A DNA stretch of 64,000 nucleotides from Gekko japonicus (lineage: Eukaryota), in the NCBI RefSeq assembly GCF_001447785.1, contig NW_015167536.1, positions 496,001 through 560,000 on the forward strand, read 5' to 3'. The notes beneath the pieces are model-generated. The model searched no databases. It was not told where the DNA came from and saw only the letters and a program-made list of their open reading frames with translations. Below are positions 1-64,000 of the stretch, piece after piece. A program made the translations under genes and the position numbers. Each line of letters opens with the position of its first letter. Position 1 is the stretch's first letter.

Positions 1-459
1 CGGCATCCCCCAGCCTATGAGGGAGCCCTGATCCGGACGGACCTTCCGAGCGAAAAAAATAAAAGTTGTCCTATGCAAAGCCTCGAAATGCCTGCTAGAA
101 AATTTTAAAAGGGGGGGGGGAGGAGGAGGAGGAGGAGCAGGAGGAGAGAAAGAGAAACCCGGGGAAAGGGGGGGGGGGCTTGTAAAACTTTTATGCCAAA
201 CAAAGTTATAAAAACTTTCCATGCGTTAAGATATCAAAAGGTTTATAACAATAATAAAGCGCGTATGCGCCTTGAGTTGGCGGCGGCGGCGGGGTGAATG
301 CGTGTTAACCTCCTTGCAGATACACTAAACCCACGGCGCTGGCTGAGTTAAATATTAAGTGCCATAAACACCACAGCTTGGTTCGAAATTTTTATTTTTG
401 TTTGCTGTTTTTCTTTTTTAAAATGCTCTGGCCTCCCCCCCCCCCCGCGCGCCACAGCA

Positions 460-605
460 NNNNNNNNNNNNNNNNNNNNNNNNNNNNNNNNNNNNNNNNN
501 NNNNNNNNNNNNNNNNNNNNNNNNNNNNNNNNNNNNNNNNNNNNNNNNNNNNNNNNNNNNNNNNNNNNNNNNNNNNNNNNNNNNNNNNNNNNNNNNNNNN
601 NNNNN
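460..605. other. Assembly gap (others: 4208-4249, 13754-13896, 17020-17035, 27247-27328, 55229-55239)
   Basis: Runs of N. Confidence 0.99.
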
Positions 606-2870
606 CCCGCCCCCCAAAACAACCAGCATAATCCCGGCGTACAAAGCGCCCTTGGCTCTTGGCGCCTTCCGCCCCTAGACCCCCAAATTTCAGAGAGGAG
701 AGAGCCGAAGAACTCCATTGCAGGGCTTTAAAATTACACCCTATTCCTAAGGAGAATGGTACCTTGACTCCCCCAGTGAAATACCCCCCCCCTCCGAAAA
801 GAAAAACAGTCCAAGGCACATTAACGGGTTATCCCTACCTCGCACTCCTGGTTAATACCCTTGTAAAGTCCCACATGGTCTATAAACTTGGATTTTACAA
901 CTGGCATTCCATTTTAGCTCGAGAAAACTTTGAACTAGGCCTCCAGTTTCATTGTGTCGCAGCCCCAGCAAAAGCCAGAGAAGGGGAGGGGGGAACGGGG
1001 AGGGGGGGGAAGCAGAGGGGGAAGTGAGAGCGTGTGGGTGGGTGGGGGGAGAGAGAGAGCTGGAAGAAAGCTCGGCTAAGACGCCCTGATTTGTTTACTA
1101 TTTACTGCGGAAGTCTTTTTCGATGGCCAGACGGGGGTAATTAAGGGAGGGGGGAAAATTAAGCTGTTTAGGGCCGCAGTCTTTATTACAATGTCTAGAC
1201 TTGTCGCCCCCTTTGTCCAGACAAACCGCCGCAGTTACGGGATATTTAAGTGGGCTTTTTGACCTGGCCGATACCTACCTCATTGCGCCTAGGTTTAACC
1301 GGCCTAACCCTAGAGAGGTTTCCAGAGCCCTTATTTCACGAGAGGCGGATGTCTCTGAACGACCAGCCATGCTACTTGCCCCCCCCCCTCAGATCTCCCA
1401 CGATACACCCACCACCATGAGTGGGATAGTGGGTCCCACGTCTCTTGGAAAGGCTGCTTTGGAAGGCAGCAGGTCTACCTGAAGGTCCCGCTGGCCCCCA
1501 ACCGTTCTCGCCTACTTGGGAGGGACAACAGCCATCAAAGGACCGTCCATTCTAAGAGAACACCTGGTTTAGGCCTTGCGCGCTCCATCCGAGGAAGAGC
1601 GAAGGGCGCGTGCAGGCCTGGTATTCTCCGGGTTCTCCGCTGTCTCCATTTAAAAAAAAGAAGAAGGGAAAAGATGGAAGGGGGAGGGAAATGGGGGGGG
1701 GAAGAAAGCAGACAGTTGCCATCCAGAAGGTCTAATCTTATCCCCGCATCTCGCGTAATGAGAAACACTCCTGTTAACATCACCCCTTTCAGAAAATATC
1801 ATGGCGAGACGGAAGACGGGTCTATCAAGAAGGCTAAACTCTCTCACTTCAAACCCCCCCCCCCGTTTCTTGCAAACTAAGCACATTTTTGTGGGTTTCC
1901 TCATTGCTGACAAATCAAACCAAAGAGACAACATCAAAGAGTGTTCATTGAACAGGATACTACTTTTAAAACCGTGCACAAAAAAAAGAAGAAGTAAAAA
2001 GTTGCCTTGCCCGTGGACGGGAATATAATTTGGTTGCAGCTTGTCCCTTCGCCCTGAAACACCCCTGAGACATCAAATGTGAGTCACACAAATATGCATC
2101 AGGAGCCAAGGGGGTCATACCCCCACACACAATTTTTAAAATTTGAATCCCAAGTTAAAGCACTGGACGAAGGCGTCTTCTTATGTATTTTTGTCCCTCG
2201 GAAAGCCAATCGGGTTTCTTACACGGAGGGAAGCGTGCGTGCGGGACTTATTGTGTACACCTAAAACAGCGCTTCTATCCAGTGTCCGGGAGTTGAACTT
2301 GTTTTGTTTAAAAGAAGGATTTAAGTACTTGACTTTGCATTTGCGCATTGTGCGGGGAAAGGAGGGGGGGGGAGAAGTCCCTTATCCTTGACATTACAGA
2401 AATTTCGACTTGGGGGCTCGTCCCGTCCGAGACGTGCTCCCTCACCACCCTTTGAGCGTCTTTGCAATATTGCTCATTAAGCCCCCCCCCCAGCATATTG
2501 CAATAGGATGTGGGGGAAAAGGGGGAGGGGAGAAAGAGGAAAAGAAATAAAAAGAGTAAGTACATTGGGAAAACAGACAAAGACATCTGGAGCCAAGCAC
2601 AGAACTGTATTATTGGGCCAAGAAATTCCTATAAATTTAAATGCGATGATGAAAACAATGAACTCCACAACAAATGTCTAGTTAAATGCAGAAGGTTCAT
2701 ATTAATTTGGCCAATATCTCATATATATATCGACACACACACATAGCATTTTGGTATTTAAAATTCTATAGGAAAGTCCATACCACATTGACCGCAATGA
2801 GTTTTTTTTAAGAGGGAAATACTAATAAAATGGTCAAATAAAATCATGATGTAGAACAGCTTGAAATGTC

Positions 2871-2876
2871 TTTATT
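2871..2876 (-). terminator. Candidate HOXC11 polyadenylation signal (AATAAA)
   Basis: tttatt on + strand, ~980 nt past the stop codon, at the end of an AT-rich 3'UTR-like tract. A second candidate lies near 2932. Confidence 0.5.
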
Positions 2877-3852
2877 TGCCACAGAATTTCACAGAGTTTC
2901 CCGGGATTCACTCCTTTACATACACAAAGATTTTATTTTTTTTTAATAATTGCAAATGTTGTTCTTGGTGTTGTTGTTGATCTTGTTGCTGATGTTGGTC
3001 TCACGTCGAGAGCGAAGAAAATAATGCATTTTACATACTATTTCAGAGACAGTTATTGCAAATTTATCGTCGTCCATTCCCCTTCCTCCCTGTCCATCCC
3101 CCACCCCCTACCCTAACCCCCAGATGCAAAAAAATAAAAAATAAAAATAAAAATCCGGGACTGCATAGAATATGAACATATAAAAGATACAATGAAAATC
3201 ACACCATTAGAGTGATACGGATTCCTGGAATACTTTAAATAAGTTTTCAAGCGAACAACAGTCCTTGGCATGTACAGCAGTGGAACTCTGAATGGAGAGC
3301 AGTGTGTGTGTGTCTCTCTCTGTGTGTGTCTGTGTGCACAGGTGAACACGTGTGGGTAGATCCACATACATCTGCATGCACCCTCACACAACGCCCTCCT
3401 CCCAGTGAAAGACAGGGAGTCTTTGGGGGGCGCTTTTGCGTAACCAGATCATCAGTCTGCGAGGTTCAGGATACAGCACTGTGGTTTCTTCCATCGGACA
3501 TGGACTGGCGACGAGGCAGAAGAAGGAAAAATAATAATTAAAAAAACGTAATTCCCATTCTTCGAGACTAAATGTTAAATAAAAAAAATGCAGTTCATAC
3601 GAGTCTCCGAGTCCTTTTAACGTTTAGGTCATGGGGGGGGAGGGGGGAAAACTTGTGTGACTCCTTATTGTGGTTAAGCCGACCAGGTCCCACACATTAC
3701 AAAGATAAGGAAGGAAAAGGCTTAAAACTCTCGAGGGTCGCTGGTCGCCTCCCACAGTCAAAGCCGGGCTTGCAGCGCTCCTTCTTCATACACAGAATAC
3801 TTCAACAAGCAAGAGAAGCATTTGTTAATATATTTTTTTTAACAAAATAGGT

Positions 3853-4085
3853 TCACAATAAGGGATTTCCAGAGAAATACTGCAGGCGGTCTCTGCTTAG
3901 TTTTTTTTCTTTCATCCTTCTGTTCTGAAACCAAATTTTAACCTGTCGGTCGGTGAGATTCAACATCCTGGACAGCTGCAGCCTTTTCTCTTTGTTGATG
4001 TAGACGTTGAAGAAAAACTCTCTCTCGAGCTCTCGGATTTGGAATTTTGAATAGGGACACCGCTTCTTTCTCGTGCGGGGGGTAC
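3853..4085 (-). CDS. HOXC11: Homeobox protein Hox-C11, exon 2 (homeodomain)
   Basis: Acceptor after a pyrimidine tract (...cccaaag|GT). Manual translation [80 protein letters not shown] at 3855-3853. Joins exon 1 in frame (303 aa). Confidence 0.96.
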
Positions 4086-5541
4086 CTTTGGGAGGAGAAG
4101 AAGAAGAAGAAGAAGAGAGGGGAGAAAATACAGCCAGGAGGGAATGAAAGTGACCAAGCCAACGGAAGAACCAATGCCCATCATTTTCCTCCCCCCCCCC
4201 ATCACAGNNNNNNNNNNNNNNNNNNNNNNNNNNNNNNNNNNNNNNNNNNGGATCTTAGCAGGCGTGTCTAGCACAGCCATGAGGACCGTTGTCCCTCTTA
4301 AGTTTGGAATGTATGAGCATAGAAGGCTTGGGGGGGGGAGAACTGCTTTCTAAGCTTGAACCCTGGCTTATTGCTGCAACCAACAATGGCTGCTGGGGAG
4401 TGTGAGGGATCCACCACAGCAGTGGGGAGGCGAGGCGTTCAAAGGGCCAATCTGCAGACCCCCCTCTCTCTAGAGTCAGCATGAGCAATGTTACAGCTAT
4501 AGGAACCGGGCATTCTGTTCTGCAGAAGTTTTTGATTAAGGGGAATGGCACCCTCCACAGACACGCCGCACACTCAGAGACGCAGAGAGAAAGAGACAGA
4601 GAGAGGAGAGACACATTTTTTTTTAAAAAAAAAAAAAAATCAAAGCAACAGATCTGAACAGTGGAGAAGGAAGTTCGCCCAGGAACAGAAATTGCTTTAT
4701 GTCTGCCTGTCCGTCCTTCCATCCCTGCACCCAGCTATCGATGGGGCAGAGCCGATGGCACAGAACGCTTCATTCTAGTATGAATGAAAAGGAACGGACC
4801 ACACCGGGGAACACTGGCTAGACCAGTTGCTTTGATTCAGATTTAGAAAAACAAACAAGCAAACAAACAACCACCCCCACGCACTTGCATTCCTCCCCCC
4901 CCCAAATAAAGCACCTTTAACAACAAAATAATGTTAAAAGTCAACCCAGAAATCCCGTTTAGAAAAGCAATTGCAGTCTTATAGGGAGAAACAAAGCACC
5001 GTCCGCAGACAACACGTTGTCTCCCCCTCCCCAGAAAAACACACTGATTTCAACCTAGACACACATTTTGAATTAAATTTAGAGACAGAGATAGAGATAG
5101 GTAGAGATGTAACCCCCCTCCCCCCCCCCTCGGCATGCACCTCTTAGAGCCTCCTCGAGAGGACAGGAAGCGCCGAGGCTTGTGTTCTGCCCAATTGCCT
5201 TTTACCCCCTCCGAAGCCCGGGACCGAATCCTTTTAAAATGCTCGTGTAAGTTCATGATCAAAGTTAATATTTGTCACCATGGCGCGCTTTTAAAAATTT
5301 CACAGACTCCGGAGATACTGTGTCTGCCGCCTAACATCTCCATTCTCCCCTCCAAGAGCCTTTCCCATCGTAAAAATCCTTCCTCGTTGCAAGAAAGAGC
5401 TTTGTAGGTTATAATAAAATCCTTTGAATGCTTATAAAACTCCACATAAAATTTGACCGACAAAACAGCGGGCTAGTCCCTTAACCTTTCCCATTTACTG
5501 CTCTGCTCTCTCGCTCGCTCGCTCGCTCTCCCGCTACCTAC

Positions 5542-6220
5542 TCGCGCTGCCGCTCTTGCTGCCTTCCTTGTTGACAGAGGAGGAAGAGGCTGAGGAGCCC
5601 GGGTTGGTGTTCTCCTCTTCGTCTTCCGGGTCTACGCCTTGGTCGCCGCGGGATGACAGCGCGCCGGGCTGGGAGTCGGTCTCCAGCTTGCCCTCGCCCT
5701 TCTGCAGGCAGGGCTCCGGCGGGGTCTCGGTGGAGCAATAGGCGTTCTCGAAGAAGCGGTCGAAGCCCTGCGGGAGGACGCTGTTCTTGTTCATGCTGGA
5801 GTAGAAGCCCGTGGACGCCGGGTGGTTGGCGCTGGGGTGGTGGTGGTGGCTGTAGGCGCTCTCGTTTTTCATTAGCATTTCGGTCATGGTGGAAGGCGGG
5901 AGGCACTCGCGGTGCATCAGCTCCTCCGCCGAGTAGCACGAGGCGTAATTGCTTCTATGGTGCCATTTATTGGAAGGGTCCAGCCCGTAGGAAACCTCCC
6001 GCACGGGCTGCACTTGCGAGAGGTTGGTGGAGTAAGGGTAGGAGATTTGGCGAGAGGGGGCCTGTGGCAGGAAAGATGACACAGTCGAAAATTCTGGGAC
6101 GTAATAGGTGCAGCTGGGGAGGTAGAGGTTGGAAGCGCAACCTGCCCGCTCGCCAAAGTCGGCGCTCCGCTCTTTGCGCGACTGCGAGCAGAAGTTTCCC
6201 AGGTTGACTGAGTTAAACAT
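5542..6220 (-). CDS. HOXC11: Homeobox protein Hox-C11, exon 1
   Basis: ATG at 6220 gives [40 protein letters not shown]...[12 protein letters not shown], the HoxC11 N-terminus. Phase-1 donor A|GTAGGT at 5541. 679 nt. Confidence 0.96.
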
Positions 6221-6370
6221 CTTTCTTCCTTTTCTCGCTCCTATAGATAGATGTTTTGGATCCGAGGTGCAGAGGGGGAAAAATTTGGGAAGGCGAGATG
6301 ACGCGCGATCCGTCTTAGTCGCTCTCTCCAGGACACGTGATCCAAAGTAGATATTGTCATATATCAGTTT
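6221..6370 (-). promoter_or_regulatory. HOXC11 proximal promoter / 5'UTR with E-box
   Basis: CACGTG at 6334-6339, TGACG half-CRE at ~6299-6303 and a TATA-like GATATATG at ~6358-6365, directly upstream of the ATG. Confidence 0.55.
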
Positions 6371-7721
6371 GGAGCACTTAGAGGCGTAGGAGTGGTTCAC
6401 TTAGGTAAGATTCTCAGAGGTTCAAACGATTGGTTTCAAAACACCGCAGAAACATTATGAAAATCAATCGCAGATTTGTATTCATTTTCTTCCAGGAGCC
6501 CCCCCCCCCCCGGCCCCGCAGGCATTCAAGGCAGAGTGCGAGAGGATGGCTTGTGAACTTCTTTCGCTCTCGCTCTCCTATTTGGATTTTGCTTTCAGTG
6601 GTTCAGGAGGATTCGGAAATGGGTATGAGGTGGGGGTAGCTCAGGGGTGGGTGAAAGAAGGGAGGGTCTAAGGGATGTGTTAACTGTATTCCCCCCCCCT
6701 TCACTTTTTTTTCTTCCTTTCCATGCTAGTCACATTTTAGGCGTGATCAGGCATATTCTGTTTCTTCTTCTTTTTTTTAAAAAAGCGATCCAACTATTAG
6801 AAGGCCTGGGGATTGGATAAAGATTCTTCTGTAAGTTTTCCAACATTTCTCAAGCTCTAATTTTAATAAGGAGGACCTGTCTCCATATTGGGGGTGGGTG
6901 GGTTTGGAAACAGATAGACAGGCAGACCAGTAGACAGACAGACAGATACCAGTTAGCAAGTTTCTATCATTTATTGGTGAACTAGATCCCTCCATATGCA
7001 TCTCAGGTATGCAGAAACCTTATCTGCTCAAGAGAATGCCCCCTTCTGCAGCAATGCCAAATGGCACAGTAAACTTTTAAACTTTTCGGCTCATCTAAGT
7101 CCAAAACTTGAACCCATTGAGGCCTGGCGTTGCGACTCTGGAATATTCAAATTAGGATAAATGCAAACCAGGGCAGAGACTGAAGCCCATGAATTAAGTC
7201 AGGACTGCTAAATATTCGAACGCTCCCTTAACATTTGGTTAAATATTTATTATGTAAGTGTAGTATATTGAATATTTAATGCAGCTGTTTATTGTCAATC
7301 AATGTACCTTCCCAATGCCTGGCGACCTTTAGCTCTCAGGCTAAATTAACAAAAAAGGTGGGGAAATGTGGGGGAAATTAACATTTGTTTAAAATTAAAG
7401 TAATTCGTCCTTGCATTTGGTGCTTTTTGAGGGTCACCCCCTCTCTGTGTCTCTCCAAGTTTAGAGTCGGAAGAGGGATTCCCTATGTGACGTCCAGGCA
7501 ATTCTTAACCTAAAGTTTCTTCTTCGAAATAGAATCTGTAAATCCAGCCTTGGCAAGGGATATCAAGAATCCGGACCGTTGTTAGACTGCTTGCATGTCC
7601 TTGGAAGTATCTTTAACTGTGTGTGTGTGCTTACAAACCTTCTATCTTTCAGGTTATCTTGAGCACACAAACTAGCTCAGCAAAGAGGTTTTGCTTCTGG
7701 ACAGAATGCCATCCTTTTGGC

Positions 7722-7781
7722 AATAATAATAATAACAATAATAATAATAATAACAATAACAACAATGATAATAATGATGAT
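7722..7781. repeat. (AAT/AAC)n microsatellite
   Basis: Direct reading. Confidence 0.9.
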
Positions 7782-10700
7782 GTATCTCACACGTCTGTTG
7801 CATCTTTGTACCTATCTCAGTCTTCTCACTCTGGACTTTTATTTTATTTTATTTTAAGAGCCAAGTTATCACTTCGCTGATATTTCTTGCTTCGTTCTAT
7901 CACACTGTTCTGTGAAAGGATTTGAGGGGGGGGGTAGACCTTTGCTTTGTTTACAACTGAACCCTCCCGCCTGAGCCTTCCTCGCTGGCTCCAATGCTGG
8001 ACAGTTTAAGAGCCCCATAACCAAATTCACACAGCATCAGGAGGGCGAAATGACTTTACTGGTGATATCCTGTCAATTCGTGTTGCCGTAAATTAACCTC
8101 CTAAGAACAAATAACAAAGCCCAGAAACATAACAGGCTGCTCTACAGTAATATGTGGGGAGCCGGGACTATTTGGGGACGTTATGGCTCGTGCCAAGAAT
8201 TTCCTTTGGAAAAGTCTGAAGATGTCTTTTGTTGTTAAAAAACAAAAACAAAACCCCATTGCAGTCCCAGGAAGGCAAGGGACCAAAGAAGTCGGAGGAT
8301 CTGCGATGACCTCATTCGCCCCATGTCTTTAAAGAAAAATAACTGTTGGAAATATAGGTAGCTCATGTGCCTTTTAAATCAGCAGGTAGTGTCTAAACAG
8401 CAGGTAGCATTTGGTTTGCAGGCAAAATAATGATAATAGTCGTAGGCGTCTTTCAAACGCCCCGGGGAAGGAGAAGATGACTGCCCAGAACAAAATTGAA
8501 CATGAAATTAATAAGCAAGGTGCTTTGAAAATAGTTACTAAGGATGCCAAGGAACGGGCGGAAGGAAGATCAAAACCTTTCAAAAAAATAATCATGTGTC
8601 TTGGGGAAGACGGAAGGGGGAAGGGAGACACTTGGCGATGCAGTCTTGCTTTGCAGACGCGCAGTGGATCTTCTGGACTATAGTTGGGTCTTAATGGATT
8701 CGTGAGAGATCCTCCAGGCAATACCAAGTCGAAAGATGGCGGCTCCATCGTTTTACCCTGACTCTAGGAGCATAACCAACCTGAACTTGGGATTTTATCC
8801 TACGAGCTCCAGAGGGATGGGGTGGCCGTGGCTGTTCTGGACCCTCTCCCTGGGGGGGGGGGGAGAAGCTTCCCAAACCGTGTGCAAATAATACGTACTC
8901 TCTATTATCACCATTTCCAACTCTTCTGTGCTTTGCAAACATACCTCACTGCAATGGCAAAGAGGAAGGAAACCCGGCCGGGGGGGAGGGATGCTAGAAA
9001 GATGGGCTCCGCCATCTCGCCTGCTTTTACGAGTTGGATGTTGTTTTTGGACCAAACTTTTAATTAAACTGTCAGGCAGCCTTCAACTTGCCCTTTTACG
9101 GAGCAATATTAGTACGAATTACTATAATAAAGATATTCTTCACCAGGGTCATTACTGTCCCCCCCCCCTTTCACTCCCAAGTCTTTGGAACCTGCCCGGG
9201 TGGTGAAGAATCCAACACGTTTGCAATGATATTGGGCGGGGGGTGGGTGGGGGAGAGATGCGTGTGGAGAGGACAGAAAGATGCTCCAGCATCCATTGTA
9301 GAATGCCTTCGCCACCCTCCCCAGTTTGGAGCAGCAGAATCTCGGTCTTATTCGGCTTCTCTGGTGACCAACAGAAGGGGTTGCGGCCGAAAACCTGTGG
9401 GGTCTAACCCGCAGGATCTCTCTCCTTTAGGTGTGCCAATCATTTATTGCTCTTAATAGGTAGATATAAGCCAAAGCAAGCCTCGGTGCCGCTGTGCTTT
9501 ATAAAGTCCGGTTTAAAGGCTAGGATTTGTCGGCTTCCTGCGAAGAAGCACAGAGAAGACAGCTGTGGAGCCACAGCACTTGAATTTGAACCACCAAAGT
9601 CAATTCCCTGCCTACCATAAAACAGAAGAATGAAGGCTGGAAGTCTCACATTCCTTTTGGTCTCCGCTTTCTTTTTTCTTTCTTTCTTTTTTTTTTAAAG
9701 GCCAATGAGTATAAGGCAAATAAACCGTAAGGTCTGCTAAGATCTTTAATCGTTGATAGATTTCATATTCTCAGCCAAGAATGACGGTGTGTTTTTTTAA
9801 TGGCTTTTTAAAAAATGGAACGAGAAAAAAAACAGTAATAGTGATAGTTATAGTAATTGCTGTAGTAGTAATAATGCCAATAATAGTACTGATACTGGAC
9901 TCAAATCTAACAGTACTAATAATAGTCATTATATTTATTATGAGTCGTAGTATTAAAACATTCCAAGAAAGGAGTGAGGAAAGAGTTTTCAAAGTTGTCC
10001 CTACGGTGAGGGGTCTTCATTTTAATGGAGACAGACAGGCAGACAGGAAGAAAGAAAGAAAGAAAGAAAGCGGGGGAAAGGAAGGAAGGAAGGAACGAAC
10101 GAAACCACACTAGAAGACCAAAGAATACAACTAAGCAGCAGAACAGGCGACCGGATTATGTCAATTGTCAAGCAGGGCTTCAGTTGTGTAATTAGACATA
10201 TGCCTGTGGATCTGGGTGGCTGCGTGTGGCTCTCGCAGTGTATAGCAGCACTGCTTTGCAAAGTTAATACATAAAATAATTATTAATCTCCATCTCATGC
10301 CGCCAGATCACTTGCTTGAGACAACAACGGGGACACAGAGTATAGGGGGGGCGGGGGAAAGAAGGGAGCAAAATATCAATTCGGGCAAAACTTTCTAAGG
10401 AAACATCCTTTCTTTGTAGCTAAAACCCCCCCGAACTTCCAAAGAACCCTGCTCCCTTCCATCTATGACGGACTTGGTCAAAGCAATACAACCGCACAGG
10501 GTTCTGTGTAAAAAAGGAGACTGAACTTTGTAGAAAGTCCAAATTGGATTTGCACGGCAATAGACATTCGCCATCAGGAAACTAGCTTATCTGCTCCGTT
10601 ATCAATTTGAAAAAGAAAATGATGTTAAAACGGGATTAATTTTGGGGGACTGAACTTGTGAACACGTGTTTTCGAAAATCACTGTAAAGAGTCATCACTT

Positions 10701-13700
10701 AGGTTTACAATTAGATTGTTATGTCCCATATGATTACCTGTACATCTCTCACAAGAAGCTGGATAGGGTGACTTCAGGAAAAAAAGAGTTTTCACCATTT
10801 AATGTATGCCTAAATAAACGGATGTATTCGGTTAATAGGTAAACTAATGTGTTCTGTTATCGTGTCCGTCCGTCCCCCCAATCTCCCTGTGGTTTCTTTT
10901 CCTGTTGGCTTTTCCACGAATTTGGTGACGAAGCCGGAGCAGTTAACCTGTCCGTCTGTCGGCATATTGAACAGAAGAACAAATAGCTATGCAGATATAT
11001 ATATAGTTCCTTGTGGGTGGGAGCAACAGTGATGGGGCTGCGGAAAAGCCACCCCAATTTTTTTCAAGTACCACGCCTTGGTTTGGTTAAAGAGGTCCAA
11101 ACTCCTGGCGCCTGTGATCTACCCGTCTAACCTATGCATCTGAATGAACTTCCTCGGCGGTAGACACGCATTGATTCCCATGCCAACGTGCTGGGGATCT
11201 CCGCCTAGAAATGACATGGCCTTGTCGTATTTGGTGCCACTGCAATGTGATTACTTCCTAAGGAAAAATAAAATACCTCGATAGCATTTAAATCAAGCCA
11301 ATGGGTACCGCGGACCTTACGCCAGTAAAGCAGACTATCCTCGGCGGCCTGTGTGTTCAGGAAATCCGGGGCCAGAGACAATAGCTACAAGTAGGAAGCC
11401 CTTAGAAAATATTATTGTCCCCCAACGGCAAAGATAAATTTAATTGGATATAAGCCAGCCTACTAAAGACAACTTCATAAGCTGCGAACGATTCAAAGCG
11501 GGGGAATGGGTCTTCAGATCTTCCGCAGACCAGGGCTGCAAGTTCAAAATCATGTGGACCCAATAAAGATAAAAGCTGATAAGCTGAATTGCTTCCCAGC
11601 CACACACAAAGTAAACACGGCGCGTCGTAAGTGCGCCCAGGGCTGTCCCGACTCGAGGTCCCGCTTTTTACAGAATTCTTCTCTGGCCAGGACTGATGTA
11701 ACATAAACCGCCAGAATGGTGCGGATCGCCAGTGATGCTTGGCTCATTGGAAGGGATAATGAAGCGCAGCCAGTTCTCAGTGGCTCTGTTCCAATCCGCC
11801 CCTACTTTAGAGTAAGGCCGACAGAACTCAGGGAGGCCAGACCGGCGGGCCCAGCCTGGACAAATTTACTTGGAAGTCAGTTAGCCCACCCAGTCCCCTG
11901 GTGCTTGCTTTCGAGGAGACTTACATAGTTTTGCAGCTTTGTTTCCACAAGGAGCAAGTTCTTCTGGTCGTCTTCATGGTAATGTCCATGACTGGCCAGG
12001 CCAATGAGTGGACAATCAGTAGAGAATAAGGAACTCTATTAAGTATCTATAGCCCCCCCCCCCCGAATATATGTGTGTGTGTGCACACCTATGGATGTGC
12101 ATGCTCTCTATCTGAAATTATAGTTATCTATGACTGATTCATTGATTGATAGACAGGACAGATAGGATGTAACATATGTTTGTTCACTAGACTTTGCCAA
12201 GCTCACTAGACTTTGCCAATGGACATATGGCTTATTTTGCTTTTTCAAAGGAAAGGAGAAGTCAATTTTCGGAGCCCGGGTCAGTTTTTAAGAAATTATA
12301 AGCGCATTGTGTTGCGTAAAATTCAAAGAGGGCCGTTCATAACCCAACATATAAACCTTATGGGGAGGGGGGGGGCTTTAAAAGCAACAAACATTCTAAA
12401 TCATATCCATATAAAACACACAACAGACTTGCATGTATTCAAGAAGGTTTTATTTCCCGCAGAGGAACTCTGACAAACGCAAGAGCGGATATAAAGTTCC
12501 CATCTTTCCCCCCGATGAAAGTGCTGTTTCCCACCCGAGCCCTGTTTATTATCCAATATCTGGTCACGCACAATATAAAATTGCATGTGAAGGTAGATCG
12601 TACACAATGAGAAGTCGCCCGTGTGAGTGAGGTTTGTCCAAAAGGTTTATGGAAGACCAATTTAATTTCGGTGGTGTGAGCTGAAGACATTTTTTTTTTA
12701 AAGCACACACGTACACACACACACACACAACCTCGATACCTACATATCTTTCTTTTCCGCCAGCAGGCAGCTTTATTCCCATCAGGCACGCCATGATCAA
12801 AGTAAAATCTCAACATTTTTACAGGGGGGAGACCTATCTTCTACAGCTTTCTTCTCTCCTCTCCCCAACGTGGGCCAGTCATGCTGGAAACAGCTCCACT
12901 AGTACCACTACCCACATTTATCAGACTAAAATCTTTTTAAAAAATCCCTGAAATAGTTATGTGGTGACAGTTCGGCAACCACAGAGCCCACCTATAAGGA
13001 TTGCACATTACTTCGGAGCGCCTTTGGGCAAGGCTAGGAAATATCAGTCCCTTTGTTTGCATGGGAGGCTGTGCGCCTGCGCACGGCGGAGTATCTGTTT
13101 CTTTGGCTGGGGATGAGTTCCTGGATTATAAGAAAACACAGACCTCTGGAAATTATTTAACGCGCTTCCCCCCCCCCCGGACTATATCTTTAGAAATTAA
13201 GGAAGTGTTGGGGATTCACCTGCGAATGGGTTTTCAAATTCATTTCACAGTGTCATTTTACATACAACGCCCAAAGAGCCCTTTTCTTTTCTTTTGGATA
13301 ATAGTCGTTTAAATCAGGGCTTCTTTTCTTTTAATTTTCTGGGTTAGCGGTGGATGATTTCAGGTGTCCCCTTCCTTTCTCTGTACCACCCAGAACAGTA
13401 CCTGATCCTGTTCCCCGCACTTGGACGTCTGTCTCTCCTATCTAACCTCGTTTCACTTTTCATATTCATATGCGCCTTGGACAGGCTTCCTTGAAAGCCT
13501 GAATGAAAATCTTTTTTAATGAACTGGATGGGTTCAAAATTGCCGAGAACAAAAGGCTTATTGGGGGCACGATCCGACCAAATTTAGGTGCTTTTAAGCC
13601 CAATTGACGGCCACGGGAGAATTAAGAACCACTTAACCGCCCTCCCCCCCTAATCAATTGGACTCCAAAGGACTCCAAAGTGACTATCTTTGACCACATC

Positions 13701-15999
13701 AGGCCATTAGCTAGTCCGCTGTCTGCCAACTGAATATTTTCACTTCTGCTCCCNNNNNNNNNNNNNNNNNNNNNNNNNNNNNNNNNNNNNNNNNNNNNNN
13801 NNNNNNNNNNNNNNNNNNNNNNNNNNNNNNNNNNNNNNNNNNNNNNNNNNNNNNNNNNNNNNNNNNNNNNNNNNNNNNNNNNNNNNNNNNNNNNNNGCTC
13901 TCAAGTTTCTGATCCTACAGGAGTCTAAACGTTTCAAAAAATTAATTAGATCAGAAGAGGCAAAGCCAGTTTTCAGAGCGAACTGTACAGCGGTGCCGTC
14001 CCCCGACCAAGCCTACACTTCAGTGCTAAGAGCACGATCCTAACCCTCTTTACTGAAAAGCAAGTCCGCGTGCATTCAAGCAAAGGTGCGCAGAAGGGCC
14101 ACCGGCTGACATGTCTTATTATTATGTAGCTAACACAGCACGCAGGTGACATCTGAAGGGGAATACGAAAAAAATTAACCGTGGAGGTAAGACTGGGAAG
14201 AAGAGAATTGTTGGGGCACTTTGTTTTGATTTTTTTTGCGGGGGGAATCGTCTTCCTGCCCTGCTTGCTGTCCCGCAGGGCAAAGGAATGGGGAAATGTC
14301 CCCTGTTTTCTGTCCCACACACCGGTCTCAAATAAACGCAATTATAACTTGGAATTTCAAAACGAGAAGAGACAAAGCTGAAAAGTCACATCTGGCATTC
14401 GTCGGAAAGAACACACACATGCACACCCCGTAGAGATTAAGTGGCTTTAGAAACTGTCATATTGGGAGATCGGCTCACTTCTCTAATGGACTAGGATCCA
14501 GATAGCTGTTGTTGTTTCCCTGGCCCTTCCCCGCAACAATCTCATTACCCACACAGAAACATTCAGTCACAGGCGCTACGCAGACATCAGGGAAATAGAC
14601 TCCGCCGTCTTCGAGGCTCCTCCACCGCGTAGAGCTGAGGGAGGCCCGGTGATCCACTCTCTGAGATCTCGTTCCCGTGATGTCTGCAAGGCGGGGTTGG
14701 ATGTTTTATTTATGTATCTGTAATGACATTCCTGGGAAAGGAAATCCGAAGGATTTCCATGCAAATAGCTCTCAAGGAAGTGATCGCGGGCTCCCCCTCC
14801 CCTTTGTTTACTTATTTATTTCTGGGAATTGTTTTCTCTCTCCTCCCTTTCTCTCTTTCTCGGATCGCAGTCACAATGGGGACAGCTAAAAGGGGGGAAG
14901 AAGTGGCTTGCATTTTGAAAGTGGGAGGGGGGCGGGCGACCAGGGCCGGATTGCCACTGTTTCGCTTTTCAGCAACAGATTTTTAAAAATTGCCTGATCA
15001 GTCCAAATCTGCCTCACACCAAACCCCCCCCCCCCCCCCCCCAGAGTCCTATTGCTGCTTTGAGAATCTCGGGGAGAGGGGGTTGCGACCGCGCCGAGAA
15101 CGGCTTCGCCACTAGAAAGAAGGGGGGCGCTCTCTTGGGCAAAAGGACGTCCTCCAAATTCTGTCTCTATCTCCCCCCCCCCCAAGCCCAGCCTTTTTAC
15201 CCCAGTCGCGATATTACCTTGTTGGCTCTGTGTCCAAACGGCCACCCACCTTCCCAGGCGCTCATCCCCCCCGACCTATTGGCAGAGCTCACAACGAAAG
15301 GACACGAGCGATCGGGCCATCTTGTCTTCGGATCGTTAGCGCGTTGTGACGACCGACGTCTGTACGCGCGTGTGCGTGTGTATGAGGACGGTACGTGCAC
15401 ACCCAGTCCGTACACACGCATATACACACACACCACGAGGCATAAAGACTCCCAAGTATCTCCCGCTTCCTTGCCTCCCCCTCCACCCCCCTCTATTTCT
15501 TTTTCTTATTAATTTCTGCCTCTCCCCCCCCTCTTCCCACCTTCCTTTTCTTGAGGAGTACCCGACTCCTTTCAGACGGGGAAATCTAAAGCCGCCCTCC
15601 CCAAACCCATCCCCCCCGTCCTTACCGAGAGAACTTCATTGTTTTCTGGAGGAAACGGTAATGCGGAGACATTAAACGCCTAATTGGACTTTTCTTTATG
15701 ATGTTTAATTTCCTCCGCGGCAGACGTGCTCGCGTCTCGTTGCAAGAGGGCTCGTTTGAAGTCTGCAGTCCAAAAAAGTGGAGGGGGGGGGGAGAGGGGA
15801 AAAAAAAGTTTCCAAGCAGCAGTCGTCGGGAGGAGAGCTGGTCTGGTTCCCACACAGTTGCCCCCACCCCACCCTTTCCACCCCCTTTTCCTCTTTATCT
15901 CGGTCTCTGCCTCGAGATACCCCCCCTCCCAGTCTCCCCCAATAAGCGCGGTGCGGGGGTAGGGCCGGGCAAGCGACAAAACCGCCAAGACGCCGGCTA

Positions 16000-16094
16000 T
16001 GTTTACGGTGCCTCCGAACCAGCCGATGGTCATTTCGCCCCGTTGCGACAGACCCTGGAAAATGGAGGACCGCCGAATACCATATAAGGTAGGA
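16000..16094 (+). ncRNA. Putative HOTAIR-homologous exon segment with splice donor
   Basis: AAATGGAGGACCGCCGAATACCATATAAG|GTAGGA resembles an internal human HOTAIR exon end as I recall it (AAATGGAGGACCGGCGCCTTCCTTATAAG). Syntenic position, antisense to HoxC. Transcription not shown. Confidence 0.5.
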
Positions 16095-17035
16095 TGCTAA
16101 CTTGACCTTCACTTTGTAATGGCGGCCCCCGCCCACCCAGACAGACAGTTGTAAACAGAAGTCACCCGACACACACACACACACACAAAGAGAGAGAGAG
16201 AGATTAGCACCGGCCAGGCAAGGTCTCACTGAATTGCTAAGATCTGTGGCTGATTTTTTTAAAAGCTGCCAGCAAACGAGGTACAATATTCTCTCGACTC
16301 CAGCAAGGGAGGGGGGGAGGGGGTGGCTCCAGCAAGGGGAGGGGGGAGGGAGAAGAAAGAGAGTGGGGGGGATTCATCGCTGGAAAGGTTCGTGTGCCCA
16401 CCCCCCCCATCTTTAGCTATTGAGAAGGTTGCAGGGTTTGTTGGAGGGAGCTGTTGTTGCTGTTGAATGTGGCCTTGAGAAGGGTGGGGGTGGCTGGTGG
16501 GGGGCGGCTGGCTGTGAAGAGCGCTTCCTTCCATGCAATTATCTGTCCGCATTCGAACATCTGGCTCTTCTCTGCCGTTTGATGACGACCGCGGTGCCGG
16601 TTTCCCCCGTAGTCTAAACTCCCTTTAAAAAATTTAAAATAAATAACGGTGATTTCTTGGCCGTGACTGTGATCACCCCTAGAAAGTTTTTTTTCAGTGA
16701 AATCAAGCGACCATCGAAAATATTCGAAGAAACGTAGGTCGTGTTTTATTTAATGGGAAGCGAAGGGATGTCCTCAGTCACTCGCCATGTGTGCGGCGGG
16801 CCAATTAAGAAACAAGTTTTTTTGTTTGTTTTTTTAAAAGAATGTTTTACAAGATAAGCCACGGCATGTGTTTCCCATTTTGCAGAGTTTATTTTGGAAC
16901 TGATTATGTTCGGGCCTGTCTTAGATAAGGAAGCGCTGAAGGGAGACTTAATTGTTAAGGTGGGGAGTCCAAACCTTGTATTTTTGTGCGCGCGCGCGGG
17001 AGTGAGGGGGGCACAAAGGNNNNNNNNNNNNNNNN

Positions 17036-17050
17036 AGGGAGAGAGAGAGG

Positions 17051-17105
<55 letters not shown>
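17036..17105. repeat. (GA)n microsatellite next to an assembly gap
   Basis: Direct reading. Confidence 0.9.
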
Positions 17106-17111
<6 letters not shown>

Positions 17112-19440
17112 TATCCTTCAGCAATCTACCATGTATTTCCCCCCTGCTGAATAAATGTGCAACATAGAGAGGTTTGGGGTAAGGGGGTGTAGGGGGCCTT
17201 TGTCGAGGGGATCCAAATGTACGCGTGAATGAGGCCCAACTACTCGCTTGTAAGGCGTTTCGCTCCCCTGAGACCAAATATGCAGAGAAATCTGAACTCA
17301 GAACTTTAATCTCCCGGGGATCAACGTCACTTACTTCCCGGTATCCAGGCGTCGGCGGGGGTTGTTGGGAGCTCTGAGTTCTTGCATCTAGTTCAGAGAG
17401 TCCAGCAGCTTTAAAAACAACACCTCCCAGATATCAGGAACGGGGTTTGGCCCATATAATTTAAATAGATGCATAACTATGAAAAGGCACAATGTAGTCG
17501 AAGAGAGTAATTTTTTAAAAAGTCCAATTAATTTCAGCGGGGGGGGGGGGAATCAAGGAGTTGCGTAACTCTCCCCTTGGCACGAAGGGAGCTTAAAAAT
17601 AAGTCGTGACTTCGGTGGTTCAGAAACATGAAGGTGGGGAGGACTTATGGATATCGTTGGAACTCTTATTATTTATGTGCTTTCTTGGGGGAGGGGATGT
17701 GTAGTCATTTGTGCACGTCTGTTTCTGAGCTGTGTGTTCGTGGATGGATAGACATTCAGATAGAAACCCATAAAGGTACTTCAATACAGACAAGAAAACG
17801 CAAGGAGAGCTCTGCTAGAGGAGACCAAACCTCAATCCGGAGAAACAGAGATGTGTGCAGACAGACACCCACGTTCATGTGAACAGAGTAAGCATATTTA
17901 GATCTTGTTTAGATCTTGCTTGGTCAACACGGACATCTCTTCCCACGTCTTGGCAGGCCGGGAGCGACTTTCATGTCAAAGCGGGCCGTTCCCTCTGATT
18001 TCAATGGAAGCTGTTGAGTGAGGCGTATGTCAGAAATGCGCTTTATTGGGCGGCCAGCTATTAGGATTAGTGGGTCAGGGTTGGAAACTGGCTTCCAGCC
18101 GAGTAGCCTGTGTGTTACCACGGCTCATAGGTTACATGCAAGAAAACAAATTTGCTCTACCTTCGGGTTGTAGATAACAGACGTGTTAAAGTTTCCGAGG
18201 GCAGCCGGGTTGGCCTGCGGATAGCACAGTTAGATGCGAGTCCAATCGCACCTTCCAGAGAGTCAAAGATCCCTTCCTCAGATACCGGAAATTCATATGA
18301 AATTAAGGTCTATTTCCACTTTGAACGGGACTTCCGCCTTGCCGAATCTTAAAGGTCCTTTTGCCGGCAAGCGGGGCTTTGTTGATTTTTGCAAGCTATT
18401 AAGATAGTTAGATGCCATGCCCTTCCACTGAACTGGAGGCTAAACGGCACCCCTTTGCACATTAGTAAGATCCTGTCGTTCTCTCCCCAGCCTCTTTTAT
18501 GTAATGATACTAGGAATGCTGATAATAATTGCATTAAAACCCCTCTCATACCCTCATAATAGATTAACTGTTCTTCATCACAATGAAATGAATTTGCACA
18601 TGCCCTGTAATTATCGTATAATCTCCATTAAACATGTGTTTTGGAGAAGGTAAGATCCTGGAAGCAACGGAACGATTCCCCCCACCCACCCCCCGCTGTT
18701 GCGGGAGATGAATGTTGGCGAGGATTCTGAAAAGATTCCCAGGTGTGGTCTAGGCTTGTTTTGTAACAATAACAGAGAAAGTCTTCTCTTCACCATGGCG
18801 GGCGGGGGTGGGTGGGTGGAAGGCTGGTATATATATCAGAGTATTATTACCACAACCACCACCACTACTACCGCAAACAACGAGCCTACGGGGGGGGCAG
18901 TAGTTTCATTTTGGGCCTAGGAGAAGAATAGTTTTTTGACTTTTGACCTTGCCATAAAAGGAGAGATGTTTCCGAAGCCATCCTTTAATTATAGAATGGG
19001 ACTCTTAATAGTGGGATGGCTCTTTGGCTTCTAAGGACAGGACACGATCCTCCAACCCCAGCTCAGCGTTGCCTCTCGCGCTTCTGCGAGCAAACATGGA
19101 TACAATGGGCAGCAAATACCACTGATTTGGGGGTGAGAGAGATGTAAACACCTGTTTGTGACTAAACCCCTATGCACACTTAATCGTTTGTGGGGGGTTT
19201 TTTTTAAATAAAGGAGAACTGTAATCTCATGACTAAACTCACCTAGGAAATCTATGGAACTCCAAAGTAGCTGGATCGAGCTCAGGGTCCACACGTGTGC
19301 TTCCAATGTGAGATGCGCCTATGCGTTTATAAACAACTTTAGTAGGAGAGCAGTGCTTTTTAAAAATTGGGGGGAAATTATTAATGAGTTCAGCCAGTTA
19401 AGATAATCGCTCAGCAACGAGGCCTGGCCCAGAGGAACAT

Positions 19441-19814
19441 CCTCGTTCTCGCCGCCCCTTGAAGAAACACAAATGGACTGATCTTTTCTTTAATCTTTCA
19501 GATCCTTTCCATCTTTGTTATCACTCTTGTTAACAACACCGGCGAGGCTCGATACATATATTTCATTTAAATGCAGTCAGCCACGGAGCCACGGTAGTCG
19601 GTTGCTACAGAGATATTAATTAATTTATTCCCCCCCCCCCCAGTAAAATATTGCTGTGTCTTCTTGCTACCTACCAAGGCATATAAAAATCAGATTTTTG
19701 TTGCCACTTCTGCAGTTCATTAGGCTTTGCATATCAGTTTCCATTTGAAATGATTTGCTTTAAAACTAATTACTCATATTCTAGTTCAGTCCCCCTCCAA
19801 TCCTTGGGCGTGAG
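19441..19814 (+). ncRNA. Putative HOTAIR terminal-exon-homologous conserved block
   Basis: Collinear motifs CCATCTTT, CTTGTTAACAA, TAATTAATT.ATTCC, GTAAAATAT, ACTCATA and TTGGGCGTGAG, recalled from the human HOTAIR last exon. Includes a candidate acceptor ...ttttctttaatctttcag| ending at 19501. Confidence 0.5.
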
Positions 19815-21646
19815 ATGGATTCAAAGGTGGCGGGGGTAGCATATGTTGGTAAACATTACTCATTATTCCCACTCTGTCTTGATTGTGCATTTATGAACCG
19901 ACCCTTATAAAAAGGCGGCGGAGGGGGGATGGTGGAGAGAAAATACTCTGTAAAAAGGGGGGGTGCGCTGGCATTATTGATGGGGATGGCGCATGTTGCT
20001 TGAAAAAGCGTAAGATCGCCAGGGACAGTGGGAGATGCTCGTGTATTAATGGGGAAGGGGTGTCTTTATAGTTACTTTCTCGGGGATTCCCACGTTGAGA
20101 ATTCAAGAATGGATTCCGCTTGTTGCCTCTTTCCTAACGAGGTAGCAAAAGTCGGGCCCCAAACCGTGCCTTGTCCCCCACCCAACGGGGCTCAAGGTTC
20201 ATCCGCAAGGACTGTTTTCGGCCCAAGTATTAAGGAGCTTTTAAAGATCTCCCGATGGCCTACGCCTAAACAGGCCGACTCGGCTCCGGCTGATGGGAAC
20301 CCTCATGTCCCAAACCCTCATGCCCTGCTTGGGATGGAGGGGCAAGAAGGGAATTGGCCGGATATGGGAGAGGATGGCCGCAGGGCAAGTTTCCCGGGAG
20401 GAGGCAACACGCGCGCCACGCCTGAGCTCTCCCGTGTCCAGGATTTTTTTGGGATGGTCTTAAGGAAAGGTAGGCCTTGTCTCCCAAAAATCTAACTGAA
20501 CGGTTAGCGTTATTGTTACTGAGAGCAAAAGAGTAAACCCTTTTAGGTCCTCTTGATCTTGAGAAGAGTATTCAGTGCAATAATAAACATCTTTCTCCTT
20601 CTACGGTGAATTAGATTTATAACGGCTTAATCTATCCTGCCGCCAGATTTTTTAAATCGATTATTGTTCTTACAGCATGATCCGGCCGAAGTTGAGGGCT
20701 TTTCCGTTCCATGGATTGCAGCTGGCGAGTTTTGAACCCCGGTTTAACTCTTCTTTTGGAATCCAGAGGACTTCAATGAGCTTAATTTGGGGAGCAGGAT
20801 TGTGCCCATTACTATACTGAGACTCTTTTGGGACTGTATATTATTATTATAACTACTACTACAGCTACTAATAGTAGTAGTAATAATAATAATGTTGGAC
20901 ACTTTGTCCAGGAAAATAGGTGCGATTTGTATACAAGAAACCGCGCTTAGTCACAAATGCCCGACCGAGTGACCCTTTCTTAATGGAATTTCATTTGGAT
21001 TGCTTTTCGTGCAGCAATTTATTTTCTCTTATTTTATTTCTGGTTTTCTCCACAGCCTTCCGGGAGTCTCCCAAATACCAATGGAAGAGCATGGGGATGC
21101 CTTCATGGGGGGAGAATTGGGTTGGGGGGGTTGGAGCGGGCTCCAGACGCAGAGAGGATGAAGGCCAAGGCGACCCGAGAGACAGACAGACAGACAGCGA
21201 GGGCGCAGAGCCTCCGTGAAGTCCAAGACCAAGGCTCGCCGACCCCCAAGCGAGAGACCATTTGTCACAAAGGAAGACGTCCCGTCTAGCCGGGAAGGAC
21301 GAGGCACAATATTTCAATTGTTTTATCTGCTTCCAAATAGCGCTGGTTATGAATTCGCAGGGAGGAGCTGTGTGGAATTTATTTCAGGGGCTAAATTTAC
21401 CGAAACGTAAAATGGATATAGGGATGGAGGGATCCAGCGGAGGCAGACGGGAAGAGATGGACAGAGACGCATAACAAATATAGATAAGTCGCTCTTGTGT
21501 ACATTCAGTATTTGCTTAGATACGTGAAAAGGCGTTTAAAAATTCATATCTATATTTATAGATACATACATACATATTCACACACACACATATATATACG
21601 CATGTGTGTATATCCAAATCTATATCTATAAATCTGTGTCTGTCGG

Positions 21647-21684
<38 letters not shown>

Positions 21685-21855
21685 GCTATTGCCAATGTTT
21701 CCTTCTCCTTGCTGTTTCAGAGAACGCCACGATCCTACTTGAGAGTAAGTGCCACTGGAATCCATGTAAATCTGCTGACTGCAATAAAAGGAGAGAAAAA
21801 TCCTTCCTTCCTTCCTTCCTTCCTTCCTTCCTTCCTTCCTTCCTTCCTTCCTTCC
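21647..21855. repeat. (TCTA)n (21647-21684) and (TTCC)n (21801-21855) microsatellites
   Basis: Direct reading. Confidence 0.9.
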
Positions 21856-23025
21856 TTTCTTGGTGAAATTAAGGACTTTGTAATGAATGAACGGTATTAT
21901 TGCCTGATATTGTTACAGCAAATAAGATCATTTAAATAAGAAATCCAATCAGGACGGGAATAATACAATACAATTGAAGATTTCTGAGGAAAAGCTAGGT
22001 AATATTTAAGGTTCATTGAGAGATTTGGCAAAGAGTAGGTCATACTGTGCTTGAGATGGGGCTTGTACACCTGACCGGCAGGAGGGGAGCCCCCCAAATC
22101 ACTCTTTCGGGGGTTTCAAAGGAGAGGCAGGGATCACTTCAGCTTCCGTGATGTACAGTCGCTCTCGCAACATCCTTCTGCCCTGAACAATGGGCATTAA
22201 ATACACTTGTTCAACTTCGAGGACTGAGTTCCATTTTTTTTTTTTGCTTCCCTCCCTTAGCAAACGCATAAAACATCCCCCCCCCTCGTCCTCCTTGCGG
22301 TCTGTGCTAAAAAACGCGAAGATATGAATGATCTTCGGCCCGAATGAAGAAGGGGTTTTCAGAGATGCATATTTCCCGTTATTTTTGCCGTAATTTGCAC
22401 CGCTGAAATACAGCTTAACAGGGTGGTCTTCCCCTCCCCGCTGAAGGCGGAACTATTCTTTGCAGTTGGAGAGACTGGGGGTGAGGGGCGGAGAGAGCTA
22501 CTCCCCGCTTCTTAATGAATTCATTTTAAAAGCCCTGGCTATGAAATACACCCCTATATAAAAAAAGAAGAGGCAAACCAAGGCACAGTGCGCACTTTTA
22601 CAGCGAGCGACAATTTGTTCGAGCCACTCACTGGTAATAAATAAGTTTTATCTGTTTGGGCGAGTGCTCGAGCCTCCTTGGAAGCGCGCATTCCCTCTTC
22701 AAGGTGAACCGATCCACAATTTTCTACACAATTTATGCCGCTATATACAATTCAGACCTGTTGGCCACCCTCCAGAGTCCTTCTCATGTCTATGAACCCT
22801 TTCGCGCTGCTCACGTTATAACCAACTCCCCGTGAGCACCTCCGCGGGAACGGAATTCTGTGTTTGGACGGCTACCTCTTCTAAAGGAAAAGAACGCCCC
22901 CTTTCCCCCCCCCCCCCCCCCCGGGCAGTTTCCTGTCCCCTGGTGAAGTCAAGGGCTAGTCTCCAGTTGATCTTAAGGGTTGTGGATGACCCCTCTGGCG
23001 AGCCCCGGAGCTCAACATGTAGAGA

Positions 23026-23233
23026 TCCAGAGGAGATAGCCGTGTTAGTCTGTTGCTGCAAAATAGTAAAAAGCCCAGTAGAACCTTTAAGACTAACTAT
23101 TGTAGCATAAGCTTTCGAGAAACACAGCTCTCTTCATCAGATGTACATGACAAAGAGAGCTGTGATTCTCGAAAGCTTATGCTACAATAAAGTTTGTTAG
23201 TCTTAAAGATGCTACTGGGCTTTTTACTATTTG
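23026..23233. mobile_element. Penelope-like element remnant, inverted (palindromic) terminal-repeat structure with 11-bp target-site duplication
   Basis: Arms 23061-23134 and ~23153-23232 are near-perfect reverse complements. Flanked by ACATGTAGAGA at 23015-23025 and 23234-23244. The sequence (tagccgtgttagtctg...gcataagctttcgag...cttcatcagatg) is typical of reptile Penelope termini. Confidence 0.75.
23102..23146 (-). ncRNA. Minimal type-I hammerhead ribozyme motif (Penelope-associated)
   Basis: Minus strand GUACAU-CUGAUGA-aGAGAgcuguguuUCUC-GAAA-GCUU-AUGCUAC: catalytic core, stem II, palindromic AAGCUU in place of stem III, stem I CAU/AUG extended by GUA/UAC. Confidence 0.6.
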
Positions 23234-23580
23234 ACATGTAGAGAGGGATTCTTCAGCCCTGGCTAGATTCGCAAGGAAGAGAACACAGCTGATGTACAGC
23301 TGGGTTGGCAGCGTGTCTGCTTGGAAATCTCACAAAGTGGAGTGAAACCAGTTCTAAGGAAGTGTATTCAGCTGCCCACCATAATAATTAACTTCAAAGC
23401 ACTTCAGGGACATTGTCTTAGTAATCCGTACAACAGCCCTGTACAGTAGGCCTCTACATATGGGGGTGGGCTGATATTGAGTGGCTTGACTAAGACCATT
23501 GAGAAACTTGCATGGCAGAGGCAGGGGACAGAACTCTCAGTCCAACTTGCTTTTGGAATAAGCGCCTTTGCCCGGATCCT

Positions 23581-23762
23581 AAACATAAGAGAAGCTAATG
23601 TTGGGCCAGGCCAATGGCCCATCCAGTCCAACATTCTGTCACACAGTGGCCAAAAATACCAGGTGCCATCAGGAGGTCCAGCAGTGGGGCCAGAACACTA
23701 GAAGCCCTCCCACTGTTGCCCCCTCCCCAAGCACCAAGAATACAGTGCATCACTTGCCCCAG
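23581..23762 (-). mobile_element. CR1-type LINE 3'-end fragment
   Basis: aacataagagaagc...ggccaatggcccatccagtccaacattctgtcacacagtggcc is the reverse complement of a squamate CR1-like 3' terminus (..cttatgtt tail). Recognised from memory. Confidence 0.6.
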
Positions 23763-26700
23763 ACTTGGAGTAATTGCGCAATCTTATACAGAGTTACTTG
23801 ATTTCAGTGACTTTAGATTGGAGTAACTTCTGCCTAGGATTGTGTTGCAAGTCCCTACACAGCTCTTAATGCTAAATCCTAACAGTGCAACCCTAAGCAC
23901 ACTTACTCAGAAGTAAAGGCACTCAGTGATGTACAATTAGGAGCTAAGCATAGAGGAACTGAGGGAAAGTCATAAAGAGCCATAGCTGGAAAGAAACAGA
24001 GCAGCCCTGGGCACAGTCACACCCTTCTAGGGTATATAACTTCATTTAGGATTACACTGAAAGCCATTACTTCTATAAAACGCTGTCAAGTTGGGTCCTT
24101 AGCTTTGAAGCCAATGGACTTTTCTTTCCTTTAACGTTTGCAGGATCCGAGTCTCCTTGTCTGGGGAGTTAAATGACGCTTGGGTTGGACTCACACACTT
24201 AGGAATGCGTTGCAGGATCAGACTCTCTCCAAAAGCGATTAGGTTTAAATCCAATATTTGAGTGGAGCAGTATGAAGCTTCAAATACTCAGAAGTAGCTT
24301 ACAGAAGTAGGTACTGACGCCTGAACCAAGGGGATGGGGAGAAGAAAGGAAAGGAAAGAAAAAAAAAATGCTTGACTTCAAGAACTGACCTAAGCGTGTT
24401 ACTCCCTCTGCTTCCCCATCGCTGGAGAATGTCCTATGGGGTTCCTTTTTCCAACTCCCCTTATTTCTTGGGGCCCTTAGTTGGAAGGGATGAGAGTGTA
24501 GAATGAGCATCTAGGTTCTAAACACGGATTGTGGCGAATTCAACGGAGCACTCTTGGTTGACCAGCACAGGAGCCCTGGAGTATCCCTTTTATCTTTTCT
24601 CACATGTGCGCATTTTTAATACCTAAAGACCAAAAGGAAATCCCAGTTAAGCCCGGTGTCTGTGAGGACGAGCCGTTCGGCTTGTGTGAGATTTTTCCAG
24701 GCGTTGTTCATACCGGCGAGGTTGGAAGCCACTACCCAGAGCACAGCGAAGCAAAACTCTAGGTGCGCCTTGTGCGCGTCAATATGATATTTGTTCAGAA
24801 GAGGGCGTTGCGCGGGGGGAGGAGGGAGAGGAGGAGGAGGGGACAGAGGGGAGAAGCACCGTGTGTTTAAATCAGCGATTAGGTTCGTGCCATACCTTTC
24901 TTTCCCGTCCACTCCGGGTCCAGGGTTTCAAATCAGGGAGTCACCTTTTCTAACATCCAGGTGAAGAGGTAACCGGGAGGAAGAGATAAGAGAGGCACCT
25001 CTCCCCCGGCCCCCATCTAGGCACATTCTGTGAAAAGTTCTATATCCGGATCAGTTGTGTCTTGGTTTGCCTTGAAAAGGAGGGGGCCCCCATCCAGTTA
25101 TCGATCTTTTAAAGGGTTCTTGGGCGAGTGGGGAGTATTAGTGCATTGCTTTCGCCTCCGCTAAAGGTTAGGATTGATCTGAAGACCTGAAAGGTGAACA
25201 AAGGCGCCACATCGTCCTTTCATGAGAGAGCGACAGAAGGAAAGGAGGCAAGGGATAGAGGAAGGACAAGAAAAGCCCAAACAGAATTTATTCATTCCAT
25301 GGTACCTCTTAGAAATCATCTGGTTGGGCTCTCCAGGAGGGGGACTCCCCCCCCCCCCATTCATAGGAGGGATTGAATGTGAGATACCTGATTGGGATCA
25401 ATCCAAGCCATTCAAAGCGTTTATTTTAAGGGGTTGTAAGCTTAATGTGAGCATGGGTGCGTTTGCTTGTGCTTTAATTGGGGGGGGGGGAAGAGAGTCG
25501 ATTAAAAATGCACTTCTAAAAGAAACACACTGATAATTCTTGTCTTTCAGAGGGCACAAAATCAGCAGTCAGTTTATAATCAACTTCACCCTTCCCCCCT
25601 TTTTGGTTCCAATTAATGCTATAAATGGGTATTCCCATTAAAACACTAAAATCTGAGATTAATATACTCTTCTGATTTCCTCAGGATTTTTTAATTATAC
25701 ATATCATGGTTCTCTGGTGATATCTCTCCCGTTTTACAAGGTATTTTAGACATCCATTTAATTTTTTTTAAAAAAATAACAGGCAAACATGATCTATATG
25801 CCTACGAAGGTTTTCATTGGCTTATTTTTATTTTTATTTTATTTTGTGTCGTCTTCTTTTTATTAACCTTGCCAGTTCCTCCTAATTCGACACCCCAAGC
25901 AGTAAATCGCCAACTAGAGGTTTGAACCATTTTATTTATTATCAGAAATCACATAATAATACATTCAATTTATCATCATCATCATCATTAGTGTGAAACA
26001 ACTTTTTACATGACTATATAAAGCCGGGGATACGTGCTATGACAGACAGTTGCATAGGCCCTACATAGAATAGCTTGAGGTAAGAAACATTACATATGGA
26101 CTATATTGAGAACGATGCATATTTAACAACGGCAGGAAAACTAGACTAGGGAATAACAAGCAGAGAACCGAGCCACAGACACCGAGAGAACTAACACAAG
26201 ACGAACAGAAGTCACACAGAATAATATTTTAAAGCAATTTGAAAGAGAATATTGCATATATTTCATTTTTTTAAAAAAAGAAAGCATCATATCCCCCCCC
26301 CATTCCGATAATTGAAGTGGCAGCTGAGAATCGTCTCCAATGCACCCAGTTGCCCAGACAAGGAGACGATTCTCGAGTATTATATAGATTCTTGCTGGTG
26401 GTTTGTGTATTGTATTTCAAAGCGTAGCAGTCTTTTTTCCCCCCTTCACTGTAGACAGAAATTGCTCTCGGCAGGTAAAATATTAACAAGGCAGTCTCTC
26501 TCATTTCTCTCCCCCACCCCACACCTTTCCCAGTTGACGGGATTTAAATCCAACATCGCGCTATGACATTGCCCCATAAACCCGAGATAAACCAACCACC
26601 ACATACTTCAAAATGCAGCCTTGAAAAAAAATATGGAAAAAAGTAACATATCAAAGGTTCGTAAGAGGAGGCGACGGTAGTGTGGGACTGGGGACCATGA

Positions 26701-27550
26701 AGCTAAATCAGGTACAATGTTGGTATATATATTCTACACATACTTCAGTGGCTCGTAATTCGGATCGAAAATGCCTCTTTCTCCGTCTCTTTACAATACA
26801 AACCTGGGTTATGATAGTGTTGTTTAGGCGATTTGGAAAGAAATTCTGTTCAAAGGTGGCGAGGGGGGGGGATGTCACTCTCGAATGATGACGGCCTGAA
26901 AGCCCCTCCCACGTACATACACTGCTTTGCTCCATTGCACATAATTGAAACACATAGATATACATTTGTATTTATTGCACAGCTGTAGTGATTGGCTAAC
27001 TATTTTTTAAAGGAACTTACTGGTGTGTGTGTGTGAGATGAATCTTCATATTCAGGGTGACACGAATGGGAGAGTCTATTTCGAAAGGGCTAGTGGGTTC
27101 CCCCCCCCCCGAAGGGTGATATTGGGGGCCCTTCTAGATATGGGTGGTGGAATAGGGTGAAGGAATGTTGACATAGGCACGGGAACCCGGTCTAAAGATG
27201 AGGCTGCGAGGAAGGAGGGAGGGAGGGCGAGATGGAGGCGCTGCAANNNNNNNNNNNNNNNNNNNNNNNNNNNNNNNNNNNNNNNNNNNNNNNNNNNNNN
27301 NNNNNNNNNNNNNNNNNNNNNNNNNNNNGGTGACAATTGAGCCTTGCCCAGAAAACGTTGCCTTTGTCATAAAATTAATCCCCCCTGATATAAAACGAAT
27401 GAAGCAGAGCGTGTAAGCGGCAAAAAGTCAGTGCCGTACTTCTCGGCCCCTTGCACCCAGCCTAGCTCTAGTGGGTTACACCACCCTTCCCCAAGACTAT
27501 TGCAATAACTTTTTTTAAAATCTGAAATTATGAACCGTGCAGAATTGAGC

Positions 27551-27659
27551 GAGCATACGTTCTGGGCCCGACCCCCCCCCCCACTATCCCCTGGAACAGC
27601 ATCGGGAGCGCACGTTCTGGGCCCCGCCCCCCCCCCCCCATATCCACTGGAACAGCATC
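27551..27659. repeat. Two-copy ~55-bp tandem duplication
   Basis: gagc..acgttctgggccc..(C)n..tatcc.ctggaacagcatc occurs at 27551-27603 and 27606-27659. Confidence 0.8.
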
Positions 27660-28350
27660 TCCATTAAAGCGTTTAGAGCTGGGTCGACCCCCCCACACAC
27701 AAAAATTACCCTGCCCGGCTCCTTTCGCCCCGCCGCCCCCGTCACCTTTCTCCCCCTGCCTCCGACGAGAGAGTGGGATCACCGAAGAGTTTTGGGAAAG
27801 CGCGATGGCCGTCAGGAAACCAAAGGGCTATTTTTCTCTCTCCAGGAAACCGTACCATGTGTGCAAACAGAGCAGATGATCGACCAGAGGACTTTCTCCC
27901 CTAGCCCCCTCCCATCCTGCCTCCGGGCTGCCCTGGAAGGGAAAGTGCGAGGAGGTCTGCGGAAGAAGGATGGAAATCACCGTCTATCCCCAGAAGTAGT
28001 ATGCGGTGTGTAGGGGGGGGAATAAGGCGACACACCCCATAAATGTTCACAGCCGGCAGCTGCTGCCTAAGAAGAATCAGGAATGAAAATAAAGTGCGTG
28101 TGTGATACGCGCGCGCACACACACACATGCGGGCACGCACACACACCCCCCCCCCCCCACACACACACATAAGGACAATTCTTGATTCTCCAGGTCCATC
28201 AGCTGCTCGGGTTTTTTTGTTTTTAAAAATTCGCCTGTAATCCAATGTCTAACTAAACACGAGAAGCGTCTTAACGAGGGGAACGGAGGGGGAAATCCCT
28301 ATTCCTTCATTTCGAAAATGGCAATCATTAAAGAAAGCATTAATGCTAGG

Positions 28351-28353
<3 letters not shown>

Positions 28354-28398
<45 letters not shown>
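28354..28398. repeat. (TC)n microsatellite
   Basis: Direct reading. Confidence 0.9.
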
Positions 28399-28400
<2 letters not shown>

Positions 28401-29548
28401 GAAGGGGGGAAAGTATTAATAGCTTAATGAGCTCCAAGGGGGCAGCCACTACAGTTAATGTATAAAAGGGACATGCCCCCCCCCTTCTGGCCACCTTGTA
28501 GATCATCAATAAACACAATAGTATAATAAGCAGCACAAATACTCCTTCGGTGGAGCTATTACCAAAACACAAATTGAAATGGTTGGTAAGTGTTGGGTGG
28601 GGGGGATTGTAGAGGAAAGGAGCCCCGCAGACAACCTGCTTAACTCGGATCTGAGAAAGTTATATCTGACAAGGCTCAGTTTGACCACAGAGGTAGATTT
28701 CTTCCTCGTGTGCGTTCTCTCCGACTCAATGGGATCTGTGTTATGCCGCCCCACACATCCGAGGCGTGTTTCCTCGAAAACCTAGTCCCAGCGGGTCCCA
28801 GAGAGCTTCACTCCCAAGGAAGGTGTCCACCGGATTGTGAGCTTCCCCAGACAGCTCGTGGGAATGGGAATGTGCCAGAGTCGACATTCCAACCTTCACA
28901 CTTTGACTTTCTGCAAAACGGCCCCTCGGTAGCACCAGGATCTGCAGATTTCCTAAGCGCAACCAACTCCATCACTACACAGCTGACGTCTGTACACACA
29001 CACGCAGACAGACACACGCACACATATATCCCTGTACATCTTTTCGACGCTCACTGATATTTATCGCCTCCTTTCTCATCGGGATCCGCTTGGCAAAATA
29101 AACTACGGGCCAAACATAAAACACCGGCTCGCCTTTCTGCATTAAGGATGGCTACCGTTGATTTAAGACGAATGCCACATCCACTTAAGCGGTTCCTCCG
29201 GAGAATGAAAAATCCCAGCGCACTAAAACCGATCACACACTAAACAGGACAGCGACATGCCTTCCAAGCAGTCTCTGGGGCTTGCCTACCAAAGAAGAAA
29301 ACAGAGCAAGGAAAGGCCCGTTGCTCGGGGAGGGTGGTAGCCTACCTGTGAATGCTTACACGAGCGAACAACCGCCCAAAAAGGGGGGGGGGAATTGTCG
29401 TCGGACTCAACTTCACATTCAGAACACTGCTGACCAACCTTGAACAATGGGAACCCGGGCTGATTGATGGAGGGGGCTTCTTTCTCCCATTGGGTCTTTC
29501 CCAACAGGTCTAGGAGTAGACGATAAGTATTTTCTCACACACCCTCTG

Positions 29549-29550
<2 letters not shown>

Positions 29551-29588
<38 letters not shown>

Positions 29589-29610
29589 ACCCACCCACCC
29601 ACCCACCCAC
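29551..29610. repeat. (TC)n-(CCCA)n compound microsatellite in the HOXC12 3' region
   Basis: Direct reading. Confidence 0.9.
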
Positions 29611-29822
29611 ATTCACATCTATGTCTGCGGCTGGATGATTTGCAAAGGATACCGATTCTTGTTTTAAAAAGGGGGGGGAGGGAAATAATATAACAATAAT
29701 CTAAACTGGCTATTCAGACCAGATCAGGTTTTCAGAAGTCCCGGGACCATCAACTGCGCCCAAGGCTAGAGAGTTCTCTGCGGTGGTTACCCATCGTGGA
29801 CTTGTCTGAACTTCTTCTTTGT

Positions 29823-30061
29823 TTAAAAGAAAGAAAGGGCTTGCTCTCTCAGGAGGAGTCTTTTCTTTTTCATTCGCCGGTTCTGGAACCAGATCTTCAC
29901 CTGCTGGTCGCTCAGGTTTAACCGATCTGAGAGCTCCCTTCTTCTTTGGCGAGTAATGAATTCATTGACCATAAACTCCCCTTCCAGCTCCGCGAGCTGC
30001 AGTTTGGAGTAGGGTTTTCGCTTTTTCCGTGACCTTGTGTGCATCGGGTACCAGGGAGCAC
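29823..30061 (-). CDS. HOXC12: Homeobox protein Hox-C12, exon 2 (homeodomain)
   Basis: Acceptor ttctttag|GT. Translates [79 protein letters not shown], in frame with exon 1 (267 aa). Confidence 0.96.
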
Positions 30062-30102
30062 CTAAAGAACAGCGTGAGGGACAAGAGATTTAACACGTGG
30101 GG

Positions 30103-30105
<3 letters not shown>

Positions 30106-30144
<39 letters not shown>
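30106..30144. repeat. (AG)n microsatellite in the HOXC12 intron
   Basis: Direct reading; reads as a pyrimidine tract on the sense strand upstream of the acceptor. Confidence 0.9.
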
Positions 30145-30147
<3 letters not shown>

Positions 30148-31433
30148 AAAAAATGGGAATTCTTTCCCTCCTCCACTTCTTGAATAACGCCCCGCGTATA
30201 CCACAGAAAGTCATGCTTCAGCCCCAGGAGAAAGGAGGGAGAAAGAATCCCTGTATCTCAGTTTTAGATCCCAAGGCTTAGAGGGTTCATGTCAGGCATG
30301 CCACACTAGGCGTAGATAGCAAACGCAGGGGATGAACCAGAGCGAGAGCGCAGGAGAGATGAGTGTCACCAGCAAGCCAGAGAACGGCCCAGCGGTTCGG
30401 TTTGGGGCTCGCCCGCCAGTCTGGAAATGACGGAGCGGGGAGGCTGAGCCATAGAGTCCCCGAGCTAGCTAAGGCGATATCTACAGGCGCTTTACCAGGA
30501 AAAGACGCCAGCTGGCTCTTCCTGGAAGTGTCGCGCTACAGAAGAAGAGCAGGCACATAGCGGGAAGCTTGTTGGAAGGATTTTGTTTTTAATGGCGCCT
30601 CAGTCTTAGGCGGAGGCAATTTTTTTTAATGGAGCGTCCACGATTTTGCACGGGAAACGACCGGGTTCGGGGAAGAGGTGGGCAGAAACCATCTCCCCCC
30701 CCCCCCCCCCGCGGAGGGAATACAGAAAGTTGCTTTACGTGGGACTTGGCATCTCCTTCCCAAAGCTCTTCTCCAAGACGCTTCACCTGAGATGTCTACC
30801 CTGACCGGGTCTAGCCATTCCCAAGAACCCTTTCTTGAAGTTTCCACCACCCATTCCAGCAAAGCCAAGGCTTCAACCAGCCACACGGCCGCGAAGTCTT
30901 CCCCGGACCAGTCCCCATTCCCCCCCCCCTTTTTTTTTTGCGAGCCTGGCGTCAATCATGCAACCGGTGGGGGTGGGAAAAAAATTCGTCTGGAAGTGCT
31001 TGCTTGTGAGAATGGGGGAAAGCGGGCTGGGGGGAAGGAGGGAGGGAGGGAGAGAGCGAGAAAGAGAGGAGACCGGGAATCTGTCTATCTGGCCCATCGC
31101 GATCTCCTCTTTTATGGGATATTTACATGTTTATAGGCTTTTCTTTTAAAAGAAGCACCACCTAATAAAGCGCGAGGCATTTGAGTGCTACCCCTAGCGG
31201 CCTCGGCACAAATCGGCATGCTTCGACCCGGCTGCTAATTTCATGGAATTTATAACAGCAAGAGCGGCGAGCGGACTTTGCAAGCGGGAGAGAGAGACAG
31301 AGAGAGAGACAGAAAGAAGTCAAGAAGAGGCATGGCATACATCGGCTTTTCTTGTTCCCACCCGCACCACACACGCACGCACGCACCCCCGCACACATAG
31401 ACACGCGCGTTTCCTGGTCGCACCAGTGCTTAC

Positions 31434-31998
31434 CCCCAGCGGAAAGATTGCTTCCTTGGTTGAGAGGGGAGACCAGGGTGGACGGCTCGCTGGCGGCGCC
31501 CTTATTCCCTTCATTGAGTAAGGAGGAGCTGGAGTCTGACTCTAAGGACTGGCAGGAAGGGGGGTCGTGGGGCACCGCCTCGGCAGCCGGATAGTCAAAT
31601 TTGCCGAAATTCCCGCTCATTCCATTGGGGATCCCGGCCTCGAGGGGCATCAAGGCCGCGTCCCTGACCCTCTCTTCCCTCTTGAGGGGGGCGTTCTCGG
31701 CGCACGCCTCCCTATAGTAGCACTTGCTCTCTTCCACTCTAGCTAGGTCGCAGGCTCGGCTGAAGGAAGGGTTAATGGACACGGGGCTGCTGAGATAGGG
31801 CTGGGGGTATCCGTTGCACGGCTCGGAGGATGCCCAGGGCAAGGAGCAGACATTGTCCCTTCGTGGGTAGGAGAGAGACGGTAAGCCGGGCAGCTGTCCT
31901 CCGGAGGCTCGGAAATTGGGGAAATAGAAGGTGTCTCCCGTATGGATGTTCACCAACGGTCCCACAAACCCAGGATTAAGGAGATTATGTTCGCCCAT
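31434..31998 (-). CDS. HOXC12: Homeobox protein Hox-C12, exon 1
   Basis: [55 protein letters not shown]...[16 protein letters not shown], the HoxC12 N-terminus. Phase-1 donor G|GTAAGC at 31433. 565 nt. Confidence 0.96.
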
Positions 31999-32059
31999 TT
32001 CCGCGGGCCTGACCGAGAGCTTCTAGTTTATTGCTATCTGACATTAAACATAGTTAAAC

Positions 32060-32100
32060 CTAAAGGTCCGCCCGATTGGTCCGGAGGGGTCACGTGGGCG
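32060..32100 (-). promoter_or_regulatory. HOXC12 proximal promoter: E-box + CCAAT + GC box
   Basis: Sense strand reads CCCACGTGACCCCTCCGGACCAATCGGGCGG (CACGTG 32091-32096, CCAAT 32075-32079, GGGCGG 32068-32073), 70-100 nt upstream of the ATG. Confidence 0.6.
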
Positions 32101-34888
32101 CCAAGTTGCGTTGGAGGAGAAAAGGGTGCCACCCACCCTCCGCAATTTGAGACAAAACAAAACATTAAGTTCTGCCTTTCGGGTTTTTTTATATGCTTTT
32201 TAAAAAAATCATAAAACATTTTATAAAATAAAACAACGGGCTTTAAGCACTGACCTGAGAAACCCGAGGTATTGTAAACCCCCACCCTTTAAAGACATGA
32301 CACCCCGCGTCCCCCCCCCCAGCTGCGTTCAGGGTCCCTTCAACAGCTGGCAAAATTAAGCCATTTCCCCATTAATTAGCTCCTTTATTAACTAAAACAG
32401 TCCAAAATTTACAATATCTCCCAATAAATTACTATTAGATATTGTGTCATATAAAGTTTACAGGGTCTTTAAGGAGACGAATGAGTCTAACCGCAACAGG
32501 CTCATATTTACAGATGACGGGGTGGAAGAATTTTAAAATATTGCGGACCCCCTTCCACCCTTTAACGAGGGCTTTAGTCTCCCCCCCCCCTCCAGACCTC
32601 TGTTTATTTTGTTTATTTAAAAAGCAAATAAACCAACAGCCTTTGGATTCAGGACCTTTGGTGTGTGGTTTTTTTTGTCTACAAAAATTCAGATACGGTC
32701 TATGCCAAGTCTTCTGGCTTATAAAAAGAGAGAGAGAGAGAATAATCCTCCTGCCGAAATATTTTAACAAAGGAAAACGGGAGGGGGGTCCCCCCCTTTC
32801 CCCTCACCTGGTATATAACGTGAATGGACATTCAATTAGTTCTGGTTTAAAGCTATATTAAACCGGTTGTCTAGAAGGCTCTGATCTGATACGATGTGTG
32901 TGTGTGGGGGGGGGGGGAGAGAATGTCCCCGAAAGGGATGGTTCTGTCGGAGAGATAACTGTTGGGGGCGTCCTCCGCAGCGAGCAGATAACTCCTCGAG
33001 ACCAAGCTCTAGGAAAAGAGCCTTAAAAGGGAATCCGGATTTAGGGGAGAGTCGAAGCCGGCTGCTTTTGGAGAACAAAGGAGGACGGGGGATCTCTCGC
33101 AGAGGAAAGAAAATGCCGGGCTTAATATATAGATATATATTTAGAGGGGGGGGGGGTTGACACTTGGGGCTTTGCTCGCCACTTCTGACACTGGAGGACT
33201 TGACGGGCGAATTACCGTAAATATTCATGTATAGGCTGAAAACTGATTTGCGGGATGACTCGTAAATAATAATAATAATAATAATAATAATTAAAAGAAG
33301 AAGAAGAAGAACCGTCCGCCACCCCGGACCTTCCAGTTCAGATCCAAAATGGAAATGTCCATTTCTTCTTTCCCTTCTTTTAAGAAAAGCCACTTTGAGG
33401 CTCAAAAATCCCGAATCCTGAAAGTCCACGAAATCGATCAAGCCGGGCTTCCTTGATATTTAACGCTGACTCCCCGGCTCCGGACACGCTGGCTACTTTG
33501 GTTCTCCCAGCCGGGTAGGAAGGGGAAAAGAAAAAAAATCACGTGCTAATAAAATAAACACTTTCCTTTCTTGCCTCTATTAAAGGGGCAGCTCCTTAAT
33601 ATTCCAAAGTCGCTTTCCACGTGCCCCTTTCCTCTTACCTATATGCAATTCGGCATCTTGCTCGGCACATCCTTCGATGTGCTATCTCTGCGTCCAGCTA
33701 AACACTGTCAATCCGTATTTATTTAAGGTTCGGTTTTTTTTGTTTTTTTTAAAAAACCGAGCCTTCTCCAGGTGCGACTGAGCGGTTCCTGGCGCTCCAC
33801 GATTTAAATGGGGGATAATTCAGGTCTTCAGAAGAACGCTTTTCCGCCAGGGAGTAAACAATTTTATAGCCTAACAAGCATGTGATTGCTGGAGACAGCA
33901 TATAAATTGGCATTTAAAAAAAGCAAAATAAATATTCTCCGTTATGATCTTTCTGGGCAATATGCTCGATAAGGCGTCGCTTTGGAGGCTTCGGTGGCTT
34001 TGTTCTGTCGTGGATCCTGGAGGAGTAATTTAAGCTCGAGAGATGTTACTCCTTGTTACATACCCTCTACAGTAACAGCAGGAACAACAAAGCGAAGCAG
34101 AGGAGAATAGCGGACGACAGACTGGCTTTGCCAGGACAGGACAGACCTGCCCCCAGTCTAAGCCCACTGTTTTCAGTGGAGGGGTTGGATCGCACTGCTA
34201 GCTCGCTTATATATAACTACATGAGCTTTTCTTCAGGAAAAGGAAAAGAAAACCTCACATTGCTGGTATTGCTAGAGAAACACTTTCACCCTGAGAAAAA
34301 GCTGTGATTCCCCATATCATCTATTGATCCCATGTCTAAGGATACAGTCCGAGACACCATCACGCTCATTGTCCTCAGTGAGATTTTTACGCTCCACTTC
34401 TAGCGACCCTGTCCTGGGAGTAAGTCCTATTGAATAACACGGGGCTTACTTCCGAGTAGACTCGCGCCTTGAAACAGCTTCGCTTGAGGCAGGCTCTCAG
34501 CTGAAATGAGGTTCATAAATACACACCCCAAGTCATGAATATATCTTGGGGCACCTTAATATAATATCTCCCCCCCCTTTTTATTTTGTAAGAGAAGACA
34601 GCTCCTTCTGCAAACATTAGGTGGCAAGTCCAAGAGAGGAAGGGGGAAAAAATCCATTGATGTTTAAATGTCCCATCTTTCTATGGGAGATGTGTTACCA
34701 GTACAGGCGCCGTTTTAAGTGTGTGTGTGGGGAAATCTAATGATTAAATCTTAGCAATAAAAAATTAAAAAATTAAAAATCTATCCGCTTACTGTTGCAA
34801 GGGAATGTAATTACTTTACTGTAGTCCTTAAAATAAAACATTGTAAAGACTCGGCTAAGCCTTCCTCATGAATATTTGATATCGCTCA

Positions 34889-34892
<4 letters not shown>

Positions 34893-34937
<45 letters not shown>
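34893..34937. repeat. (AG)n microsatellite
   Basis: Direct reading. Confidence 0.9.
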
Positions 34938-34940
<3 letters not shown>

Positions 34941-37900
34941 CCTTTGGAAGGGATGTATAGATCAGATTTACAAAAAGGAGTCGGGGCGATATTTTCAGAG
35001 GGACCCAAACCGTACGTCTGAATGTCCAGATCAGACACATTGATGTTAAAAAAAAAGCTTCTTGCAGAATAATCCTACAAAACCGCCAGCAGTTGGGGTT
35101 TGGTTTTTTAAAAAAATATTAATCCGGGTCGCTGGCTAGGAATCAGGCCCGAAAACTGTACAAGTGCAGGTAGAATACGGTCTTAGTTTTCTTTTTCAAC
35201 CCTCTACCATTCATCATGTGTAATCTTTGGAGACTCCCCGTCTTCGGTTTAAGAAAAGGGTTCCTTCCCATATTTCTGCGAAAAGCACCCGAGCACCCCC
35301 ACATTCAATAGAAGCGGCTTTGAAAAGGGCCACGGAGAGAGAAAGTCTAATAGGAGCCGAGATGGCGCTTCAGCCAGTTCAAGGTCACTGTCTAGTGTAT
35401 TAAATGGGCTCTGCATCTTATGCAAATGACTGTCTTGAAAGAACACCAGCTCCTGCCAGAGAAAGAAGAAGAAGAAAGCCCCTCGCTAGGCGACACTTCG
35501 CCCGGGCTCTTGTGTTCCCGAAATGTTATCTCCCGCACCTCCAACTTCAATAAAGTCAACTTTATTTCTCAGGATTGCAATCCTTTCCCTCTCCCATATT
35601 CATTGATCTCTCCCTGGTTCGAGCAATCAGCCTCCAAGAATCACAGCCCTTAGCAATTGTTTTAACCCCCCTCTCTTTCTGCTTTAAAAAGCAACCCCCC
35701 ACACACACACATACACACTGCGAACAACTCTTTTAAAGAGCGACCCCGTGTAGAATCTACCCCAAGTTATTAAATCACAACATCACATTAAAAAAATCAC
35801 TTAGAAAAACATATCAGCTGGGCGCAAAATTACAGCTGAACTTCAACTTCTGGTGGAAAATTCCTTTCCGCAACATAAAAGATGTAGTGTATTCTTTTCT
35901 TTTTCTTTCCTTTCTTTTTTAAACACTCAGTGGGGACGTCTGAAATTCTCTTTGGTAAGTATGTTGCCCTGGCAAAACTTTCCCTCTTGATTTCTTTTCA
36001 AAGCTGCAACTAACTTTGTCTTGCAAATGCACTTATTTTATTGCAGTCCTCGGAAATTTCCTCTTTGAGAATAAATAAAGGGGCGGGGAGGTCTCTGTTA
36101 GAAGAGAGGCTTGAGCTATAAATTGGGATATGACTACTAAAACCCACGAAAATTGTATCTCCCCCCCCCCCAACGACTTGGAGTAAGGAAATGGAATAAG
36201 CAATTGGGTAGTTCTTAACGGGGAGAAGGATGAATAGAAGCGACAAGATGGAATATGGGTAGAAAAAGTAATTGCAGAGAGCACCAAACCTTCTAGAAGG
36301 TGGTGGGGAACCTCTGCTGATATTCCAGGATTCATCTGCACTGTTTCTGCGAAATGGACGCCGGTTTTGCATGGGCTCTGATAAGATGTCCAGTTTGAGA
36401 GAATCTGCCCGAGTTTCTCTGTGCACGGAAGAGTTAAATGCTTATGATGCAGCTACATTTTCCCCAACACCGCCAGCAGAGGCTGTCATTCTCCTGCTGG
36501 ATTTATGTAAACCGGTGGCTGCATCTTCAGCAAAGCAAAGATAGATCGCTCAGAAAAGGGGGAAACAAGAGTGGGTTAGGGGTTTTGTAGGGTGGTGGAG
36601 GTGAACAGGGTACTGCTTTATCCCGCATCCTGCTTTTTATAGAAGAAGGAATCCACTAAAAGACCCTTCCAGGAAACCTATGCCATTGATTTCGAGTTTA
36701 CTTCCGAGTAGAGGGTTTTGCACCCCCTTCTCCAACATTTTCCTCCAAACGCATCCTTTAGAAAATCAAACCAGGGAAGCAACTAAGGGATTTCTCTTCG
36801 TAGCCATGTGGGGGGAGTTTACGGGACAGTACCCCCTCTTATATAAACCACCCCCTCTAAGAATCCGGTCTGACATGATCAAAACCTTGGTACACACGCA
36901 TGATTATACATATATGCAGTTCCACGTGGAGTATAGTGTGTATGTTCCTCTATCTGTTTGTAAAAAGTATTTCCCGAGTTATTGGGGGTGGCGGGGTCAC
37001 CAAGGAGTATGAAAAAAGCATACATTTAACAACTTACCTCAGCCTATAACTCTGTGGTGTGAAGCCAGCTCTTCTCTTCCGTCATATAAATAGAAACTTT
37101 CAAAAAACAAAATCTTCAAGTGCAAGTGATGCATCATAACTTGGAAAAAAGGGAAGATGGCGGAAAGAGGAGGCGCCTGTTCCTATAAAAGACTGTAGTT
37201 AAGACGTTATTCAAAGCCCTTGATACAAAAGAAAAGAAAAGGCTAAAACCTGGGACGCTTCCTTTTCATGCCTTTATTGTTGGCCATTAGGCCGCCTGTC
37301 TAGACTTGAAATGACACCTTGTTTATCTGTAAACAGAGGCCAGGGACACTTGGAGAAGGCTAGCTCCTGACTGGTTCCTAGAAGATCAAGGCCTTGTGGA
37401 TTTTTAATGCAGGAAGCTGATGATGTCAAGGTCAAATAGGCCGCATAGTCATGGTCAAGGCTAGCCCCAGAAGTGACGTCAGGGCGTCGTTCTCGGCCCG
37501 ACACCAGCAAACTAGGGAGCACTGAGTCCTCCTCATCAAATGGTGGAAATGCCACTGGGATGGGATGAGGATAGGACTTCTGTGTGAATCTGTTTACGAG
37601 CGGGGTTGAAAGGAAGGGAAATCAAGGCCATGTCTGAGATCCGCTACCACGGAAAGAAAGACGGTGCAACTGTCTTGGAAAGGGGTCCCAGACCCCCACT
37701 ACTTCTGCGATATCCAGCTTCTTCTCCGGCATGGTCCACACAAGCTTCAGTATTGATTTGGGAGTTCCTATCTTGTATCTTCTTTCGAACCAAGTCCGCC
37801 TCCCCAAAACCTTTAGACCCTCCAGGGCTCCTTTTATGATCACAGGTGCTTGTTAAAGTATAGAGAAGGAAGCAGAGCAAGAGAATGTCCACTTTATATA

Positions 37901-38248
37901 GGCATGAGAAATGTACGGTAATAGTGAGAAGTGACCTAAGAAAGTTCTACAGCGTGATGCAGAAATGCTTACATTATGCCCAATCCGTGCTGTTTTCTCT
38001 GTAATTGTGGGAAATAGCTGGTTAGTTAGTTACTGTACAAGTTCTTCATCCGCATAAACTAACCAACGCATTAAACGTCTATGTTCCATTGAAGACAATG
38101 GCCAATCTACTATTCATATAAGGAATTCCTTAAAATAAAAAAAAGCCTTGTTTCAACCAATGGAACGGTTTCTGCCCCCCACCATTGTTTATAGGGTCGC
38201 TTTCTTGAGCAAGTGTCCCCGGAGAAGTAAGTTCATGTGAAACTGAGA

Positions 38249-38381
38249 AGTCCTGTTGGCACCTTTCGAATTAACACTGAGGAACTTTTTGTCGTGCAAA
38301 CTCACAATGGGATAATTTCTGGTGCCATTGAACTCGAACTTTGTTCCGCTGCTTCGGACAAACACGGCTACCCACCTGAAT
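38249..38381. mobile_element. Degenerate Penelope-like terminal fragment
   Basis: ggtgccattgaactcgaactttgttccgctgcttcggacaaacacggctacccacc (38321-38376) closely matches 39343-39399 and the reverse complement of 23037-23052. Confidence 0.55.
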
Positions 38382-39194
38382 ATAACTTCTGATGGTAACT
38401 TCTGGTCCGCAGGTATATATAACATGGGTATAAGGGGCCAAAAGTTTTTACAAAATGGGACCAAAAATATATATATATACACAGAAAAGTCCAAGAACAG
38501 CAGTAGTTGCATTCCCATACGAAACTCACAGAAGTGCCACAGAGAGTGAACTTACTTCAAGGAAATGCCCCCCCCCTCAAGTCGTGTGTGAGTGTGTGTG
38601 TGTGTGTGTAATTTCAATAAATATGGGCGATAGCGACATAACAATACGTGCAGGAGAATTCCTAGGTGTGTGGTAGCGATACTATCAAATAATATGGAAG
38701 AGTACAGCTCCTTCCACCAGTGATTATTATCAGAAATGCCAGAGGATCAACGGGGCTGCTTTAGAGCTGGATTGGATCAAGCCCAGTGGAGTAGAGGAGA
38801 GATTTGCCACCATATCAGACTGCACCACACTAGACCTATGAACGGTTCTGCGTGGTCTTCTGAAGTCAGCCAAAGCTTGCGTCGAGTAAGAATCGGGGCC
38901 ATTCGTTTGCTGGGTGCGAGGCCCAGACCTGAGTTTGGGATAAATAGTTTCCCCCGAAGTCCAGGACGGCAGTAGCGGTGAAAGAAATGGTTCCAAGCCT
39001 GCAGTCGAGCATCTGGATCCTCCACCCCGCGACACTGGACCAGGGGAACTCCCCCTCCCCCATTCAGCAGAAGTAAGGTGCACGGTAATCCGTGGGATTT
39101 TCTGCCAGCAGGAAGTTACCCGAGGTAAAACAAAACCCTGTGCACGCTGATTTAGGACTAAATACCACTGAACCTATTTAGGATTGCAAGATTG

Positions 39195-39407
39195 GAGTCC
39201 AGTAGCACCAATAAGATTTCCAAGGTACCAGCTTTCAGGAGGATTGGGATTGCATAGGAGAGGGCCGCAATTGCTCCTATCCGAAGAAGTGTGCTTTGCA
39301 CAGGAAAGATTACACTTGGAATAAAATTTCGCTGGCCTTAAAGGTCCCACTGGATTCAAACTTTGTTCTGCTACTTCAGACCAACACGGCTACCCAACCT
39401 TAATCTA
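39195..39407. mobile_element. Degenerate inverted Penelope-like fragment with decayed hammerhead core
   Basis: ccgaagaagtgtgctttgcacaggaaagatt...aataaaa...ggccttaaaggtcccactggattcaaactttgttctgctacttcagaccaacacggctaccc on +, with an oppositely oriented piece (agtccagtagcacc...agctttc) at ~39196-39236. Confidence 0.55.
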
Positions 39408-40991
39408 TCCTAAACTCACAGCCATTCAGTGGGATTTACCAGCATACCTCTAGGGAATTTAGAAGCAGATGGTATTCCGGGTTGGGTATAAACCCTTTCT
39501 AGCTTCACCTGACCCACTGAAGAAACTTCGGGTTTTACTACGCTGCGCCTGAAAAAGATCTCTTGAACGCTGAGTGGTGTCCCCCCTCTTTAGAGGATAT
39601 ATCTCAGTAGTCATACAGTCACATCCAACATCTTTTAAAAGAAATACTGCAGTTCACTCCATTTATGATAGGAATCGGTTGTCTCCTAGGGCACTTGGTG
39701 GGAATGCGCAACTTTCTACTGGGAAAAACAGAACTTGCACACCACTCGAATTTAAGAGGATTTACAACCTGTTCCAGCTTGGATTGAAAGCTGTATTAAT
39801 CGGACTGGAGCCAAAATGGCGTAACGTCAATATCTTGGTTTAAAGGGGCTGTGAATCCGGCTGATCCACCTTCGACGCCGGACACATTTGGGTGATTTTA
39901 ATGGAGCTGCATCCCAAGGCAATGCGTCTTGGACTGCAGCCTAGCATCCGGATCCAGAACGCAGTACATGGAAGGGTGCTTCACGGAGATCAACTGGTGC
40001 AATTTGCTATTTAGGATTGGCCGATGAGTCCCACTGAATTCTGCAGGCCTGTTTCAAACTCAAGCACTTTCTGAGTTCACCCAGTAGGGAATCCGATTGC
40101 CCCGAAGAGCGCACCTTTGATTCCTACCCCTTACACCAGTGGAGTCAATATGCAGTATTTGGAAGCAAGTTCCTCTAAAAACAACAACAGTGGGACTTGC
40201 TTGTAAACAATGGACACGATGCAGCCTAAGTCTAAATGTTAATGACAGGGTTTCAGCGGCACATCCTCAAATCTCTCTTCCTGAAACGTTTAGATCAATG
40301 TTGTTCGAGACACAGCATAGTTGGTGGGGAGATGGGAATACAAACACTCCTCCTTCATTCCATGGAGAGGCCTTTCTACAATAAAGCATCGCCCATGCAA
40401 AAAGTGCTACAATCCATCTGAACAGAGTCATGCGTCCTATCTTCAGGGGAACTTGAGTTGGACAGAAGGACATCTACAGATCTCTCGATGGTTGCCTGAA
40501 CGTATATTCGAAATGTCGACTTGTTTCAACTTCTACCTCAGTTTCTATCCCCGCCCCTCCAGATCGGCTTGCATCTCCCGCAAGCCATAATTTTAGACTA
40601 GGAAGCTTTGGCCTCTCAGCAATGTATACCTAGACAATGAAAAAGCTGGGTTGGTTTCACAGGGTCGAAAAAGCATCCAGAACAGGACATTTAATAATAC
40701 TGAACCAAGCTTGATAACGTGATCTTAGGGAGGAGGCATAAGAATTTTACCAACTCTTTGTTTTTCTCTTGGCCTGTAGGGAATATTCCATCAAAGCTGT
40801 CGATTGTTCGACTAATACTCCATCCCTTATTGAGTATTTGAAATTACTGTATTCCAAAATTCTGCGTCAGCCGTGTTATACATACAACGCTCAGTAGGCA
40901 AGCCACTTTACTGCTTCTGTTTTGTACCCACTTCCATGGAAGTAAATCCTGTTGATACCCGCTGGACTTTCTTGCTAGTAAAGAGATAATT

Positions 40992-41132
40992 GGCTGCAAT
41001 CACACACACTCAATAATCCACTTTCAATGCACTTTCCAACTGGATTTCACTTTGCGAACTGGCAAAATCCAGTTGGAAGGTGCGCTGAAAGTGGATTGAA
41101 AGTGGATTTATTTAGTGTGTGTGATAGCAGCC
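40992..41132. mobile_element. Palindromic MITE-like element
   Basis: Left arm ggctgcaatcacacacactcaataatccactttcaa..gcactttccaactggattt pairs with right arm aaatccagttggaaggtgc..ttgaaagtggatttatttagtgtgtgtgatagcagcc. Confidence 0.7.
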
Positions 41133-42347
41133 TTAGTCTGGAGCGCAACCAGGCTGGTGATGGTGAAGCATTTAACAGCGCCTCACAGTTTCATCTATTT
41201 GAGCAGGTCTCATCCTACAACAACATTCTACTCGCAAGTAAATCCCACTCAAGTCCATAGGGTCACCTCACCTCCCCAAAGTAAATATGTTCAGGATCGG
41301 GGCAGTAGGTGGCTGATTAAGGGACCGGTGGACCATCACTGTGCCTGTGTGAACTAGAGGACATGGTCCAGCAGACTTAGGCTTCTCTCCCTCTGTCTGC
41401 TGATTCGCCGACTCTGCCTACGCTCTCAGGACGGGTTGTGCGGGAGGCTGGTGAGCGACTCCCTACTCTCAGGGTACTCAAAAACCAACACTGGCTTAGG
41501 CTCACATCGCTTTCAAAGCGTTTCGCCGCTGACAATTTACGATGTAATTAATTGGAGCAAATATTAAGGAGGACCGGTGTTGCCTAAGGAAACAAAACGG
41601 CGGCAACAACGTTTAAAGGCTCTCCGGATTTTAAAGGAAGCGGCTTCAAACTGGGGAAGGAACTGTGCGTTTCGTTCCCGAGCGCGAAGTAATTAAAAGA
41701 CAGGCTTCGGGTAATCAGAAGGCCGACCGCTTGGGAAAGGGGACCTGTGGAGTCCAACCTTATTCGTGACTACTCGGGAGTAAGCCTGGCTTAAGTCAAT
41801 GGGAGTTCACTGCTTGGTCAAAGGCTGCAGCCGGGGCGCCCCATTCTCAGCATGCAGCTTCCCGGAGAGTAAGTTTCAGCAAGTTGGGTTGACTCTGGAG
41901 TAAGGCGCCACAGGATCGCAGCAGTAGACGAATCTGAAGCGAGTCAAACGTTTTGAGTAAAAACTGGGCTTTTTCTTTTTCCCGGGGGGTGGGATGGGGT
42001 GGAGACATCGGAAAAGGCCTGGTGGTTCACATCACAGGTCTTCGGTAAGAGGAAGAGAGGGACTCGAGTGCCGAAACCGTGCGCCCCAGCGCCGCCCGCG
42101 TCTCCGAGAGGTGCTCTGATGATGAGTCCAGTTTTGGCACTCTTTAGCCGCCTCTGCATTCCCCATTTGGAGCCAGCCTCCTAAACCGGCTCCACCGAGT
42201 GCCTCCCCGGACCGCCTCCCCTGAACAGCCTCCCAACAGCCGCCTAGCCTCAGCGCTTTCTCTCTGCTCTCCATCGCGCTCCATTCCCGGCCTCCCCCAC
42301 CCCCCTTCACCTCAGTAACCTGAAAATCGGTGCGAAGGGATCGGGAC

Positions 42348-42551
42348 CAGTGTTCCCTATAAACTGAGTTAGTGTGAGCTAGCTCAGTTTTTTAGCCTCC
42401 AGCTCACACATTTTCGTCTTAGCTCAGGAAGGATGGCTCCAGAGCAAACTAATTTATGCAGTAGCCAAATCGCTCGCTCACAAGTTGAATGCCAGAAGCT
42501 CACAAAGTAGAATTTTTGCTCAGAAGACTCCACAGCTTAGAGGGAGCATTG
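42348..42551. mobile_element. Non-autonomous hAT-type MITE, copy 1
   Basis: Imperfect ~19-bp TIRs CAGTGTTCCCTATAAACTG / CAGCTTAGAGGGAGCATTG. Perfect 8-bp TSD ATCGGGAC (42340-42347, 42552-42559). Second copy at 56411. Confidence 0.85.
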
Positions 42552-42993
42552 ATCGGGACCAATTCTGCAAGCTCCGTCCCTAAGCAAAAGGTGACTTGGG
42601 TGGAGACCGACACGCGCAAACCATCTTTCACGACCCACTTTGTTCCAGGGAAGGACTTCCCCAGGAAAGTATTTCCGAATTGCAAGCGTCCCTGGCTTGC
42701 AACACTCAGAGAACGCAGTCTCCTGGAAATAACCCCCCTAGATTAGCGCGGGATTTACTTCCGAGTCGACCTATCACTCCCTTGTGTCTACGATGGAGCG
42801 CCACCAGGATTTGCGGATGGGGTTTGCCTAAACGCCCGCCCCTCCGCTCAAAAGGTTTCGTCCAGAAGAAAGCAGCCGCCGGCTTCCACCTTGACAAGGG
42901 AGAAACCGTCTATAATCGCCAACTCTCCAGTCCTCCCAGGCCAAAAAAAAAAAAAAAAAAAGCAATCAAACAAACAAAAAACAAACACCGATA

Positions 42994-42999
42994 TTTATT
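42994..42999 (-). terminator. Candidate HOXC13 polyadenylation signal (AATAAA)
   Basis: tttatt on + strand ~1.2 kb past the ancestral stop, followed on the minus strand by a GT/T-rich downstream element (gtgtttgtttttgtttg...). Confidence 0.55.
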
Positions 43000-44197
43000 T
43001 TTAAGAAATGTATTCTGCATTCAATACATATCATTCAGACACCACATTATATACATATACAAGACACCCCCCCTTTCTTAAAAAAAGGGATCGCTTTAAC
43101 ATGGCGAAAGAACACTCACTGCTCTTAATATGATATAGAAAAAATAATAATAAAACGGAACAAATATCGAGCACTTTCCATACTGTCGATGGAGAATAAA
43201 ACATTCCAGTTCTATAGCGGAAAAAAACAAAACAAAGAACAATAATAACAATAAATCAACCCCCAGTGAGAACATATTCCAGGAAAAAGAAAAAGACCAA
43301 AAAAAAATGCAGGGGCACGATCCATCCAGAGTTAAGCATGATTAAATCCTATTTCTGTTAGTGGAAGAGCCAAGCGCATCGCTTGAGCCTCTCCCACCAC
43401 GATCCAGTGGACTCGGAAGTGGTTATCTTTGGCTGGATCCTGCCTTTGGAATTTCACCGCCAGTCGCCTTAAACGCAGGACTGGCAACACCATTGGCCGG
43501 TGTGCCTGGAGTGAATAAAATCAAAGGAAACGACGACGACGACGACAAAATAATAATAATAATCATCTCACGATAGCAGCCTCATTTCTCATGATTTTTT
43601 TTTTCTTTTTAGGTCCACCGTAAGGAAACAAAAGGAAATCTAGGGCATCTTTATTGGAACCGCTGTGATTACGTTCTTCATATATATATATATATATATA
43701 TGTATTTATATATATTCTTATATAATTTTTTTTACAATAGAAACAACCAAAGGAGGGGGGGAGAGGGAATCTTTGATCGGTGGTAAGGGGAGACGGTGTG
43801 TGTGTGTGGGAAGACAGCGCTATCAAAGACCACTCCGAATCCCAAAGGTCACAAAATCTACATACGACTTTCTCTCGCGCTCCCCCCCATTCAGTGGGCA
43901 CTGGAAAATATATAAAAAAGGGGGGGGGATGTTTCAGAAGGACGACCGGATTCACAGTTAAAGACGGCAGTACATGGAAAGAAAGAATAAGCCAAAGATG
44001 GCGATTAATTCTTCTTCTGGCTCCCTTCTCGGTTTTTTTTTTAAATAATCAAATTAATTAGCAAAGAGTTCGAATGCGCTTTCTCATTTATACAAATTTC
44101 TCCGATAAATATTTGCATTTGCTTTCCCCACCTCTCCCCTTTGCGTGAGTGTGTGTGTGTGTGTGTGTTTCGCTTGCCCCCCGAAAGATCTCTTTTG

Positions 44198-44449
44198 TCA
44201 GGTCGCGTGGAGGTGAGGTGTCTTAGATTTGCTAACCACCTTCTTCTCTTTCACCCGGCGGTTCTGAAACCAAATGGTAACCTGGCGTTCGGAAAGGTTA
44301 GTGGTCGCCGAAATCCTTCTCCGCTTCTCTTTGGTAATGAACTTGCTGGCGGCGTACTCCTTTTCTAATTCTTTCAGCTGACGTGTAGGGGACTCGTTTC
44401 TTTCGGCCCCTACGGTAGCTGCTCACTTCGGGCTGGAGAGGGACCACAT
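44198..44449 (-). pseudogene. HOXC13: Hox-C13 exon 2 (homeodomain) with a net 5-nt deletion/frameshift as assembled
   Basis: Acceptor tttacag|AT, then [23 protein letters not shown]. Only 1 nt (T, 44381) separates ACG from CAG CTG AAA where two codons are expected. The other frame continues [60 protein letters not shown] (TGA 44200-44198). The spliced frame stops at 44300-44298. Exon identity is secure; pseudogene status depends on the indel being real. Confidence 0.8.
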
Positions 44450-45104
44450 CTGTAAAGGTGAGAACAGGAAAGGAAGGAGGAAGAGCAGGAGAGAAAGAGA
44501 GAGCGCAGAAAGAAAAAAAAGACAAGACGGGAGAAAGAGAGAGAAAGAGAGGGTGTCTGTTATATTATGTAGAATCTTTTGAATAACTGGACAATGTCTC
44601 TTCCGGAGATTATGAAAAGGAGCTCAAGAGGAGAAAACAAACCGGGTGGGGGGGAATAAAGGAAGATGAAAAGGCTGAGAAAAGAGGGGGCAGGAAAGGG
44701 GAAAGGAAGAAGAAGAAGGAAAGGAAAAAAACTCAAAGAGAGAAAAAGGAACAGAAAAGGCCTGGCGTGGAAGGCGGGTGCCTGAGCAGTGTATTAATAT
44801 ATTAGCATGGGGTAAGTGCTTCTATTCCAGGCCGGATTTGTCCAGGACAGCTATAAAGAAGGAGCAGCAAGTCACGGATTCGGCATCTCGCAAGCGCAGA
44901 GCCCCTAATACGAGCTCCAAAATTAGTCAGAATGGGAGACAGGGTTCTACCCAGCCTTCACCTCCTCAACTCCCCCTTTCTAAAGCATCCGAGGGTATTT
45001 TAATCGGTCCCCTGTAGATACTGATCCCTCTGCTGGCTTGGGTGCGGGGATGGATTTAGAGAATCGGCCCTGGAGATGGGTCCCGAACCCTGTGTGTGCC
45101 CCTC

Positions 45105-45139
<35 letters not shown>

Positions 45140-47208
45140 CTTTGATACTCTCTTCCCTTACAGATCTAAGCCACAGAAAGACCATTCAGTTGGAGGGACC
45201 TTGGACGGCTATGGTCGCATCTTGTTCTCACTGATGGTAGACGCATTAAAAAAATAAAATAAGCCTACCGATCTGGGAACTGGTGCTTGCCTGAAAAGCG
45301 CTCCCGCTGTTAAGAGATGTGACCCACCCACCCCCACCCTCGGTGCAGAATGGGCTGGAGAATCAATGAATTCTCATCGTCCTTAATGCCTGGTCCCCTA
45401 TGCTAAACCTGGTCCAGGGCCACTCCTATGATTGACTGTAATCCCTCCCGCGTCAGCCCCCACCCCTCCGACCGACCTCCTCTCTGAGCTTCCAGAGTTT
45501 ATGGAGAGCCAACATGAAGGCTTATCGCTCCAGAATAAATTTTTAAAAATCATAATGGAAACACCGGATGGGGTGTGTGTGAATCCTATAGCCGCAGAAA
45601 GAACCTATCTTAAAAACAGTTGTTCTGGTTACCCAGTTTCCTAACAGGTGAGCGAAACCATCTCTGGTGGCTTTTGAAGACACCCTTCTCTAGGCTTTGG
45701 AGCTGGGACACTTCTCCTCTCCCTCCTCCTCCTTTGGGTTTTAGGAAGATTTTTCGTAGGGTTTCTGTCAAGGCCCAAGCCTGGTGTGTAAAGGACGGGG
45801 ATTTTTTTGGGTCCTGCCACAGACGCAAAACTCTAACAATGACCGATTCTGAGGGGGGGATCCAACCCCCCCATAAAACAATAGGGCTCTACGAAAAGAA
45901 AACGGGAGCAGAGTCAAGGAGGGCGAGGGCAGCGGCGGAGGTGGGGTCACGGACGACCCATGCGCTCCCCACCTTCCTTCGGAACAACAGCACCTCGCCG
46001 AGTTCCCCTTTCAGCCCGAGCTGCCTCCAATCCAGGCGAGACAAGGCTGTCCAGGGGGGACAAAGGGGATTCCTCCTCGCCACACCAGCTCTCCAGGTAG
46101 CGTAGCGAACACAAGAACGGCCCTGACCGTCCCCGAGGGACCGTCCCCGCCTTCTTCGAGCAGCATTTTGAGAAAGAGCCATCCTCACTCGCCTTCCCAG
46201 CGACAAACACTGCAAAACCTATATAGGCCTCCTTTCCCTCCTCCTTCTCCTGGCTAAATTACTCTTCCTATAGGAAGGGAAAACCCATCATGCAACGCTC
46301 AGGCATTGTTGGCAAGCGCTGTCCTATCTGATAGGACATTCCCCCACTCCAGTATTCCCGAGGCCAATTCATTATATATATATAATTTTATATATATACA
46401 ATTTTGCTCCCTCCCTGGGTACTTTATCTTAACGTTTGTGCTCCGACCATTGAGAGAGCCCTCGTTACTTGATTCCCAGGTGGGGACCCCAAGAGCAAAG
46501 GGACATCTCCCTTTGATCTTTCATCTCAACCTCCCCCCCCCCAGCCCTTAGCAGTAAGCTAAGCCCGAAGCGCTCCTGCTTTTTCAGGGTTACCGTCAGG
46601 CTGTCAGTCATCCGAGATTTCTAACCCAAGGCAAAAGCATCGCCCTATTTTCTCTCCCCTCTCCCGCTCCCCCCCACTCCTCTTACAAGATTCATTTGTT
46701 AGATTCATGTCACTTGACAGCTACTTCTGTAATTGCAATATGATTTACTGTATCTTCCCGAAACACCCCAGCCTTTCTAGCAAAGCGAGAGGGGGGAAGG
46801 GGGAGGAGGGAGGGAGGGAGAGAGTCACTAACTCTGGCTGCGTTCAGAAATGTGGGGTTTAATATCTTTTTAAAAAAAAATGCGAAAGCGAAGATAGAGA
46901 TCAAGCCTAGTGAGCCAACACAGGGAGGCAGGGAGGGAGGGAGGCAGGGAGGGAAGAAACACAAAATGCACACAGGCATCGCTACTGGCAAACTGGCTGT
47001 GAAAGCGCCCTGGATTTCCAAGGTATGTTTGCTGGATTGGCAACCCGGTTGCTTCACCTTCGTCCCCGTACGTGCCCAAGCAAGCGCTCCGAAGCCAATT
47101 TTACCTGGGCGGTTAGGTTCCAGCCTATGCACGCGAACATGCCGGATTTGGAGGGGGGGGGGGAGAAAGAGAGAGAAAGCAGCAGAAGCGGAGCTCAGAG
47201 CCGCCTAC

Positions 47209-47872
47209 CTGGGAAAGGCGATTTCCAGAGATGGCTCGACTGTGACTGCTCTTTCGAGCAATAGACCTGCCCGTCCCAACCATTGGACAGAGCCCAGTGC
47301 TGGTATCCTTCCATGGGAAGCAGCGCGTCGTGCCTTGGCTCGGGGTGCCCACTGATACCTGGGACCACTGATACGTCCAAATAACCAGGGACTGCCTGGT
47401 AGGAGCTGGCAAAGCTCGGGTAAAAAGCGAACTCTTTGGCCCTTGAGGATAGTTCTTCGCTGGGGAGGGAGCCGCTGGGCTCGGGGTATTTTTCGGCGGG
47501 GTGGTAGGAGCAAGGCTTCTGTTGTAAGTTCACGTTGTGGGAATGGGACAAGCGGCATCCGTAGTAGCTGCCTCCAAAGGGATAGCCATAGCCCAGGGTA
47601 GCGTTGGACGAGGCTGGCGGAGCCGGGCACTGCCGGGCGGCATCTGGCGCAGGTATATCCGGGTAGACAGAGCCCTGGTGAGTCCCAATGGTGCTGGAAT
47701 GACGACCCAAGACCGGGTGAGTGATTAAATCCCTGCAGTGGCTCGCTGGGCAGTTCCCACTTAGCCCATCCATGGCTGGGATTTTATTCTGGTTATTTTC
47801 ATTCGGGTTCTCCTCATACACGTACATGAAGGTATCCGCCCAGCGTGGATGCAAGATCAGTGAAGTCGTCAT
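47209..47872 (-). CDS. HOXC13: Homeobox protein Hox-C13, exon 1
   Basis: MTTSLILHPRWADTFMYVYE...LGYGYPFGGSYYGCRLSH...SRAKEFAFYPSF...YQHWALSNGWDGQVYCSKEQSQSSHLWKSPFP. Open frame, phase-1 donor G|GTAGGC at 47208. 664 nt. Confidence 0.96.
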
Positions 47873-47989
47873 AGCATGGTCTGCCCGAGCTTTTTAAAAC
47901 TCGACTTCCCAAAGAGAGACACCTAATTTCCCCAACATATTGTTTACGCGGGAGCATGCGCAGAGCCGGCGAGATGGGTCCGCTTCATT

Positions 47990-48120
47990 AAGAAATCCGT
48001 CGGGCCACGTGACCTGTAAATAGCGCTCGCAGCGGCTAGCCCGGGCACGTGACCCTCCGGCGGCCCAATCGCCGTCTCCCTGTTGGCTTTGGGCAGGGAA
48101 GGGGGAGCTCCCATTGGCTG
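47990..48120 (-). promoter_or_regulatory. HOXC13 proximal promoter: two E-boxes, two oppositely oriented CCAAT boxes
   Basis: CACGTGAC at 48006-48013 and 48046-48053, CCAAT 48065-48069 (+), ATTGG 48113-48117, TATTTA-like element between the E-boxes, CpG-rich. Confidence 0.6.
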
Positions 48121-51100
48121 CCTCCCTGCAACAGAAACAGAAATCCTTAAAGGCGAAGGGAGACACCCATTGATTGTAAAGATCGTGAGGAAATAAATAA
48201 GGGGGGGTGGAGGTGCTCGATATTTGGCCGACACAAAGAGCTTGGGGTTTGCCATGATAGAATTCTTGCCGCTTTGGGGGAAAAATCCTCTTTGTTAAAT
48301 ATATAGCCAAATATCTGGAATACTTTAAATTTCTATTTTTTTATTTTAGTTTTTTTAAAAAACCTTATTGTATTGTGATTTTACATTTGTTGAGTCTAAC
48401 TGTGTTTTCTCATTAAAATGGCTACGTACTTGATTTATGAAAATGGGTTGGTGCAGGAAGCAAATCTAGTCATTGTCATAAATAAGGCGAATGGTTATCA
48501 GAGGAGGTGGTACATAGAAGCCCATTGATCTGATGGGGGGGGGGAAGAAAAAGAGATAATAGGACTAGACGCGTCGAAATGGGGAGACACATCCAGTGTT
48601 CCCGAGGAGTATTTAGAATCTGACTGTCTGACTTCAGCGGCTGGGTGTGTGCGTGGAGGTGGCTTTTTGTTTTAATTCTCCAGCTCTGCTCTTGACTCGC
48701 TCTCTCTCCCCCCCCCCTTCTGTTTCTGGGAATCAAGTATTGGATCTTACGGGAAGTAAAGAATCTGGACATTTATCGCCCAGGAAATTGATTTTGTCTC
48801 AGTCTCTTTCGGTCTCATAATCTCCAGAGTGAATGGAGAGATTCATATGAGTTGCTTCAAATATATGTGTGCGTTTGTGTGTGTCAACGGATACGTTTGT
48901 TCCATACCATTCTATATGTATTTTCAAGCCTCTGGTTTTTCTTCCCACCAAAGGAAGCCTTTGAAATCTTTTGATCCCTTGTCTGATTCCTGGAGAGGAA
49001 TTTCTTTTTATTCGTCTCAACCACCCAGTGATAAGGTCTTGGGGGGGGGGGCGCGGGAGGAGAAAGGGAAAATTACCATCACATCCGAAGAGTGTAATAG
49101 ATGCATCCAAAAAACGTTGCAACATTTTTATGGGTTTTGTTCCTTGTATGAGTCCAGCCCAATAATGCTTAATCTTTCGTGCTCAACCAACTGGGGATGT
49201 TTTAAAGGGACTGGTTGTGATTATATTATGATATTATGTTATTAATGTTTAATACTTCAGTAGTAAATATCGCGGCAACAATGCCTGCCGCTGAACGGTC
49301 GGGGTAGATATAAATGGTCCCGGGGTTGATTTGTGTGCGTGTAAAAGACAATAAATGCAACTCACTTTCTACAACCTAAAGAGGATCCAAGACGGATGGG
49401 TTATAATTAAAGAGAAGAATCGCATACTCCTCTGCCAGAGATTGATGGCCACGCTGCACATCCATGCACACATGCAGGCAGAGACGCGTGTGGGGACGGG
49501 AGCAGTTGTTTGCGTTTATTTACTTGCTAAAAAAAACTCCCAAATCTCTCACTCATAGTTGCGGTCTCGATGCAGGCAAATCCATTCGACAGGAGGTGGA
49601 ATTAATATGGGGATATCAATAGGCTATCTTGGGTTCTTCACCTACCTCCCGCTGGGCCACCAAATCAGGAAAGGCATTTTTAAATAAAGAAATGCAGCCA
49701 AAGGTGAGATGAGATAGTCCAAGGAAATTATGAGGGAGGGGGTGTCCTGCTGGCCACAGTGAAAGCAGGCCAAGCCTAATCCTATGCATATTTATTCATA
49801 ACTATGTCCCATTAAATTCAATGGGACTTTCCCCTTTCAAATAGGTCTGCATCAGATTGCGATTTTAGATGGTTGAAATCCCTTTGAAGTTAAGGAAGTC
49901 CCAATGCAGCGAGAGTCGCTCCAGTGATCAAAATGGTTACTAATTGAGTGTGAATGTCCGGGGGGGGGGGAGTTGTCCAGCATCACCCCTCCCCCAAATG
50001 ATTCCATTGCGATCCGCAATAGATTCGGAGCGACCAAACCGGGAAGACAGGTGAAAGTCCAAGGTTTTGTTGAAAGCGATCAAGAGGCAGAAGGAATTCA
50101 GAAAAGGTAGGTGCCATACCGAGATCTATTCACCGAACTGGACAGAACCGCTACCTACCACATTGGGATGTGCTACCACATTGAAATCTTCAAGGAGAAT
50201 TTCAATATATATCTGTCTATCCCAAATGGTTCCTTTCCTGCCTACCGTAGCTTTTAGCACCTCCAAGGTCCTTAGGGCTTGCCGCCATCAAAACGCCTTA
50301 GCCCAAGCGGAAACGTGAAAACCCAGCCCATTCTCCAGCAAGATAAAAATGAAAATTAAAAATGGCTATCAGATCTGCCGGCCTTAGCCAACCTTGCCTT
50401 TCCTCTCGGAAACGTTCTGTCTTCCACAGGGACCGACGGATTTAAACCAAGCTTCCCCGGGAAAGTTTTCGGCCACAGCCTCAAGCCACCAAACCAGCCG
50501 AAGTCCAAGGTCAAGGCAAAATAGACAAACCGGCTCCCGGTTAGTGTCTAGACAGAAAAGAATGAACTTCACAGGCAGCGTCTAAGTGGCTGTGGGAAGA
50601 AGCCCTTGAATCCGGCCATGGCTAAGGAGAGAAAGCAGGAAATGGTCCCCACTCCCCCCCCCCTTTTTAAAAATCATTCCAATTCTTTAAAACAAAGGGG
50701 CAGGGAATCTTTACTTTGCAACATGCCGTTTGATAGCAACAACCCAACCCGAGGTGCTTCGGTAGATTTCGGTGTCCTATCGATGCATCCCCCTTCCCTT
50801 TCCAGACATCCTTCATTAAAAATACTTGGGGATAGGTGGGTAATTAAACTACACCAAGCCTGCATGTGGGGCGGGGGGAGAATGCAGGCATAAAAAAACC
50901 TGGGCTTTTGGTTTAGATGATGGCACTTGGAGGGGGAGAGCTGGACCATCTCTGGTGGTTCCTGACAAAGGAGTTTGTCCCCCCCCCCGCATCTTTCTGA
51001 AGAGTATTTGGGGTTTGCCCATCGGAAATCTGGAAATGCAGAAATGGCTGGTGAGAGGCGCGATCGGTTAGAGGAAACCAGAGGAGCAGCCTGGCTTTTT

Positions 51101-54100
51101 GAATTTCTGCTCAGCAAATTAGATCTGCTTTGAAACACTGGAGGTGATTTCCCTTTTTTTTTCTTTTAAAGGTGCGCATCCTGAGTAAAACGGACAAAAG
51201 TAGTAAATAAGAAGAGCAGGCCAGATCTTTCCCAGGTTTATGTAAGACCATTTACAATTCCTATTTCCATGAAATATAGATTTAATTAAAATTGGGATTT
51301 TACAGTTTCCATTTACTGGGGCTCATTGCGAGAGGAAAATTAGGAAAACATCGGCGGAAGGGGGGGGGCAGAGAAAACAAACCGCAGAGAATGTTCCCCA
51401 TTTCATGCGCAGGGAAATTAACTTTTCGCTTTAAATTCTGATTGGCGCAATTGCAAAATAAATAAGGACAAGAGAATCTGGCTCTTTGTTAGGAAATGCA
51501 ATATTTTAAAAGCTGGGGAAAGGAGGCGGAGGGGTGGGGGAGAAGATGCATTTCTTAACCAGCAGGTTTATTTCGGGGCCTGGCGTCCCTCCTCATTTAT
51601 CTGCCTTGACTTAAGCAGCTTTTCATTTCATAAATTGCTTCGCAGTATCTCATTTAAACGGGCTGATCTGGCCAAGATACGGGAGCGGTGGATTGATAGC
51701 GCGAGTCAATTCGAGTGGGTTAATTAACTTAAGGATGCACAAGGAAGCTTCCACCGCTCGGGGAAGAACACCCTGCAGAACGCAGGACACTATTTTTAAA
51801 TTGGGGGGGGGGAGGTTAGAAATAATAACAGATACCGGTTTCCTGGAATATATTAGAATCCGGTGTTTGCTGCTGCAATTGCCCCTAAGGAATGAATCTC
51901 CCTCCTCTTCCTCAGGGTAGATTGTAGTTACATTGACATCCGGCTTTATAGACACCATCTTCTGGGAGGACAATAGGGAGGAAAATTGTAGTAACCTATC
52001 CCTTGGAAAGGAAAAAAAAGGAAAATGTCCTACAGCTCTATCCCGTACAGGTTTACTTGAAAATAATTCTCACTGTTCCACAGGGCTTACTCTGAAGCGC
52101 CTTAACACCCGTGGATTTCCTTGGGATTCACTTTTCGAGTAAATATGCTGTGAACCTGGCTGCTAATGACTGAAGATATGTAGCTCCGTCTCAGTGGAAA
52201 ATATGCTTGATATGGGCAGGAGTGATGCTTTAAAAAAATTAAAATGCCTAACTTCCAGATTGGAAAAGAGAGAGAAGAACAAGGAGATGGGAAAGGTGAA
52301 GAATCCTCTCTGTGAATCTGAGGACAGGCGACCAGTTCCACCACCACCACCACCATCTTTGTCAATAATAGTAATAACTGAGGATAGCGCTGCCCGTGTT
52401 CTAAAGTTCTACAGGCTCATTAGTTCCTTGATATTTTGATATGAAGTCTATGCTCAGAATAGGCACAGGAGACAGGTTTTTTTAAAAAACAAAGCAGGAA
52501 AGGAAAGAAAGTCCCTCAATTTATTATTTTTCTTAAAAAAAGAGAAGCTCAGTGCCACCTCTAAACAATGGTCAAGAATTCATCACACTGCCCCTTCCTT
52601 TGGGGCTGCAGTATAGTTGCAGGGGGACAGAAACGAAAGGCTGCAAGGCTTATTTTTCCAGTGTATTATAAGGGAACTTGTGATAACTGGAGGGACTTCA
52701 CAGCCTGTGGGAAAATAAATAACGATTTTCCAGGGAGTACAGTATTACAATGTAAACCAAAGGCTGGGGGAACCAGCCTCAAGTGATCCCACATCAAGGC
52801 ACGAATCTGTTTCCTTCAACATTCCTTTCACGCTAGGAACCGATTTTGGAATTTTATCTACTCCCCTCCCCAAGTAAGAAATATGTTTAAAATAAATATA
52901 TGTTGTTGCACCTAAGTTTCCTTCTGCCCGGAGTCCGGACCATTCAAAAACCTGCTGTTTATAAACAGTGGAGTCTTAAATATATGAACTGGTAGCAGAA
53001 CTTTTTTAAAAAAAAGATAGAAAATTCATCGCCCTGGTGACACCAAAGGATAATTTCATATGAGTTAGGTCACATAAACAGTCCCCACCCCCACCCCTCC
53101 AAAATCTAGGCAGAGATATGTTAACATGGTTCACAGCTAACCAAGGGAGTTCCAAGCTGGGGAAGTTAACATTTTATACGCAATAGAACAACTGCAGTAG
53201 CTCTTTGTGTATCCAAATGTATTTATAACTTCCTAAATATACCCATCTGGTGTAATGAAATATCTCAAAATAGATGGTGATTTATATAAAGTGTATGTTG
53301 TCATTCCAGGGGCTAAAGAAATATTGCTCTTTTTAAAAAATAAAGGAAGAAAAACACATAGAAACGCCTTCCCCCATCTTGCTGCTTATGATTTCTTAGA
53401 CGTTTTAATCCTTTCTGTCTTTCAGTCCTTTGGTGGGTCCACCTTTGAAAACAGGGTCCATAAATATTATGTAACCTTGTCCCTTTGAAAACTATCCCTG
53501 CCTGTGCCACTGTACACACCCCATACTGGATTCCTCCCTATGTGAAGCTCCCCCCCCCCCCCATATCAAAACAAAAATCTGGGATGTACATGTCACTGGA
53601 AAATCTCTATCATAAATAAACACATTGGTTTGGAAGGGAACACTCGAATTCCATCCACACGCTGGGCAGGAAAGAAAGGTTTTGAACCACCCAGGGAAAA
53701 GAGAATGCCTCTCATGAAAATAAAAATGGCTTTAGAATTAACAGCATATAACTTTACCCACTGGAATATAAAGCTTGCCAAGAAAGTGTAGCTTTGCAGC
53801 TCATGTAGTTACCACTGGGCACGCTTTCTTTCCTTCGCTCTCTTGCTTTCTTCCGTATCTATGTGTAACGAAATAGACTCTTTCTATGTTTTGTCCAAAC
53901 TTGTTTTGTACCAAGCTAAACTTTTGCAAACTTTCATTCTGGAGAAAATTAACGGTCATGGTTCCTTCACTGCCGAGCTGAATGAATGTAATTGTCCCAG
54001 GACTTTTGGCCTCTTTCCAAGGTATAAAGGAACCGTACACTAACTTGATATGTTCATTCTTGAAAGCCACTGAAAGAACTGTGCATGCAGAAAGCCCTCT

Positions 54101-56410
54101 GTTTCTTTCTCCCGCCCTCTCTCTGTAGGGCTAATGAAAACAGTAAGGTGAAATATCCACAACACTATGATCCCCAAGTCCTCTCCCAAATTCACCATCG
54201 GGAACCTTCCTGGGAGTTCTCTCTTGGACCTATGCACCCTAAGATGATCTCAGAGCATATAAACTTCAGGCCAAACGTTGCCTCCTAGGCTGATGAAGAT
54301 TCCTGGGAAAGCCGAGCCACGCTTCCTCTGTTCCCTCCACGTGTTGGGACCGACAGCTACCGGCAGACATAAGAGCTGCTTCCAGCAATGGCTGTCTTAT
54401 CACGATGTTGACCTCTCCTGGGCACGGGTTTCTTCTCCAGTCGCAACATTTCAGGTTCTCGGAGGCCTGTGGCGGCCTAGCATTTCCTAGGGCCCGGGGC
54501 CAGGTCCTCTGGCTCACCCGCTCACTGTTGCCCTGGGCACCGCGATGGGATGGAAGTTCCTGCACATGAGAAACCCACTTTAATTATTTGTCCAGGTCAT
54601 AACCATGTAGGAGGTTCAGTTTTGCGGGTAAACCTTTCCTATCGCTACGACTTAGGCTCCAACACCCGGATGGAGATATCGGCTTCCAGCCCTTTCCCCT
54701 CTTTCTGTCCCCTGACCCCCCCCCCTTACACTCTCTGAACTTCTATGCCGTGGAGACAATGCCACGCCGAGCTCTCCCTCACTCCCCATCACCACCTCAG
54801 CAATCCTGGAAACGAACCCTCTCTCTGATTTTTTGTTTAAAAGGGAGCAGATCCCCAAGACCTTCGCCTCTTTTTTACGCCTTCCTTTCATGTGGCTTCC
54901 CTCTGTGGTCCCCGCAGCGCAACTGTTCCTCACCGCACCGGGTTAAAAAATAAAACGAAAAAATACCTCTTTCTGTCACAGCCTCTGACACATCACCACA
55001 TAATCTGACGCTCCTTCCAGCTGGCGCGGTGATGCAGTTGTCCGCGGCGACTGAATGGAGGCACTCAGCGCCCGGGACACAAGAGGTCAACTGGCCCCTT
55101 CATGAGAGCGTGGCCCCCTCCCCTCCTAACGGGGGCATTCGCATCTTTCCACTCTGTTCTAACGCACATGATTATCCCCCCCCCCCTTTCCACGCACACA
55201 GATACACACCACACACTCTTTCTCTCTANNNNNNNNNNNGGAAAAAAAAGCTGGGGGGGGGGGGGGGAACCTGTTCCAGAAAGTAGGGCTTGCTTGTGTG
55301 TGCGTCTGTGCGTCTGTGTGTCCCTGTTAGCCATTCTCAGTTCCGACAAACTGCCCTGCGATGATTTGACACCCTTTTTAAAAATAAGAGCCCTTCGCCT
55401 GTTAGGAAATGATTCAGAGGCAGACAAATAATAATAAAAAGAGAAAACCTCCCGTTTTAGTGCTCCGTCTGGTCGGAAGTCCAAGTTCATTTCCAAGTTA
55501 AAAGGGGCAGCGGCAGGCTTCACAATGAGAAGAAGGGGCCCCGTTTGGCCTGGGTTGTTTGTGTCAACACACTGGTATCTTCTCAGAGGTATTTATCGCT
55601 CGGCATCAGTTGGGCCGCGAGGGTCTTCAGAGGCTACTGAAGGGAGCCAGAGGGCTTTTATGCCCCCCCCTCTAGGAGTTCTCACTCTGGTCTATTTATT
55701 TTGCAATGGCAATCACTTAATAACAATAACAACAACAGCAACCTCAACTTTAAGCGTGCTAATGTCATCAACAAGGATGCGCAGGGACATCTCCGAGAAA
55801 AAGAAATCTGGGATGTTATCAACAGGCCCCTGTAAGGAAATCAGAAAGTTGTGCTCATATTATATGAGTCACATAGCATTCCGACAGGAAGTGTAATCGA
55901 GGTATGTAACAATTCTTTCTTTGTTTTTTCTCTCCCCCCCCTTTCTCCAATTGCATCTCTTCCCCCCCCCCCTTGCGTCCACCTAATCTATGGTTTTGTA
56001 AAGTTTGATGCCCCAGGCTGCCTTGACTTGAGTTCAGGGGGCTCTTGGTTCCTTCCAAGAATTTGCTGAAGTGGGGTGGGGGGGGGGGTGGGAGGGGGAG
56101 TCTATTTTTAATACACGAGGTGACTATACTGGCGTCAAAATACAGGCAAAAAAAAAAATCCTTTTCTGTTTAATGACAAAACCGGGTGTCATGTTAGTTC
56201 GGAGCATAAAAACTGGTGGAGATATACAGCCGCCTCGAGGCACGGGGGAATGTACAATATGTGAACAACTGTACCTTGTAAATTAGATTTTTAAAAACAA
56301 GATAACTCGAGATAAAACGGGGAGTTTTATTTGGATGAGAAGGAGACCTAAGCTGACATCCTACAGACACTTTCCAGGGGTGAAGTCCCACTGAATAACC
56401 TACTTCTGAA

Positions 56411-56616
56411 CAGTGTTCCCTCTAAGCTGAGTTAGTGTGAACGACCTCGCAGTTTTTTAGCCTCTGGCTCACACGTTTTTGTCTCAGCTCAGGAAGGATG
56501 GCTCCAGAGCGAACTAGTTTATGCAGGAGCCAAATCGCTGTCTCACAACTTTAATGCCAGTAGCTCACAAAGTAGAATTTTTGCTCGCAAGACTCCACAT
56601 CTTAGAGGGAGCATTG
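56411..56616. mobile_element. Non-autonomous hAT-type MITE, copy 2
   Basis: Collinear with 42348-42551 over its full length. TIRs CAGTGTTCCCTCTAAG / CTTAGAGGGAGCATTG. Degenerate 8-bp TSD CTTCTGAA / CTCCTGAG. Confidence 0.8.
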
Positions 56617-58789
56617 CTCCTGAGTAGCCTTGTTTAGGATTGCTCCCTTAGTCTTCAACTTTCCCCTGTATCCTGAAAGGTCCCGATGGTCTTAGGTAAG
56701 GTAGAACTTTCTGAGTCTCGTCGGGAGAACTTCTAAGCAGGTCTACCCAGACGTCAGTCCCGTTTTATTCCATGGGATTTACTTCCAGGAAAGTATTTGT
56801 TGGATTGCAGCTTTACGGAGCAAAGCTAAACAGAGCTGCGCCGTTCTATGCCCATTGATTTCTATGGTTTTAGGAGGGTCTAATTCTGTTAAGGATCTCA
56901 GTAGAGAAGAAACAGGAAGCTGGTGCTTTAAACGTCCATAGTGGATCCCCCCCTCCCACTTTTCAGACTGAGCAACAATTTATGGTGAAACTGATACCCA
57001 GCCTACTACGTGAGGCTGTATCAGAGGCAAAGTAATTGGCTGAATGCCCTCCGCTTTTATTTGCTGGTGTTTATTTTGCTTTCTTCCTGCCATTCTCCTT
57101 CCGATGACAAATATATTTTGGCTTTTTAATCATAGGGTTGCATCACATCCTGGTGTACTTAAGGGGCAAAGGACGGGGTGGGTTAAAGACAAGCAGACAC
57201 CTTTCCTCCTCGAAGGCTCGAAATATTCAGGATAATAAAGGCGGCGAGTCCCTCGCTTACTGCAGTTGTCTTTCTCCTATCCCGCGTGCATAACCCGGCC
57301 ACACGCGGGCCTTGCCTTTATCCGCCTACCCGTCTTCATTGATGTGGACTTCAGGGTGCAGTTCTGGAGGAGAGCCCCTTCCCACCCCCAGAGCGATTGT
57401 CTATTACAGATGCATAAGAGGTCCGGCTCCTTCTCCAAGTCCGTGTCAAAAACTCTGCCAAAGTCTTCTCCAGTGAATTCTGCCTACGGTTTGTTCGTGG
57501 GAGTTGCGGCCAGAGGAGGACTTGTAAAACCAAGCTGAATCCCCCCTTTCCCAACGCCTTTGGGCCCCTCATGAAGTCATAGGGCTTGCACAACGACATT
57601 GCATCACAGGGAAAGGAAAGGGACCCCCGACACAAAGGGATGGCCGGTTGCCCCCGGGCACACGTGCAGGGCTGAAGGGACCCGCCATTTCCCTCGGAGC
57701 CGAGTCCTTCCCCTGCAAACCCATGTTGCGAGTGGCTTGAGAGCGATCGTTTCCCTGTTATCTACAAGCTGCAGAAAGTCGTGCCGCGTTGCTCCTGACT
57801 CCGCAGCAGCCCTTGGTTCCTCCAGGTGGAATCCTGTTCCTGCCAAAACCCCATGGGCAATGCCCTAATGGGCACGGGGTCTTAGATGTGCAGCCTCAGA
57901 GAGCGGGAAGAATGGAAACTGCGCTCACGGGGTGTGGGGGAGACGCAGAGGCAGAGAAACCTTAGACCGAAGCAAGTCTCATGGATTTCAGGTGGCCTTG
58001 GCCTTCAAGTCACTCCATTAGGATCCCCTCTGCGTGTCTGTGTTGGTGTCCCTACCGAAGATGGACCAAGCACTCTGGCCTGCCTTTCCTTCACATGGCT
58101 TTCTTTACGGAGATGCCGAAAACGACAGGGCAGGGCAGGGCAGAGGCGAGCCTCAGGGTTTAGGGGTTGATGGATTCTCCTGCGAAGATAGGACAGGCAC
58201 ACTCTGATAAGCATCGCATGAGCTGGAACAACGTGTCAGAGAATGGGGTGTGGGCGAGCGGGGAGAATGCAGTTGAAACACACCGTGCAGTTCCTGGAGA
58301 TCTTCTCCAGTCCCCCCCCCCCTCCCCTCCTTTCCACGCTCTGCAGCATTTGTTGTCAGCCACTGAGCTGTGCAACAGGAATTCACGCTGTAATGCACAC
58401 CAGCAGAGGTATGAATTATTTACAGTTACAGCATTTCCAGCCGCAGTCCCCACATATGTTAGATGTTAAAGGGTCTGAAATGTTCTTAATACCTGGCTGG
58501 CAGAAGTGCAGGTTTCCCAGCTTGGTTATCTTGCTGGCTTAAAAAAAGTTATGGGTGGCTTGGCATCAATCCCGACCGCGAAAACAATAGTTCCTACGAG
58601 TTGTTTTAATTGAAAGAGAAGTCATGGATTCCTTCTGGGGGATGCGGGATTCGAACACGGCGTTTCTGAGAGAGAAATTCGACTCCGTGCGACTGGGGTG
58701 GGGGGGTCAACAGGCTTTCTTCTCCTTCCTTGGGACCCTGTCTGTGTATATTTACAGACGTCGAATACTCATACTTTATTTCGGATTTC

Positions 58790-58912
58790 TGTAAACCTAG
58801 ACCTATTACTTTGCTTATCAGAGGTTTTATTCTATTGACTCCACTGATTTACATTGTGTAATCCGCCTTGAGGCTCAATAAGAAAGACGGGCCATAAATA
58901 AATAAAATAAAT
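58790..58912 (+). mobile_element. Retroposon (LINE/SINE) 3'-end fragment with (TAAA)n tail
   Basis: tgtaatccgccttgag...aagaaagacgggccataaataaataaaataaata resembles the 3' end of the SINE at 59352-59636 (tgtaagccgctctgag...gaagggcggggtataaat). Confidence 0.5.
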
Positions 58913-59351
58913 ATATCTACTTTTTCGCAGAATGCAGCAGTTCCCTTTTATCTGTAATGTTTAACTGTAGGTTTATAGGCCATCAACTTCAAGAATTCTG
59001 CTTTAGTTGTCCGAATCTTAACTTCGTTTAGAAGGTTTCGACAGGGATACTGTTTAAACCACCCGCCTCTTTCTCAATCTTCATGCACCTCTGTACTTTT
59101 ATTTTAATGTACAATACTTGTAACCCTCCTCTCTGGTATGACTGATCCATGGAGGGTTACTCCCTATGTACCGGCCTGTCAGTCCATCAGTCAATCCAGC
59201 CAATCCCATGTATACCTTCTGTCCTCTTTCTGGAGCTACTTTCTCAAATAGTTTTGAAAACTCACACTGCCTTAACGAAGCAGGGAAATTTAAATCGAAC
59301 GCATCCCTAGAGTCGGATTTGACTGGATTTTGAGCAAGGGAAACATTTACC

Positions 59352-59636
59352 TAGTTTGGTGTAGTGGTTAAGTGCGCGGACTCTAATCTGGGAGAACCAG
59401 GTTTGATTCCCCACTCCTCCACTGGCACCTGCTGGATGACCTTGGGTCAGTCACAAGCTCTGGCACAGCTGTCCTTGAAAAAGAGCAGTTTGTGTCAGAG
59501 TTCTCTCGGCCCCACCCACCTCACAGGGTGTCTGTTGTGGGGAGGGGAAGGGAGAGGAGTTTGTAAGCCGCTCTGAGACTCCAAGTGAAGGGCGGGGTAT
59601 AAATCCAATCTCTTCTTCTTCTCTTCTTCTTCTTCT
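59352..59636 (+). mobile_element. tRNA-derived SINE (Squam3-like), apparently full length
   Basis: Pol III A box TGGTGTAGTGG (59357-59367), B box GGTTTGATTCC (59400-59410), CORE-like tgaccttgggtcagtcac and cctcacagggtgtctgttgtgggg, (CTT)n tail. Family name from memory. Confidence 0.8.
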
Positions 59637-62600
59637 AAAAGGCTTTGAGATCAGCAGCAGGTTATACAGTTGTGTGGCCATTTAGTATTTATATGCCGCT
59701 TTTGCTAACTGTTCTAACGTGTGTAGAATGTAGATGAGGAGATACAAGTGCACACGCACATTCAGCCTAAAAGTAAATTTGAAAAAAGCTACATTGTGTG
59801 TGTGTGTGTGACCAGTAAACACACCCGAGACACAATAAATATTCGTCACAAAATAAGACATGGCGGTGAAGCTTCCAAGATCCTAACCACTCGGAAACCC
59901 GCCCTATAAGAATGGTTAAGCGTTTTTTCGAGGTGCCTGGACAATGCTGGGATTCGTTCAGCGTGCGCTTGTCAGTCCCGTTGCACTGCGCAGAGCTTCC
60001 TTTGGGCCTGCGTGTCTTGAAACCAAAACCCGCTGAAGTCCGTGGGAATCGTGCACAGTTACACTCGTGGGTGTTAGAGACCTGGCCTAACAGGTTTGAT
60101 CTCGCAAGAGCGGAGCTGTTGGCAACGGTTTGCTGCATCGGCTCCAGCAGGCGCCTGCCTTTGAAAGTCATCCAGGGACGCCACACATCCGAGCTATGCT
60201 TAGAAACAAATCTCCTCACCTTCAGGGGGACTTCCTAGCCAGGGCTCTTAGCAGTGCAGAAACCAGGCTGGGATCCTCTGCGCAGGAGGGAGTCCCACTG
60301 AAGCTCATTCTGGAAAGAAGACCAGCAGTAGGACTAAAAGGCATCTCTCTCGGCGATTCCTTCCCCTGCATCCCTCCCAAAAGGCACTTCCCTGGCTCTA
60401 CCCTCGATGGTGATACCTCCTCGTTTCTGGTTTGTGTCCTTGTGGTTGCTGCTCCATTCCATTCACGTCTAGGATGAAGTCTAGGGTTTGCACCATTTTC
60501 GAGGTCAAACAGCTTGTGACGAAAGAGTCAGTCAACCAATCAACCAATCCAATTACTGTTCGTTGGACCACCCTCATGAACAGGAACGCACAATCAGATA
60601 ACACAGGCCGAGCAGGAGGCTCTTTCAATACGCTGTGTTATAACCCCCACCTGTCCAGTCACTTGGTTTTCTACATCTCTTAGTAACCAAGGAAGTTTCT
60701 CATCTGAGGAGTCAAAGCCAGCTTCAAGTAATGGGAGAATTAAGTTTTATCTTAACTCTGAAAATATGGGACAATCTGATACTACATGGTCAATAGACTC
60801 TATTGGACTTGAACCACAGACATATAAGCTATCAGAAAACGGCATAACCTTGGTATCGTCCCATTAAAACTTCAGACGCCAACGCACTGAACCGTGCTAA
60901 CCTAAATGCCCTCCTATACCTTGGTATGGTCAGCAGAAGAAAGTATCTTGGCATAACAGAGTTAATCATGTGTTTTAGTCCCTACCATTGGGGGAAGAAG
61001 TGTCTCATTTTGGCCAGACCCTGCTGGTGCTTCGGTGCCTTGCTCTGGCCTGCCTGGCCAGCTCCGGTGCTGTCGCGCCACGGATCGTTTCAGAGCGGAT
61101 CCCATTCACCCTCCAGGAAAATACTAAAGTGATGGGTGTTACAGGTCAAAACACTTCAGTATTTACAGGGTTAATGATGTTTGTTAAGTCACATGTTTGT
61201 TTGTAACCAATCTGTTTAGACAAGAGAATGCCCGGGAACTTTGGAGCTAATTTGCTAGTCTGATTGGAAACCAAGGTGTCAAGTATTTAGCATATTGGCT
61301 TCTCCTCCCGTTCTTTGTTCTGACTAGAGAAGGAGACGCCATTCGGCTCTTCCCGTTTTACCTTCTAGCTGCAAGGATGTAGGCATATTAGCTCTTTGTT
61401 ATTTTATATCCTGTGTACCTTTTTTCCATGTTAGGTTTATAGTAAACTTTTATATTTTAAAACACACCATGGACTCAGTCTCTTAATACTCTGCTGACTT
61501 ACTCAAAAAGAATCCCAACGTAAAGCCAGCTATTCCATTTTATAATAGGGACTATGGCACGGAAGAAAGAGTATCTCTGTATTCCTAAAACAGCCCCCAC
61601 TGGAACTCCCATTTATGCTTGTGGAGGTTTTTTTTTAAATTATTTATTCTCCCATATAACATCTGGGGGTGGGGGAAGGGACAAGGATCTCCTTGTATTC
61701 TTTTACTTTCTCAGTTCAGAGCTGTGGCTAACTCAGGGCCCTGGCTGGCACTCCCTGAGCTGTGGCCTTTAGGCCGCTGGTGTCAATGGATTTGCTTGGC
61801 TTTTTACACCCAAACAGGTAAAAGTCGACCCGTTCGGAGTGTTTAATTGGGCCACGTTTCACTGTAAACAAATAAATTAAAATGTACTTAACCTGAGCCA
61901 TCTGTACGATGCTCGGCTTCCTCTTCTCCTCCTACCCTCCCACCCCTTCACTTAGGTTGTTAGAACACTTCCCTCTCTAAATAGTTCCCACCGGAGTAGC
62001 AAGCAAAGACATTACAGTGTCTTTTAAAAAGAAAGAGGAGGGGGGGGGGAGAGAAGAGCTCTTATTATGGAAAACGTGCATCCAGCCTGTGTAACTCTAT
62101 TAAAGTAATAATAATAACGCTTCTAATAAAACCCATTCAATGAAATAGTGGACCTTCAGGGATTTGCATGCGGAGAGCAGGGAGCAAGCTCTCCATGCGA
62201 AGCAACGGTGTTATGAGTTAAAAGGGGATAATGCTACCACTTGGAAGGCGTTCTACAGGTTCCATCCCCGCTAGAGCTGCATTAGAAGCGCCTGTCGGCC
62301 GGAGGCCCTGGGCCGGCTCCTGCGGAACGTTCCAAGCGTGCGCTCTAGTCAAGGAGACATCCTGGCCGGGTTCATTCGGAACTACCTCACGCACGTTTCC
62401 TTGGGACTTCACTTGCCAAACAATATGTTTGTCACGGCAGCCGTAGGCCTGTAGATCTGTTCGAAGTGCGGCCCTCAGACTTCATCCTGGTTTGGGTGAC
62501 CATTTAGACAGTCTGAGGGAAGACAACGACCCGCGATTCAGCCGGGACAGTCCAAGACAGAGTCCATTGAATTCAGAGGTCTTAGAATGGCCTGCCTCTC

Positions 62601-63116
62601 TTTAGGATTCCACTGCAAACCTCCCAGGCTGAGGCCGCCTGTATTCTTGAGATGCCTGGACCTGTCACGGGAGATTCAAAGAGCAATTCGAAGCGCCCAT
62701 GCCCATCACCGCCCGAAAGATGGGGCGCAACTTTTGTTCAGAGGGGAGCATTTAAGCGGTCGTCCCACTTTCCTACATTCTGATTTTGGTGATGTTAAAC
62801 TAAGGTCAGTCAGGGGATGGGGGCGAGTGGATGGGTATGAGCGTTTTCACATCCGTGGCTTCTTCCAGAGGCTCTCTCGTGCTTAGGCTTTCGGCTTGAC
62901 TGTTTTTGTGGAGAGGGAAGGAAGCGAGCATCGCCACCAGCGGGTTATCTGGGGCGCCTATCCGTGCTTTCCTGGCGCAGATGGGTTTGCCCGAGTCCTT
63001 TGCAAAGCCGAACGGCGCGTTGCACGAAAAAGATCTCTCCCGTGGTCGCCTTCGGGTCTTCCAACACGCAGCCCGGTTGCGAAACAAAGCCGCTGGGGCT
63101 GCAACTACCTTCGAAC

Positions 63117-63149
63117 GAAGAAGAACAGAGAAGAGATTGGATTTATACC
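63117..63149 (-). mobile_element. Isolated 3' tail of the same SINE family
   Basis: Reverse complement GGTATAAATCCAATCTCTTCTCTGTTCTTCTTC matches 59596-59636. Confidence 0.6.
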
Positions 63150-64000
63150 AAGGACGAATGGACGAGGGAAGGCAGAGCCCTTCCAATGCCATGAATAGGA
63201 GGTCTACAACAACCGCCCAGTCTCACGGGAGTTGGATTAAAATAGACTGCAGTCCTTTGGCAAACTGGGCTCTGGACCGCTCTGGACCGCTTTGCCAATC
63301 TATCAACAGAACCACATCTGGAACATGGGTCCTTAGAGTAGATATCAGACCGTTTCGGGGGGGGGGGGTCAGATGTTTACAGTTTGCTTGGCTTTTGGCC
63401 GCTTCTGTTCCATTGAACTCTTGCACTTGTTTGTTTTTCAGAGAATCGAGGGGGTGGCTTACAGGTCCCCTCGGACAATCTCTCTCTCTCTTTCCTAATT
63501 TCAATAATTCATCGATGCGCAGCTGTGTCGTGTGGGGGACTCGGAGCGCCTCGCTACGCTCTGCAAACTGGGTTCCGAGGAATACTTATGCAACCGGGGT
63601 GGGGTGGGATTGGGCTGCTATCCTAAGGTCATACGCGAGTCACTTGAATCTTATTTGCTCACTGCAGCGTGTTTCACGTGTCCGGGAGTCGAAGTGTAAC
63701 AAGCATCGCTTTGGAAAGCGATGGAAAGGCAAGTAAGAACCCACCTCCAGGAAAAAAAAATACTGGAAAACAATTCAAGCGAATAAAGACACCGGTTGCA
63801 ATCTTATGCACGCACGTTTGAACCAACCCCACAGAATTAAAAGAGAATTACTTCCCAATAAACATGCATAGGATTCAGTCGGCCCACAGTTTTGTTTTTA
63901 AATAACCCTTTATTTTGTAAATCCGTTATATTCTTGCGGGGGTCCCAAATTTAGTCTTACGATAACTTTCTTTCTTAAAAACAAACCAACCAACAAACCA

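What the first reader, a model, noticed from the sequence alone, without database searches (positions are those of the whole stretch)
16000..16094. HOTAIR-like exon end with a preserved splice donor in a non-mammal
Seen: + strand AAATGGAGGACCGCCGAATACCATATAAG|GTAGGA (13-mer at 16060-16072, GT at 16089-16090), with ATGTTTAC ~60 nt upstream. From my recollection of human HOTAIR, a conserved internal exon contains ATGTTTAC and ends AAATGGAGGACCGGCGCCTTCCTTATAAG. Position (HOXC11-HOXC12) and strand (antisense) agree. HOTAIR has often been treated as largely mammal-restricted. A conserved donor would argue for a spliced ancestral amniote transcript rather than only a DNA element.
Basis: partly seen in the sequence, partly recalled or inferred. 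Interest (0 to 1): 0.7.

Follow-up and report, generated by a model that had tools for sequence, protein, structure and literature searches.

The report
Gecko splices a HOTAIR-like RNA
A gecko's Hox cluster carries the same exon end and splice signal as the human non-coding RNA HOTAIR, and one public sequence set shows it spliced there but to a different last exon, so the RNA likely predates mammals while the conserved core likely works as a DNA switch for the neighbouring Hox gene.

Summary
Observation confirmed. In this gecko HOXC11-HOXC12 interval, 16060-16088 matches the end of human HOTAIR exon 4 at 24/29 bases, and the GT falls exactly at the human boundary. Eight bases on lies the published 32-nt HOTAIR conserved element (30/32; Nepal 2020), so deep DNA conservation is already known.

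New here: in 1 of 3 contig sets laid, the donor is spliced to an acceptor at 21056. This is read indirectly from a two-contig loose end that only donors 16088 and 16280 explain (2 of 416 AG|GT sites). A third donor joins the same acceptor directly. These introns skip the blocks homologous to human exon 6, and a second set shows splicing on the opposite strand. The HOXD paralogue shares 7 of the 11 flanking bases but lacks the GT.

Best reading: an ancient DNA enhancer of HOXC11 with an inherited spliced antisense transcript whose body drifts freely. The scan earlier noted the element in another lizard, with splicing untested. Tissue, start and function are untested.

The parts
15979..16088 (+). 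Exon body and 3' end homologous to human HOTAIR exon 4; the 5' boundary is not determined
   Evidence: Rfam HOTAIR_3 22.5 bits; last 29 nt 24/29 identical to human exon 4 end
15999..16006 (+). Conserved 8-mer; its reverse strand fits a forkhead-type site (motif name recalled)
   Evidence: mouse and rat variants also fit the recalled forkhead consensus
16089..16094 (+). Conserved splice donor, used in run X1 and joined to 21056
   Evidence: Same 8-nt spacing to the CNE as in human; loose end resolved
16097..16128 (+). 32-nt HOTAIR conserved non-coding element (Nepal 2020); intronic after donor 1
   Evidence: 30/32 to the human sequence in Table S1; 28/32 to the HOXD paralogue in the same genome
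16281..16286 (+). Alternative donor 2, joined to 21056; would leave the CNE in the exon if that exon is continuous from upstream (not shown)
   Evidence: (one zero-mismatch match, 0.05 expected by chance)
17551..17887 (+). Stretch ending at alternative donor 3 (GT at 17888), joined directly to 21056
   Evidence: joint 17887 to 21056, GT..AG, run X1
19499..19564 (+). Block homologous to part of human exon 6 (Rfam HOTAIR_2); inside the intron of all three gecko joints
   Evidence: 36.1 bits, E 2.4e-5; place in human exon 6; X1 contig unbroken over 18879-19941
19611..19650 (+). Weak colinear match to Rfam HOTAIR_1 (also human exon 6); intronic here
   Evidence: 18.7 bits, E 3.3, weak on its own
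21031..21055 (+). Polypyrimidine tract and CAG acceptor shared by the three donors
21056..21520 (+). Downstream exon, at least to the end of the stretch laid; the first AATAAA downstream is at 21783
   Evidence: X1 contig depth steps from about 7 to 57 at 21056; single copy in G000; hexamer
15763..17334 (-). Intron of an opposite-strand (HOXC-sense) spliced RNA that spans the exon end and the CNE
   Evidence: X4 loose end before 17335 equals window 15733-15762; minus-strand GTAAG...CAG
5534..6220 (-). HOXC11 coding exon 1, the presumed cis target, 9.9 kb from the CNE
29800..31998 (-). HOXC12 (approximate limits), the other flank

Best explanation
This is the gecko counterpart of HOTAIR exon 4 and its adjacent 32-base conserved element; the element likely acts as a DNA enhancer of HOXC11, and the antisense RNA spliced at its edge is likely inherited from the amniote ancestor and likely matters, if at all, locally through the act of transcription. 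Shown: homology, exact boundary, HOXD paralogue, and donor use in one contig set with a different last exon. Inferred: when the posterior HOXC cluster opens, transcription factors bind the element, which carries nuclear-receptor, Hox-type, YY1-like and forkhead-like motifs (names recalled). Polymerase crosses it in both directions. The antisense transcript is spliced at the strongest nearby donor, and at two weaker ones, to whichever strong acceptor the lineage offers. Selection holds the short DNA blocks and perhaps the donor, but not the mature RNA.
For: Homology and register. Donor use: the X1 loose-end consensus is rebuilt letter for letter (30/30) as the tie-consensus of the exon ends at 16088 and 16280, and only these 2 of 416 AG|GT sites in the window are compatible with it. 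No second genomic copy of either exon was found that could be a retrocopy. DNA-level constraint: the blocks exonic in human exon 6 are conserved yet intronic in the gecko joints. The HOXD paralogue keeps 28/32 of the CNE and 7/11 of the flank (chance about 0.01) with A instead of G at +1. Spliced RNA crosses the element on both strands. Literature: enhancer marks and bidirectional CAGE at the human CNE, with expression correlated to HOXC11 (PMC7139118); Hotair deletion in mouse acts in cis (PMC5157951).
Against: Donor use rests on one contig set of three (X1), whose RNA origin is the tool's guess, and on an inferred tie rule. Expected agreement was 0.65 against 0.67 reported. X4 covers the acceptor unspliced and X11 gave only 2 contigs. 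The GT is present at the orthologous place in human and gecko but not in the HOXD copy, which fits selection on splicing itself. No enhancer data exist for the gecko. Deleting the HOXD copy gave no phenotype in mouse (as cited in PMC7139118).
Confidence: 0.6

Rival explanations
1. The splicing is incidental. The donor-like bases persist only as part of the DNA element, and pervasive Hox transcription uses them in the gecko independently of the mammalian gene.
For: Two further, non-conserved and weak donors join the same acceptor (matrix scores 0.13 and 1.67 against 4.7). Spliced RNA also occurs on the opposite strand. The paralogue shares the flank without a GT.
Against: The same boundary is used in human, the same 8-nt spacing is reported for mouse, and a host transcript is listed for coelacanth. 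Inheritance is more parsimonious than repeated co-option. The GT is specific to the HOXC copy.
Confidence: 0.2
2. The mature RNA is the conserved functional unit, acting in trans as a chromatin scaffold or by pairing its CNE with HOXD11-strand RNA; exon 4 and the donor are held for that reason.
For: About 110 nt of exon 4 is recognisable after more than 300 My. Donor 2 could retain the CNE in the RNA, and the CNE is 28/32 complementary to the HOXD-sense strand. In vitro pairing is reported (PMC7139118).
Against: The gecko joints remove the exon-6 blocks. Complementarity follows automatically from any duplicated element read in opposite directions. Mouse Hotair lacks exons 1-3, and its loss has little trans effect (PMC3102750, PMC5157951).
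Confidence: 0.15
3. The junction at 16088 is a misreading of a mixed loose end, or an assembly or template-switch artefact; only the DNA element is real.
For: The junction was read indirectly from a two-contig consensus. It is in one run only, and the run's library type is not on record.
Against: The consensus was rebuilt 30/30, with 2 of 416 sites compatible. All joints have canonical GT..AG ends and a polypyrimidine acceptor, and depth steps up at the acceptor.
Confidence: 0.05

Closest known systems
HOTAIR conserved non-coding element (Nepal et al. 2020, PMC7139118; preprint 10.1101/250621)
   Same: 30/32 identical, between HOXC11 and HOXC12, 8 nt from the splice site, with a paralogue between HOXD11 and HOXD12 in the same orientation
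   Different: No squamate is in Table S1. For reptiles the transcript orientation was inferred, not observed. The extension of paralogy across the splice site was not in the parts I read; figures S1-S3 could not be seen.
Human HOTAIR (six exons) and mouse Hotair (two annotated exons matching human 4 and 6; PMC3102750)
   Same: Antisense, same interval, same exon-4 end and donor, three colinear Rfam blocks
   Different: The gecko donor joins an acceptor about 1.5 kb beyond the exon-6 blocks, which are skipped. There are two extra donors. No Rfam match to the other two HOTAIR families appeared at E up to 10 in 6-32 kb.
Mouse AntiHotair / LAHotair (Amandio 2016, PMC5157951)
   Same: HOXC-sense non-coding transcription over the Hotair locus towards Hoxc11
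   Different: Wild-type mouse AntiHotair is short and unspliced. The gecko X4 form is spliced across the CNE, and its start and any link to HOXC11 are unknown.
ncHOXD11 and the Hoxd11 upstream element (Beckers 1996, 1998, seen only as cited in PMC7139118)
   Same: Paralogous element; a Hox-sense non-coding RNA crosses it
   Different: The HOXD copy has no GT at the donor position in this genome

Membership tests
HOTAIR CNE (Nepal 2020) | 32-nt sequence between HOXC11 and HOXC12 | tested here: met
   30/32 at 16097-16128
HOTAIR CNE (Nepal 2020) | 8 nt from the HOTAIR splice site | tested here: met
   human 54,359,748 against 54,359,739; window 16088 against 16097
HOTAIR CNE (Nepal 2020) | One paralogue between HOXD11 and HOXD12 | tested here: met
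   2 matches in G000, the second between HOXD11- and HOXD12-type homeodomains
HOTAIR CNE (Nepal 2020) | Enhancer chromatin or reporter activity | not testable with these tools
   no gecko chromatin data available
HOTAIR lncRNA | Spliced transcript antisense to HOXC11/12 | tested here: met
   three GT..AG joints on + in X1, 1 of 3 contig sets; strand inferred from intron ends
HOTAIR lncRNA | Exon 4 with the same donor | tested here: met
   (use read indirectly from a loose end)
HOTAIR lncRNA | Exon 4 joined to a last exon holding the conserved exon-6 blocks | tested here: not met
   the blocks at 19499-19650 lie in the skipped part of all three joints; rare forms are not excluded
HOTAIR lncRNA | Non-coding | tested here: inconclusive
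   longest ATG frames 84-129 aa on assumed exon limits; 0 Pfam hits for the 2 ORFs tested; true ends unknown
HOTAIR lncRNA | PRC2/LSD1 binding, posterior expression, effect on HOXD | not testable with these tools
   tissue of the runs unknown; no functional data
Rfam RF01904-RF01906 (HOTAIR_1-3) | Score at or above the gathering threshold | tested here: not met
   18.7 against 44, 36.1 against 60, 22.5 against 80 bits

The most novel reading that the evidence does not exclude
The real conserved core of HOTAIR is a splice donor fused to a duplicated enhancer. After the second genome duplication the HOXC copy had a GT donor and the HOXD copy did not, and splicing at this donor has been selected for at least 300 million years while the rest of the RNA was replaced. 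Choice between donors 16088 and 16280 would decide whether the element enters the mature RNA.
Probability: 0.2. Interest if true: 0.75.

Novelty: new variant of a known kind. Interest (0 to 1): 0.5.

Why it matters
HOTAIR is a textbook lncRNA whose mode of action (RNA in trans or DNA/transcription in cis) is disputed. It was described as mammal-only (PMC3103462), and a 2021 review still lists only mammals (PMC8293171). A lizard that uses the same donor but a different last exon is a natural experiment: the donor and short DNA blocks are conserved and the mature RNA is not, which favours the cis view. It points to a two-base donor mutation as a test that separates splicing from enhancer function. 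The DNA element itself is already published, which caps the interest.

Tried and rejected
(1) I predicted an acceptor at 19502, at the edge of the HOTAIR_2 block. It was not seen: the X1 and X4 contigs run through it unbroken.

(2) Raw RNA run X14, about 12 in 100 of it read, laid 0 reads. This is no test, since the tissue is unknown and there was no control stretch. No listed holder of the stretch is on record as RNA.

(3) No reads were laid over the exon and donor themselves or upstream of them. The exon's 5' limit, upstream exons, the start site and the spliced share therefore stay open.

(4) Protein coding: the 129-aa frame at 15698-16087 and the 148-aa frame at 20049 have no Pfam hit. The Rfam alignment shows insertions of 2 and 3 bases relative to the mammalian consensus. 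Rejected as chance.

(5) Retrocopy: one match each in G000 for the exon region and the downstream exon; the tool warns that such counts are lower bounds.

(6) Paralogy beyond the 43-nt core: 400-nt flanks of the HOXC and HOXD copies align no better than shuffles (p 0.32 and 0.24).

(7) Rfam miRNA and snoRNA hits are simple-repeat or hairpin noise below threshold.

(8) Nine paper searches listed no report of a spliced reptile HOTAIR. Most showed only the top 12-25 of many hits. One search listed all 8 papers holding both 'HOTAIR' and 'gecko', none on this topic by title or abstract start. Database annotations such as RefSeq lncRNA models could not be checked.

(9) The tammar supplement gave no exon sequences. 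The look-up for look-alike stretches in other scanned genomes returned nothing.

Full report
Setting. The window holds HOXC11, HOXC12 and HOXC13, all on the minus strand. HOXC11 exon 1 is 100% identical over 228 aa to a protein that a source names for Gekko japonicus, so this is a gecko. The finding lies 9.9 kb upstream of the HOXC11 start codon; the + strand is antisense.

Observation. Human HOTAIR exon 4 is printed in the supplement of He et al. 2011 (PMC3103462; I saw passages of the text and of that file) as chr12(-) 54,359,871-54,359,748. Its last 29 bases match 16060-16088 at 24 of 29 without gaps (my count). Rfam HOTAIR_3 hits 15979-16087 (22.5 bits), HOTAIR_2 hits 19499-19564 (36.1 bits, E 2.4e-5) and HOTAIR_1 weakly hits 19611-19650 (18.7 bits, E 3.3). 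They are colinear and all below gathering score. The hits are reported on the minus strand because the HOTAIR_2 and HOTAIR_3 consensus lines are the reverse complement of the printed exon sequences (against 41 and 45).

Eight bases after the junction begins the 32-nt element of Nepal et al. 2020 (PMC7139118; I read parts 1-4 of 6 and Table S1; the PDF with figures S1-S7 and methods was too large to read). It matches at 30 of 32. The human coordinates give the same 8-base gap, and the preprint states it for mouse too (passages). Table S1 lists the HOXC copy in alligator, turtle, frog, coelacanth, gar and elephant shark, lists no squamate, and marks a host transcript for coelacanth. Deep conservation of the DNA is therefore known.

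Paralogue. A pattern search of the own genome gave 2 matches: this site and one between HOXD11- and HOXD12-type homeodomains, in the same orientation. The copies agree at 28 of 32 in the element and at 7 of the 11 bases 5' of it, including the last three exon bases (chance 0.008-0.015 binomial, 0.011 empirical). The HOXD copy has A, not G, at +1, which makes a GATA-type site (motif name recalled). The flanks beyond do not align better than shuffles. The donor thus sits inside the ancient duplicated element, and only the HOXC copy has the GT.

RNA evidence. Of 17 listed runs I laid 4 on 17110-21520: three contig sets whose RNA origin is the tool's guess (X1, X4, X11) and one raw RNA run (X14). 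X1 shows a direct joint 17887 to 21056 with GT..AG ends, a depth step from about 7 to 57 at 21056, and a loose end of two contigs before 21054. That consensus matched the 30 bases before the AG of the exon end at 16088 at 23 positions, and every difference was an alphabetically earlier letter, suggesting a tie rule. A degenerate pattern built from this gave one match in the window, the exon end at 16280 followed by GT (0.05 expected). The tie-consensus of the two ends reproduces the tool's string at 30 of 30, and only these 2 of 416 AG|GT sites are compatible with it. The expected agreement is 0.65 against 0.67 reported, a small difference I did not resolve. The conserved donor is therefore used in X1, as are two weaker ones, all to one acceptor with a clear polypyrimidine tract.

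Results against a simple HOTAIR reading. All three joints skip the HOTAIR_2 and HOTAIR_1 blocks, which lie in human exon 6. My predicted acceptor at 19502 was not used. X4 crosses 21056 unspliced and instead has a loose end before 17335 equal to 15733-15762, which is an intron 15763-17334 with GT..AG ends on the minus (HOXC-sense) strand. X11 gave 2 contigs and no joint; X14 gave 0 reads (no test). Donor use is thus seen in 1 of 3 contig sets. Contigs cannot show strand, start or level; strand is inferred from intron ends.

Mechanism. Shown: homology, register, paralogue, and splicing on both strands across the element. Inferred: the conserved blocks behave like DNA sites, since they persist whether exonic (human) or intronic (gecko) and have a paralogue without the donor. 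Both copies carry a nuclear-receptor half-site and a Hox-type site (names recalled). In human cells the element has enhancer marks and bidirectional transcription correlated with HOXC11. Mouse Hotair deletion acts on neighbouring Hoxc genes and reveals a Hox-strand AntiHotair (PMC5157951, passages). Mouse Hotair already differs from human in exon content while keeping exon 4 (PMC3102750, passages; tammar likewise, PMC3541083, passages and section 9). I therefore read the locus as an ancient enhancer of HOXC11 with an inherited spliced antisense transcript whose body drifts (0.6). The rivals are incidental splicing (0.2), a conserved trans-acting RNA (0.15) and artefact (0.05). Complementarity between the HOXC and HOXD copies follows from duplication alone and is not evidence of pairing.

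Novelty. The element is a known one in a further lineage. Use of the orthologous donor in a reptile, with a different last exon, did not appear in nine paper searches (mostly top listings only). He 2011 concluded that HOTAIR is mammal-only after testing chicken and zebrafish, and a 2021 review lists only mammals (PMC8293171, passages). A splice-site survey (PMC4408788, passages) and a lizard lncRNA paper (PMC10405410, passages) do not treat this junction in the passages seen. Unseen supplementary figures of Nepal and database lncRNA models may already show non-mammalian exon structures. Verdict: new variant of a known kind, interest 0.5.

Noticed in passing
window 15763-17334, minus strand: Run X4 holds a HOXC-sense spliced RNA crossing the CNE. 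About 970 letters of that contig lie beyond the junction towards HOXC11; it may be an AntiHotair-like RNA or a far 5' exon of HOXC11.
   Followed up: partly
L002 1490-1532: The HOXD paralogue keeps the three bases before the junction position and part of the next eight, but reads as a GATA-type site instead of a donor.
   Followed up: yes
window 14187-14278, + strand: A 92-nt stretch that starts with a near-consensus donor and ends in a pyrimidine tract plus CAG; a candidate upstream intron of the antisense RNA (read by eye).
   Followed up: no
window 19480-19502, + strand: Acceptor-like tract exactly at the edge of the HOTAIR_2 block; not used in the contigs laid.
   Followed up: yes
window about 23050-23230: Long near-perfect inverted repeat that draws sub-threshold miRNA hits on both strands; looks like a MITE-type insertion.
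   Followed up: no
window about 20120: Run X4 has 33 extra letters here, plus 8 substitutions and 4 one-base indels across the stretch, while X1 shows none; probably a different individual or population.
   Followed up: no
window 15979-16087 and 19499-19564: The Rfam HOTAIR_2 and HOTAIR_3 models are oriented opposite to the HOTAIR transcript, so their hits fall on the HOXC-sense strand.
   Followed up: yes
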